This document shows, piece after piece, positions 1 through 64,000 of a DNA stretch of 64,000 nt. A model generated the notes under the pieces. The model made no database searches. It saw nothing but the letters and a program-made list of their open reading frames with translations, and was not told where the DNA came from. Both the position numbers and the translations under genes were made by a program. Every line of letters starts with the position of its first letter. Position 1 is the first letter of the stretch. The stretch comes from a virus, in IMG/VR virus record IMGVR_UViG_3300050821_002231, positions 1 through 64,000 of that record. One strand, 5' to 3'.

Positions 1-82
1 GAATTCCGCGATTTAGAGCGGCACTGTCTTGAAATCGAGAGCAAACTTCTAACATATGTCAGATTAGACGGAGATTCTTTGC

Positions 83-691
83 GTGCGTGAAGCGACCTGG
101 CCATTTCCGATTTGCTTTGACGAAGAAAATCATCTCTACAGCCGCAATGGAGTCACCTACCGCAGCGTGACCCAAGTCATTGCAGAGGCAGGCTGGTGCG
201 ATTTTTCTTTTGTCGAAGAGGATCTTCGGATTCATTCCATGAAGCGCGGGAAGTCTGTGCATTGGTTGCTTCAATGCGAAGACCAGGGCGCGTTGAATTA
301 CCGCACGGTGCCAGCGGCCTTGCGAGGCTACCGGAGAGCTTGGTTGGCTTGGAAGAAAGCCAGCGGATTTATTCCCGAACTGATCGAGTGGAGATTTATT
401 TCGGAGTTCGGATTCGCCGGCACGATCGACAGGTTTGGAAGTTTGCCAGCAACCGAATCTTACAAGACGGAGACGAAGGCTGTGATTGATCTTAAAAGCG
501 GGCCAATCGGAGATTGGGTTAAATTCCAGACTTGTGCCTATGCGCTCGGCGTCGAGCCGCGGCTTGCTCTGGCGCGGCGCATTCGGAGGATCGGCGTCGA
601 ACTCCGCAGGGACGGGACGTACAGCACGAGGGAATTTCCGCTGATGACGTTCGATTCGGACATCTCAAAGTTCATGAAGGCAGTGCGATGA
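83..691 (+). CDS. PD-(D/E)XK exonuclease (Cas4/RecB-like phage nuclease)
   Basis: SVTQVI..., RGKSVH, FAGTIDR, VIDLKSG and Q..AY motifs. Confidence 0.75.
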   Translation: MREATWPFPICFDEENHLYSRNGVTYRSVTQVIAEAGWCDFSFVEEDLRIHSMKRGKSVHWLLQCEDQGALNYRTVPAALRGYRRAWLAWKKASGFIPELIEWRFISEFGFAGTIDRFGSLPATESYKTETKAVIDLKSGPIGDWVKFQTCAYALGVEPRLALARRIRRIGVELRRDGTYSTREFPLMTFDSDISKFMKAVR

Positions 692-875
692 GAAGGTTGT
701 TGTGCCGCTGGCTGGCATTCATCTGTTTGGCTTGCGTGATGGCCTCGCTCCTCCACGAGAGCAGCAGTGGCAGTGATGCAGGATGGTTTGCATTGGAGTT
801 GGTATTTTCATTAGCGGCAGCAGTATGTTGGGAAGTAGCAGAAATTAAAAGATAGGAAGTAGGAAGGAACGAGGC

Positions 876-1109
876 ATGGAACATCAGAAAGTAATTAGCG
901 TAAAGAACTTGCCAACTAGAGCGCCGACAACCGTGACAGTTTTGGCCGCGCTTGTTTTGGATCGCCTAAAGGCTCCTGGTTGGGTGGCGGGTGCGGTCTG
1001 GACTGTGATAGCAATTCTTTGGATTGCTACGGTCGTCGCATGGTTGCGAGAGGATTATGTCGAACTGAAGGAGTTGCAGAAGGAAAGGAACATGTCATGC
1101 CCGAAGTAA
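876..1109 (+). CDS. Small membrane protein
   Basis: Two hydrophobic segments; GAGG RBS; overlaps next gene start. Confidence 0.55.
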   Translation: MEHQKVISVKNLPTRAPTTVTVLAALVLDRLKAPGWVAGAVWTVIAILWIATVVAWLREDYVELKELQKERNMSCPK

Positions 1110-1789
1110 TCGCCAAGCAGGAAGAGGAGTTGACCCAGCAGGCGCTAACGATTGTCGAACGCGCACAACTTGTGAGGATCGTAGATCAGCCGACCTATGA
1201 TCTGGCGACGACGCTTTTGCTAACGGAAATCAAACCGTTACGGAAACGCTGGACCGACTATTGGGATGAAGTCAAGCGCCCCTTGCGGAAGGCGGTGGAT
1301 GCGGTCCAAGCCAAGTTCAATGCGGGTGACGGACCGCTGGAGAATGCGGAGCGGCAGATTAAGGGCGAGATCAATCGCTGGGATGCTGAACAGCAGCGCA
1401 TCCAACAAGAACGGCAGCGCGCCGCTCAGGAGTTGGCGGATAGAGAGGCCGAAGAGGAACGGAACCGCGCTGCCATCGTCGCAGAAGAGGCAGGTGCTAC
1501 AGCAGAGGAAGTGCAGGCCATTGCAGAGGCGCCTACGCTGGCGATTGCACCGCCTGTGCCGATGACCTACCAGAAAGCGAGCGGCGTCAGCAAGCGTGAC
1601 AACTGGAAAGGCCGAGTCGTTGACATCAAAAAGTTATGTCTGGCAATTGCGAAAGGGCAGGTGCCAGCGAACTACGTTCTACCAAATGAGGCTGCGATTA
1701 ACGCACGTGCGAAGGCTGACAAAAATACACTGAACGTTCCAGGCGTCGTGGCCTACAACGAACCCATCATTTCAGGCCGACCGCGATGA
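1097..1789 (+). CDS. Phage recombination-module coiled-coil protein (Gp157/Gam-like)
   Basis: Coiled coil plus C-terminal GVS.R..W...V.D...VP..Y..PNE.AI...VPGV signature; start chosen at ATG 1097 after AGGA RBS. Confidence 0.55.
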   Translation: MPEVIAKQEEELTQQALTIVERAQLVRIVDQPTYDLATTLLLTEIKPLRKRWTDYWDEVKRPLRKAVDAVQAKFNAGDGPLENAERQIKGEINRWDAEQQRIQQERQRAAQELADREAEEERNRAAIVAEEAGATAEEVQAIAEAPTLAIAPPVPMTYQKASGVSKRDNWKGRVVDIKKLCLAIAKGQVPANYVLPNEAAINARAKADKNTLNVPGVVAYNEPIISGRPR

Positions 1790-2009
1790 CGTATCATCCC
1801 CTTGCGAACGACACAGGCCAGACTCCAGAGTGCCGCACGCAAGAAGCGCAAGACCTGATTGGAATGTTGCGGCCCTGCATGGACGACATGACGCTCAAGG
1901 AGCAGCGGTTCGTCAACGAAACGATAGAGAGGTTCGCGGAGTATGGAGTGCGGACTATCGTGAGCGTGAAACAATTGTTCTACTTACGTGACATTCGCGA
2001 TAAATACCT

Positions 2010-2038
2010 TTGACATCTCCGCGATTCACTAGTATTCT
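2010..2038 (+). promoter_or_regulatory. Sigma70 promoter with ATTCACTAGTA box
   Basis: TTGACA-17-TATTCT. Confidence 0.8.
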
Positions 2039-2044
2039 ATTGTC

Positions 2045-2476
2045 ATGCCATACGATTTTAATGACATCAAGAGCAGTATTGCATTCATAGAGGCCGAAGG
2101 TCTCAACTGCACAGTCTTGGTGCCAAAGCCGAACCAACTGTTTATCGACTGCGACGACCTTGAGGGAAATAACTGGTTCAACATGAACATCGGCAAGGTG
2201 GATGAGCAGGTTGGGCCACTTGAAATAGAATGGCTCCCGAGTCCATCGGGAACGCTGCATCATCATCACATCGTCGTTACCTGTTCTCGTGACCTGACAG
2301 ATATTGAGCGTATCGCGATGCAAGCATTTCTTGGCTCCGACCGGAAACGCGAGGCGCTTTCATGGGTGCGATTGGTCAATGGCGATCCGCAGCCGACGCT
2401 GTTTTATCAGAAGAAACCCGAACTACTGGAGGCTGCAAAGCCAGTTGGACTATTGGAGCAAGGAGATTCGCTATGA
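2045..2476 (+). CDS. Hypothetical phage protein (first gene after promoter 2010)
   Basis: 143-aa ORF with LFIDCD and SPSG..HH.V motifs, directly after a sigma70 promoter. Confidence 0.6.
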   Translation: MPYDFNDIKSSIAFIEAEGLNCTVLVPKPNQLFIDCDDLEGNNWFNMNIGKVDEQVGPLEIEWLPSPSGTLHHHHIVVTCSRDLTDIERIAMQAFLGSDRKREALSWVRLVNGDPQPTLFYQKKPELLEAAKPVGLLEQGDSL

Positions 2477-4026
2477 TTCGTGGCATCACGGTGACAGAGG
2501 ACGGCACGCAAATTCAGCGCTTGGCAGTCAGCACGAAAATTGCAATAGGGCTGCCGCCTAATCCGGCAGAGGGAAAGAAAGCGCATCCGACAAAGCTGGA
2601 CCATTTCATTTTTCTACGTAAGTCCACTGTCGAGCAAAACAGGTGGGAGATTGATCCCGAGTTAACGAAACTCTTCGGCGCGAAGTGCAAGAGCGTGGAG
2701 ATCGTGTTGCTTGACGATGACGTTGAGAATGTGTTCCCAACGAAGTTGGCGTGGTTTACGCAGTCGGCTTGTAAGTGCTTCGGCAATGGGATCACTGCAA
2801 CCAGGCGCACTGAGAAACACCCCGAAGGCGAACCTTGGACGCCGTGCGGGCCATCCTGCCCAGACCTTGAGCGGGGCGACTGTCGGGCGAGCGGTGATTT
2901 GCGTTTCATGCTGGCGGCGATGCCAAAGCTGGGTTCTGTGGTCAGGATTCACACAAGTTCTATTCGCAGCATTCAACAAATATCCTCCAGTCTCCAGCAG
3001 ATTCAAACTCTGCTCGGGGGAAGATTGGCTGGCATTCGTTGCAATTTGGTTGTCAGGCCGGAAAAAACGAGTTTCATGGGAGAGGACCAGAAGCGTCATG
3101 CGACCACGATCCATGCCTTGAACTTAGAGATTCAGTCCGAAGGAATCCACGCTCTGATTAGCAAAATGACGGACCACGCACGCCTATTTGAGCAGACCAA
3201 GAAGCTTCTCGGTGGTGGGCGCATTGAAATAATTGAACCAGACGAGGAGCGGGCACCGGAAATCTCGGCCGAGTTCTATCCAGCGTCGGCTATAGCGCCA
3301 GCGGTCAAGTTCCCCGAGCCAGAGGAAGCGGAAGAAGTTATTCCAGCGCAGAAGCAGCCGAACATGGACGTAATGTGCCAAGAGTGCCGCCAAGTGAACG
3401 GACACAAGCCGGATTGCTTCTACGCGACACAACAGCCTGCTACCTCTGACCGTTCGACGAAGTGCGGCTCTTGTAATGCTCCTCCAAACAAACCCCATGC
3501 GACGACTTGCCCAGAGCGAAATAAGCCTTCTCCGGTCGCGGCGAAGCCCTCAGAACCGACAATTCCCGCTACACAGGAGACCGTACAGCCACAAACAGCC
3601 GCGTCAACCCCTCAGACTACCCCTCAAGCCACAGAAGAGGCTCCTGCGGGGCTACAAACGATGCCTTTGCAGGTTCTAGGCTTGGCTGTCAAAGAGAAGC
3701 CGATCAAAAAGAACGGGAAACTGACTGGCGAGAAGCAATCTTATCGTGTGCTCACCGTCCTTGACAGCGAAAACCTGCAATGGTCACTCTACGCATGGGA
3801 CACAAAACATTTTGAGTTCTTAGATCCGATTCCGGCAAAGACGAACTGCATTTTTCAGGTCAGCAAATCGAAGTCCGGTGACACGGTGTTCTACTCAATC
3901 GAGCACATCGTGGAAACGGGAGGGTTGAAGTTTGTTGACGACAAGCCAGTGATCGAGGGCGAAGTAGTAGAAGCGGAAGATGAGGATATGTCGCTATTTG
4001 ACGAGCCGACGCCGGAGGGAGAATAG
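2473..4026 (+). CDS. Recombination directionality factor-like (phiC31 gp3-like) protein with Cys/His zinc motifs and acidic tail
   Basis: KIAIG...PTKLDHF, C.G.G, C..C...C...G.L.F.L, HTSS..S motifs; AGGAG RBS at start 2473. Confidence 0.65.
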   Translation: MIRGITVTEDGTQIQRLAVSTKIAIGLPPNPAEGKKAHPTKLDHFIFLRKSTVEQNRWEIDPELTKLFGAKCKSVEIVLLDDDVENVFPTKLAWFTQSACKCFGNGITATRRTEKHPEGEPWTPCGPSCPDLERGDCRASGDLRFMLAAMPKLGSVVRIHTSSIRSIQQISSSLQQIQTLLGGRLAGIRCNLVVRPEKTSFMGEDQKRHATTIHALNLEIQSEGIHALISKMTDHARLFEQTKKLLGGGRIEIIEPDEERAPEISAEFYPASAIAPAVKFPEPEEAEEVIPAQKQPNMDVMCQECRQVNGHKPDCFYATQQPATSDRSTKCGSCNAPPNKPHATTCPERNKPSPVAAKPSEPTIPATQETVQPQTAASTPQTTPQATEEAPAGLQTMPLQVLGLAVKEKPIKKNGKLTGEKQSYRVLTVLDSENLQWSLYAWDTKHFEFLDPIPAKTNCIFQVSKSKSGDTVFYSIEHIVETGGLKFVDDKPVIEGEVVEAEDEDMSLFDEPTPEGE

Positions 4027-4060
4027 GTTCAAAGCCTACACCGGGTGGAAGCATTCGGTT

Positions 4061-4552
4061 ATGACAGACGAAGAATTCGTAAAATCGCTACATCCTCTAG
4101 CTTCGTGCTTTGAGACGACGATCTTCTGGCCCGGTACTGGCCCAGCACGTCGAAGAACGCTGGTAACGCTGTCTCCATTTAAGAGCATGAGCGAAGGCTC
4201 TGGAGATACCGCCGCAGAAGCATGGTCGGCGGCAGCACGAAGTCTTAGATGGAAAGCCGACTTGAAGGCAGTGAAAGACGCTTTCGCAAAACTGGCAGAG
4301 ATCAATTCATGGGCAGAGTTCAAGGCAAAGTTTGCCGAGCACGCGGCGGCTCCTATGCTGCCACTCACCCCTCGCGAACTGGAAATTTTGCAATGGCTTT
4401 CCGAAGGCAAGAACTGTAGCGAGATCGCAACGATTCTGGGTACGGCGCACTCAACAGTTTCGCATCAAGCGAACATGATGCAACACAAATTGGAGGCGGT
4501 CACAGCGGCCCAGGCTGTGGCAGAAGGGTTCAGGAAAGGATTGCTGAAGTGA
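4061..4552 (+). CDS. LuxR C-terminal HTH transcriptional regulator
   Basis: LTPRELEILQWLSEGKNCSEIATILG...TV..Q...KL. Confidence 0.85.
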   Translation: MTDEEFVKSLHPLASCFETTIFWPGTGPARRRTLVTLSPFKSMSEGSGDTAAEAWSAAARSLRWKADLKAVKDAFAKLAEINSWAEFKAKFAEHAAAPMLPLTPRELEILQWLSEGKNCSEIATILGTAHSTVSHQANMMQHKLEAVTAAQAVAEGFRKGLLK

Positions 4553-5487
4553 CTGAGTTGACGAATGCCGTAAGGGAATTTGTTGCGAGTGAAGGAGTAC
4601 CAGCAAACCGACGATTAGTCTCCGAGGAGATCACAGAGAAGGCGATGCTCCTTGCCATCGAAGAGACAAGGGCGCTTTGCTTGGAATTTCCAAATCGAGA
4701 GATGACCGCCGCTACGAACAATTGGGAAATAGGTAAGCGCATCGTGAAACGCCTAGAGTTGATGAAAGTGTCAAAGGAAGTGCGATGAAAAAATCAGATA
4801 CATGGCCCTACTGGATCGAAGAGGACGCACACGGAGCGACGTTGAAATTCAACGGGACGAAGGTGCTCCATGTTCCGATTCGATTCAGCGAAGGTGGCGA
4901 GTACGAGTTCGGGTTGCGGCATCTTCACGAACTGGTAAAGGCCGCACAAGTCACCAACGGCCAGCATGTCACGCTCAAGGAATCTGGTCATAACATTGTC
5001 GGGAGTATGCCGCGGAACACCGCAGCCGATCATCTGCACAGTTACGATGTCACGGACGTAGTGGAAGGCAACAGTGTGTGCGACGCCCTGGTGAAACTTG
5101 CCGAGCAATTGAAGCGGGAAGGGCGCGACTATACGGCAGATGTCTATCGCACAGGGTACGCCTGAGACCGCATTTCGCACAGTATTCATCAGCTTTTTCG
5201 CATTCTCCACAAGTTCTGCACAGCAGGAAACCGATTCGCTAATGCGGATGCTGTGAATTTGTTGTACAGTTCAGGCTTGCAAGAACCAGAGGTTGTGCGG
5301 TAGATTGTTCGTAGGATTCCGGGCTGGCGCGCTGGACAAATCTTAGCCGGTTCGCCAGCCCCAGCCCGAGCAATCCCAAAAGGAACCGGCTAACTTGAAA
5401 TCCAAAAAACATCGGCGTGTGCGCCGCGCATGGCTTTTCTGCTTTGACGCGGATTGGCACCTATGGGATGAACTCAGGGGGATATAG

Positions 5488-6051
5488 GTGATTCAGTTTT
5501 TGGTCGAGGCTATGGAGTTGCGGATTCCGACTGAAGAGAAGTTTTTGGCAGTCTGTATTTCCGACCGAGCAGGTACAGATGGTGTGTTTACCTTCTCGCA
5601 GGAACAGTTGTCCAGAGACACTTCCATGTCCGCTGAAAGACTCGGTAGTGCAATGGACTGGCTTATTGAGCACGGAATTGTTGAGTTAACCTTCCAGTTC
5701 ATTGACGATATTCGATACCAACAGGAGCGCAGATATCGCCTACTTCTTCCTAGCACTGAAACTCCCCGGTACCCAAATTTTACCAACTGCCCAAGTAAGT
5801 TGCGCGATGCAGTAATCCTCAATTTTGCCGAAATTTGTAGTTATTGCGATGGTCGTGGCGACAGCACAGTCGGACCAGACGGCGCTCCTTGGAGTGTTGA
5901 CAGAATAATTCCAGGTGCTCATGGCGGCCTCTATGTAGCAGGTAATGTTACGCTGGCGTGTAAATCATGTAACTCTTCCAAGGGTTCAAAGGTCGGCCTA
6001 ACCGCGCGGAGTTTAGCGACCGTTATCGAAGAGTCTGAGTTGGTATTATGA
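5488..6051 (+). CDS. HTH + HNH endonuclease-like protein
   Basis: CSYC...VDRIIP..HGG....NV..ACKSCNSSKG; the usual DH is DR, so activity is uncertain. Confidence 0.75.
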   Translation: MIQFLVEAMELRIPTEEKFLAVCISDRAGTDGVFTFSQEQLSRDTSMSAERLGSAMDWLIEHGIVELTFQFIDDIRYQQERRYRLLLPSTETPRYPNFTNCPSKLRDAVILNFAEICSYCDGRGDSTVGPDGAPWSVDRIIPGAHGGLYVAGNVTLACKSCNSSKGSKVGLTARSLATVIEESELVL

Positions 6052-6911
6052 GATTAGGTTTTCCTTTTGTTCCATTCCCGCGTGAAATCTGGGAGAAGGA
6101 CATTGATCTCTCGAAGGCAGAGTTTCGTCTTCTAGGATGGTTCCTAGCCGGACTCAGGTTAGGGGTTCAGCAGGACGGTTTTACGGATGAGGAAATACTG
6201 TCCGGCAATAATCGGATGCCTTCGGTTGGACTTAGCCGGAACGCTATGAAAGAAGCGCGGGATGGATTGACTAAGAAAGGCATGTTGAAGTGCGACAAAA
6301 TCCATTATCACGGGCGCTGGACCTACACTCTTCCAATCATCGACAATCTGTCGGAAAATGACACATCATCTGTCACGGACCGACAGTCTAAGTGTCAAAC
6401 TTCGCCAGATGATCTGTCAGAAGTTGACAGTGTAATAAGGAAAGAGAGAACTACAGATAAAACCGTAGAGAAAAAGAAGCGCACCTGCACCTTGCCAGAG
6501 GATTTTCAGCCGAGTGAATCGAATCGAGCACATGCATTAAGGGAAGGTGTTGATCTTGATAGGGCACTCACCAAATTTAAGGCAAACCATCGGTCTAAGG
6601 GATCACGGTTTGTGGACTGGCATGATGCTCTCACGACCTGGATTCTACGGGACGCCGATTACGGGAAAAGCAACGGAAAAGGAAACGGTGTAGATCGACA
6701 TGAACAACAAATCAACCACCTCCGCGCAACACGCGCAGCAGCCCATGAAATACTTCGACGAAGAGAAGAGGCCGATCAGCAGAACACGATGGATTACGGA
6801 CCACCTTCTGCTGACGTACGCGTCGATGAGCAAGCCGGAGCCGAACCCGGCAGTCGTAGCGACGATGGCTCAGGATCTAGCCAGCGAGTTGTCCGACGAA
6901 CAACTGCTTAG
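6048..6911 (+). CDS. Phage replication initiator (lambda O-like; DnaT-like C-terminal domain)
   Basis: N-terminal HTH-like region, internal iterons, LPEDFQP...F......KG....DW..A..TW motif. Confidence 0.75.
   Translation: MRLGFPFVPFPREIWEKDIDLSKAEFRLLGWFLAGLRLGVQQDGFTDEEILSGNNRMPSVGLSRNAMKEARDGLTKKGMLKCDKIHYHGRWTYTLPIIDNLSENDTSSVTDRQSKCQTSPDDLSEVDSVIRKERTTDKTVEKKKRTCTLPEDFQPSESNRAHALREGVDLDRALTKFKANHRSKGSRFVDWHDALTTWILRDADYGKSNGKGNGVDRHEQQINHLRATRAAAHEILRRREEADQQNTMDYGPPSADVRVDEQAGAEPGSRSDDGSGSSQRVVRRTTA
6348..6480. repeat. Putative replication origin: four 17-bp iterons (TGTC-N7-GACA core) at 22-bp spacing plus A-rich tract
   Basis: ctgtcggaaaatgacac 6348, ctgtcacggaccgacag 6370, gtgtcaaacttcgccag 6392, ctgtcagaagttgacag 6414, all inside the initiator gene. 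Confidence 0.75.
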
Positions 6912-7554
6912 AGGGTTGGCGCGGCTACGGAAGGAACGCGAGTGGGTCAGCATCAAGGCCATCATCGAACTGTCCGGCGCAACGGAAGAAGATGGCCGAC
7001 CTGGAGTCGAGGCAGCATGGGCAATGTGCCCGAAGACGGAAGAGGCTTCGGTCGTGTGGACTGAGGAGATGATGGAGGCCTTCGGGTTGTGCCGGCCGCT
7101 GCTGATGTCGGGAGATGAGATTGGCGCACGGATGGTATTCAAGGAAAACTATCCGGCATTCGTGAGCAGAAACCGAGTGAGCCATATTCCGGTACGGTGG
7201 ACTGTTTCGCTGGGATGGGATCAAAGCGACCGCGTGCGGGCCTTGTCGGAGGCAATTCAGAAAAAGCGCATTCCGCCAAAGCAGGCACTTGAATTGCTGG
7301 GCGGTGAGCAGCGCGAGGAATTGCTTTTGCAACTGCCTGTGCCTGAGCGGAAACTTCTGACTGGCGAAGCCGAGCCTAACACTGCGATGCTGAACGGAAT
7401 GCAGAAAACGCTACTTACACTCAAAGAGCAAGTCAAGATGCCTGAGCCTCTTCCGATTCGCAAGGAGCCTAGCGAGGAAGAAAGAGCAGCGCACGCAAAG
7501 CGGGTTCGGGAACAGGCGGCGCAAATAAAGGCGCGGACGGAGAAAGCATCGTGA
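6745..7554 (+). CDS. Replication protein P-like / helicase loader partner
   Basis: Overlaps 3' end of initiator; DGRPG.E.AW, SVVWT.E...A, ARM.FKE.Y, W.VSLGWD motifs. Confidence 0.6.
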   Translation: MKYFDEEKRPISRTRWITDHLLLTYASMSKPEPNPAVVATMAQDLASELSDEQLLRGLARLRKEREWVSIKAIIELSGATEEDGRPGVEAAWAMCPKTEEASVVWTEEMMEAFGLCRPLLMSGDEIGARMVFKENYPAFVSRNRVSHIPVRWTVSLGWDQSDRVRALSEAIQKKRIPPKQALELLGGEQREELLLQLPVPERKLLTGEAEPNTAMLNGMQKTLLTLKEQVKMPEPLPIRKEPSEEERAAHAKRVREQAAQIKARTEKAS

Positions 7555-8180
7555 GTCCGCAAGACTACATTGCAGCTGCAAGAGTTCCTGATCGACTGAC
7601 GCCACAATCGTTTGGACCGTGGACGATCAAGCGCGTGTCGCTGAAGGATCATCCGAAACTATCTGGCTTCCTAGCCCTGGACTTCCTCAGCAAAGTTGGC
7701 TTTCGCGACTACACGCTCTTGCTCCGGCACACATATGCCACGCTCCACTTAGCGGACGGCGAGGTTGTGATGGAAGATTCCCAACGCGAATTACAGAAAC
7801 ATCTTCCGATATGGCTTCGCGCAAAAGGTCACGTCTTGGTCACGGGGTTGGGCCTAGGCTGTGTCGTTCGTGGCTTACTAGCTTCGTCAGCAGTTGAGCA
7901 AATTACCGTAGTCGAAATTGACGCGAACATTCTGCGAGTCGTAGGCCATGAGTTTAATGCGAACCCGCGCGTACGATTGATTCACGGCGATGCGTTCAAG
8001 GTTCAATTGCGAGAAAAGTTCGAAGCGGCATGGCATGACCTTTGGACCGATGGAGATGTTCATTTATCGGTACTACATGCGAAACTCCTAGCGCAGTTTC
8101 GACCACAGTGTAAAGTGCAAGGTGCTTGGAATCTTCCACGGTACTTCAAGCGACAGATGCCAGAGTGGGTACTGCGCTAA
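7551..8180 (+). CDS. Class I SAM-dependent methyltransferase (spermidine-synthase-like fold)
   Basis: VLVTGLGLG, ITVVEID, HGDAF, WHDLW. Confidence 0.75.
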   Translation: MSPQDYIAAARVPDRLTPQSFGPWTIKRVSLKDHPKLSGFLALDFLSKVGFRDYTLLLRHTYATLHLADGEVVMEDSQRELQKHLPIWLRAKGHVLVTGLGLGCVVRGLLASSAVEQITVVEIDANILRVVGHEFNANPRVRLIHGDAFKVQLREKFEAAWHDLWTDGDVHLSVLHAKLLAQFRPQCKVQGAWNLPRYFKRQMPEWVLR

Positions 8181-8985
8181 CGGAGAAAAACAAAGTGAAC
8201 GACAGAGATCACGCAAAGAAATCCAAAGAGCCAGCGATGCACGTTATGCAATTCGGGAGTGGTTGCGTCTACGCGGAGCCGGTCGCAGGGAATTCTGTTT
8301 CCCCTACGTCAGCCAAGTCCAAACGACTTCGTACGGCGATATTCGGCTCGCGAGTAGAAGTGGTTGAGATAAAACTTGATCGCAATCCCGTCACGCGATT
8401 GCCCGGTGCCGGGAAAATGGTTCGCATCGAAGTAGGTCCCGATGGACTTCCGCCGGGCACGAGAACCTTCCGCCATGAATGGGAAAAGCCCGATTGGATG
8501 AAGCGCATTGCAGCACGATTTAAGCCGAGACATAGTGGAGGTCGCGGCTGAGATGGCTTGTGCGGCGATCTTCAGTTGCAATCACTGCGGCACCATACGG
8601 GCAGCGGGAGAATTTTCAGGTCACCGTTCGGGCATGTGGGATGGAGCAATGAATTGTGCAACCTGTAAAACAAAGCAGAAGCATACGTTCGTGAAATACA
8701 TTTGGCACGATACGAACCCGGAAGAGTGGGCGAGATATGCGAGGGCTGCATGATCCTGCGAAGAGAGGAAAGCACGGAAGAGTTTATGGAGCGTCGATTG
8801 ACGGCTGGCAAATTGTTTCTTGAATACGCTGGCGACGGCTCTGGTGCGGGAATGTATGCACTGCACGATATGCGGTCGCAGTGGGCCAATCCCTTTCCGC
8901 TCGGATTATTCCAGTCCATTCCTGAAGCAGTAGAGTGGATCAGTGCGAACGGGGATTATCTGCGGCGCACGGATACGAGGAGCGC

Positions 8986-9714
8986 ATGAAAGAGACGCCG
9001 ATCATCATGTCAGGGGATCACCCGGCGAAGATACTCGCAGGAGTCAAGACGCAGACGCGGCGCATCCTTGCCCCACAGCCAGAGCATTCTAAATTTGCGG
9101 AGGAATATAAAGACAATCGAACCGTTCCGTACACGATCTGGCAATTCAGTGATTCACCGATAGGAACAGAACATGCCGGATTCACAATGGTCCGCTGCCC
9201 ATACGGGCGACCAGGAGATCGGCTCTATGTCCGCGAAGCTGGCGTATTGTCCTTGCCATATTCGCCAGATCAAAAAGGCCCGTGGTGGACATTCAAGGAT
9301 GGTAGCCAAAAGAAACAGGCTGGAAGTTACTGGCCAACGCCGAACCCGCGAACGGATGAATGGTGGAAGAAACAGAACCATAAACTGACGCCAAGCATTC
9401 ATATGCCGCGTTGGGCATCCCGAATCTTATTGGAAATAGAAGCCGTGCGCGTGGAGCGGGTGCAGGCAATTAGCGAGGAAGATGCGGTCGCAGAAGGCAT
9501 CCTAAAGAAGTGGGATGACAGCGTGAAAGGGTTGGAAGGCTGGCACTGCATACCGGGCGGTTTCGATACTGCTGTCCGTGCCTATGCATGGCTCTGGGAT
9601 TTGATCAACGCAAAGCGTGACGGCGGAATCTACTCATGGGCTAAAAACCCTTGGGTCTGGGCGCTGATGTTTCGGAGGATAGATGACAGCGAAGCTTCTA
9701 CCTTGGCCGATTAA
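8986..9714 (+). CDS. ASCH/PUA-like phage protein
   Basis: ILAGVKTQTRR, CPYG.PGDRLYVRE, PSIHMPRWASRI.LE, NPWVW. Confidence 0.8.
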   Translation: MKETPIIMSGDHPAKILAGVKTQTRRILAPQPEHSKFAEEYKDNRTVPYTIWQFSDSPIGTEHAGFTMVRCPYGRPGDRLYVREAGVLSLPYSPDQKGPWWTFKDGSQKKQAGSYWPTPNPRTDEWWKKQNHKLTPSIHMPRWASRILLEIEAVRVERVQAISEEDAVAEGILKKWDDSVKGLEGWHCIPGGFDTAVRAYAWLWDLINAKRDGGIYSWAKNPWVWALMFRRIDDSEASTLAD

Positions 9715-10560
9715 GCCGAAGCGCAAGCGCCGCACGAGTGAGCAGGTCATGGCGGAACACTTCGGGATGTCGGTAGCGGAGTGGCGGCGATGGCAGATGG
9801 TACGGGATGCGAAGATAGCGGACGGAACGTGGAACGATGCAGAGCGGGAGAAAGCGTACTACGCGATAATTGAGCAGACGAGTTAGCGCGAATCCGTCCA
9901 CCGGGTGGAGAGATTGAGAAGAGGTTAAACGATGGCTGAGAAAGAATCCTTTGATTTGGAATCGGTTTACGACGCGGAAATAGCGCCGCTAATGACGAAG
10001 ATCATTGAAATCTGCAAGGCGCACAAGTTGCCGATGTTCGCCACGTTTCTCTACGTTAACGATCCGGAAGCCGGAGACGAGGGCGTATGTACTACAAATC
10101 TGATGTTTGGGGACGAACGTCCGGTCCCACAGAAAATCAGAAATCTAGAACCGAGTCTACGCTCCTCAACTGGCGCATTGCGGCTCACGGTCAAAGACAA
10201 AACAGGCGCAATAACTTCAGAAACAGTCATTATGCCCTGAAAGGCGGGAACCATGTTCGGCACGGAAGAGGAAGAGACTCACGAACTCTGTCGCGAAGTA
10301 ATTGCGGAATTGATGCAACGACCAGCGGAACGGTTTTATGCTGGCGAATATACACTGCTGCAAGCGGCGGCTCTTGGGTTTTACGCGCTGGATCAATTAG
10401 TGCTGGAGTGGCTGCTTGACGTGAGGCGATTGACTGACGGCGACCGTCCACTTGAAGGCAATAGCGATTGGGATGCCCGAGGCGGAACAGAACGATGGCC
10501 GGGACATTTCAACTGTATCCGACGGGAGATAGTGTCGCCATCCCATATGCTGAGGATGAT

Positions 10561-10842
10561 ATGAAACTCAAGGCTCGTCAAATCATCTCCGGCTGGCCGC
10601 GCGGCAAAAGTACGAGCGGTCCTGCATCAAAAGAATTGCCATACCACATGAAGCAGCAGCAAATGGTGGATGATTATTTTCACCAATGCTTCGTCAACGC
10701 CTTTGTCGAGAAATGGGGAACGCAAGCATTGGACAGCCGAAACCTTTCGCGTCTTAGCCACTTACGTACGGCGAGTTTAAGCGGCGATGTATTCGCACAA
10801 CTCGCGTGCTGGGCGCATCATCCACTACAGAGGCCAGCATGA
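10561..10842 (+). CDS. Hypothetical protein (MKLKAR paralog 1)
   Basis: GAGG RBS; N-terminus similar to next gene. Confidence 0.5.
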   Translation: MKLKARQIISGWPRGKSTSGPASKELPYHMKQQQMVDDYFHQCFVNAFVEKWGTQALDSRNLSRLSHLRTASLSGDVFAQLACWAHHPLQRPA

Positions 10843-11201
10843 AACTCAAGGCACGCGATTTAATTCCAAGCTGGCCGTGCGGTCGGAGTTCAAGCCAGCC
10901 GATTCGGATTCCGACATGGTTCCAGTTTGCGTTTTACAAATCGTTGATGGACAAACGATCCTCGCCAATCTTTGGGCCGAGCGATGCGGACTTCGAGCAG
11001 TTCACGCGCACGAATGCCATTCTGTTTTTCGAGGCTGAGGAAGAGGCGAAGTATCGCGAAGGGCAGGAACGCATGATGGAGGATTGGAGAATCGAGACCT
11101 ACAAGATGGAGAATGTCATGCAATACGGCACACGCTATGGCGGGGAATGGCGGTTTGATATCAGCCGCGAACCATACTTATTAATTGGGGCCAAACCATG
11201 A
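10839..11201 (+). CDS. Hypothetical protein (MKLKAR paralog 2)
   Basis: GAGG RBS; ATGA overlap. Confidence 0.5.
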   Translation: MKLKARDLIPSWPCGRSSSQPIRIPTWFQFAFYKSLMDKRSSPIFGPSDADFEQFTRTNAILFFEAEEEAKYREGQERMMEDWRIETYKMENVMQYGTRYGGEWRFDISREPYLLIGAKP

Positions 11202-12097
11202 GCAAGAAAAAGAAATTTCAAGAGATCATCCCTCCCGACGACTTAATGAACCGCGCCGAAAACTTGGACCGTGAAGCCCGCCGATTATGGACAGAACTTG
11301 ACATGCACGTTACCGCTGCGGAAATCATCACAATCCCGTTCGGAAAAGTCTGCGCGGAGATGAAAGAGCTGGCGCTACACAAGTACGTTCGTAAGGGGAA
11401 TTCGCGCAAAGGCTACCCGGCATTTCCTGAGTGGGTGGAGTCGGTGACTGGCGGAAAGTTGTCGAGCAGTTCGTTGTACATGGCGATGGGGCTTTCACGA
11501 TTGACGGAAGGCGCGAATCCGATTTCGCCCGAAGAAATCGCGCAGATGCCGAAAGAGAATGCGTATCGGCTTTCAACGCAACTTACGCCAGAGCAGCGCA
11601 CGCCAGACATGATCGAGAAGGCAAAGAAGACGCCGAAAGAAGAGTTCCCGAAGCGCATCCAGGAGAAGTTGAACGAAGGGAAGCCGCTGAGCCAGCAAGT
11701 AACGATCCGTGTTGAATTCTTTAAGCAGTGGGCACCGGACGTGGTGAATAAACTCAATGCCACGATTGAACGATTTACAAATTTGCCGATCGTGCGGGAC
11801 GGCACACACAAGGATAACGATGGGCGCATTCGTTTAGACGCCTTGACGCTGGAAGAGAAAGCTGTGTTGGCGATTTGTTTCGCGGCCGAGTGCGACTGCG
11901 ATTTGCTTTTGAAACAAGCAGAGGCGGAGGCGGAACAACATGAAGAGATCATCCTACCTGAAGCGCAGGACGCCATTGCCGAGACAGACGAAGCCGTTGA
12001 AGCGGACGGAGATCAAGAGGGAGAGTACGTGGAAGAAGTTGCAGAAGAGTTCCACGAAACGCGGCGCGTCGTCCCGCTCGAAGAAGTCGAGAGCTAA
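11198..12097 (+). CDS. Hypothetical protein with acidic C-terminus
   Basis: 299-aa ORF, ATGA-coupled to upstream gene. Confidence 0.65.
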   Translation: MSKKKKFQEIIPPDDLMNRAENLDREARRLWTELDMHVTAAEIITIPFGKVCAEMKELALHKYVRKGNSRKGYPAFPEWVESVTGGKLSSSSLYMAMGLSRLTEGANPISPEEIAQMPKENAYRLSTQLTPEQRTPDMIEKAKKTPKEEFPKRIQEKLNEGKPLSQQVTIRVEFFKQWAPDVVNKLNATIERFTNLPIVRDGTHKDNDGRIRLDALTLEEKAVLAICFAAECDCDLLLKQAEAEAEQHEEIILPEAQDAIAETDEAVEADGDQEGEYVEEVAEEFHETRRVVPLEEVES

Positions 12098-12452
12098 GCC
12101 GGTACCGAAAGCCTCGCAGCATTGGACGCTGAGCGAAGACGGGGCATTGCGGACCTATCCAGATGGTCGCGAGGTTTGCACCAAAACTCCAAAAGGCAGG
12201 GCGCTCTACCGACAGCGCACGCTAGAAATGGCAGCACGTCAGGATTGGATCTGTGGATTCAGAAAAGTAGACCGCTGTTTGATGCCATCGGAAAGCATGG
12301 ACGACGAATGGAATCACGGGCGCGAGGCTACCTTCGAGCACGCGAATAAACGCGGAGCCGGCAAGCAAAACGATTCGATAGCGCTGGCTACTGGTAACTG
12401 TGCGGTCCACGGGCTCTGCAATGGAGCAGTGGGAAGTGAAAGAGTCCTGTGA
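11940..12452 (+). CDS. HNH-like (NinG-type) protein
   Basis: MKR..LKRRTPL leader; QDWIC..., ATFEH, N.AVH..CN. Confidence 0.55.
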   Translation: MKRSSYLKRRTPLPRQTKPLKRTEIKRESTWKKLQKSSTKRGASSRSKKSRAKPVPKASQHWTLSEDGALRTYPDGREVCTKTPKGRALYRQRTLEMAARQDWICGFRKVDRCLMPSESMDDEWNHGREATFEHANKRGAGKQNDSIALATGNCAVHGLCNGAVGSERVL

Positions 12453-12470
12453 TCCATCCAATAAATTGCT

Positions 12471-12499
12471 TTGACATCATGAGGATTCACTAGTATTCT
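12471..12499 (+). promoter_or_regulatory. Sigma70 promoter with ATTCACTAGTA box
   Basis: TTGACA-17-TATTCT. Confidence 0.8.
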
Positions 12500-12567
12500 A
12501 ACGCCATTGAGCTTTAATCCTGATCCTGCCGCTGTGACAGGGCGGTTGGAGTGAGGGTTAAAAGAGA

Positions 12568-12789
12568 ATGAAAGAGACAGTCAATCATCCTCAACATTAT
12601 GGCGGGGACGTTCTGCATGAGACTTGGAAGTGTCTGCACGCTTGGGGACTGGAGTCGGACGCGCTGATCTGGAACGTGGTGAAGTATCTGAGCCGCGCCG
12701 GGAAGAAGGGCGCACTACTGGAAGATTTGAAGAAGGCAAAGTGGTATCTCGATAAGCGGATTGAGTTGCTCGAATCGGAGAAGAAATGA
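12568..12789 (+). CDS. DUF3310 (SaV-like) protein
   Basis: VNHPQHY...NVVKYLSRAGKKG...EDLKKAKWYL. Confidence 0.9.
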   Translation: MKETVNHPQHYGGDVLHETWKCLHAWGLESDALIWNVVKYLSRAGKKGALLEDLKKAKWYLDKRIELLESEKK

Positions 12790-13045
12790 GAAAAGGGCAG
12801 GCCGATCCTCGCGGGAAGTTCGAGACGCCGTACCGCATATCGGGCATGTGCGCGGATTGTACGCCAGAAAAGCGGCATCCGTCGAAGCACGCTAAGTGCT
12901 ACAACGTTAACTGCATCTGCCCTCATCATCCGCACTGGACGGCCTTGTACGCACGAGAGGCTGGGTTGAGGACGCAAGCCAAGCCGGGAGATTTCGATTA
13001 CAGGGTGAAGCCCTAATTGTGAGTGAGGGTTAAAACGGAGGAGAT

Positions 13046-13669
13046 ATGGAATATCACAAGATTGAAACGTTGTACGAACGCGACGAAAAGACGCATCGAC
13101 TCAAGCCTGAGTTGGCGTTAAAAAATCGCACCTATGGGATGCTGAAGTCTTGGCAGTGGACCGAGAAGATCGACGGCACCAATATCCGGGCCATCTGGGA
13201 CTTGGCGACTGGCAAGCTTACGTTCGGCGGTCGCAGCGACAATGCCCAGATTCATGCTGACCTGATCCGCTACCTTTACGAGAATATCCCGCTGGAGAAT
13301 GTGAAGGCGGTATTCCCGGAGTCCAGCGCGGTCCTCTATGGCGAAGGCTATGGCGCTGGAATCCAGAAGGGCGGCGGCGGGTACTCGGAAAAGAAGAAGT
13401 TCATCCTCTTCGACGTGCTGGTTGACGGCAAGTGGTGGCTGAATTGGGAAGCCGTCTGCGACGTGGCCGCGAAACTCTCCTTGGACACTGTTCCATACCT
13501 CGGCGACATGACACTGGAAGATGCGACCGATAAGGTCCGCACTGGATTCCCATCGCTACTGAATGGCGGCAAGGTACAGGCTGAGGGCATGGTTGGCCGT
13601 CCGGCAGAAACTCTTTTCGACAAAAAGGGCGCACGGCTGATCGTGAAGCTCAAGACAAAGGACTTCTGA
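13046..13669 (+). CDS. RNA ligase (Rnl2-like nucleotidyltransferase)
   Basis: YHKI, TEKIDGTN (KxDG motif I), LYGE.YG, F.LFDV, EG.V, KLK. Confidence 0.85.
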   Translation: MEYHKIETLYERDEKTHRLKPELALKNRTYGMLKSWQWTEKIDGTNIRAIWDLATGKLTFGGRSDNAQIHADLIRYLYENIPLENVKAVFPESSAVLYGEGYGAGIQKGGGGYSEKKKFILFDVLVDGKWWLNWEAVCDVAAKLSLDTVPYLGDMTLEDATDKVRTGFPSLLNGGKVQAEGMVGRPAETLFDKKGARLIVKLKTKDF

Positions 13670-15266
13670 AGCCGGTGAAGCCCTGAAGGTTCTGCTGTGT
13701 GCCAACATAAAGCTTATGGCTAATATTTTAGATGTCGCGTGTCCAGATTGCGGTGCTCAGGTACGCGAGTTCTGCACGACCATTCCGGTATGGGAACAAG
13801 GCTGGCATGACCGTACTGCCGCTCACGACGCGCGTCTGCGGGAGGCTGGGCGCTTCAAAAATACCGGAATATGCTCTGAGTGCGGGAAGCGTTGTAAGGC
13901 TTTTATCCCTAGCGGCTCCATGAGGCCGGGAGTTAGGTTCCCGCACGCTCATAAGTATCGCGGAAAAACTTGCGCTGGATCGTTTCATCCAATAAGCGAA
14001 TATGAGGGTTGAACCGATGGCTGTGTGCCACGAGAAAAGAGAGGAAGGAAGCGAAAATGAAAGTTCCAAAGGACATAGCCAAGTACATCCCGTCCTTGGT
14101 TGCCGGAATTCGCCTGATTGATTTGGCGGTAAAACATATCTTGTGCTGCCGGGACGGTGTGAGAATCAAGTGGCAACTTAAGCTGTGGCGCTACTACCCA
14201 CCAGATGTGCTGAAAGATTCCAAGATAGTAGCCGTGCCGACATGCGGAACTTTTAGCTCGGGAGAGTACGGAGAAAAAGCGAGTTGAGCCATGAGCGTAT
14301 CTGGATACGAGCAAAGACTCAGACTTAGGAGATGGTGAGTGATTAGCGTCCAAATTTGCTGCAACGATGACAACGGCATCAACACAGGCCGCGTCACTCG
14401 CGTTGACTTCGATCAATATGAACTTGAGTGCGAAGATACCTTGTGGCCTCCGCGTGGAATCCGCCTAAACTTCCGCGAAGAGAGTCAGGGGACGCATATG
14501 CGCTTGGGACGCGATGAATGGCGTGCAATTTACGGCATCGGCGGTGGCGGAAACATCTTCTGGATCAGTACGCGCATGGCAGGCGTCGATTGCATCGGTC
14601 TAATGAATTACCTGATGACGCTGAAATATTGGCATGCGACGGCGGGAGAATGCTATCTCTTCGATCACTTCAACGACAAAAAGCCCATCGTGCCAAAAGA
14701 GTTCTTTGCATCTCGCGAACATTGAGGGGTTCGATGAGTCTATCTACTGGATTCGCTACTCATATTCTACGAAGCAGTTGCGCGAAATAGTGCAAACCGG
14801 GGCCCTGCCCAGCAATCAGGGAGAGAGGTGGCAAGTATGGCAAATGCTAAGAACGATCAGCCGCGTTATGGTGACGGCTCTGGGTTGGATGACGGTCCAT
14901 TGCTTCCCGGTAAGCGGCCCACTCGACTTAAAGGCCATCAGGTTGCCGAACCCGAGCAGATTACAGAAAGTCAGGAAGATGCGCTCGGCCAAGACATCGA
15001 CACGCTGGACAATCTAGCTCACGCCTTGCTGCTTCCCATGCCGGCGGAGTTTCATGTCAAGCAACTAAAGTCTTCGCTGCCAGAACTAATCGAGAAGATG
15101 AAGAACCATTTCGCCGATGCCTTCGGCTGGGACCCGTGGGAGTATCATCCTGACCACGTTCGCAAGGTCGGAGGGTAGGGCCCCATCCCAAAAGATTTAA
15201 GTTCGGAGACGAGAAGATGAGAATATCGGTTGGATTCGCTCTAGTGTTGCTGGCGGAAAGGAAGAA

Positions 15267-15680
15267 ATGAATATGCCTAAGATTTACGCTGCAAGTCGAG
15301 CGAGTCTGCCTGAGCGTCCTGCGATGTGGCAACGGCTGAGGGCTAGCGGCGCGAATATTGTCTCCTCGTGGATCGACGAGGCGGAGCCGGGGGCAACGGC
15401 GGATTTAGGCGAACTGTGGAAGCGGATCGAGCGCGAGATTGCGTCGGCGGATCGAGTCGTGCTTTACGTGGAAGAGACAGATTTTCCGCTTAAAGGAGCA
15501 CTCATTGAATGCGGGATTGCGCTCGGCATGGGTAAGGAAGTTTGGATCGTCGCGCCGGGAGTAGAGCTAGAACCTCGCAGCATGAGGCCGCTAGGATCGT
15601 GGGCAAAACATCCCCGCGTACACTTCTGCACGGACATGAACGACGCGGTTAGATGCTCTAACTTTGAGGTGAATCCATGA
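15267..15680 (+). CDS. Nucleoside 2-deoxyribosyltransferase-like protein
   Basis: KIYAAS, SSWID, I..ADRVVLY, GALIECG.ALG.GK. Confidence 0.7.
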   Translation: MNMPKIYAASRASLPERPAMWQRLRASGANIVSSWIDEAEPGATADLGELWKRIEREIASADRVVLYVEETDFPLKGALIECGIALGMGKEVWIVAPGVELEPRSMRPLGSWAKHPRVHFCTDMNDAVRCSNFEVNP

Positions 15681-17626
15681 GGTACGCCCTTGCGTTGTTG
15701 CTGGCGAAAGGAACGCGATGAGTAACTTTGTGGCATTTACGCGACACGGCGTCTTGGAAATTCACGCTATCTCTGCGGATGGGGCGACAGATACCTTGTG
15801 CGGCTGCGACGGGAATGATTCGCATCAGCACGTAGGAACGTGCCCAGCAACGCTGCCCGACAATCCCAAAATTACCTGCAAGGAGTGCTACCAGATCGTT
15901 CGGCATTCCAGGCGTTACAAAAATTCAGACTTCAAGGTGACCCCATGAAACATGCATTGTTATCCGTGTTGCTGGCGGGGATGATCGGATGCGGGACTAT
16001 GCCGCACACGTTAACGCAGGACGATATTGAGGCCGCTGCGGCGGTGGGATATCTCTACGGGCAAACTGCCACGACGTTCGTTGTTGCTAAGTCTCAAAAT
16101 GCTGAGGCCGAGGAGAAGGCTCTATGTGTGTCTCTAAAGCAAGCTGACGCACTCAGCGCCGAAGCCCGCAAATATTGGGACGTGACTCGGCCCATGTCAA
16201 GAATGAACGATCTGACTGCATTGCGTGGATACTGCGCTGAGGTGAAGCCATGAAACCTTTTTACTTCCTATTCCTTTCTGTGGTAGTGGCGATGGGGCAG
16301 ACGCCGCTCGACACTCCGTTCGGCTTGACGATTACTGGAGGCAGGTCGGTTGCGGAGCAATGCACTCGGACGATCACATTCGGCAGCACGACCAAGACCA
16401 TCAAGGAGTTGTTCCCGGAAGAATGCGCTACGAAGGAGCATCCGTACAGTTCGTGCCACTGGATTTCAGGCTATGAACCGCAGTGTGAATGCCTACCGGT
16501 GGGCGCAACGAGCATCGTCTCCAGCGCGTCGGTTACGCCTATCCTGCCCGCTCCCAAGCTGGAGTCCGCAGAACCGCCGACGTGGCCAACAGCCGCCAAG
16601 ATAAGTTTTACTTTCATCGGGGACCAAGAGGGCGATCTGGTTGAGCCGGATGGCTGGTATCGTTGCTCAGACGGTAAAAGACTGGGCTGGTGTCCGCCGA
16701 AGCCCGAGACTGACTGGCAGGCCATCGCAGATCACTGCCACATCGAAACGCTGAATAACGGATTCTTAGGCGATTTAACTCCGCCGCCCAATGGAAGAGG
16801 TTGGGAAGCGATGACGGGAATGCGGATCGTGTGCAAGTGAGGAGATTATGAGCACAGAGAAAGATCGGCTTGAGCGTAACGGCTGGGTTCGTATCAGTTA
16901 CCGGAAGATGGGATGCATGAGAATCGCGCGATGGGAGGACCCGAAGAACGGTGACGTTATGTCGCAAGGTGCGGCAATCGAAACGCTCATCAGGCGAAAG
17001 TGGGCCGATAAAATACAGGCGGCGAGAGTGAAGTAATAAGCAGTGTGCGGGCTGGTCGAGAGATCGGCCCGCAAAGAAAGCAGGAGAGAGATGGCAACCT
17101 CAAAAGAAATTTCGGACGGACTGGATAAGGTGCAGCAGAAAATCACTGAGTTCAAAGAGGACGTTCTGGTACTTGTAAGGGCAGCGCAGCGGCTCAAAGA
17201 TGAAGGCCGGGGACATCTCGCAGTCGAATCTGCCATTAAAGACGTAGAACGCTGGTACTGAGGGAGCGTCTTGTCTCTCACGTAGTCAAGGAGGAAGAAG
17301 ATGGCCCAAACGTACTATGAAGTGCTGATTTTAGCATTAGCTTTATTCTCCGCATATTTGCTCACAATCGTGCGGCGGCACAAGCATAAGTGGAATGAGG
17401 CCGCGATGAAGCGAGGTCGAGCCAAGAAGCGACTCCGGCAAATTTGGCTTGAGGAGCACCCCGGATGCCTAAGTATCGAAGATGCTTTTCGCACGCCGGA
17501 CCCGTGGAAGTGGTTCAACATTTACGCCAACCTGCAAAACCGCGATGAGACCGTAGAGACTGGTAATGTATCAGTTTGAATTTTGCCACTATGGAGTCAC
17601 GGCGCGGCCTGTGGCATACTCGTTTC

Positions 17627-17848
17627 GTGACCAAACGTCCGCGCGATCCCGTCCAGCTTGCTAAGCAGGTATTCGACATTGCCATTGGTGAGGCCGAGGA
17701 CACGGTAAGCGAAATTAAGAAGCATCCCGAAAGCGTTAGGGGTCGGGCTGGCGGTAGAAAAGGCGGCAAAGCCCGCGCCAAAAAATTGAGTGCCGTTGAA
17801 CGTGCTGAGATCGCGCGATTGGCGGCTGAGGCCAGATGGAAAAAGTAG
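17627..17848 (+). CDS. Small basic KRPRD/GRKGG accessory protein of the IS1-like element
   Basis: KRPRDP.QLA...GRKGGKARA..L...R.EIA..AA.ARW; homolog at 28761-29036. Confidence 0.75.
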   Translation: MTKRPRDPVQLAKQVFDIAIGEAEDTVSEIKKHPESVRGRAGGRKGGKARAKKLSAVERAEIARLAAEARWKK

Positions 17849-17947
17849 GCCATGACCGCAAGTGCCTTGTTTCATGGGCACTCTGGAGTATCATGGCTGA
17901 TCTGGAGGACCGACCAGCCATGATTTTCACTCTCGCACATTCTGGAG

Positions 17948-18211
17948 TTAGTTTGCCTTTGCAGCATTCGCTTGCAACGTTCCCGGCGGTAACGGGAACG
18001 GCTGCAACATGCCAATCGTCTGTTGTAATTGAATGGTCCTCAGCGCCTGTCCTCGGAAATGCCAGCGGCAATTTTCAAACTTCACATTAGGCATCTCGAA
18101 ATCGCCGCCGGAATAAAACAGGTCGCAGTCCTTCAGTTCGCAATTGATGAAACAGCATTCTTCGACAACGAATACTGCCTTGGTTAGCGTCTTACCTTCG
18201 TACTTGGTCAT
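17948..18211 (-). CDS. Hypothetical cargo protein
   Basis: 87-aa ORF with beta-helix-like F.NC repeats. Confidence 0.5.
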   Translation of the reverse strand: MTKYEGKTLTKAVFVVEECCFINCELKDCDLFYSGGDFEMPNVKFENCRWHFRGQALRTIQLQQTIGMLQPFPLPPGTLQANAAKAN

Positions 18212-18313
18212 GTTTCACTGTTCTTCCTGTGGGCTTGCGTGCTCACTGTTGAATGGTGATTGAATCCTCTCGGCCTTGGTCTTATCCACCTTGGCCGAGA
18301 GGGGCTTTACCCA

Positions 18314-18472
18314 CTACGCTGCCAACAAGCCAACGACTAAGCTAGTGGCAGAGTGCTGGGTAATGTACTTAGCGACTGTTCGACAACTACCGGTACACTG
18401 GGAATTGCCGAGTAGGATCAGTCCAACTACCAGCCCGATTCCGGCCAGCAGAAGCACTTCGTTTTTGTTCAT
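18314..18472 (-). CDS. Small membrane peptide (52 aa)
   Basis: GGAG RBS; MNKNEVLLLAGIGLVVGLILLG...; below the ORF-track cutoff. Confidence 0.45.
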   Translation of the reverse strand: MNKNEVLLLAGIGLVVGLILLGNSQCTGSCRTVAKYITQHSATSLVVGLLAA

Positions 18473-18695
18473 CTTGTTTCTCCATCTCCGACCTTGCGAT
18501 CTGCAAATGGATTGTGGTTATCCTCGCGGCAGGTTAACCGCAAGGGGCTTTCCCATCTCCCGTTAGAGACGGGGAACTTTGCCACTTTACGATTGACTCA
18601 GGATCACAGCAGGACTACTCTGGGGCTGCTAGGTCATCCCAAGGGGCTGTAAAGTTTTGCCGAGAGCTACCGTGGCGCGGTGGCTCTTCGGCTTT

Positions 18696-19178
18696 TCAGC
18701 TTGCTTTTTCTCCCTCGTTAGGTGCGTTCAATCTCCACTCAACATCATCTGTCAAATCGAGCGGGAGCTTAATTGGGTCTTCGGTCGGGTGGATATTATT
18801 CCAGTGCATCGCATCCAGTGTAAGTTGCAGGCCATCACCGACCATTTGTTCTCGTCGCTGTACTAGCGACTTTAGCATCGGCTTTCGCGGCGCTTCGTCG
18901 ATGTCAACCCACAGCGTTAACTGTTTTGCACCGTAAGCGGTTGTGACCGCGTGATTCGCACGATACGGGTGTCCGGTCTTCTTGTCGTGTCGAATTTCTT
19001 CGCGCGCGGCCTCGGAAAATTCCTTGGCGAGTCTATCGAGTGCAGCGATTGGGCGTGGTAACGGCCAACCTTTGCCCACCGCAAACTGAGCTACTTCGTG
19101 CATGTTTACTTCTGTTTTCTGTGTCACATCTTTGTAATGACGGATGAGACGCTGCATTTCTTGATGCTTTGTTGCCAT
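18696..19178 (-). CDS. Hypothetical cargo protein co-transcribed with HTH-ImmA gene
   Basis: AGGAG RBS, 160-aa ORF starting 8 bp after the upstream stop. Confidence 0.7.
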   Translation of the reverse strand: MATKHQEMQRLIRHYKDVTQKTEVNMHEVAQFAVGKGWPLPRPIAALDRLAKEFSEAAREEIRHDKKTGHPYRANHAVTTAYGAKQLTLWVDIDEAPRKPMLKSLVQRREQMVGDGLQLTLDAMHWNNIHPTEDPIKLPLDLTDDVEWRLNAPNEGEKAS

Positions 19179-19186
19179 CACTTCTC

Positions 19187-20338
19187 CTATCCGACTGGAG
19201 CAACATCGCCCCAACCATCGACCAATGCACTCGGCGCGATGAAAGACCGAATCTTTACCAGATGATTGCGAAAACGATCATAGCGTTCAGTTCGGTGCTG
19301 CAATTGTCCGGCGACAAGTCCTGGATGGACCCGCATCGTGGCAGCAAAACCAAGGATGTCGCGCTCTGCGTAAAATGGGTCTTTCCGTGTGATGAAACGT
19401 TCCATTGCTTCCGCCGGAACACAAAACTCTTGCGCTGCTTCGTTCGCTACGCTCTCTTCTTCGGGAATATCTGGGCCAGTCCCCGCACGCTGTCCTTCAA
19501 GATTTACGTCGAGCATATCTCGCCCGCTCTCTCGACCGTGACGGCGCAGAATGTGTTCAATTTCGTGGCGAAGGACAAACCAGAAATTGTCTATGCGGTC
19601 GTAGCGTGTCGTTATACCGATCACTGGTTCTTTGGCCTTCAGCCAAAACGATACGCCATCAATTTTTGCTCCGCTTAATGATTCGACTATCACGAATCGA
19701 ATACCACTTTCGGCAAGGATGCGGGGCACTTTTCTAGCAAGTTCTGGAGCGGTTAGGAGATGGCTTAGTTGCGTGACCGCACCGCGCACAGCTTCATGCG
19801 AATACTTTCCAACAAGCATTTCCTTCGCAATCTCCCGAACTCGATGGAGCCATGCCAATTGGGGCAGTGTGGGAGGACTGAAAGCATCGGTTTTTTTGGC
19901 GCGATGTCCCAAGTCCTCAATGTCGTTTAGCGTGTTCGCCCCAAAAAAACGTTTGAGCGCGGCTTCTACTTGTGGAATGTCTCTGACATTTTCAACATCT
20001 GGCAACCAGCCCCGCTTCATCATCTCTGCAATAGGCAATTCTCCAAAGACATTGGCGCGGGTCGTTCGCTGTGGATCAGGTCGCACCATGATGCGCGCCT
20101 TGCGTAAGTCGAATCTGCGCTGAAGTTGGAGGAATTTTTCGGGACGCACCCCAAAAACCTCTCCGAGCAAAAGCGCCATAGGCGCTTCCACGGGCCTCTT
20201 GTCGGCGACCAAACGATTTATCCCGGTTTCATCCATGTCGAGTACAATAGCTAGCGTCCGTTGGCTCCAGCCCCGCTTCGCCAACAACGCCAGTATGTAC
20301 TGACCGGGGGTGGGATACTCTGACGGTATGATTGACAT
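19187..20338 (-). CDS. HigA-like Xre HTH fused to ImmA/IrrE Zn-metallopeptidase
   Basis: TPGQYI...GWSQ..LA HTH; KIDG, RYDRIDNFWFVLRHEIEH (HEXXH), E..AN..A. Confidence 0.85.
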   Translation of the reverse strand: MSIIPSEYPTPGQYILALLAKRGWSQRTLAIVLDMDETGINRLVADKRPVEAPMALLLGEVFGVRPEKFLQLQRRFDLRKARIMVRPDPQRTTRANVFGELPIAEMMKRGWLPDVENVRDIPQVEAALKRFFGANTLNDIEDLGHRAKKTDAFSPPTLPQLAWLHRVREIAKEMLVGKYSHEAVRGAVTQLSHLLTAPELARKVPRILAESGIRFVIVESLSGAKIDGVSFWLKAKEPVIGITTRYDRIDNFWFVLRHEIEHILRRHGRESGRDMLDVNLEGQRAGTGPDIPEEESVANEAAQEFCVPAEAMERFITRKDPFYAERDILGFAATMRVHPGLVAGQLQHRTERYDRFRNHLVKIRSFIAPSALVDGWGDVAPVG

Positions 20339-20449
20339 CTCCCCTACTGATAAACCAGTCGCGAAGAGTTGTCAACCTGCAATTTGCGCATTGTTGCAAA
20401 CTGAATTATATGCTTGACAAACTGTAATAGTTCATTTAGGCTGTTCTCC

Positions 20450-21331
20450 ATGAACCGCCTATCAGTTGCCGACCGAGCCAAGATTCTGGGAATGATGGTA
20501 GAAGGAAACAGCCTTCGTTCCTGTGCTCGCCTTGCCGATGTCTCCGTCATTACGGTAATGAAGCTGCTTGTTGATCTTGGCTTCGCCTGTGAGCAATTCC
20601 ACCATGAGCACGTCAAGAACGTCCGCGTGCGCCGTCTCCAGTGCGACGAAATTTGGTGCTTCGTGGGAGCCAAGGCGAAAAATGTTACGCCAGAGAAGAA
20701 AGCAGAGGGCTGGGGCGACGTATGGACATGGACAGGCTTAGATGCGGACACGAAACTTTGCGTGGGCTATTTAGTTGGCGGACGTGACGCGGATTGGGCA
20801 ATGGAGTTCATGCTGGATTGCGCGGCGAGAATCAAAGGCCGCGTACAGATAACGACTGACGGCCATAGAGCCTATCTGGAAGCGGTAGAAACTGCCTTTG
20901 GAGCGGATGTTGACTATGCACAGTTGCAGAAGATATACGGCGCACCTACCGATGCCGAGGTGCGCCGCTACAGCCCCGCCAAGTGCATCGGTTCTGATAT
21001 GAAAGTTGTTAGTGGCGACCCAGACCCCAAGCATGTGAGCACGTCCTACGTGGAACGCCACAACTTGACGATGCGAATGGGGATGCGCCGATTCACTCGG
21101 CTCACAAACGGCTTTAGTAAGAAGTTTGAGAATCATGCGGCGATGGTTGCTATTCACGCGGTCTATTACAATTTCGCACGTATCCACAAGACGCTGCGAA
21201 TCACTCCGAGCATGGCCGCTGGCCTGAGTGACCATGTTTGGAGCCTTGAGGAAATCGTAATGATGGCCGACAACTACATGCCTAAACCCGGCAAGCGCGG
21301 CCCTTACAAGAAAAGCGATTCAGCGGCTTAG
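20450..21331 (+). CDS. IS1-family DDE transposase
   Basis: N-terminal HTH; QCDEIW, ITTDG, STSYVERHNLTMR..RRFTRLTN.FSKK. Confidence 0.9.
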   Translation: MNRLSVADRAKILGMMVEGNSLRSCARLADVSVITVMKLLVDLGFACEQFHHEHVKNVRVRRLQCDEIWCFVGAKAKNVTPEKKAEGWGDVWTWTGLDADTKLCVGYLVGGRDADWAMEFMLDCAARIKGRVQITTDGHRAYLEAVETAFGADVDYAQLQKIYGAPTDAEVRRYSPAKCIGSDMKVVSGDPDPKHVSTSYVERHNLTMRMGMRRFTRLTNGFSKKFENHAAMVAIHAVYYNFARIHKTLRITPSMAAGLSDHVWSLEEIVMMADNYMPKPGKRGPYKKSDSAA

Positions 21332-21579
21332 CTGAGAATCGGTTTCCATCGTTTCAGCAATCTGCGATCTCCGGTTTTCCAGTCAGCCAATACAGGCGCA
21401 ATCTGGAAGCACGGCTGAAGATCAAGGGTAAGCGAAGTTTTGTCTTGAAACCGGATGTCAACGACGCGATATTCCGGGGAAAGGGACAGTTCTACATCGG
21501 CAATGATCTTGCCTTTGGTTTGCGGGAAGTTGAGAACTTTCCTTATTCGGCGGGAGCGGGTACTTTTATTAGCAGCCAT
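21328..21579 (-). CDS. MAANK accessory protein of the IS1-like element
   Basis: 83 aa; clear homolog at 29098-29364; conserved leader. Confidence 0.75.
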   Translation of the reverse strand: MAANKSTRSRRIRKVLNFPQTKGKIIADVELSLSPEYRVVDIRFQDKTSLTLDLQPCFQIAPVLADWKTGDRRLLKRWKPILS

Positions 21580-22911
21580 GTCGCCTCTTGTACAGGTGAT
21601 TTGGTTAGGGCCGCGTTCGTGGTCACACACGAGCGCGTCCCGTTGTCCGCTTATATCCTCACCCGGACTGGAAGGCAACGAAAATTGAACGGATATTCAA
21701 ACTGATACATTGCCTAGAGACTCTTGTGCTTGCATTCCGAGAAGCATTCGAGAGACGCGCCCGCGAAAAACATCAGCTAGAGGCCGTAATCGTTCGCCAA
21801 CGGGGAGAACTAAAGAAGCGGCTTAAAGAGATCGATGGACTAAAAGAACGACTTGGCGAGTTGGGCGGCTCCGCTCCTGCTGGGAAAGAGGAATAAGAAA
21901 TGGCTGAGCAGGTAAAACTATCGAAGATGCAGAGGGTCCGTAAGCGAGAATTGCGCAGGGCTAGCGATGCCCTTCACGAACAGCTAAAGACCGCGAAGGC
22001 AGCGTTCGGTAATCGACACAGCGTATTCGGTTTGCGCGTGGCGATTATGATTATTGGGGAGCTACGGAAGACGATTGATACTGAAATAGAGGCCGGAGGC
22101 TAGCCATGGATAATCCTACCGATCCGATGAAGCCGAGCGTTACCTTGCTGGTTAAGCTGGGCAGCATTGCAGTCCATGCTGATGAACTGACAGATAATAC
22201 ACAAAACGCGGTTCGTGGGCACATGGAAGACGCGGCTACTATTAAGAATTTACTGTCTGATCCTGAAGTTTTTGCCTGGATGCATAAAATGCGCATGATG
22301 GCATTCCTTCCGGTGAAACGATGACTGACCCTACCCTGAAGAAACTGAAGGAGCTGGCGGCGTGTGAAGCACATACAACTTATCGTGGAGGAACTTGCTG
22401 CTACTGCAAAGCGAATATGAGGCGCATCGAGGCCGCTTACACCCTTGGCCTGTCGCAGGGATACGAGAAAGCGGCAAGGATTTGCGAAGCGGCGGAGAAT
22501 TGTTCGTCGGCAATGGTTAAATTGGCTGGATATGATTGTCATGTTCAGGATGCGGCGGCTATCAGGAAGGCAGTGAACAATGGCGACTGAACTGGAAAAA
22601 CTGGCAAAGGAAATGGTAGATGTGGGCTATTGCAATTACGCGGCTTGCCTGACATTTCTGCAACGCGCAAAAGCACTGGGCTATCAGGAGGAGCATCTCA
22701 AGCGGGAAGAAAAGGAAGCTCTGGTTTGCCCAGAAGGTGTAGGATTTGTGGAATACATCGGAGTTCTGAAAAAGCAAATCGAGCGTACGAGGGCTCTGGG
22801 ACACGAGGAAGCGGCGGAGGCGATTGAGAATGGCTCTTATGCGACGATTCCGGGTCGATATCGTAATGAAGCTGCGGCGGCGATTCGGGCGCTGTCCAAG
22901 GGTTCCGACTA

Positions 22912-24042
22912 ATGCTGAGAAGTTTTGAGTTGCGATTGAAGCCGAAGGCCGCACAGAGAGCGGCAATGGCAGTCATTCTAGCGGATTCCTGTGAGACGTA
23001 TAATGCTGCCTTGCAAGAACGCCGGGATGCATGGAAGTTGCAGCAAAAACACATTACCTACTTCGACCAATGCGCTGAATTAACGGAACTTCGCAAAGGC
23101 GAGTGTTTTACTGCGGTCGCCTTGGATATTCAGCGAGAACCGCTTCGTCGGGTGGAGCGCGCGTTCAAAGCTTTCTTCCGGCGAACGAGGGACGGACAGA
23201 CGCCTGGGTATCCGCGTTTTCGTTCATGTAGCCGATACGATTCTTTTGCATGGCACAAAGTGCGGTTTGCGGATGACGGATTGCGCGTGCCGAATCTGGG
23301 ATGCATCCGCTTTAAGGCTAATCGGATGCCGACAGGTATTACGAAGATGGCTACTATCGTTCGCGTCGGGGACAAGTGGATAGCTCGAATTGTCTGCGAC
23401 ATTGGCCCAGCGCCAGAAAAGCGCGTCGTAGGTATAGCTATTGGCATCGACGTGGGCTTAACTACGCTAGCCACGCTATCTGACGGCACGGAGATTGCGA
23501 ATCCTCGCTGGACGAAGCGACACGAAGATCGCGTTGCTGCCGCAAATCAGAGGTTAGCGCGAACCAACAGAAATTCCAACAACAGACGCCGAGCAATTGC
23601 AGCCCTGTCCAGCGCTCACCGATGCGCCATGAATGCTCGGAAAAACTATCTGCATCATGTATCCAAATGGCTTGTGTCGAACTATGATTTAATTGCGCAC
23701 GAGTCCCTAAGCATCAAAGGGATGTCACAAAGTCATTTCGCCAAATCAATCTTAGATGCCGCATGGGGAATCCTCATCTGGCAACTCACGTACAAAGCTG
23801 AAAAGGCTGGTGTTTGGGTTGTCCCGGTAAATCCACGCGGTACAAGTCAGAAGTGCTCCGGTTGCGGTGAAATTGTTGTCAAGAAGCTATCCCAGCGAAT
23901 GCATAACTGCCCGTACTGCGGCTTAGTTCTTGGACGAGATCACAACGCAGCCGTAAATGTTCTCGCGCTCGGGATGAGCGCTGCGGGGATAGCCCCTCAC
24001 AACGTGCATAGTCGCATGAGTCCCTTGTCCAAGGAGGGCTGA
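22912..24042 (+). CDS. tnpB: TnpB RNA-guided endonuclease (IS200/IS605 OrfB), no TnpA
   Basis: YN.AL.ER, GYPRFR, GIDVG (RuvC-I), HESL (II), CSGC..CPYC zinc finger, RDHNAA (III). Confidence 0.92.
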   Translation: MLRSFELRLKPKAAQRAAMAVILADSCETYNAALQERRDAWKLQQKHITYFDQCAELTELRKGECFTAVALDIQREPLRRVERAFKAFFRRTRDGQTPGYPRFRSCSRYDSFAWHKVRFADDGLRVPNLGCIRFKANRMPTGITKMATIVRVGDKWIARIVCDIGPAPEKRVVGIAIGIDVGLTTLATLSDGTEIANPRWTKRHEDRVAAANQRLARTNRNSNNRRRAIAALSSAHRCAMNARKNYLHHVSKWLVSNYDLIAHESLSIKGMSQSHFAKSILDAAWGILIWQLTYKAEKAGVWVVPVNPRGTSQKCSGCGEIVVKKLSQRMHNCPYCGLVLGRDHNAAVNVLALGMSAAGIAPHNVHSRMSPLSKEG

Positions 24043-25870
24043 GCGATCCGGCCTGAGCGTGGAACGGAAGGAGAGGGGAAAAGCATGGATATGCGAGACC
24101 CAGATCAATGCAGTGAGCGCATTCGCGACCTAGGAGGGATCGGCCATGAGCGCCATTGTAAGCGCAAGGCTACCGTGGAAACGAGAGGCAGAAAATATTG
24201 CCGCTGGCATGATCCTGAACAGGTAGAACGTAGACGAGCCGGAAAGGAGAAGCAACCGCAATGAGCGACACACGCGAACAATTTGCTAGCGATTTGCAAC
24301 TTATGAAGCATCGAGCGATGAACCTGGGCCTGTACGCGACCGGGCAGAGGCTCGACTACCCTATACGCATGGCTGGCTTCGAGATGGCAGGGAATACCGA
24401 GGCATGTCTGAAGTACGAAGCGTCTCTTTCCGAGGCCGAGCGATGAGCAAAGTGAAGTCCAGTGGGAAGGCGGAATGTCCCTACGTCGGCAAAATGATTG
24501 CTTCTATCGAACAAAGCTATGATGGCTGTCAGTTGCATGACACCATTATAACTTTCACGGACGGCACGTACCTGAGCTTAATGAACGTTATCCATCCCGA
24601 GGTAGAAGTACGATTCGTTTACGGCGAAAAGGATGATGAGCAGATGAAGTTAATGCTGCCTAGGATTCGATGACCACTCCCGTAAAGCGATGCCCCAACG
24701 TTTGGCTGTGTGAAGTCAAGACTCGCGTGCAACTATTGCCAAAGACTGCGAATCGATGGCGCTATGAATGGCTGCCGATTCTAGGAACTGCCGCTGAATC
24801 GCGTGAGATCGGGCGCGGCCATCTCGAAACGCAGCAGAAATGCTGGACGCATGTAAGGCTGAGAAAGTACGTGAGGAGCCGATGACGACTGAGACCGTAA
24901 AGCGATGCCCGAAGTGCGGCGGACAGGTAAAGTTGCTTGGCAGAAAGCCGCTGGGCTTAACCTTTCACGCAGATTGTGAACGTTGCAAAGATGTGTTTAC
25001 CGAGGCCGAGTTCAACGCCCTGCCTGAGTGGGGAGAAAAGGAGGTGCCAACTCAATGAACGCCATACCGCAACGCTGTACGTGCAACGACTTTTGGGATA
25101 GTTCGACTGTAAAGCCCCCATATCCTACGCATCAGCCAACGGTAGGTTCGACGCCGCAGCCATAGGTCATCCGTACTGGCTGGGCGATTCAAAGTCCGGG
25201 TGAAGAAAGAGGAGAATACGAATGAGTGAGTGGAAGTGGTTCGTAGTTCATAAGTCTGACAATGATTGTTGGATTGTATCGGAACCGTTCAACAACAACG
25301 GAGCGGCCTTCAACGAAGCGAAGAGGCTAGCGGCAACTTTTCCCGGTGTCGATTTCTTCGTTACGGAATCGACTCACATAGCTGTGTGCAACCCGGTAAC
25401 GTTCAGGTCGATCAATAAGTGAGTCCGGGTGAAGAAAGGAGCAAACGAGTTGCGTAAGTCACAAGAGTTAACCAATCCGAGCAGTTGCATGTCTCGGGCT
25501 AAGGATGACGAGATGACATTCGTCCTACTAGGCCGTGACGCGGCGGCTCCTGCAACAATTCGATGGTGGGCGCAAGAGCGTGTGCGTATGGGCAAGAACA
25601 CTTGGAAAGACGCGCAGATTATGGAGGCAATGCAGTGCGCGGCTACTATGGAGTTGGAGACGAAGAAGCGAAGGGTGAGTGATGCCTGGGTAATGGACCA
25701 GTTTCAATTTCCACAGGTCCACAGCGGGGCGACCTCAGCCCAGACCGGGCTAGTGTAGGATGGTGGGCCGTAGGCCACTCCCTTGGTTTCGCCACAAGCC
25801 AGTTCTGCGCTTATTGCCACCTCGTCGGGAAATACTTGGGGGTAGACGGCCTATAAGAAAGCCGAAGGCT

Positions 25871-26665
25871 ATGACCGTCTGCATCGCCGCAATCACTCTT
25901 AATAGTGAAATCGTGACCGTTTCAGACACGATGATACATGGCCTCATGTCGTCTGCCGATAAGATTGCGGTGAAGATGAACACCCTAGCTAAGGACTGGA
26001 GCGTGATGTGGGCAGCAGATGACATCACGCAATGTATCCCGATTATTCAGCGGGCGGAGAAATACTTTACGAACAGAGAGAACACATTACAAGTTGCGCG
26101 GTCCTGTCTGAGGCGTGCGTATCAACAGCATCTATCCGATTTCAGAGCAGACCACATATTGGGCGGGTTTGGTATGGATATGCGCATCTTCCTTAACACA
26201 AAAGCTAGTCGGTTTAGCGAGACAGAATCGGAAACCTTAATGTCTCGAATGGAACAAATAAGAGGCGACTGGGAATTTTTGGCGTTTGGGTTCGACGCTA
26301 AAAAGGAGCCGCATTTGTTCACCGTGCTTGAGCCGGGGGTAGATTGTACCTACGACAGTCCTGGATTTTGCTCGATTGGATCGGGCAAGTATGCGGCTGA
26401 CAGCTTGCTGTTCCAGCTTGAACAGAGTCGTGATTGCACATTAGAAAAGACGCTAGTCAATCTTTTGTTCGCGAAGTTTATGGCGGAAAAAGCCGGGGCT
26501 GGGAAACACACGTTCATATGGGCCGGAAAATACGGATCGACAATGTGCTCAATGTCGCCAGAACTGGAGCCGACAGCGAGGCACGTATGGGAGGATCAAG
26601 TCAGTCCCAAAGTTACAGATCAGATGGTGAATGAGATTTGCAAAAAACCGATAAGACTAACTTAG
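25871..26665 (+). CDS. Proteasome beta-subunit-like Ntn hydrolase (cargo)
   Basis: M-T-VCIAA start (Thr1 nucleophile), SD at about residue 17-18, Lys at about 33, SIGSG motif. Confidence 0.7.
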   Translation: MTVCIAAITLNSEIVTVSDTMIHGLMSSADKIAVKMNTLAKDWSVMWAADDITQCIPIIQRAEKYFTNRENTLQVARSCLRRAYQQHLSDFRADHILGGFGMDMRIFLNTKASRFSETESETLMSRMEQIRGDWEFLAFGFDAKKEPHLFTVLEPGVDCTYDSPGFCSIGSGKYAADSLLFQLEQSRDCTLEKTLVNLLFAKFMAEKAGAGKHTFIWAGKYGSTMCSMSPELEPTARHVWEDQVSPKVTDQMVNEICKKPIRLT

Positions 26666-27543
26666 TCGCCTAGCGCCTTGCGTATCATCTCGATGCCAAT
26701 CGTAGAAGCCTTAACAGTCGGTTTCGGCAGAATCGCGCACAGCTCCTCAACACTCCAAACATGGTCCGATAATCCGCTTTCCATTGCTGGCGTGACTTTC
26801 AACGTCTGGTGAATCCGGCAGAAGTTATAGAACATGTAGTGCAGAGCTACAGAGTGCGCGTGGTTTTCTACTTTTTTGCTGAAAGCATTTGTGAGGCGAG
26901 TAAAGCGGCGCATGTGCATCCGCATGGTCAAGTTTTGGCGCTCAACAAAACTGGTGCTCACATGCTTGGGGTCTGGGTCACCACTTACAACCTTCATGTC
27001 ACAGCCGATGCACTTCGCCGGGGAATAGCGCGTCTCGCCCTCACTCGAAGCGCCGTAAATCTTCTGCAATTGCGCGTAATCAATATCGGCACCAAAGGCA
27101 GTTTCAACGGCCTCTAGGTAAGAGCGATGTCCGTCCGTCGTGATCTGTACTCGATTGCTAATTCGGTTGGCGCAATCCAACATGAACTCTGTGGCCCATC
27201 CCGCATCCCGTCCGCCTACCAGATACGAAACGACTAACTTTGTGTCTGCGTCGATTCCTACCCAAGTCCAAACATCGCCCCAGCCCTCTTGCTTCTTTTC
27301 GACGCTGGCATTCTTTGCCTTCGCTCCAACGAACTGCCAAATCTCATCGGCCTGTAGGCGGCGCACTTTCAAGTTGCGGACGTAGCGGTCATGGTAGGCG
27401 GCGCACGCGGTTCCCAGATCGGCCAGCAGTTTAACGATTGTGGTCTTGGAAACTCCGGTCATGCGAACTGTGGCGCGAACGGAGCAGCCTTCGATCAAGC
27501 AGCTAACCACTTTGGCGCGGGTCGCATTGTCTAGGCAATTCAT
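26662..27543 (-). CDS. IS1-family DDE transposase
   Basis: QADEIW, ITTDG, STSFVERQN; paralog of 20450-21331. Confidence 0.9.
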   Translation of the reverse strand: MNCLDNATRAKVVSCLIEGCSVRATVRMTGVSKTTIVKLLADLGTACAAYHDRYVRNLKVRRLQADEIWQFVGAKAKNASVEKKQEGWGDVWTWVGIDADTKLVVSYLVGGRDAGWATEFMLDCANRISNRVQITTDGHRSYLEAVETAFGADIDYAQLQKIYGASSEGETRYSPAKCIGCDMKVVSGDPDPKHVSTSFVERQNLTMRMHMRRFTRLTNAFSKKVENHAHSVALHYMFYNFCRIHQTLKVTPAMESGLSDHVWSVEELCAILPKPTVKASTIGIEMIRKALGD

Positions 27544-27770
27544 ACTTACTCTTATACGACAGCCGCTTTAGCATGTCAACAAAATAGTGCGGGAAGGTGC
27601 ATAGAATCTGTGGATTTCTCACTTCTATGGAATAGAGTCGCGTCAATTGCGTTGAACTCCGTTAAAACGGGCTTCATGCCGACCACAACATATAGTGGTT
27701 TGACCAGCGCTTTACAAAATAAAAATATATTTCATGTCTTTTCATGGAGTTACGCGGAAAGGGCGCGAGA

Positions 27771-28238
27771 TCAGTCAGTCCACCATTCGTCATCCCGCCC
27801 CGTTTGAATCCCAACACCCCCAAGCGTCTGGCCCGCCTTGTCTATCGCCGGATGTCCGCGTTCGCAAGAAATACCGTGGAACATTGCCTGAGCGATTACG
27901 GAAATTGTTCTGGAGGACTGTATTGGGTAGGTTTCCACGACTGCATGGAATCGCAGTCGAGATTCGCAGCCTTCCGTGGCGCAGCGAGTTTCAATCCAAA
28001 CTACATCAACGTCGCTTGTCTCTGGTCCTTGGACCTGATTCCGAAATATCTCCCACTGGACATGTGGTGCGGTGTAGACGTACACATGCCCGCATCGCAG
28101 ACACAGAAAATTTCGAGTCCATCTGTCCGAAGGCCACCTGTTTTGAGATGTGGGTTTTCCTTCAAGGGTGGGAAGCGGGAGAGCGATACGCTCTTCGCAA
28201 TTCTGACACGCGAGAAATGGAAGCCGGGACTCAGGCAT
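27771..28238 (-). CDS. Cys-rich hypothetical cargo protein
   Basis: CxxC pairs; strand choice uncertain. Confidence 0.4.
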   Translation of the reverse strand: MPESRLPFLACQNCEERIALPLPTLEGKPTSQNRWPSDRWTRNFLCLRCGHVYVYTAPHVQWEIFRNQVQGPETSDVDVVWIETRCATEGCESRLRFHAVVETYPIQSSRTISVIAQAMFHGISCERGHPAIDKAGQTLGGVGIQTGRDDEWWTD

Positions 28239-28296
28239 AAAATACGGCCTGAATTATACTCTGCTGTGCGACAACTCCCGCCTTGCCAGAAGGGAA

Positions 28297-28764
28297 ATGA
28301 TGCCACGCCGCGCCCTTATCGCTTGTGCCGTTGCGTTCTCTGCTATCTGCTTAGGACAGAATCCAGGTTCGCTATCCCCGCAATTCAAGGCACAGGCGGC
28401 GCGGGCCTTCCACGCGATTCAGCGGCTTGACCCAGATGACCGGGAGTTCCAATCCCAGCCCGCGCACCGGGCGGTAAACGGCTTAGTTGACGCAATCAAG
28501 ACACCCACGGATAGGTATGTTTCCGATGTGCTACTTACTTGGCTGGCGGAAATGGAAGAGGGCAGAGTCGAAGCAAAGAACCATCCTGCTTCGTGGCGGC
28601 AATGGATGAAGGCTGAGGCTGAATGTGAGGCAGAGGCGGAGTTCTATTTCGGCGGACTCATAGAGGAAGCGAAGCCGCGAATCGCCGAGAAGATCGCGCA
28701 CAAGACGTGCCTTGATACGGCGAAGGAATTGAAACTGGTAGTCCCGCGCTCAAGTCCGAACTAA
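28297..28764 (+). CDS. Secreted hypothetical cargo protein
   Basis: Signal-peptide-like N-terminus. Confidence 0.55.
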   Translation: MMPRRALIACAVAFSAICLGQNPGSLSPQFKAQAARAFHAIQRLDPDDREFQSQPAHRAVNGLVDAIKTPTDRYVSDVLLTWLAEMEEGRVEAKNHPASWRQWMKAEAECEAEAEFYFGGLIEEAKPRIAEKIAHKTCLDTAKELKLVVPRSSPN

Positions 28765-29036
28765 CCCTTGGCCTTTTTCCATCGGGCTTTAGCCGCTTTA
28801 ACAGCGATCTTGGATCGCTCCGCTTTGGTCATGGTCTTGAGACGGCGCTTTCCGCCGATCTGACCGCCTTTGCGCCCGATGGCTGACATGTACTCAGAAA
28901 TGCTCTGAGGCGCGGCGCTTGTGGCAGGCTTGGGAACTTCCGGCTCTGGCGGGGGAATCTGTCCCGTGGAAACGGCAACCGTCCACGCGGCGAGTTGATT
29001 CGGGTCACGCGGACGTTTGCCCTTGCCGATGGTCAC
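28761..29036 (-). CDS. Small basic KRPRD/GRKGG accessory protein
   Basis: KRPRDPNQLA...IGRKGGQIGGK.R...R..IA..AA.ARW. Confidence 0.75.
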   Translation of the reverse strand: MTIGKGKRPRDPNQLAAWTVAVSTGQIPPPEPEVPKPATSAAPQSISEYMSAIGRKGGQIGGKRRLKTMTKAERSKIAVKAAKARWKKAKG

Positions 29037-29097
29037 GGAACCATCATGCCACGGAGTCATGGGTGACGGGAAGCCCTTTAGCGGATTCATATTTTCA

Positions 29098-29364
29098 TCA
29101 CGTCCGAGACGATTTGCTGTGAACGGGCTTCCATCGTTTGAGCATTCTGTAATTGCCAGTGCTCCAGTTCGCCAATTCAGGCATGACCATCACGCATGGC
29201 TCAATAGCGAAGGTGAGCGCGGTTTTGTCCTGAAAGCGTATGTCCACAACGTAGTAATCCGGGGAAGCCGATAGTTCCACGGCAGCAACGATCTTGCCTT
29301 TGGCTTGCGGAAACCTGAGAACTTCCCTTCTTCGACGGGAGCGGGTAACTTTATTGGCAGCCAT
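29098..29364 (-). CDS. MAANK accessory protein
   Basis: Homolog of 21328-21579 (FPQ.KGKI.A.VELS.SP.Y.VVDIRFQDKT.LT). Confidence 0.75.
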   Translation of the reverse strand: MAANKVTRSRRRREVLRFPQAKGKIVAAVELSASPDYYVVDIRFQDKTALTFAIEPCVMVMPELANWSTGNYRMLKRWKPVHSKSSRT

Positions 29365-29951
29365 GATCGCCTCTAGTACAGGTGATTTTGGTGAGGGGCG
29401 CGTTCGTGTTGATAGCACGGGCGCGTCCCGTTACCCTTATAACCTAGAAAGACTGCACTCTATGTGTGGAAATTGAAACTGGTCCATTACCATGTGTGGA
29501 AATTGAAACTGGTCCATTACCGTGGGTTGCGATTTGCGAACCACCATTTATCAGACTCAAGGAGAAACTGTTCCATGACTCATTCCGCGGGTACAGGTAT
29601 TTCGATATTCAACAATTCCGATCAAGTCCAGAAGCCCATATCGCTCTCTGAGTTGCAGAAGATCGTGAATCAGTTCGATAAGATGGAGTCAGTTGATGAT
29701 GTGCTATGGATGAGTAAGGCGACCTGCGAATCGTTGCTTGAGCAGATCGGCGCTAAACCATCCGAGCCGCTGATTCCTGGCGAAGAATATTTAACGCTGT
29801 ATGCTCTGGAAGGTGTTCAAATCCATCTTGATGAAAGTCTGCCGTTCCGAGCGGTGGAGAGCGGCACCTATCAAATGGACCCACGTGTTTCACTCGCGGC
29901 CCCGGCGCGATTCGCGTTAGCGAAGAAGATCGTGCGCCATCGCTACACGAT

Positions 29952-29995
29952 TTGACTAGACATTCCACTACTCTACTGTTAGGTTACTAGTGAAT
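29952..29995 (+). promoter_or_regulatory. parB promoter with inverted box (TACTAGTGAAT) downstream
   Basis: TTGACT-16-TACTGT; box at 29985-29995. Confidence 0.6.
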
Positions 29996-30014
29996 TAGGA
30001 AAAAGGAGAACGGC

Positions 30015-31712
30015 ATGGCAACAGCGGAAGTCATCGGCGAGTCGGTTTTTGAGATTCCCTTAGATCAAATCATCCCCTCCAAGAATAACCCACGCAAGAA
30101 CATTGACGAGGATTCACTGACGGAACTGGCGGCGAGTATCAACAAAGACGGTGTACTTTCGCCGATTCTGTTGCGACCGCTGGAGGGCAAGAACGAAATT
30201 GTTTGCGGCGAGCGAAGATTCCGCGCGTGCCTATTGCTGGAGCGCAGTACGATTCCAGCATTTATCCGCGACTTGACCGACGAACAGGCGGAAGAGGCTC
30301 AGATTGTTGAGAACTTGCAGCGCGCCGACCTCGACCCATTGGAAGAGGCCGAAGCATTTCGGCGGCTCATGGGCGAAGGAACGCCGGCCGACGTTGCGGC
30401 GAAGCTCGGCAAAGAGGAAGCCTATGTCGCAAAGCGGCTGAAACTCTTGCAGATGATCCCTGACGCACGAAAGGCGTTGCAATCTGGCAAGATCCAACTC
30501 GGTCACGCGCTGGAGATTTCGCGGCTGAGCCCCGAGGATCAAAAACGCACGTTGAAGTTTTGCCAAGGTGACGCACAAATCAGTACGGGCGACTCCTGGC
30601 AGGAAGTAAAGACCACGATCACAGTCGAATCGCTGCGGAAGTTCATCCAAGGTAGTTTGCTCGTTCAGCTCGCGAACGCTAACTTCGACATTACGGACCC
30701 GACTCTCAACGAAGAGATGGGCGCCTGTACGTCTTGTCCGCACAACACTGCGAACCAAGGGGCGTTGTTCGGAGACATCAAAGCCGCACGCTGTACGCTG
30801 CCGGAATGCTTTTTCGGAAAAGAGGCTACGGCGATTGAGCGGACGGTTGAAATTGTTGCGACCGAGACCGGCAGCAAGAAAGTATTCCGCCTTGGAATCG
30901 GGAGTGAGCACGCGAACCGCGGCATGAGCAAGAAGAAAGTGGACGGATACTACCAAGAGCACAGTCCAGCCATCGCGCTAGTCGAGAAGGGCAAGGAGTG
31001 CGAGTCGGCAACGCCAGCGGTTGTGGCTTTTGTTGATTTGAACGTGGATACGAAAGTTCCGATCGGAAAACAGTTGACGGTCTGTGTTGATGAGAAGTGT
31101 AAGGTCCATCACGGCTCAGCGTCGAAGCCTGGAGCGAAGAAACCGCTGAAGGGTTTGGCGAAAGTCGAACACAAGGCCGAAGCGCTGGCGGAGAATCTTG
31201 GGCAGCGAGTACGGGAAGAGGCGTTCAAGCAACTCGCGGACAAACTCCTGGCGCAAGCGAAGTTCGGCGGCAAGAAAGAATCGTTCGCTGCGCTGACGGT
31301 CTACGTTACTGCACATCTGTTCAATGATCGATTCCGCGACATGGGTAAGGCGCTCGGTCTTGAAAAGTCAGAGAAGAAAGATGAGTTCCGAGGCGCGGAT
31401 TGGGAAGGCGCAGTAACGAAATATTTCGAGAAGAACCCATCGGCGTTCATCCTAGCTATGGTCGCATCGGAAGGGATGTCGAACGATGAAAAAGATAACC
31501 CGCTCTACCGCATGGCCGCAGAGTACAAGGTTGACGTAAAGAAGATCGAGAAGGCCATCACATCGGAGGACAAGGCGGAACTCAAGGCGATGCGGGAACG
31601 AGCGGAAGCGAAAACGAAACCCAGAAAGGAGGCGAAGCCGAAGAAAGAGAAAAAGGCCAAAGCCGCAAAGAAGGCCAAGAAATCAGAAGCGGAACTGAAG
31701 GCGGGAAAGTAA
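30015..31712 (+). CDS. ParB/RepB/Spo0J family protein, long C-terminus with Cys motifs
   Basis: NPRK, LAASI...GVLSPILLR, IVCGERRFRA, ENLQRADL.PLEEA, HTH. Confidence 0.9.
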   Translation: MATAEVIGESVFEIPLDQIIPSKNNPRKNIDEDSLTELAASINKDGVLSPILLRPLEGKNEIVCGERRFRACLLLERSTIPAFIRDLTDEQAEEAQIVENLQRADLDPLEEAEAFRRLMGEGTPADVAAKLGKEEAYVAKRLKLLQMIPDARKALQSGKIQLGHALEISRLSPEDQKRTLKFCQGDAQISTGDSWQEVKTTITVESLRKFIQGSLLVQLANANFDITDPTLNEEMGACTSCPHNTANQGALFGDIKAARCTLPECFFGKEATAIERTVEIVATETGSKKVFRLGIGSEHANRGMSKKKVDGYYQEHSPAIALVEKGKECESATPAVVAFVDLNVDTKVPIGKQLTVCVDEKCKVHHGSASKPGAKKPLKGLAKVEHKAEALAENLGQRVREEAFKQLADKLLAQAKFGGKKESFAALTVYVTAHLFNDRFRDMGKALGLEKSEKKDEFRGADWEGAVTKYFEKNPSAFILAMVASEGMSNDEKDNPLYRMAAEYKVDVKKIEKAITSEDKAELKAMRERAEAKTKPRKEAKPKKEKKAKAAKKAKKSEAELKAGK

Positions 31713-31819
31713 GAAATTCGTCGGCTTTTAACTTGCACGCCAGACGGTTCTGTGCGATAAACGGATGAGCAATACAGACCAGCCTCGCACGGCCCGCTTG
31801 AACTAGACTGAAGGAACGT

Positions 31820-32569
31820 ATGAATATCCCGGCAGAAATTATCCAGATCAAACTCGGAATCGAGCGCATTGAAACCGCAGTCAAAAGCATTCCAGACCTG
31901 GCCGACCTGCTGGCGCAACAGTCCTTGATCGTTGATCGCAGTCTCCGGTCCGTAGGGGCCGAAGTGCAACAGATGACTGAAGTGTTAGACAACGTAAGTC
32001 ATAAGATTGACGCTCAAGGTGAGCAGATCACGCAGTTGGTTCAATTGTTAACCCCCAAGCCCGCTGTAAGTGCAGTCGGCTCGGTAATCGCTCGCAACCC
32101 GCAGAGGGTAGACTCTGCAGAAACGGATGAGGATATGTTGAAATTCAAAGGACGTAAGCTTTCAGGTAAGCCAGCAAGTCGCAAGGCGGGCGCCGACGTA
32201 GAAATTCAGGACGACGGCACAGCGCTTTACACCGCAACCGCACTTGATTCAGACGGCAATCCGACGGCCTGGCCGGCAGGGGCAACGCTAACCGCTCCGG
32301 TCGTTACCGATCCTAGTACGGTCGCAGGCGGACCCTTTTGGGCAGTGACGCCGAACACGGCAGACGCAACGGGCGCAAGCCTGATTGGAACGCCGCAGAA
32401 CGTGAGTCCGGCTCCGGCTGGCGCACTGCCTGATGTTGGAGTGGGCGTTTCGGTAACGGTGACGTTCCCGAACGTTGCGCCATTCAGCTTGACCTTCCCT
32501 CTGATTGATGTCATTACCGATCCGAACGCGGCCAGCGCAACCGGCGCAGTTGCAGTCGCCACAACCTAA
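31820..32569 (+). CDS. Hypothetical protein (coiled coil plus Ig-like P/T/A-rich C-terminus)
   Basis: AAGGA RBS, ORF ends before a terminator. Confidence 0.5.
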   Translation: MNIPAEIIQIKLGIERIETAVKSIPDLADLLAQQSLIVDRSLRSVGAEVQQMTEVLDNVSHKIDAQGEQITQLVQLLTPKPAVSAVGSVIARNPQRVDSAETDEDMLKFKGRKLSGKPASRKAGADVEIQDDGTALYTATALDSDGNPTAWPAGATLTAPVVTDPSTVAGGPFWAVTPNTADATGASLIGTPQNVSPAPAGALPDVGVGVSVTVTFPNVAPFSLTFPLIDVITDPNAASATGAVAVATT

Positions 32570-32601
32570 TCGCGGGCGCACTCTGAAACCCGAGAGAAAG
32601 T

Positions 32602-32634
32602 AGCCCGGCCTGAAAAGGTCGGGCTTTTGTTTTT
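32602..32634 (+). terminator. Rho-independent terminator
   Basis: agcccggcc-tgaaaa-ggtcgggct then T-rich tract. Confidence 0.75.
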
Positions 32635-32658
32635 CAACCCGAGAACAGGAGAAACTTT

Positions 32659-33459
32659 ATGGCAATCGTAATCAGTCCAAGCGGTCGTCGTTTTGACCGT
32701 AACAAACCGGACCCGCTGCCAGCACACAGAATGTTGAGTCGCGTTAGTCCAAGCTTGCCAAATGTAGCCGATCTGCGTACGTGGGACGGGCCAATTAAAC
32801 AGCAAGGGGACGAAGGATTTTGCACAGGAAACGCCGGAGCAGAAACTCGCGAATGGATCACTCGTAAATACTTTCCGTCGCTAGGCCCGCTGATTTTCAG
32901 CGCACAGTACACCTATGCGAAAGAATTAATCGCACAAGGAGACTTTCCGCAAGACGATGGAAGCGACGGCACGACGCTGTGCGGAACGCTGGTAGTCAAC
33001 GGATGCTGCGAAGAGTCTCTTTACCCATCCATACCCGGCAAGATTCTTAAGCCGACGCCAGAGCAAGATGCAAATGCGGCAAAGTACACGCTTGGTGCTT
33101 GGCATGGACTCACAGGATCGCGAGTCGCAATTAGTGTGCTCGGCGACCCCGTTCCTTGGCCCGTGATGATGGGGTTCGATGTAGCTGCATCGTTAGAATC
33201 GGATGAGGTTGCGGAGACCGGTATCTACAATCCAAAGCCCGAAGAAGAAATCATTGGAGGACACGAGGTTAAGGCTTCAGGTTACGACATAGGCCCGACT
33301 CCGACGATTCGACCAAAGAACTGTCCTCCAGCTATTCTCTATCAAAATTCCTGGGGGCCAAAATGGGGATTAAAGGGATATTTTTGGTGCGTTCTCTCTG
33401 TGCTTGATTTACCGGACACAGATCTTCGCATCGCCCACTCAGGGGGTCCCTGGAAGTAG
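32659..33459 (+). CDS. Papain-like C1 cysteine peptidase
   Basis: DLR...QG..GFC (Q/C), GGHEV (H), QNSWG..WG.KGYF (N). Confidence 0.9.
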   Translation: MAIVISPSGRRFDRNKPDPLPAHRMLSRVSPSLPNVADLRTWDGPIKQQGDEGFCTGNAGAETREWITRKYFPSLGPLIFSAQYTYAKELIAQGDFPQDDGSDGTTLCGTLVVNGCCEESLYPSIPGKILKPTPEQDANAAKYTLGAWHGLTGSRVAISVLGDPVPWPVMMGFDVAASLESDEVAETGIYNPKPEEEIIGGHEVKASGYDIGPTPTIRPKNCPPAILYQNSWGPKWGLKGYFWCVLSVLDLPDTDLRIAHSGGPWK

Positions 33460-33504
33460 AACAATGCGAGGCGGAATCTCTGGTTCCGCCTCGACATTTT
33501 CTCC

Positions 33505-33533
33505 TTGCAATCCCTCTCGCCATTCACTAGTAT
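33505..33533 (+). promoter_or_regulatory. Sigma70 promoter with ATTCACTAGTA box
   Basis: TTGCAA-17-TAGTAT. Confidence 0.75.
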
Positions 33534-33556
33534 TACGTATCCAACGAACGGCACGA

Positions 33557-35251
33557 ATGAAAACAGCAAGTGAGTCCGCGACCGTACTCCTCGGTTACGA
33601 GATACCGACCGGCGAACCGGTCTCAGTTCCAATCCGTCATACCGTTATCACTGGACGCACGCAAGAGTCAGGGAAGACCACGGCGCTCTCTGCGTTAATC
33701 TCTCGATCCAAACGTAAGGCTCTGGCATTCATCACGAAACGTTCTGAGAAAGCTTTTCCGTCCGGCACTGTCATCCCGCCATATTTTCAGGAGCGAACGG
33801 ATTGGCGCTTCGTGGAATCCATTCTAGAAGCGCAGATGCACGAGAAGATGAAGTATCAGCGTCAGTGGATTGTGAAAGTCACTGAAGGCGCGACATCTCT
33901 TGCAGAAGTAAACCGCAACATTCAGCGGCGCATGGCGAAAGTCGGACCGGACAGTTATGCAGGCGGAATGTATTTACTGCTGTCCGAATATTTCAAGTTG
34001 CTCTTGCCGGAACTCAGTCGTATTCGCTTGGTCAGTGAACGGTTGCATCTTTCGCCGGGGCTGAACTTGATGGACCTGCGCCCCTATCAAGACATGCAAC
34101 CGCTGGCAATCGCTTCCAGTATCGAAGCGGCATATCATCTTGACGATGTGACGGTATGCTTACCGGAAGCATGGGAATTCATTCCCGAAGAGCGCAACAC
34201 TCCGGTAAAGATGGCAGCGACCGCATTCATCAAGAAGGCTGCGGGTTCTGGAAACTTTCTCTGGATTGATTCTCAAGACTTGGCGTCAGTCGATAAAGGC
34301 GTATTAAAACAAGTTGGCGTCTGGATTTTGGGAGTGCAGGGCGAGATCAACGAGGTCAAGCACACCCTCGCGCAAGTAGCGTTACCGCCAAAGCAGAAGC
34401 CGAAGCCAGAAGAGATTCAGCAGTTGAGTGTAGGGCAATTTTATGTCTGCTACGGAACGGTGACCAAGAAGGTGTACGTGCAACCGGCGTGGATGGATTC
34501 GGAAACGGCCATTAAGATTGCACGGGGCGAGTTGCCTCATACCGCAGCAAACTTCCGAATTACCCTTGGGCCAGCACCGGAGCCGGTTGGCTACGCATGG
34601 TACGGTGGTCCAGATAAAGTGTTCGGCGGGATCACGAAAACGCAAAACATTTCCGAGTTGATGGCGCAGGAGGATACGAACGTGGATTATAAGGCAGAGT
34701 ATGAACTGACGGTGGTTAAGCTGCGTTCAGCCGATTCTGAGATTCAGGAACTGAGAACTAGGCTTGCCAATCTAGAGCGCCGTTCAGGTAATGCAAAGCC
34801 GGAATACTTAGAGCAACCGGACGACCGCATAGCACTTCCACCGAAAGCGGATAGTGCCGATGCGACCAAAGCGATTCGACTGGAGCATCATCCCGGTATG
34901 CCGCTAGACGATGTTTACGACTACATCTGCGAACGATTGAGAGTTGATAAACCACTGCTAGCTCTGGCGATGCAGGTTCCAGAGATTGAGGTCAGGCAAG
35001 AACGCAACGTTTTGGCGATGGACATGAAGTCCTTACCAGGGCGCGTGGCTGCGCTAATTGCGCGTGGCTTCTTCGACAAGCCGACCTCTCCGGCGGATAC
35101 AATCAAAGAGTTTACTCGGATCGGACAGCCGACTATTCATCCGCGATTGTCCGAGGCTTTTACGAAATTGACAGGGCTCGGTTTCCTGACCAAGGAAGAG
35201 AATGGATATCAGGCGGTCGAGGGGATGAAGGTTCGCATTATTGAAACATAG
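33557..35251 (+). CDS. HerA/DUF87-like P-loop ATPase with C-terminal winged helix
   Basis: H.VITG.TQESGKTT Walker A, PEAWEFIP (degenerate Walker B), DSQ; follows promoter 33505. Confidence 0.7.
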   Translation: MKTASESATVLLGYEIPTGEPVSVPIRHTVITGRTQESGKTTALSALISRSKRKALAFITKRSEKAFPSGTVIPPYFQERTDWRFVESILEAQMHEKMKYQRQWIVKVTEGATSLAEVNRNIQRRMAKVGPDSYAGGMYLLLSEYFKLLLPELSRIRLVSERLHLSPGLNLMDLRPYQDMQPLAIASSIEAAYHLDDVTVCLPEAWEFIPEERNTPVKMAATAFIKKAAGSGNFLWIDSQDLASVDKGVLKQVGVWILGVQGEINEVKHTLAQVALPPKQKPKPEEIQQLSVGQFYVCYGTVTKKVYVQPAWMDSETAIKIARGELPHTAANFRITLGPAPEPVGYAWYGGPDKVFGGITKTQNISELMAQEDTNVDYKAEYELTVVKLRSADSEIQELRTRLANLERRSGNAKPEYLEQPDDRIALPPKADSADATKAIRLEHHPGMPLDDVYDYICERLRVDKPLLALAMQVPEIEVRQERNVLAMDMKSLPGRVAALIARGFFDKPTSPADTIKEFTRIGQPTIHPRLSEAFTKLTGLGFLTKEENGYQAVEGMKVRIIET

Positions 35252-35932
35252 ATATTTCCCCAGCGCAAAAGGGGCCAGTTCTAGGGAAGCGGTGGAACTG
35301 GCCCCACTGTCAAGCAACAGTGAGGATAGAACTATGATGCGGCAACAATGGGAAAGCTTGGAACATCGCCTACGTACTTCGATGGAAGCCCACAATGAGG
35401 CGGTTGGATTCTTGGGGCGCAACTATGGCGTGACGTTCACCAAAGCCCAAGAGTGGCACAAGATTGAACGCGACGCCGCGAAGAGGCTTCTGGAATGGTT
35501 AGAAGATAGAACCCGCTCGCAGTCCATAGCCTTGGCGTTTGTGGGTCGCAAAGTTTCAGCATGAAATAGAAATTCAAAGTCTCCACCGGGTGGAGGGATT
35601 AGGAGAGGAAACAAATGAGACAATTCTTGATTGATCTACTGAAAGGGTTGGAGGCGTCAGTTCCGCCTCCGCCGAACTGTCATCATGCCATCACCTATGC
35701 GAAGCATGGCAGCGACGAGGATGGCTGGACTGACAAGTTGGCACTTCAGGTAAATCACAACCGCAAGTTCTATTGCTTCTTTCTTGAGGAAGACGATCTC
35801 CCTAACGATCCACAACGCATAATCGGAGAAGTTCAAAAGGCGTTGTCGTCGCCAGAGGTCATCGTAACTCTTCAGGAAGGCGTCGCACTCGGGCAGTACC
35901 TCAAAGAAACGATCTAGGGAGTTTAGGTATAG

Positions 35933-36520
35933 ATGGCTGAAAGGAGTAACGCCTTGGAGTTTTTCTCAAACCAAAAACGCAAGCTAACCTTGGTCGATGC
36001 TAAGATCAAGCGCAACTCGGAAGACGAGAAGCGCATCCGCCTCGACTTCGCCATGCCCTTAACCGGTCAGTCAGAAATAGGAATGCCGCAAGAGATTGGC
36101 GCGGCGATGCGGTACGTTGGAGAACTCAAGAACGGGGCGATTGAATCAAAGGTCGAAACGCTTCCGTTTCCGCAGACGATTCAGTTCTGGGCGACGGAGG
36201 CGTCAAAGCGGCCGATGTTCTCTGCAATCGCCGCAGTGGATCTGAAAGACCTTATCGTAACCAGGCCGAAGGTCTCTGAGACTGCGGACACGTCGGCAGT
36301 GGAGTTGGCTTTCCATGCGAATTTCCCATTCGATAAAAACATCTGGGATTTCGTGCCGGACTATCATGGGAAAGTCTTTTGGTGTACGTTTGAGCGAACG
36401 CAGATAGAGATTACGGATGTAGTTGCGGAAAAGGCTGGCGGCGCTGTGCAGAGCGTCCTCTCAATGCCAGAGGGAAAGAAAGGTCGGAGCGGGAAGGAAG
36501 CGGCAGCGGCGGACAAGTGA
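35933..36520 (+). CDS. Hypothetical protein
   Basis: 195-aa ORF. Confidence 0.6.
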   Translation: MAERSNALEFFSNQKRKLTLVDAKIKRNSEDEKRIRLDFAMPLTGQSEIGMPQEIGAAMRYVGELKNGAIESKVETLPFPQTIQFWATEASKRPMFSAIAAVDLKDLIVTRPKVSETADTSAVELAFHANFPFDKNIWDFVPDYHGKVFWCTFERTQIEITDVVAEKAGGAVQSVLSMPEGKKGRSGKEAAAADK

Positions 36521-36677
36521 GGCGCACGAAATCGGTAGACAAGCAGTGGGTAACGCTAGGGATTCAGCCTTGTCGGTACTTCATAGTCTGGTCGCTGAAG
36601 GACGGGATCATTCCACTGCCGGAGGACGGCAAGCCTCCGAAACCAGTGAGCAAGAAAAGTTCAAAGGCGAAGACGGG

Positions 36678-37109
36678 ATGAAGGCCCTTTCTCTAACTCA
36701 GCCTTGGGCGTCGGCGATTGCTCTTGGCATCAAGCAATGGGAGACGCGAAGTTGGCCCACGAGCTATCGCGGCGAGATTCTAATCCATGCATCCAAGGGC
36801 TTTCCGAAATGGGCCAAAGAGTTTGCACGTGACGAGTGCAGCGAACGGCGGATGATCTTCCTGGACCCGCCACTCGGTAAAATCCTTTGTCTCTGTGAAC
36901 TGACGGAATGCAGGCAGACGGATACTGTTGTAAACGAAATAAGCGAAACCGAAAGAGAGTGGGGCGATTACACTCCAGGCCGCTTCGCGTTCAAAATGGA
37001 AAATGTCAGGGTACTTACCGAGCCAGTGCCAGCGCGCGGCGCATTAGGACTTTGGATTGTCAGCCCGGACACCTTGACGGAAGTTGCAAGAAACCTGAAA
37101 GGAAAGTAA
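36678..37109 (+). CDS. ASCH domain protein
   Basis: MKALSLTQPWA..I..G.K..ETRSW.T.YRG.ILIHAS, P.PARG.LGLW. Confidence 0.9.
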   Translation: MKALSLTQPWASAIALGIKQWETRSWPTSYRGEILIHASKGFPKWAKEFARDECSERRMIFLDPPLGKILCLCELTECRQTDTVVNEISETEREWGDYTPGRFAFKMENVRVLTEPVPARGALGLWIVSPDTLTEVARNLKGK

Positions 37110-37171
37110 ATTTAGGGAACTATATAGTTAATTCCCTTGACAATCGTGCGGGAGTCAAGTACATTTAAGCC

Positions 37172-38095
37172 ATGAGCAAAAGCACAATATCTACCTTCCA
37201 GCTTTTCGAGATGTTCCCAGACGCGGAATCTGCCCGGCTTTTTCTGGAATCCCGCATCTGGTCTGAGGGCGTTACCTGCCCGTCCTGCAAGGCCAAAGAA
37301 AACATCACCACTCGCAAGGGTGGGTTCTATCGCTGCAACCCTTGCCAGCTTGATTTCACGATCCGTACAGGCACGATCTTCGAGCGCAGCCACATTCCTC
37401 TGCACAAATGGCTTTACGCCATGTACCTGCTCGTAACCGCTCGGAAGGGTATCTCTAGCCTGCAACTGGCAAAAGAGATTGGCGTCACGCAAAAGTCGGC
37501 ATGGTTCATGCTGCATCGGCTGAGAGAGGCTTGCGGTGGGCCGAAACTGACGAAGCTTAAGGGCATCGTGGAACTGGACGAGTGCTTCATCGGCGGCAAG
37601 GAACGCAACAAGCACGAGCACAAGAAACTCAAGGCTGGCCGTGGAAGCGTGGGCAAGACTGCCGTTCTCGGGATGCGTGAGCGCGGCACAGGTCGCACCT
37701 TCGCCGCAACCATGCCAGAGCGCAGCCTGCAAGAGGCTACGCAGCGCATCCATGACAACATCGAACTCGGCTCCCAACTCTACACCGATGAGCACCTGAT
37801 GTTCACGGGCCTTGACGGGCTGTTCTACCGTCACGATGCGGTCAATCATTCGGCTGGCGAGTACGCGGCTGGCCCTGCCCATACAAACGGAATTGAGAGC
37901 GTCTGGGCAGTCCTGAAACGCGGCTACTACGGCGTGTATCACAGCATGAGCGGCAAGCATCTTCGCCGCTATTTGGACGAGTTCACCTTCCGGCTGAACG
38001 AAGGCAACGTCAAGCGGCACAGTCTTGAGCGGCTGGATTCGATGATCGAAGCGGTCAGCGGGAAGCGCCTGACCTATGCGGGGTTGACGGCATGA
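37172..38095 (+). CDS. IS1595-family transposase
   Basis: CPSC..C..C zinc finger, HTH, VELDE, YTDE, VNHS, HTNGIES.W..LKR, YLDEF.FR.N. Confidence 0.92.
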   Translation: MSKSTISTFQLFEMFPDAESARLFLESRIWSEGVTCPSCKAKENITTRKGGFYRCNPCQLDFTIRTGTIFERSHIPLHKWLYAMYLLVTARKGISSLQLAKEIGVTQKSAWFMLHRLREACGGPKLTKLKGIVELDECFIGGKERNKHEHKKLKAGRGSVGKTAVLGMRERGTGRTFAATMPERSLQEATQRIHDNIELGSQLYTDEHLMFTGLDGLFYRHDAVNHSAGEYAAGPAHTNGIESVWAVLKRGYYGVYHSMSGKHLRRYLDEFTFRLNEGNVKRHSLERLDSMIEAVSGKRLTYAGLTA

Positions 38096-38455
38096 CCAGC
38101 ACGCTAGAGCAACGATGCCCCCGCTGTGATTCCACCTACTGCCTCTGCCGCCAGGTAGTCTGCTTAAAGTGTGGCGCGGAGGAACTGAGGGCACCCACGC
38201 GCAAGGTGATGCGTTGTCCCTGCGGTGGGCAGATGATCTCAAATCCGAGGGTCGGTTAGATGAAAACCTCCGATGCCGAATTTCGAGATTGGGAAGCGAA
38301 GCTGGCAGATCATGCCGAAAACAAACGCCTTCATGGGACGCCAGCCGAACGAGACTTTGCGGAAGCAACGCTTGGGGCAATCGCCGACGTAATTCTCGCG
38401 CACCGTCCAAAGTCAAGACAGCCCCAACCCAGAAAGCGAAAGAAGGCGAAGCGCC

Positions 38456-38923
38456 GTGCAACTGCGTAGGGCACAGCCGAGCGAGACCCGAAACCTGAAA
38501 GATTGGATTGCGGCCAATCACTACCTGCAATCGTGTCCCCCCGGTTTCGTGCATCTCTACGAGTTCACAGAGGGCAAAGAAGTCATCGGCGGAATGCTCA
38601 TCGGAAGGCCGTCCGCGAAGCAATATGATCCTGACAAAATCCTCCAGCTTCACCGCGTTTTCTTCATAGACGAGACAGCGCACTGTGTTGAGAGTCAGGG
38701 GCTTGCTATGATGCGCCGTTACGTGCGCGTGTGGATACCTCAGATTCGCGGCCTCCTGTCGTACTCTGATCCGAGTATCGGGCACGAGGGCACGATCTAC
38801 GATGCCGATATGTGGTGCCCCTTGGGGCTGACTGACGAGCCTTACGGCTACGGCTGGAAGTCCCGCAACGGGCGGCGAGATCAGCGCCCCAGCAAAAAGC
38901 AGCGATGGTTTAGAACGCCATGA
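38456..38923 (+). CDS. Mom-like GNAT-fold DNA adenine-modification protein (cargo)
   Basis: I.ANHYL, G....G.P, L.L.R, ES..L, LLSYSDPS.GHEGTIY.A..W motifs of the Mu Mom family. Confidence 0.75.
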   Translation: MQLRRAQPSETRNLKDWIAANHYLQSCPPGFVHLYEFTEGKEVIGGMLIGRPSAKQYDPDKILQLHRVFFIDETAHCVESQGLAMMRRYVRVWIPQIRGLLSYSDPSIGHEGTIYDADMWCPLGLTDEPYGYGWKSRNGRRDQRPSKKQRWFRTP

Positions 38924-38966
38924 CATATTTGAACTTAGGGAGTTATGTATATAGTTCCCTAAATTT

Positions 38967-39212
38967 ATGTATCAGCATGTCACCTTCGCCAACGTTTCCC
39001 AAATCATCATCGAACAACTCGGAGTGCCAGAGGAAGAGGTCACACCGAACGCCAAGTTCGTCGATGACTTGGGCGCAGACTCCTTGGACACGGTAGAACT
39101 GGTCATGGCATTCGAGGAAGCCTTTGATCTGGAGATATCGGACGAGGATGCAGAGAAGATTGTCACAGTCCAGGATGCGGTGGACTATCTCGCGGCGCGG
39201 AAAAAGAAGTGA
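38967..39212 (+). CDS. acpP: Acyl carrier protein
   Basis: IIIEQLGV...[38 protein letters not shown]; phosphopantetheine Ser intact. Confidence 0.95.
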
Positions 39213-39470
39213 AGAGGCCTTGCGCTGAATGAAACTAGTGCTAAAAACTAAGGAGGATGCGGCATTTGTGAGAAGTCACATTTCCGAATTGTGCGCGCAA
39301 CTCCGAGGCCGTAAAGAGTACTACGCGATAATCGCGGCGAATGCGCTCGAAGAAATCGTAGTCTGCGTGGCCAAACCATGCACAGGTACAGTCACTATCG
39401 GCGCAGAGATAAAGCCTTGTTGTCTGACGGCTCCCCACGACCCTCCGTGCCTTGCTTCGCTGGGAATGCT

Positions 39471-39968
39471 ATGAACGATGATGTCGGAGAGTCCGTAAAG
39501 AAACGCAAACACGGTCGATTTCCGTACACGCGAATGAGCCTGGAATACATTAGGGCACAAGGCCGAATACCGGAGATCGTCGAAAGGTTGATCCCGACAG
39601 GCCAGTCCTTCCCGAAGCGTCACGACGCATGGGGCGTCTTCGATATTATGTGGGTTGATCCTGCGACAAAAGAAATGGGATTCGTCCAAACCACAAGCTG
39701 GCAGCAGCGGAGCGCCCACAAAAAGACAATCATCTCACTCTCGACAGAAGGCGATACGGCATTAGTGCTGCAAGTATTGCTTGCAAGGCGCGATACGCAC
39801 GTCGAACTCTACGGATGGCGCAAGGACGATCACAACAAGTGGGAAATCTCAGTGGAGCGATTGGAGTGCATCCACGAATTGCTCGGAGACCGCTTACAGT
39901 TTGTAGCAGTGGATGCGCCGAGCATGAAGGAAGTACGAGCCCAGGCGCGGGCGCGCGATGACTTTTGA
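39471..39968 (+). CDS. PD-(D/E)XK-like nuclease / Holliday junction resolvase-like
   Basis: VER...DAWG.FDI....FVQTT...E..GWRK. Confidence 0.55.
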   Translation: MNDDVGESVKKRKHGRFPYTRMSLEYIRAQGRIPEIVERLIPTGQSFPKRHDAWGVFDIMWVDPATKEMGFVQTTSWQQRSAHKKTIISLSTEGDTALVLQVLLARRDTHVELYGWRKDDHNKWEISVERLECIHELLGDRLQFVAVDAPSMKEVRAQARARDDF

Positions 39969-40341
39969 GAATGTTCTTGTGCTCTGTGCCTGCCAGTGAT
40001 ACAACCTTAGTCAATCCGTTAACGACTGCAAATGAACCGCACCGGGGGCGGCATCTCCACAGGGATGTCGCCCTTCGCAAAGCCCGCACAATGAAATTCG
40101 GTCGCTTCGATTCCGGCAACAAGAAACCCATCGAAACCTACGAGGGCGACCGTATTCAAGTTGATGGCGGGTATGTCAAAGTCTTGTGCAACCACGCCGA
40201 GTTCATGGAACCAGACGGCGGCAATGTGGTTGCTGCGTTCCATTTGAGCGAAGGACAGAGCGTCCGCATTGTTCCCGCCAGAGCAAAGCAGCGCAAGACG
40301 AAACGCAAGCCGTAGCCTCTAAGTAATCTTCGTAATTCCGC

Positions 40342-40370
40342 TTGACATCTCTATCGTGATTCACTAGTAT
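40342..40370 (+). promoter_or_regulatory. Promoter of the guide-array/tas operon with ATTCACTAGTA box
   Basis: TTGACA-17-TAGTAT. Confidence 0.82.
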
Positions 40371-40398
40371 TCCTCTTGTGAGTGCAAGCGCAACAAGA

Positions 40399-40450
40399 GT
40401 GCGGTCGGCCAATGCGCTCGTGAAATCCACGCAAAGCCTGCCGACCGCAC
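40399..40450 (+). ncRNA. TIGR-like stem-loop guide unit 1
   Basis: gtgcggtcgg-CCA-atgcgctcg-TGAAATCCA-cgcaaagcc-TG-ccgaccgcac (perfect 10-bp stem). Confidence 0.85.
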
Positions 40451-40471
40451 AGAGTTCTGAAGGAAAAACGA

Positions 40472-41020
40472 ATGAGTAAGACGGAATACGCAGCAGCGGC
40501 CTATGAAAAGTGGGCCGCTTGGAGAGAGTCAGGAAAAGAGCCGTCGCACGATAGGGCGATGAAGATCGTCCAGCGCGAATTAGGGAAAACGAATGGCTTG
40601 GGCGTTGAATATGCTGTTCCATGCGACGATGGCAGACCCGATGACCGCCTCTCATTCATCGTCTGGGATTTGACCGAGAACGGACGCGGAGCACTCGACT
40701 ACGACAAGCAAGACGGCTTCATCAAGAATCTGTTGGAGCAAGCCCGCATGATCGTAAGTGGAGTTTATGCGCGTGACTCAGTAAAGATCGGCGGGCGATG
40801 GAGCAGTTACCCGAGAACGATGCAAACCCCAAATCGCGGCAGAGTGAGGATTACGGATACGACCGCAGAGGAGCGGGAGATGGAGGCGGAGCGCATGATC
40901 CGCGTTGCGAAAGGAATGATTCTGCGATGGAAGGGTGTCGCTGGAATTGACTGGAAATTTATCCGTTCTGTGCTTTTGCGGTTGGCTCGCGAAGTCCGGA
41001 AGGAATGGAAGATAGCTTGA
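40472..41020 (+). CDS. Hypothetical protein embedded in the guide-RNA array
   Basis: AAGGA RBS; 182 aa; flanked on both sides by array units. Confidence 0.75.
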   Translation: MSKTEYAAAAYEKWAAWRESGKEPSHDRAMKIVQRELGKTNGLGVEYAVPCDDGRPDDRLSFIVWDLTENGRGALDYDKQDGFIKNLLEQARMIVSGVYARDSVKIGGRWSSYPRTMQTPNRGRVRITDTTAEEREMEAERMIRVAKGMILRWKGVAGIDWKFIRSVLLRLAREVRKEWKIA

Positions 41021-41022
41021 AA

Positions 41023-41292
41023 GGTTCGGCCACGCATGATGTGAAAACCACGGGAAATCTGCTGAACCAAGGGAGGGCGGTCCACACCAAAGGTGAGAAA
41101 CCACCTTTACCGTGACCGCCCTCAAGATAACAGTTTCGTCGCCGGTGAATAAGTGTAAACCATTAGTGTGCTGCGGCGACAAGGTTGGTGCGGACCATCC
41201 GCGGAGTGTAATCCAAAGTCCACTTGTCCGCACCGACCAAAGAACTTAGTCGGGCCAGGCTGCCATTGAAAACCACGATCATCATGCCCGAC
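41023..41292 (+). ncRNA. TIGR-like stem-loop array, five units upstream of tas
   Basis: Units 41023-41068, 41073-41123, 41136-41179, 41183-41238, 41249-41292; each is stem-CCA(CCG once)-N9-TG..CCA-N9-TG-stem. Confidence 0.9.
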
Positions 41293-41312
41293 AAGAGAAA
41301 GAAGGAACGAAG

Positions 41313-51900: not shown

Positions 51901-52299
51901 ATGAAAATAACGAAACGACTGAAAGACGAGAGAGGGCAGGCGATATTGGAGGCAGCGGTCATGCTACCAGTGTTGATTTTCGTGGCACTGGCAATGATCG
52001 ACATCCAAGTTGCCGAAAGCACAGCGGGAAGTTTGAGTTACGTAGTCACCGAAGTCGCGCGCTGCGAAGCGATTGCAGGACTGCCATGCAATTCTCCGAA
52101 CAACGCCGGACTGTACGCGAATCAGTTGGCATACAATTTGCGACTAAGAAACGGTTTTGCGGTCGCATCTTACGGATGCGATGAAGTCTCAGGTTCGTGC
52201 ACGATGGTTGCGTCGTATTCTTACAAGCCGCTCGGTGTGTGGTTTCCGCAGATGGTTATCACGCGGACGGGGACGGCTTCGATTAAGGCTGGAGGATAG
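51901..52299 (+). CDS. TadE/TadG-family pilin-like protein
   Basis: DERG|QAILEAAVMLPVL prepilin cleavage motif (G|xxxxE), TM helix, E.AR. Confidence 0.8.
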   Translation: MKITKRLKDERGQAILEAAVMLPVLIFVALAMIDIQVAESTAGSLSYVVTEVARCEAIAGLPCNSPNNAGLYANQLAYNLRLRNGFAVASYGCDEVSGSCTMVASYSYKPLGVWFPQMVITRTGTASIKAGG

Positions 52300-52631
52300 C
52301 ATGGTTCTCTTAGTGATTTATGTCGCTGGCCCATTTCTCTATCTGCTCTTTGCGATTCACGAGCGGATGAAGGCTGGGAAGTTATGAACCGTTTTGTCTC
52401 GATGCAAGTGAAGTGTGCGGGATGCGGAGCGCAGTTCGGGGAGGCGAATCACAGGTTCGTGCTCCATGATTCTACGAACGGATGGACAGTTACGGCCACG
52501 AGTCCTGATTATCAGCTTTATACCGTCCGCAGGTTTTCTCCGAATGAATCGTTGCATGACCACGACTATCCAGTGTGCGGTGAAAAGTGCTTGAGCACTC
52601 TCGAAGGCCAGATTATTGCAGGCAAGAAGCT

Positions 52632-53219
52632 ATGAACATCGCATCGGTAGGCCCGATTGAAAAACTCACCCGGCAAGATGCTGAGGCGCCGGAGTACACA
52701 CGGCATGTCTGGTACGACGTAGAAAACGGGCGACTGGTCGTAACGAACGGACACGCGCTCGTGATTGCGGCAGTGGAACCTGAAGACGAAGACGTTACTG
52801 GAGTTCTCAGCGTTGAGGCGATTCAGTACGCCAGATGGCTTGTACGCAGACATTACTCGTCCTACTTCAAGTGTGTAGCGAAAGAGTATGAATTTGACGA
52901 TGGCACGCGAATGCCGCGACCCCAAGGCGAGTTTCCGGATTATGCGGCAATCGTGCCTGAGATTGCAGGACCGCCGACCCTGACCTTTAATCCTGAACTG
53001 CTGGCACAGATTGTCGCCGCGTTTCCGAAGCAGGAGATTGGAAAGAAAGGGACGAATCCAGGCTCGATCAGTCTGTGGGTTACGCCGTCAGAAGATCCAA
53101 TGAAGCCAAGCCCGATTGTTTGCAAGGCGCATTATGACGGTGGCCTTGCAGTATTGATGCCGGTCAGTGGCATGGACTCGGCGAGATGGAATACCGAACT
53201 CCCGAGAGGGCGAAAATAG
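52632..53219 (+). CDS. DNA polymerase III beta-clamp-like protein (partial fold)
   Basis: LVVTNGH.L, GEFPDY..IVP, FNPELL, LMPV. Confidence 0.7.
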   Translation: MNIASVGPIEKLTRQDAEAPEYTRHVWYDVENGRLVVTNGHALVIAAVEPEDEDVTGVLSVEAIQYARWLVRRHYSSYFKCVAKEYEFDDGTRMPRPQGEFPDYAAIVPEIAGPPTLTFNPELLAQIVAAFPKQEIGKKGTNPGSISLWVTPSEDPMKPSPIVCKAHYDGGLAVLMPVSGMDSARWNTELPRGRK

Positions 53220-53462
53220 TTTGGGCCGACTTGCACACATTGACGCGATTATAAAGCGAACGGAAGACCGCAAGCTCCTGAAGCTTTTGAATCGCATATG
53301 GTGGAGCGAGTACTTCAAGAATCACCGAAAGGATGAAAGCAATGCAAGAACCTCCTCCACTACCACAGCAGTTGGACGATGACGAAATTGAGATGCTGTA
53401 TCTGCGCGGCGAGTTAGTCCGCGGCGAGAAATCGGGAACCAGAGTCATTCGCAACCTATTCT

Positions 53463-53897
53463 GGTCGGCACATCCCGCTGGTCGTTGAAAACGTTAGAGG
53501 CGCACAAAAATATATCGGTCCAGCTAAGGCAAATTTTGGTTCATATTTTTTATTTGGCGATGTCGGGATGGTAGGCAAGCGCGTAGTGGCGGGAGTGCCG
53601 AGGTTTGGAGTGAGCGTGCAGCCGATGCGATATGGCGGAGCGAAGGCACCACCGGGGAATGCGTGGCGCGAGAACGGATGCAACGCGGAAAATCGCATAG
53701 TGCCGTCGAAAGTGAACGGCGTGAAGCAGGAAGGCATCTCAGGCCCGCGCAACAACGGCAAAGGCGATAAATGGTTTCAGGACGGTGCGGCGCGTCACGG
53801 CTCCAAGTCCAACTCTCGCAAGGCTGCTTCTGCGGAGATCGCGAGAATTCCGTTTGCGCTGGCGAACTACATCGCCAGAGCTTTCAAGTCAGAGTAA
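53463..53897 (+). pseudogene. 5'-truncated cytosine DNA methyltransferase-like gene
   Basis: IPLVVENVRGAQ...FGS..L.GDV...SA.IA.IP..LA.YIA; in-frame TAG at 53415; no SAM-binding or PC motifs. Confidence 0.65.
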
Positions 53898-54129
53898 TCC
53901 GCTAATCCTTCTACCGGGTGGAAGGATTCGGTTGTCCAGAAATGCACACCCACAACTTATTTCTTGACATCCACAGATTCATGTAAGAGACTCACTTCCA
54001 GAGCATTAAGTCACATGCTCTTGTCCGGTTTGTAATCGGCGCGCCCTACTAAAGGGGCTTACCCTGGCGATAAGTGGGTGCTTCACAAGTAGTCACTCCT
54101 GCTGTCTAAAATACAATCGCTCTCATCAT

Positions 54130-54157
54130 CCCGCCCAAGATTGGCGGGTTTTGTTTT
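54130..54157 (+). terminator. Rho-independent terminator
   Basis: cccgcc-caagatt-ggcggg-ttttgtttt. Confidence 0.7.
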
Positions 54158-54565
54158 GTGGAAGGTACGACGCACGTCCGCTCACATGCGAAAAGAAAAC
54201 ATCCGCCTCTTGGCTGAAAACGGCAAGTTCATCGGCTGGACCGATGACGACGATGCCCGCTCCAAGAAACAGTCGGGCTACTGGCAAGAGTTCTACCATC
54301 CCCGTACCGGCAATTTCTACGCCCTCCAGAAGATCAAATTCCTCCCAAAACCAAGTGATCATTCCAGCCCATGTGGGATAACTGCATCCGAATCGCTTGG
54401 CAATGTCGGGATATGGGATGGCCTTTCTCCAGAGGAAGGCGGAACGATTCCGACCGGGAAACTCCGCGCGGATAAGATGAAGCTACGAATGTGGCCTTTA
54501 GAGGGTGACGACAAAGCAGTGCGTGTTTCATGTTTAGCGCGAACCTAGAAAACAGAAAGGAAATT

Positions 54566-55132
54566 ATGCAAGCGAATCGTAGAGACGTCGTGAAATACGT
54601 GGCGACGATACTCGGAGGACTCGCAGTTTCCGGCAGCACGCTTTTCTTGACCGCATGTGGCAATGTGGCCGCAGACATCATCACAGCATTTCAATCCGTG
54701 CTGACCATTCTCCAAGGTGCCGGCGTCGTGCCGGGTGGAGAGATCGTCGCAGCTGTATCAACTGCACTGTCGGCGGTACTCACCGAAGTGACGGCGTACG
54801 CACAGGCACCAGCAGCGGATAAGGCCACGGTCGGCTTGAAACTCGCAACGCTGATTCAGGAGGCGCAAGCGCAACTCCAGACATTTTGGAATGGCCTGAA
54901 TCTCACTGGCGTTGTCGCAGTTGTGGTCAAAGGCGTGGTGTCCGTGATTCTGAGCACGCTTGCCGGATTCCTGCCAACGTTGCCCGTCCCGGCCACTGAG
55001 AGCGAGATAGTGAAGAAGGCGACGCGGTTGCCGAACATGGTGACCTACGTTCCGCAGAAGTTGACCGCGAAGCAGTTCCGTGCGGCAGTCAACAAGTTGA
55101 TGGTGGACAATAAATATCCGAAAGTGTTTTAG
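54566..55132 (+). CDS. Tat-signal lipoprotein / membrane protein
   Basis: NRRDVVK ... LTAC lipobox. Confidence 0.6.
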   Translation: MQANRRDVVKYVATILGGLAVSGSTLFLTACGNVAADIITAFQSVLTILQGAGVVPGGEIVAAVSTALSAVLTEVTAYAQAPAADKATVGLKLATLIQEAQAQLQTFWNGLNLTGVVAVVVKGVVSVILSTLAGFLPTLPVPATESEIVKKATRLPNMVTYVPQKLTAKQFRAAVNKLMVDNKYPKVF

Positions 55133-55495
55133 AACGGCACGCCGAATAAAAATCCTATACTGTGGAGGCGCGGATACTGCCAGAGCGGGTTGGGCCTGCG
55201 TCGCTATGGTTGTGGCGCGGGCCTTTCCTTAAAGTAAACGAATGAAGAAATGCACGGCACTGCTGATTCTCGCACTTAGTATCACGGCTTCAGCGGTGAA
55301 CCAAAAGTCGTTGCTGCTAGGCATTGGAATCGGCTTGGGCATGTCGGCCTATCAGGGAACGCGAAGCAAGGTATTATTGCCAACCGCGCATTTTATTCAG
55401 CGCACGGTGCGACCGATACCGCAGGACAAGATCGAAAAAGCAAAGAGAAAGGCGGCGAAGGCGGCGCGGAAGAGGGTTGGTACGCCAGTAGCCGA

Positions 55496-55729
55496 GTGAA
55501 AGCGGAACACATGGAAGGTACGCGCGTCACAGGAATAGTAGCGTGGTTCTCGTCGGTGAAAGGTTTTGGCTTCATCAAACCAGAAACCGGCAGAGATGTA
55601 TTTGTCCATTTCTCGGCGATTCAGATGGACGGCTACAAGGAACTCAAAGAGAATGATCCAGTCGAGTTCGAGATAACAGACGGTCCCAAGGGTAAGCAAG
55701 CTGCGAACGTGAGACGGCTGGAAGATTGA
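55496..55729 (+). CDS. csp: Cold-shock domain protein (CspA family)
   Basis: G.V.WF...[20 protein letters not shown]...VEFE...GPKG.QAANV. Confidence 0.95.
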
Positions 55730-57658
55730 TTTGGAAAGGCACGGCATGACAAAGCTTGCGTTGATCTTGGTGATAGCCTGCGGCATTGTCTTAGGGCAGT
55801 TGGGTTTGGAAGTGCTGGGACTGCTGTTCAAGTTGGCCGGCAGGGCCTACGGATGGATTGTCGCGATAGCGGCAAAGAAGATGCTGGCAGCTCGGCAAGC
55901 GCAGTACGAAGCGCAGCAAGTCGCGCTAACTCGACAACGTCCACCCTTGGTGACAGAAACTGGAGGCAGAATCAGTGAAAATCACGACACAACATCTTGA
56001 AGCAGTAAAGGGCTTCCTGGCGAAACAGAGCGAACAACTTGCAGCGCAGACAAAGGCTGCGAAGGCCGCAGAGGAAACCAGAGCGAAGCTTGACGGCGAA
56101 GTTCGATTGCTGCAAGGGGCGTATGATGTATGTGCGGCCGCGTTTGCGAGCGATGCGGAACTGAGCCCAGCGCAGATCGCGGATCAACCGCAAGCGGTAC
56201 AGCAGGCGTTAGGAGTGGCAAAGCCTGGGCCGGCGGTCGTGGCAAAGGAATCAGTCTAGAAGGATCCAGCGGATAGCGGTACCGCTAGAAATTTCTGCCG
56301 AAGCTAGCGGTCTCGGCGGGACAGCAAATATGAAAGTACGAGCTAAGTTTTTCGTGAATGCAATCGAGATGTATTCGGCCCCGGCTGATAGTGGCAGCGT
56401 GAAACTGCTAGCCACAAATCAGAAGGACGGCGATAACACGGATTGGTCGAAGTGGACGCCCAGCGGGTCTGTCCAGATGATGATTACCAATCCAACCGCG
56501 TTTGAGTTCTTCAAGGACGCGATGAAGGGCAATAAGCCGATCTACCTTGACTTCCAGTTGGTCGAGGCATCGGAGTAATCCTTCCACCCGGTAGAAGGAT
56601 TCGATTCGCGCTACAGTGGCACCGTAGCGGAAGAGGGGCTTGTAGGATCGAACAAGCGGAACACTTTTTCGAGACGGTAGCCCCTCATAAAATCAGAAGA
56701 ATAAAGACATGACTGACGGATTCTCGGCTGAGCAAATCGAAAAAGACATTGAGTACTACTGGGCAAATTATCAGATCCAGCCGCGCTGGGCCGCTATTGG
56801 TATCCAAGGCAGAGACGCCCTGATTGCAAAGCACGGATTTAAGGAGGAAGATTTCCAGCGATTCGGCAACTTGTATTTTCTGGGGACACCGGATGCGAAC
56901 GCCATCATGGACGCAGAGAGTGAGCAAGGAGAGCTGCTATGAGTGCAGACAACACAGCCAACGGACCATGCTCGATGCCAGCCAAGAAACCACAAGACTC
57001 TGGAGTTAGGGTACTGCCAAAGCAGCCAACTACGGGTGCTGCGACGCCAGCGCAACCGAACGTGAGTTCGGCTCAGCCGATGGGAATGCCGAAGGCGGAT
57101 GTAGGCTAGGCATGGAGCCTGTAAGTCCGGTACTGCCGATGTCGAGTGAACTAGATCAAGTCTACAAAGCCCAAGACGGCTCGGACCTCTACACCCCACT
57201 GCCAGCTTTTCGCACGGATAAGGCAGTCATAAGCCGCTGGCGATTGACGGATGAGGAGCGGCAGCATATTGCGAACGGCGGCGATTTGTTTGTGTGCATT
57301 TTGAATTACGGCCAGCCAATTTGGCCGATCATGCCCATAGCGGCATCGCCTGAGCAGGCGATAGAGACATTGTTGCAGGTTGAGGAACACGTATGAGAAA
57401 GCCGTTGTTCAGGCCAATCTTCATCTCGTGGCTGGCGATTCCGGTAACGCCGAAGACTCGTTCTCAGAAGTTCCGCGCATGGCTGGAGAAGTGGCTTCCG
57501 GTAAGATTCGGACCCAGAACATGGGACTACCCATGCGGCGGAATCATCGGGCCGAGCGAATATGTTGCTGGAGGCTGGACGGGATGTCAGGTGTACATGT
57601 CGGAAGATAACCGCATCACTTTTCGGCAACTTGAAAGCGAAGAAACGGCGTAAGTCCA

Positions 57659-58165
57659 ATGGCTACAGTACGAAAGACGGAAGTCACTGGTATCAGTGGC
57701 GAAAACAGTGAAGAAAAGCCAGCGAAAAAGAAACGCGGTGAGAATCTTGTTCCCTACCATTTCAAGCCAGGCGAGAGCGGCAATCCTTCAGGGCGTCCGA
57801 AGGGGACAACGGCGAAGGAAATGTTGCGGCGCCAGATCAACCGAGTTGTGGTCGATTTGCAGGGGAAGCCAAGTAAGGATGGCATCGTTCGCGGTGACTT
57901 GCTATCAAACACGGTAGTGACCCGAGCGATTGCCGGGGACATGCGGGCAGCGGCCATTGTCTACCAGTACGATCAAGACCGTCCCATATCGTTTGAGCAG
58001 CGAGAGGTTCCGCCAGTAGCGGGAACCGAAGTGAACGTGACAGTGAATGCCCAAGCAATTGCGACCGCGCAAGTTGAAAGCAGAAAAGACCCAAGAGAAC
58101 TCGTCCGGCTCCTTGATGAGTATTACGGACTCGCCCGTAGAGACGACGTCAGACTCAGTGGTTGA
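57659..58165 (+). CDS. Terminase small subunit-like (DUF5681)
   Basis: NL..FKPGESGNPSGRPKG immediately upstream of terL. Confidence 0.8.
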   Translation: MATVRKTEVTGISGENSEEKPAKKKRGENLVPYHFKPGESGNPSGRPKGTTAKEMLRRQINRVVVDLQGKPSKDGIVRGDLLSNTVVTRAIAGDMRAAAIVYQYDQDRPISFEQREVPPVAGTEVNVTVNAQAIATAQVESRKDPRELVRLLDEYYGLARRDDVRLSG

Positions 58166-59696
58166 GGTACTACCGCCAGAAGTTCCTAAGAATCCGCTAC
58201 GGCTCTATAAGTATCAAGCGGACTGGATTAACGATCAGTCGCAGCTAACCATTGCGACGAAGGCGCGGCGGATTGGGTTCTCGTTTGCGGCCGGATTTAA
58301 GGGCATACGCAAATGCCTGCTAAAGAAGCAAGACTTCATCGTTCTCAGCGCGGGTGAACGCCAGTCGATCGAATTCATCAGTAAGTGCGTCGCTCCACAC
58401 CTACGAGCGATTGGAGCAATCGCCGAATATCACGATACATTTTTCCCCGGTTCCTCGATTTTAGAGAAGCGCGTCATTCTGGGGAACGGTTCACGCGTCA
58501 TCGCGCTGCCTGCGAATCCAGAGACAGCACGAAGTTACGGCGGGGATGTACTGCTGGACGAGTTTGCGTTTCATCTTGATGCACGGAAGATTTACGAAGC
58601 AATCGCGCCGTCAATTACCCTTGGATACGAACTGGCGATTATTTCGACGCCGAACGGTCAGCAGGGGCCGTATTACGAATTAGCCAAGGAAGCGGGTCTG
58701 ACCGGCGAAGAGCCGAAGAGTAAACGATTCTCGCCGCACAGTTGCAACATCTTTCAGGCGATTGAACAAGGTTTCTCGGATCGCTTCGGCAGGCTGCTGG
58801 TCGCAGAGGAAGTCCGAGCGACATGTCTCGACGAAGAGATGTGGTTGCAAGAATTCTGCTGTCAGTTCCTTTCGATTCTTTCGCAGTGGATTCCGTACGA
58901 GTTATACAAAGCGAATGAATCGGCCTCGGCATCGAGCGGGGAGCCCGATCCAGAATATTCGAACATGTACGCGGGTTGGGATATCGCCCGCAATAAAGAT
59001 TTGTCCGTTGTCTGGTTCATGAATCAGGTTGGCGACGTGAGCGTGACTCGCGGACTCTGGGAGATGCGGAACATTCCCACGCCAGAGCAAGTACGGCGGA
59101 TCGTTGCGATGATGCCGCGGATTCGTCGGCTCTGTATCGATAAGTCGGGGATGGGCCTCCCCATCTTCGAGCAGCTAGAAGAGAAGTTCGGAGCGAGTCG
59201 AGTGGAGGGAGTGCAGTTTACGCTCCAGGCAAAAGAGGCGCTGGCAACGCACGGCAAGCGCCGGATGGAAGAAACGAAAGTCCGTATTCCTGAAGGGCAA
59301 GACACGATCCGGTATTCATTCGCTTCCATTAAGAAAACTACGACAGCGACCGGGCAGGCACGCTTCGATGCCGAGCACGATGAGAAGTACGGTCATGGCG
59401 ATCATTTTTGGTCGTTCTGTCTTGCAGAGAGCGCGGGCCACAATCCAGGCGACAGCTTCATGCGCTGGTTGCAAACGAAGTCAGACGACGCAAAGCGGCT
59501 GGCACCTCCGCCGAACCCGCAAGACTTGGGCGGCGGAATAATTCTTGGCTCTGCGATGGTAGCAGTGCCAGCGGTAGTGCCGGGAACGGTTACGGTTAAT
59601 GAGGCTGAGACGGTACCGAGCGAAGCGCCACGGGAGCAAGTGAAACCCTTTACCGATCCTTATGGCCTCTTGAAAAGAGCGGCGCGGAGCAAGTGA
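58116..59696 (+). CDS. terL: Terminase large subunit (Mu gp28-like)
   Basis: YQ..W, KARRIGFS (Walker A), LLDEFAFH (Walker B), ISTPNG, QEF.C.F, GWDIAR..D, ID.SG.G, HGD.FW. Confidence 0.93.
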   Translation: MSITDSPVETTSDSVVEVLPPEVPKNPLRLYKYQADWINDQSQLTIATKARRIGFSFAAGFKGIRKCLLKKQDFIVLSAGERQSIEFISKCVAPHLRAIGAIAEYHDTFFPGSSILEKRVILGNGSRVIALPANPETARSYGGDVLLDEFAFHLDARKIYEAIAPSITLGYELAIISTPNGQQGPYYELAKEAGLTGEEPKSKRFSPHSCNIFQAIEQGFSDRFGRLLVAEEVRATCLDEEMWLQEFCCQFLSILSQWIPYELYKANESASASSGEPDPEYSNMYAGWDIARNKDLSVVWFMNQVGDVSVTRGLWEMRNIPTPEQVRRIVAMMPRIRRLCIDKSGMGLPIFEQLEEKFGASRVEGVQFTLQAKEALATHGKRRMEETKVRIPEGQDTIRYSFASIKKTTTATGQARFDAEHDEKYGHGDHFWSFCLAESAGHNPGDSFMRWLQTKSDDAKRLAPPPNPQDLGGGIILGSAMVAVPAVVPGTVTVNEAETVPSEAPREQVKPFTDPYGLLKRAARSK

Positions 59697-60219
59697 ATCA
59701 ATGGACCATTATCTTGCTAAGGCATTGATGAATGCCGACCAATCTACGGTGGCACTGTTCATTCAAACGGAGCGGTGGGTGCGGATGTCTTGGAGATATT
59801 ATCCGAACGCTGTAGTTAAAGAAGAGGCCATGAACCACATTTGGCTTGGAGCGAAATAATGTTGGGCACAAGTGATCAGCCACAACAGCATACAGCGAGC
59901 GAGATCAAGGCAGTTGAAGAGGCGAAGGCGCGAACGATGAGAATCTTGGGAGAAGAACCAGCAGTTCAAATCGAAACTAGAACATTGAGTGCTCACGATT
60001 TCAGTTCACGCGTAACTACGGGCGATTCGGCGCTTATGTTTGGTACGAATCGGGCACAGACCGTTAAGACATTACGAGCTTTGGCAGACAGAATCGAGAA
60101 GGAAGAGGTCCATGTGTTTGGCGCACGAGTATCGTCCTTAGCCCCACGTGACGAATTTGTGACGTCCGTTCTTCGTTTAGTGCTCGCCGAGAAAGTAATG
60201 ATCGGCAAGGAGAAAACAA

Positions 60220-62223
60220 ATGTGTAAGTGCAAGTGGTCAGCTTTTATAGTTCTGCTGGCATCCATCGCAACGGCGCAGCAAGTACCGCCAACGATGTTT
60301 GGGATGAACGTGCATCCCAAAGTAATCGCGCCGCATAACGGGATACCTTGGCCCACAATTCCTATCGGAGCATTCCGCTTCTGGGGAACTGAGACAACGT
60401 GGAGTGCCATGAATCCCTCGAACGGTGCCTACAATTTCGACACGATGGATGCTTGGTTCGCAGCCGCCGCAAAGAACGGTGTGACTGATTTCCTTTATAC
60501 ATTTGGTGAGACGCCGGCATGGGCTGCTGGACCGCCGATGACTCAATCATGCGACCACTACCCAGGATCGTGCGACGCGCCCAAGGATCTTAACGCCGAT
60601 GGCACGGGACCGGATCAAATCTGGAAGGACTTCGTTACGGTGGTTGTGAAGCACGCAAACGGTCGCATTAAGTATTGGGAAGTGTGGAACGAGCCCGACA
60701 TTGGGATTGAGTGGACGCCGACGAACCCGCAGATGCCTTACGCGCAACTGATTCGCATGGCGAAAGACGCTTACGCAATCATTAAGGCGAATTGCCCGAC
60801 GTGCCAAGTAACAACACCGTGCCCGGTCGATTCCGGGAAAGGGCAGACAATTGGCAATTGGCTACCTGGCTACGTGAAAGCTGGAGGTTTGGCATACGCG
60901 GATATCATCGCGTTCCACGGCTATATTGATTCGGCTCTGGGGCAGAAGCCAGAAGCGGAAGCGGGGAAGGTTGCGACGATTAAAGCGGCGATAGGGAACA
61001 GCACAAAGCCGATCTGGGACACGGAAGGCAATTGGGGCAACGATAGCGGATTGCCGAACGCGCAACTCCAGGCCGCATATCTCGCACGCATGTATCTTGT
61101 GCAACGATCGGTTGGTGTGCAGCGCTTTTACTGGTGGCAATACGGGAACTCGGAGATGGGAACGCTCGTCACGAACGGGACGCTGACCTCATCTGGCACA
61201 GCCTACGCGGAACTCAACAAGTGGATCGTAGGCAGCACAATGACCAAGCCGTGCATGAATTCAGGAACGGTTTGGAGTTGCGGCTTCCGTATGGCGAACG
61301 GCACGCAGTCGATGATTGTCTGGGACGCTGGACAAACATGTGCCGTGACAAACTGTGGGCAAACGCAGTGGAGTTACCCGGCAGGCTACACGGCTTCGGC
61401 AACGCTGGCGGGCGTGAATGCAAAGTTGAGCGGAGGCAAGGTTGGAATTGGCGCTCAGCCGATACTGTTAATGGGCAGCACGCCTCTCGGTAATTTGCCA
61501 CAAAATGCGCTAGTGGCAAGAAGTACCGGCGCGCAAAGAAAGGTACTATTCATTGACGGCAAGAGAAAAACGTCGAGCGCGAAAGCGACGCTGACTGCTG
61601 GCGCTACTTCGAGTACGCCAGAAGTAGTGAACCTGTTGTGGAATGCATCATCGTCTCCGAACGTTCTGGCCTACAACGTCTATCGCAACACGGCAGCGAC
61701 AGGCGGGTTTACGGAGATTGGCAGCATTCCAAGTTCGAGTTGCTGCAACTATAAAGATTCTACGACGATATTCTCTACGAGTTACTGGTACGCGGTGACT
61801 GCCTCAGACGTTGCGGTTGGGACTCCCTGTCCGACAGGCCAGACATGTGAGAGTGCCGAGGATGGACCGATCGGGCCGGAAGTAATTCCTGGACCGCCTC
61901 CACCACCCCCACCGCCGCAACCGAACCCGCCGACGGGACTTACTGGCACGGTAACGACCTCGAAGAATGTGATTCTGAAATGGAATCAGCCGGTGCCGCA
62001 GGTTGGAGTCCAAGACATATCGACTAGCGTGTACATGTGCTATCAGAGCGGGTGTCCTAAGCCGCCAATCATCGCGACGGTGCTGGCACCTGCCGCAACC
62101 TACACGGCGAAATGCACATACCCAGGCGGACGTTGCTGGTATGTGCTGAAGGAAAACGCGATGGTGAATGGCAAGAGCGTGCAGAGCGTGCAAAGCAATA
62201 TCGTCGCCGCAAAGGTGTCGTGA
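60220..62223 (+). CDS. Secreted clan GH-A glycoside hydrolase (GH39/GH5-like) with two Fn3-like domains
   Basis: Signal peptide; YWEVWNEP (acid/base), AFHGY, IWDTEG (nucleophile); L.W.AS..YNVYR..Y.D..Y.Y.VTA; poly-Pro linker. Confidence 0.85.
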   Translation: MCKCKWSAFIVLLASIATAQQVPPTMFGMNVHPKVIAPHNGIPWPTIPIGAFRFWGTETTWSAMNPSNGAYNFDTMDAWFAAAAKNGVTDFLYTFGETPAWAAGPPMTQSCDHYPGSCDAPKDLNADGTGPDQIWKDFVTVVVKHANGRIKYWEVWNEPDIGIEWTPTNPQMPYAQLIRMAKDAYAIIKANCPTCQVTTPCPVDSGKGQTIGNWLPGYVKAGGLAYADIIAFHGYIDSALGQKPEAEAGKVATIKAAIGNSTKPIWDTEGNWGNDSGLPNAQLQAAYLARMYLVQRSVGVQRFYWWQYGNSEMGTLVTNGTLTSSGTAYAELNKWIVGSTMTKPCMNSGTVWSCGFRMANGTQSMIVWDAGQTCAVTNCGQTQWSYPAGYTASATLAGVNAKLSGGKVGIGAQPILLMGSTPLGNLPQNALVARSTGAQRKVLFIDGKRKTSSAKATLTAGATSSTPEVVNLLWNASSSPNVLAYNVYRNTAATGGFTEIGSIPSSSCCNYKDSTTIFSTSYWYAVTASDVAVGTPCPTGQTCESAEDGPIGPEVIPGPPPPPPPPQPNPPTGLTGTVTTSKNVILKWNQPVPQVGVQDISTSVYMCYQSGCPKPPIIATVLAPAATYTAKCTYPGGRCWYVLKENAMVNGKSVQSVQSNIVAAKVS

Positions 62224-62586
62224 GGCGGTTCAAAAAGAGAACCGTATGGCAAAAGGTTCGAGACGCCGCACGCAAAAAACGCCCGTTACGGTTGGCTGCA
62301 AGCGAGACGAAATCGCTATCTTCGGCGATTGATCCTCTCGCGAAGCTCGACGACATTGATACCGCGAGATGGCGTGAAGAAAACAGGCGATGCTGGTATC
62401 AGAATAGGCGGAAAGTAAAGCCGCCTACAGGGCCAGTTTGGCCGCAGTTGAGCGTGAAGGTAGCTGAAGTCTGCGAACTGTTATGCAAAGGGATGCATCG
62501 CGACAAGATCGTAAAGGTATTAAAGCTGCCCCGGACTACGGTGAGCAGTAGGTTAGCGGAAGCGTATAGGATCGCTGGGATATCGA

Positions 62587-62946
62587 ATGACAAGCAGAAA
62601 GAAGTCGCTCTCGCGGTGCTCCTTACTTACGAACGTCATCCTGAGTTGCGCCCTCGTGATGGGCTGCGTTGCGAAACGAACCACGGCGTCACAGTCGATG
62701 AAACCATCAACTACACCCATTCCTATCCCAACCGTCCAAGCGGAAGCAATCGTATCGCCGGCCCAGTCTTTTACTGGACCCAAACTCCCGCCGATCTGCA
62801 AGGGCGGCCTGCTGTCGCAGCACGCGAACGCAACAGAGATGATTGCGTATCAGGCGAAGTATTCGACGCAAGGGTGCCGATGGATGGCTCCTCCCAAATG
62901 TCCGACAAACTGGAAACCGCAACATGAAGGGCAGTGTACGCCATGA
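62587..62946 (+). CDS. Pro-rich putative lipoprotein
   Basis: LVMGC lipobox-like; overlaps the HTH-containing ORF 62220-62927. Confidence 0.4.
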   Translation: MTSRKKSLSRCSLLTNVILSCALVMGCVAKRTTASQSMKPSTTPIPIPTVQAEAIVSPAQSFTGPKLPPICKGGLLSQHANATEMIAYQAKYSTQGCRWMAPPKCPTNWKPQHEGQCTP

Positions 62947-63209
62947 ACATACCGCCAGCGGGGTTGATTGAAAGCGCTGTGGATCAGATTGATCCGAACG
63001 GAAAGCCTGAGAAAGATGAGGCTTCGGAATTGGTCTCTGCGATTGGCGGATCCACGGCAACGAAACTCGGAATTAATTTTCCGCTTTCGCCCGAGTTCCT
63101 GAAAGGCTATCAGATTGGTTTGCAGGTAGCGCGTCAAATGCTTGCAGGCAGTATGGAACTGGCGGTGAAGGGAATTAACCCCGAGATTCTTCTGTAAAAG
63201 GAACTACGA

Positions 63210-64000
63210 ATGGCGCGAGGTTTAGTCCAAGACGGGTTCGGCAAGGCGACTCCGATAAGCCGTGGCTTGTTCGAGCGGTTCACGGATGGAGTGAACGCGC
63301 AAATCTCTTCCTTGGACCCGATGGCATGGATGGGGCCGTCGCAGCCAATGGGACGCGTGGCCCCGCGCGGTACTCAGGCCCGAATCTTTGACTATCGGTT
63401 CGGTCAGAACATCGACTACACGCCGAAGGCGTTTGAAGGCTATTGCTACGATGTTCTGCGCGACCTAGCAGACGGCTACAGCCTGTTGCGGTCCGTAATT
63501 GAGACTCGCAAGGATCAAGTGTCGCGCGTACCGCACAGCTTTAGTGTGAGGACATTGCCGGGAGAACCGCCAAGCAAGCAGAAAGAGCGGCAGTTGAATG
63601 ACAAGCGCATCGCTAAGCTGGAGGAATTCTGGTCGAAGCCTGATGGGCAGCACAGTTTCTCTGATTGGCAGCGGCAAATACTGGAAGATCTTTTTGTTAT
63701 TGATGCCGCGAGCGTTGTGCCCCGATGGAGACGCGACGGCGGTATTTATGGTTTCGATGTGATTGACGGCGCGACAATCAGTCTACTTGTGGACGAGACA
63801 GGGCGCTCACCAATGCCTCCGGACCCTGCCTATCGCCAGATTATCAAGGGAATGCCAGCGGTTGACATGATGATTCCGACACCGGCGATTAGGAAGTCGG
63901 ATGCATTGTTCTTTTATCCGCGCAACGTTAGACCGTCGCGATTGTATGGATTCTGTTTCTCGCCAGATACAGAAGTTTTGACTCGTGATGGCTGGAAGTT
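63210..64000 (+). CDS. Portal protein (partial) with intein starting at 63954
   Basis: Open from ATG 63210 to window end; LR.LAD...LR.VIETRKDQV, ED..VIDA, IDGATI, AY.Q..KG.P, RN.R...YGF then CFSPDTEVLTRDGWK. Confidence 0.88.
   Translation, partial: MARGLVQDGFGKATPISRGLFERFTDGVNAQISSLDPMAWMGPSQPMGRVAPRGTQARIFDYRFGQNIDYTPKAFEGYCYDVLRDLADGYSLLRSVIETRKDQVSRVPHSFSVRTLPGEPPSKQKERQLNDKRIAKLEEFWSKPDGQHSFSDWQRQILEDLFVIDAASVVPRWRRDGGIYGFDVIDGATISLLVDETGRSPMPPDPAYRQIIKGMPAVDMMIPTPAIRKSDALFFYPRNVRPSRLYGFCFSPDTEVLTRDGWK

What the first reader, a model, noticed from the sequence alone, without database searches (positions are those of the whole stretch)
17562..29521. Two diverged IS1-like cargo transposons share a conserved two-gene accessory kit
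Seen: elements 17562-21714 and 25689-29521 have different TIR interiors, gene order and cargo. Both carry a small basic KRPRD...GRKGG...ARW protein and a MAANK...FPQxKGKI...DIRFQDKT protein reading inward from the right end. Classical IS1 has no such genes. Inference: a family of compound elements with dedicated regulatory or addiction genes and exchangeable cargo.
Basis: partly seen in the sequence, partly recalled or inferred. Interest (0 to 1): 0.72.

Follow-up and report, generated by a model that had tools for sequence, protein, structure and literature searches.

The report
IS1 cargo transposons with antisense-controlled gene
Two jumping genes of the IS1 family sit in a 103-kb soil phage genome; each carries a small basic gene that travels with the transposase and a separate, swappable cassette whose small protein gene is covered by an antisense RNA resembling E. 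coli's SymR antitoxin RNA.

Summary
Elements 17562-21714 and 25689-29521 are IS1-family cargo transposons in a complete 103-kb phage of soil Acidobacteriota. Element A has 20-bp inverted ends and an 8-bp target duplication, and it splits a phage gene.

Both accessory genes are real and linked to such transposons elsewhere, but they are two different things, not one fixed kit.

- **KRPRD, the small basic gene.** It starts just inside the transposon end, upstream of the transposase. It is found with 26 of 36 close transposase relatives against 1 of 24 distant ones, and it co-diverges with the transposase. It sits where InsA sits in IS1, so it is probably a regulator or cofactor. That role is inferred.
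- **MAANK, an ~85-aa all-beta protein of no known family.** It is a portable cassette at the ends of IS1 and IS1595 elements, shuffled independently of the transposase. A ~75-nt RNA on the opposite strand covers its ribosome site and start codon. The RNA matches Rfam SymR, and a model built from it finds E. coli symR. MAANK is not SymE.

The two genes lie in tandem in nine soil contigs, but mostly occur apart. Toxicity and any role in transposition are untested.

The parts
17554..17561 (.). Target-site duplication TAGAGACT, left copy (element A)
   Evidence: The same 8 bp lies at 21715-21722.
17562..17581 (+). Left inverted end of element A, GGTAATGTATCAGTTTGAAT
   Evidence: (I14): 19/20 complementary to 21695-21714.
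17576..17848 (+). KRPRD small basic protein gene of element A (ORF from TTG 17576; likely ATG at 17591)
   Evidence: It is 48% identical to the copy in element B and starts inside or next to the inverted end.
17948..18211 (-). Cargo gene, 87 aa, function unknown
   Evidence: phrog_26297, E 5e-10.
18696..19214 (-). Cargo gene, 172 aa, overlaps the end of the HTH-peptidase gene
   Evidence: Homologues lie beside the same peptidase gene in L137 and L139. No family hit.
19187..20338 (-). Cargo gene, 383 aa, Xre-type HTH fused to an M78 (ImmA/IrrE) peptidase; resembles PD-lambda-2 component B
   Evidence: Peptidase_M78, HTH_3. (PADLOC PD-Lambda-2_B, E 1.5e-42). System described in PMC9519451.
20414..21331 (+). 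IS1-family transposase of element A (single ORF, 305 aa)
   Evidence: DDE_Tnp_IS1, 27.8 bits against 24.1. (71% identical to the element B copy).
21328..21582 (-). MAANK gene of element A (84 aa from ATG 21582), convergent with the transposase
21571..21646 (+). SymR-like antisense RNA across the MAANK_A start codon, ribosome site and leader
   Evidence: RF01809, 43.1 bits, E 1.7e-5. (model R1, 81.1 bits).
21695..21714 (-). Right inverted end of element A
   Evidence: I14.
21715..21722 (.). Target-site duplication TAGAGACT, right copy
   Evidence: Removing 17562-21722 in silico restores one 144-aa phage ORF (17301-17561 joined to 21723-21896).
25689..25715 (+). Left inverted end of element B (27 nt)
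   Evidence: (I4, I5): 100% complementary to both right-end copies.
25760..26665 (+). Proteasome-beta/Ntn-hydrolase-like gene (301-aa ORF), convergent with the transposase
   Evidence: Proteasome, E 0.0012, below cut-off. A proteasome-like gene holds the same position in L061-L064 and L066.
26662..27543 (-). IS1-family transposase of element B (293 aa)
   Evidence: It is 92% identical to a copy in genome G128.
27771..28238 (-). Cargo gene, 155 aa, function unknown
   Evidence: Homologues lie inside elements L011, L066 and L085.
28297..28764 (+). Cargo gene, 155 aa, function unknown
   Evidence: no family hit.
28761..29090 (-). KRPRD gene of element B (family start MTIGKGKRPRD, probably GTG at 29036)
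29098..29367 (-). MAANK gene of element B (89 aa from ATG 29367), 7 nt upstream of the KRPRD ORF
29356..29434 (+). SymR-like antisense RNA across the MAANK_B start codon, ribosome site and leader
   Evidence: RF01809, 52.3 bits, model positions 1-77. (R1, 84.2 bits). (structure).
29436..29441 (-). Conserved TATAAG, likely -10 box of the MAANK mRNA promoter
   Evidence: TATAAG/TATAAC is conserved just upstream of the hairpin in most of 24 loci. Reading it as a promoter is an inference.
29462..29521 (-). Right inverted end of element B, a 30-bp unit present twice in tandem (29462-29491 and 29492-29521)
   Evidence: D2, I4, I5.

Best explanation
The region holds two diverged single-transposase IS1-family cargo transposons (transporter IS) that landed in a complete 103-kb phage genome of soil Acidobacteriota. 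Their two shared small genes are separate modules.

(1) KRPRD is a ~90-aa basic, helical protein. Its gene begins within about 5-70 bp of the transposon tip, upstream of and on the same strand as the transposase. It belongs to the window's transposase clade and co-diverges with the transposase. It holds the position that InsA holds in IS1. I infer that it is a nucleic-acid-binding regulator or cofactor of transposition.

(2) MAANK is a self-contained cassette. It has its own promoter, a ~65-nt leader, an ~85-aa all-beta protein with a basic N-terminal tail, and a ~75-nt two-hairpin RNA transcribed from the opposite strand. That RNA starts about 9 nt inside the ORF and runs outward across the start codon, the ribosome site and the whole leader. 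It is SymR-like in sequence, structure and geometry. I infer that it blocks MAANK translation by pairing, as SymR does for symE.

The cassette is shuffled among IS1 and IS1595 elements. It is most likely a type-I-toxin-antitoxin-like addiction or dosage-limited module riding on the transposons, not a part of the transposition machinery.

Shown here: the element boundaries, the linkages, the RNA structure with its strand bias, and the reciprocal SymR similarity. Inferred: expression of the RNA, translational repression, MAANK toxicity, and KRPRD's role.
For: Elements.
- Inverted ends, the target duplication, and an in-silico excision that restores a 144-aa phage ORF.
- IS1 transposase domains.
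- Relatives have GGTAGTG... ends and 8-9-bp duplications.

KRPRD.
- In 151 genomes of one order, 26 of 36 transposases at >=56% identity have KRPRD within 4 kb. It is always upstream, and 23 of 26 are on the same strand. For more distant transposases the figure is 1 of 24. Without the unpublished genomes the figures are 25/35 and 0/22.
- All 9 best KRPRD loci fetched have the transposase beside them, as do 5 other viral contigs.
- KRPRD identity tracks transposase identity: rho 0.46, Mantel p 0.012, n=16.
- The model is helical and basic.

MAANK RNA.
- Rfam SymR hits on the strand opposite MAANK in both elements: 52.3 and 43.1 bits, full model length.
- A model built only from these sequences finds the annotated E. 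coli symR exactly: 38.4 bits, E 5e-8.
- 96% of pair cells are standard, with 8 compensatory pairs and 0 of 500 shuffles as good.
- 114 G.U cells make the fold 97% paired on the antisense strand against 75% on the sense strand. Mean free energy is -42 against -27 kcal/mol.
- TAnnnT sits at the -10 position in 24 of 24 loci. It includes a third-codon T that stays fixed while the amino acid varies.
- 74 of 80 independent soil loci have the RNA over the start codon.

Cassette behaviour.
- MAANK identity does not track transposase identity (rho 0.07, n=40), and the gene lies either convergent or in tandem with the transposase.
- It also rides on IS1595 elements.
- Distant homologues with the RNA occur as ~0.7-kb units in one genome.
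Against: - No RNA data exist, so neither the antisense RNA nor MAANK is shown to be expressed.
- The Rfam scores are below SymR's gathering score (52.3 and 43.1 against 61).
- MAANK shows no similarity to SymE or to any solved fold, and it is not hydrophobic like most type I toxins. Toxicity is therefore a guess by analogy.
- The same leader also weakly matches the IncQ R1162 antisense family and PtaRNA1. From memory, the IncQ RNA controls replication genes, not a toxin, so a SymR-like RNA does not by itself imply a toxin.
- MAANK almost always lies at a transposon end. Of 36 loci with enough flank, 25 have an IS1 transposase, and at least three of the nine with none carry an IS1595 transposase. 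A role in transposition is therefore not excluded.
- KRPRD has no similarity to InsA and no recognised DNA-binding domain. 10 of 36 close transposases had no KRPRD detected.
Confidence: 0.6

Rival explanations
1. MAANK and KRPRD form one dedicated two-gene unit, for example a toxin with a protein antitoxin or a regulator pair, that the transposons need or carry together.
For: Both genes are in both window elements. In nine soil contigs they lie head to tail at the element end, with gaps of about 10-25 nt or a 4-nt overlap, ahead of the transposase: L095, L096, L097, L126, L128, L131, L137, L139, L155. Element B has the same layout.
Against: Most copies of each gene lack the other. No MAANK was found in 9 genome elements and 5 viral elements that carry KRPRD. 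KRPRD was found in only 10 of 80 MAANK loci and in none of the five genomes richest in MAANK. In element A the two genes sit at opposite ends on opposite strands. MAANK already has its own RNA partner. The two genes show opposite patterns of co-divergence with the transposase.
Confidence: 0.12
2. The MAANK leader and its antisense RNA act like RNA-IN and RNA-OUT of IS10. They would be an end-located antisense brake on transposition (multicopy inhibition), with MAANK as the first gene of the transposase operon or as a transposition cofactor.
For: The cassette lies at the transposon end in nearly all loci, and the antisense RNA points outward as RNA-OUT does (IS10 geometry from memory). In the tandem form, MAANK, KRPRD and the transposase are on one strand. 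A multicopy genome (G001) has MAANK beside all six full-length transposase copies.
Against: In 24 of 40 elements MAANK is convergent with the transposase, so the two cannot share a transcript. MAANK does not co-diverge with the transposase (rho 0.07). It serves two transposase families. Most IS1-clade transposases lack it: MAANK was found in 3 of 151 genomes against transposase in 52. The distant RNA-bearing homologues in G075 lie far from the IS1-clade transposase hits in that genome.
Confidence: 0.2
3. The accessory genes are ordinary passenger or phage genes that happen to lie inside two insertions and have no special tie to the transposons.
For: Transporter IS carry many unrelated passengers. 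The other cargo differs between elements.
Against: Both genes recur at fixed positions beside the inverted ends in dozens of independent elements with different flanks. In genomes of 4-6 Mb, chance co-location within 4 kb would be about 0.1-0.3% by my own estimate.
Confidence: 0.03

Closest known systems
IS1 family insertion sequences, single-ORF (ISMhu11-like) members, and transporter IS (tIS)
   Same: The transposases match the IS1 DDE domain. The ~20-27-bp inverted ends begin GGTAATG or GGTAGTG, and target duplications are 8-9 bp. A small gene reads inward from one end ahead of the transposase. Passenger genes lie inside one pair of ends, as defined for tIS (PMC9330008).
   Different: There is no insA/insB' pair joined by a frameshift. 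The small upstream gene (KRPRD) has no zinc finger or InsA-like HTH and matches no family. Elements reach 2.3-4.9 kb with defence-like cargo. Many carry a proteasome-like gene and/or the MAANK cassette.
symE/SymR type I toxin-antitoxin locus of E. coli (Rfam RF01809)
   Same: Both have a ~75-77-nt antisense RNA with two hairpins. It starts a few nt inside the ORF (6 nt in E. coli, about 9 nt here) and covers the start codon and ribosome site (PMC4147584). The covariance-model hits are reciprocal. The regulated protein is about 85-113 aa and not hydrophobic.
   Different: The protein is not SymE: no PF08845 hit, hhalign probability 0.1%, and an all-beta fold with no match. The hosts are Acidobacteriota and their phage, not enterobacteria. 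The cassette sits at transposon ends. Rfam scores are below the gathering score. SOS control and toxicity were not examined.
RNA-OUT/RNA-IN antisense control of IS10 (Tn10)
   Same: An antisense RNA is encoded at the end of an insertion sequence. It points outward and pairs with the 5' end and start codon of an inward-reading gene (from memory).
   Different: The regulated gene here is MAANK, not the transposase. It is often convergent with the transposase. The RNA is SymR-like, not RNA-OUT-like.
PtaRNA1 (RF01811) and the R1162/IncQ antisense RNA (RF00043)
   Same: Both families give weak matches at the same ~75 nt: 18.8 and 28.7 bits. This hints at a wider class of antisense cassettes over a hairpin, CCUAACCA, ribosome site and AUGGCU leader.
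   Different: Both scores are far below the gathering scores. No IncQ record was available to test with my own model.
PD-lambda-2 anti-phage system (cargo of element A only)
   Same: The 383-aa Xre-HTH-peptidase protein matches component B at E 1.5e-42. In E. coli that component is toxic alone (PMC9519451).
   Different: Components A (HigB-like) and C were not recognised here. Only a 172-aa partner of unknown family follows the gene.

Membership tests
IS1 family (insertion sequences) | Transposase with the IS1-type DDE domain | tested here: met
   Pfam DDE_Tnp_IS1 scores 27.8 and 36.5 bits against a cut-off of 24.1. The NCBIfam equivalog transpos_IS1 scores only 55.5 bits against a cut-off of 100, so these are distant members.
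IS1 family (insertion sequences) | Terminal inverted repeats of about 20-30 bp beginning GGT(A/G)ATG (from memory of IS1) | tested here: met
   the window has GGTAATG/GGCAATG ends, and relatives have GGTAGTG ends.
IS1 family (insertion sequences) | Target-site duplication of 8-9 bp | tested here: met
   Element A has 8 bp. Relatives have 8-9 bp in L011, L019, L020, L024, L028, L029, L061, L063, L066 and L067. Element B has none.
IS1 family (insertion sequences) | insA and insB' joined by a -1 frameshift (classical IS1) | tested here: not met
   The transposase is a single uninterrupted ORF of 293 or 305 aa. From memory, this fits the single-ORF subgroup, not classical IS1.
Transporter IS (tIS) | One transposase and one pair of inverted ends enclosing passenger genes | tested here: met
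   Definition from PMC9330008.
symE/SymR type I toxin-antitoxin | Antisense RNA belonging to Rfam RF01809 | tested here: inconclusive
   Scores are 52.3 and 43.1 bits, below the gathering score of 61, but with E 1e-7 and 2e-5 over the full model. The reciprocal hit of my model on E. coli symR scores 38.4 bits, E 5e-8.
symE/SymR type I toxin-antitoxin | The RNA overlaps the ribosome site and start codon from the opposite strand | tested here: met
   E. coli geometry.
symE/SymR type I toxin-antitoxin | The protein is a SymE (PF08845, AbrB-like) homologue | tested here: not met
   No PF08845 match in the whole phage genome at E<=1. hhalign of the 72-sequence MAANK profile against E. coli SymE gives probability 0.1%. 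No Pfam hit.
symE/SymR type I toxin-antitoxin | The protein is toxic when over-made, and the RNA rescues | not testable with these tools
   This needs an expression experiment.
IS1 InsA-type regulator (for KRPRD) | Small gene at the transposon end, upstream of the transposase and on the same strand | tested here: met
IS1 InsA-type regulator (for KRPRD) | Zinc finger plus HTH of InsA, or any sequence similarity to it | tested here: not met
   The protein has no cysteines and no Pfam or NCBIfam hit. KRPRD may work like InsA but is not a member of that family.

The most novel reading that the evidence does not exclude
MAANK with its antisense RNA is a new type I toxin-antitoxin family that acts as a built-in addiction module at the ends of IS1 and IS1595 transposons, stabilising whatever replicon (here a phage) the transposon lands in. 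In addition, SymR, PtaRNA1, the IncQ copy-control RNA and this RNA are one ancient antisense cassette that has been moved in front of unrelated genes across phyla.
Probability: 0.3. Interest if true: 0.75.

Novelty: new variant of a known kind. Interest (0 to 1): 0.6.

Why it matters
Insertion sequences are usually thought to carry only what they need to move. Here a widespread soil family of IS1-type elements has a modular backbone with four recurring parts:
- a transposase-linked small basic gene;
- a proteasome-like gene;
- a swappable gene controlled by an antisense RNA;
- a slot for defence-like cargo.

Two such elements have entered a phage.

The antisense RNA extends the SymR type of control from enterobacteria to Acidobacteriota and attaches it to a new protein family. 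That gives a concrete, testable candidate for a new RNA-controlled toxin or regulator. It also raises the question of whether transposons use such cassettes to make themselves hard to lose.

Tried and rejected
Context came from the search for related loci, the genome search and the fetch from genomes instead.
- MAANK relatives in viral contigs: none found.
- blastn of the leader against E. coli genomes and plasmids: no match. Only covariance models see the similarity.
- MAANK fold (pLDDT 81.8): Foldseek best E 0.37 and VIA-align best Z 3.3, so no fold was assigned.
- Protein atlas: only unnamed clusters for MAANK, and an automatic 'histone H1' label for a neighbour of KRPRD.
- SymE homology was rejected.
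- PADLOC, PHROGs and NCBIfam gave nothing for MAANK or KRPRD, apart from a short weak PHROG motif hit for KRPRD.
- Complex prediction of KRPRD with the transposase: no verdict.
- No RNA holder was listed among public runs. Laying contigs of two soil runs showed no empty-site joint.
- Empty-site pattern for element A in viral contigs: no match.
- The IncQ plasmid record NC_001740 was not in the collection, so the IncQ comparison rests on weak Rfam hits only.
- hhalign of the 301-aa protein of element B against the proteasome-like proteins of relatives: probability 2%. Their equivalence rests on position and on separate weak proteasome hits.
- I found no target duplication for element B with either copy of its right end.

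Full report
**What is there.** The window is the first 64 kb of a 102,896-bp IMG/VR virus record with direct terminal repeats, rated complete. Protein relatives come from Terriglobales, Sulfotelmatobacter and Angelobacter genomes, so the host is a soil member of the Acidobacteriota.

Element A (17562-21714) has 20-nt inverted ends matching 19/20, flanked by the 8-bp repeat TAGAGACT. Removing the element and one repeat copy in silico joins 17301-17561 to 21723-21896 as one 144-aa ORF. This is therefore a true transposition into a phage gene.

Element B (25689-29521) has perfect 27-nt ends. Its right end is a 30-bp unit present twice in tandem, and I found no target duplication.

Each element encodes one uninterrupted IS1-family transposase. 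The two are 71% identical.

**Gene content.**
- Element A: KRPRD (+), then three leftward cargo genes (87 aa, 172 aa, 383 aa), then the transposase (+), then MAANK (-).
- The 383-aa protein is an Xre-HTH fused to an M78 peptidase. It matches PADLOC PD-Lambda-2_B at E 1.5e-42. In E. coli that component is toxic alone and is part of a three-gene abortive-infection system (PMC9519451).
- Element B: a proteasome-like gene (+), then the transposase (-), a 155-aa gene (-), a 155-aa gene (+), KRPRD (-) and MAANK (-).
- The whole phage genome has exactly two copies of each of the three shared genes.

**KRPRD travels with the transposase.**
- The family is large, with more than 868 clusters, and highly conserved.
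- In 151 genomes sampled from the order of one host genome, 43 genomes have a match, usually one per genome.
- I fetched 16 kb around the nine best matches. All nine have a transposase 65-92% identical to the window's just downstream on the same strand, and none has MAANK.
- The elements could be delimited: ends beginning GGTAGTGG..., lengths 1.5-4.9 kb, several with 8-bp duplications.
- From coordinates alone, 26 of 36 transposase copies at >=56% identity have KRPRD within 4 kb. It is always upstream, and 23 of 26 are on the same strand. For more distant copies the figure is 1 of 24.
- These tallies include the unpublished genomes G014, G024 and G032. Without them they are 25/35 and 0/22.
- Five further IMG/VR contigs carry KRPRD with the transposase.
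- KRPRD identity rises with transposase identity: rho 0.46, Mantel p 0.012, 16 elements.
- In six of seven delimited relatives the longest ORF starts 5-68 nt from the tip.
- The AlphaFold model is helical with modest confidence, pLDDT 67. No family matches.
- This is the position of insA in IS1, but the protein has no InsA features. The regulator role is an inference from position and co-divergence.

**A third backbone gene.** In L061-L064 and L066, a ~320-aa gene lies at the end away from KRPRD, convergent with the transposase. A profile of four of these proteins hits proteasome alpha and beta subunits in the PDB at E 3e-7. Two of them touch Pfam Proteasome. The 301-aa gene of element B holds the same position and also weakly hits Proteasome. 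Direct profile comparison between it and the others is not significant.

The backbone of the window's clade is therefore: end, KRPRD, cargo slot, transposase, proteasome-like gene (reversed), end. Contigs from a second soil run show a close variant of element B that lacks this gene and sits in a different flank.

**MAANK is a different kind of module.**
- The close family is small, with 22 clusters. A profile search finds 471 cluster representatives.
- Substitutions fall 30/19/51% on codon positions 1/2/3, so the gene codes for protein.
- The model is confident (pLDDT 81.8) and all-beta with a basic N-terminal tail. It matches no solved fold and no Pfam family.
- Of 24 loci in species-representative genomes, 12 have an IS1 transposase within 1.5 kb. 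Delimited elements have 8-9-bp duplications.
- In one 6.4-Mb genome, all six full-length transposase copies have MAANK beside them.
- Of 80 soil-metagenome loci, 36 have at least 2.5 kb downstream. Of these, 25 have an IS1 transposase.
- Nine loci with no IS1 transposase have enough flank on both sides. At least three of them (L145, L156, L157), as well as genome locus L011, carry an IS1595-family transposase instead.
- MAANK is rare among IS1-clade elements overall: 3 of 151 genomes, against 52 with the transposase.
- Its identity does not follow transposase identity: rho 0.07 over 40 elements. Element A's MAANK is 80-85% identical to copies that ride with transposases only 41-51% identical to its own. 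The gene lies convergent with the transposase in 24 elements and in tandem in 16.
- MAANK is therefore a cassette exchanged between elements.

**Do the two genes form a kit?**
- No KRPRD was found in the five genomes richest in MAANK.
- None of the 14 KRPRD elements from genomes and viral contigs has MAANK.
- Nine soil contigs do have MAANK followed directly by KRPRD and then the transposase, as in element B.
- Three of those nine (L126, L137, L139) also carry homologues of element A's HTH-peptidase gene. L137 and L139 also carry its 172-aa partner.
- The pairing is therefore a recurrent sub-type, not a rule.

**The antisense RNA.** The ~75 nt across the MAANK start codon are conserved in all loci.

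- Rfam finds SymR (RF01809) on the strand opposite MAANK at 29359-29432 (52.3 bits) and at 21574-21644 (43.1 bits). Both hits cover the full model but fall below the gathering score of 61. PtaRNA1 matches weakly on the same strand, and the R1162 family matches weakly on the MAANK strand.
- In an alignment of 24 loci, the consensus fold has two hairpins. 96.3% of cells are standard pairs, 8 pairs show compensatory changes, no shuffle of 500 does as well, and slid controls reach at most 45%.
- 114 cells are G.U pairs, which become mismatches on the other strand. The fold is 96.9% paired on the antisense strand against 75% on the MAANK strand. Mean free energy is -42.4 against -26.8 kcal/mol. The selected structure therefore belongs to the antisense transcript.
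- A covariance model built only from these sequences finds distant MAANK homologues not used to build it. It also finds 74 of 80 soil loci, always over the start codon on the opposite strand.
- The same model finds the annotated symR of E. coli K-12 almost to the base: 3833-3914 against the annotated 3836-3912, 38.4 bits, E 5e-8.
- A TAnnnT box lies 7-13 nt upstream of the predicted RNA start in 24 of 24 loci. It includes a third-codon T that stays fixed while the encoded residue varies (V, T, A, R). That is what an internal promoter would impose.
- On the MAANK strand, a conserved TATAAG sits just before the first hairpin. The RNA would therefore be complementary to the whole leader.
- SymR is reported to block symE translation in this geometry (PMC4147584).

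**What the RNA does not tell us.** MAANK is not SymE. The weak matches to the IncQ and PtaRNA1 families suggest that this kind of RNA may front different genes, not all of them toxins. No RNA data were available. Expression, repression and toxicity therefore remain inferences.

**Verdict.** Cargo in relatives includes a dCTP-deaminase-like gene, a histidine-kinase-type ATPase, DUF3800 and DUF2513.

The 'two-gene kit' is really two independent modules: a transposase-linked gene in the InsA position, and a shuffled SymR-like antisense cassette with a new protein. I class it as a new variant of known kinds (transporter IS; symE/SymR-like type I loci). My tests agree with that note and add the strand assignment and the reciprocal SymR match.

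Noticed in passing
window 29462-29521: The right inverted end of element B is a 30-bp unit (27-nt end plus ATG) repeated exactly twice in tandem, and the element has no target duplication. Possibly a trace of an aborted or end-to-end transposition event.
   Followed up: partly
window 25760-26665; L061:5977-6951, L063:5158-6168, L064:3441-4388, L066:10101-11057: A proteasome-beta-like (Ntn hydrolase) gene recurs at the end of these IS1 elements opposite KRPRD, convergent with the transposase. A profile of four copies hits proteasome subunits at E 3e-7.
   Followed up: partly
window 18696-20338; L126, L137, L139: Element A's cargo is an Xre-HTH-M78 peptidase matching PD-lambda-2 component B (E 1.5e-42), followed by a 172-aa partner. 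The peptidase gene recurs in three soil elements, and the partner in two of them (L137, L139). A HigB-like component A was not recognised.
   Followed up: partly
L011:7883-11005; L145, L156, L157: The MAANK cassette also sits at the end of IS1595-family elements. L011 has an 8-bp duplication CTGATTTG and carries DUF3800 and a homologue of element B's 155-aa gene.
   Followed up: partly
L013:8787-10727, L016:8817-10544, L019:8758-10413: In one sub-clade the IS1 transposase is the C-terminal half of a 551-646-aa ORF. The ~300-aa N-terminal part matches no family.
   Followed up: no
L072-L075 (one genome, G075): Distant MAANK homologues with an extra ~50-aa N-terminus and the same antisense RNA occur several times in one genome. 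The shared unit between copies is only ~0.7 kb, with no shared transposase.
   Followed up: partly
window 29357-29432: Three Rfam antisense families (SymR, PtaRNA1, R1162/IncQ) all match the same ~75 nt. This hints that they belong to one wider class, which Rfam does not group in a clan.
   Followed up: partly
L029:797-5046: A 4.25-kb MAANK-bearing IS1 element (duplication CCTTTTCT) carries a dCTP-deaminase-like gene and a histidine-kinase-type ATPase with DUF4325. This looks like defence cargo.
   Followed up: no
window 25717/26666 (contigs of soil run X2): In a second soil metagenome, a ~90-95% identical variant of element B joins the left end directly to the transposase 3' end, so it lacks the proteasome-like gene. 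It lies in a different flank.
   Followed up: no
window 22912-24042: An IS605-type TnpB gene (OrfB_IS605 plus the Cas12f-like TNB domain) lies between the two IS1 elements.
   Followed up: no
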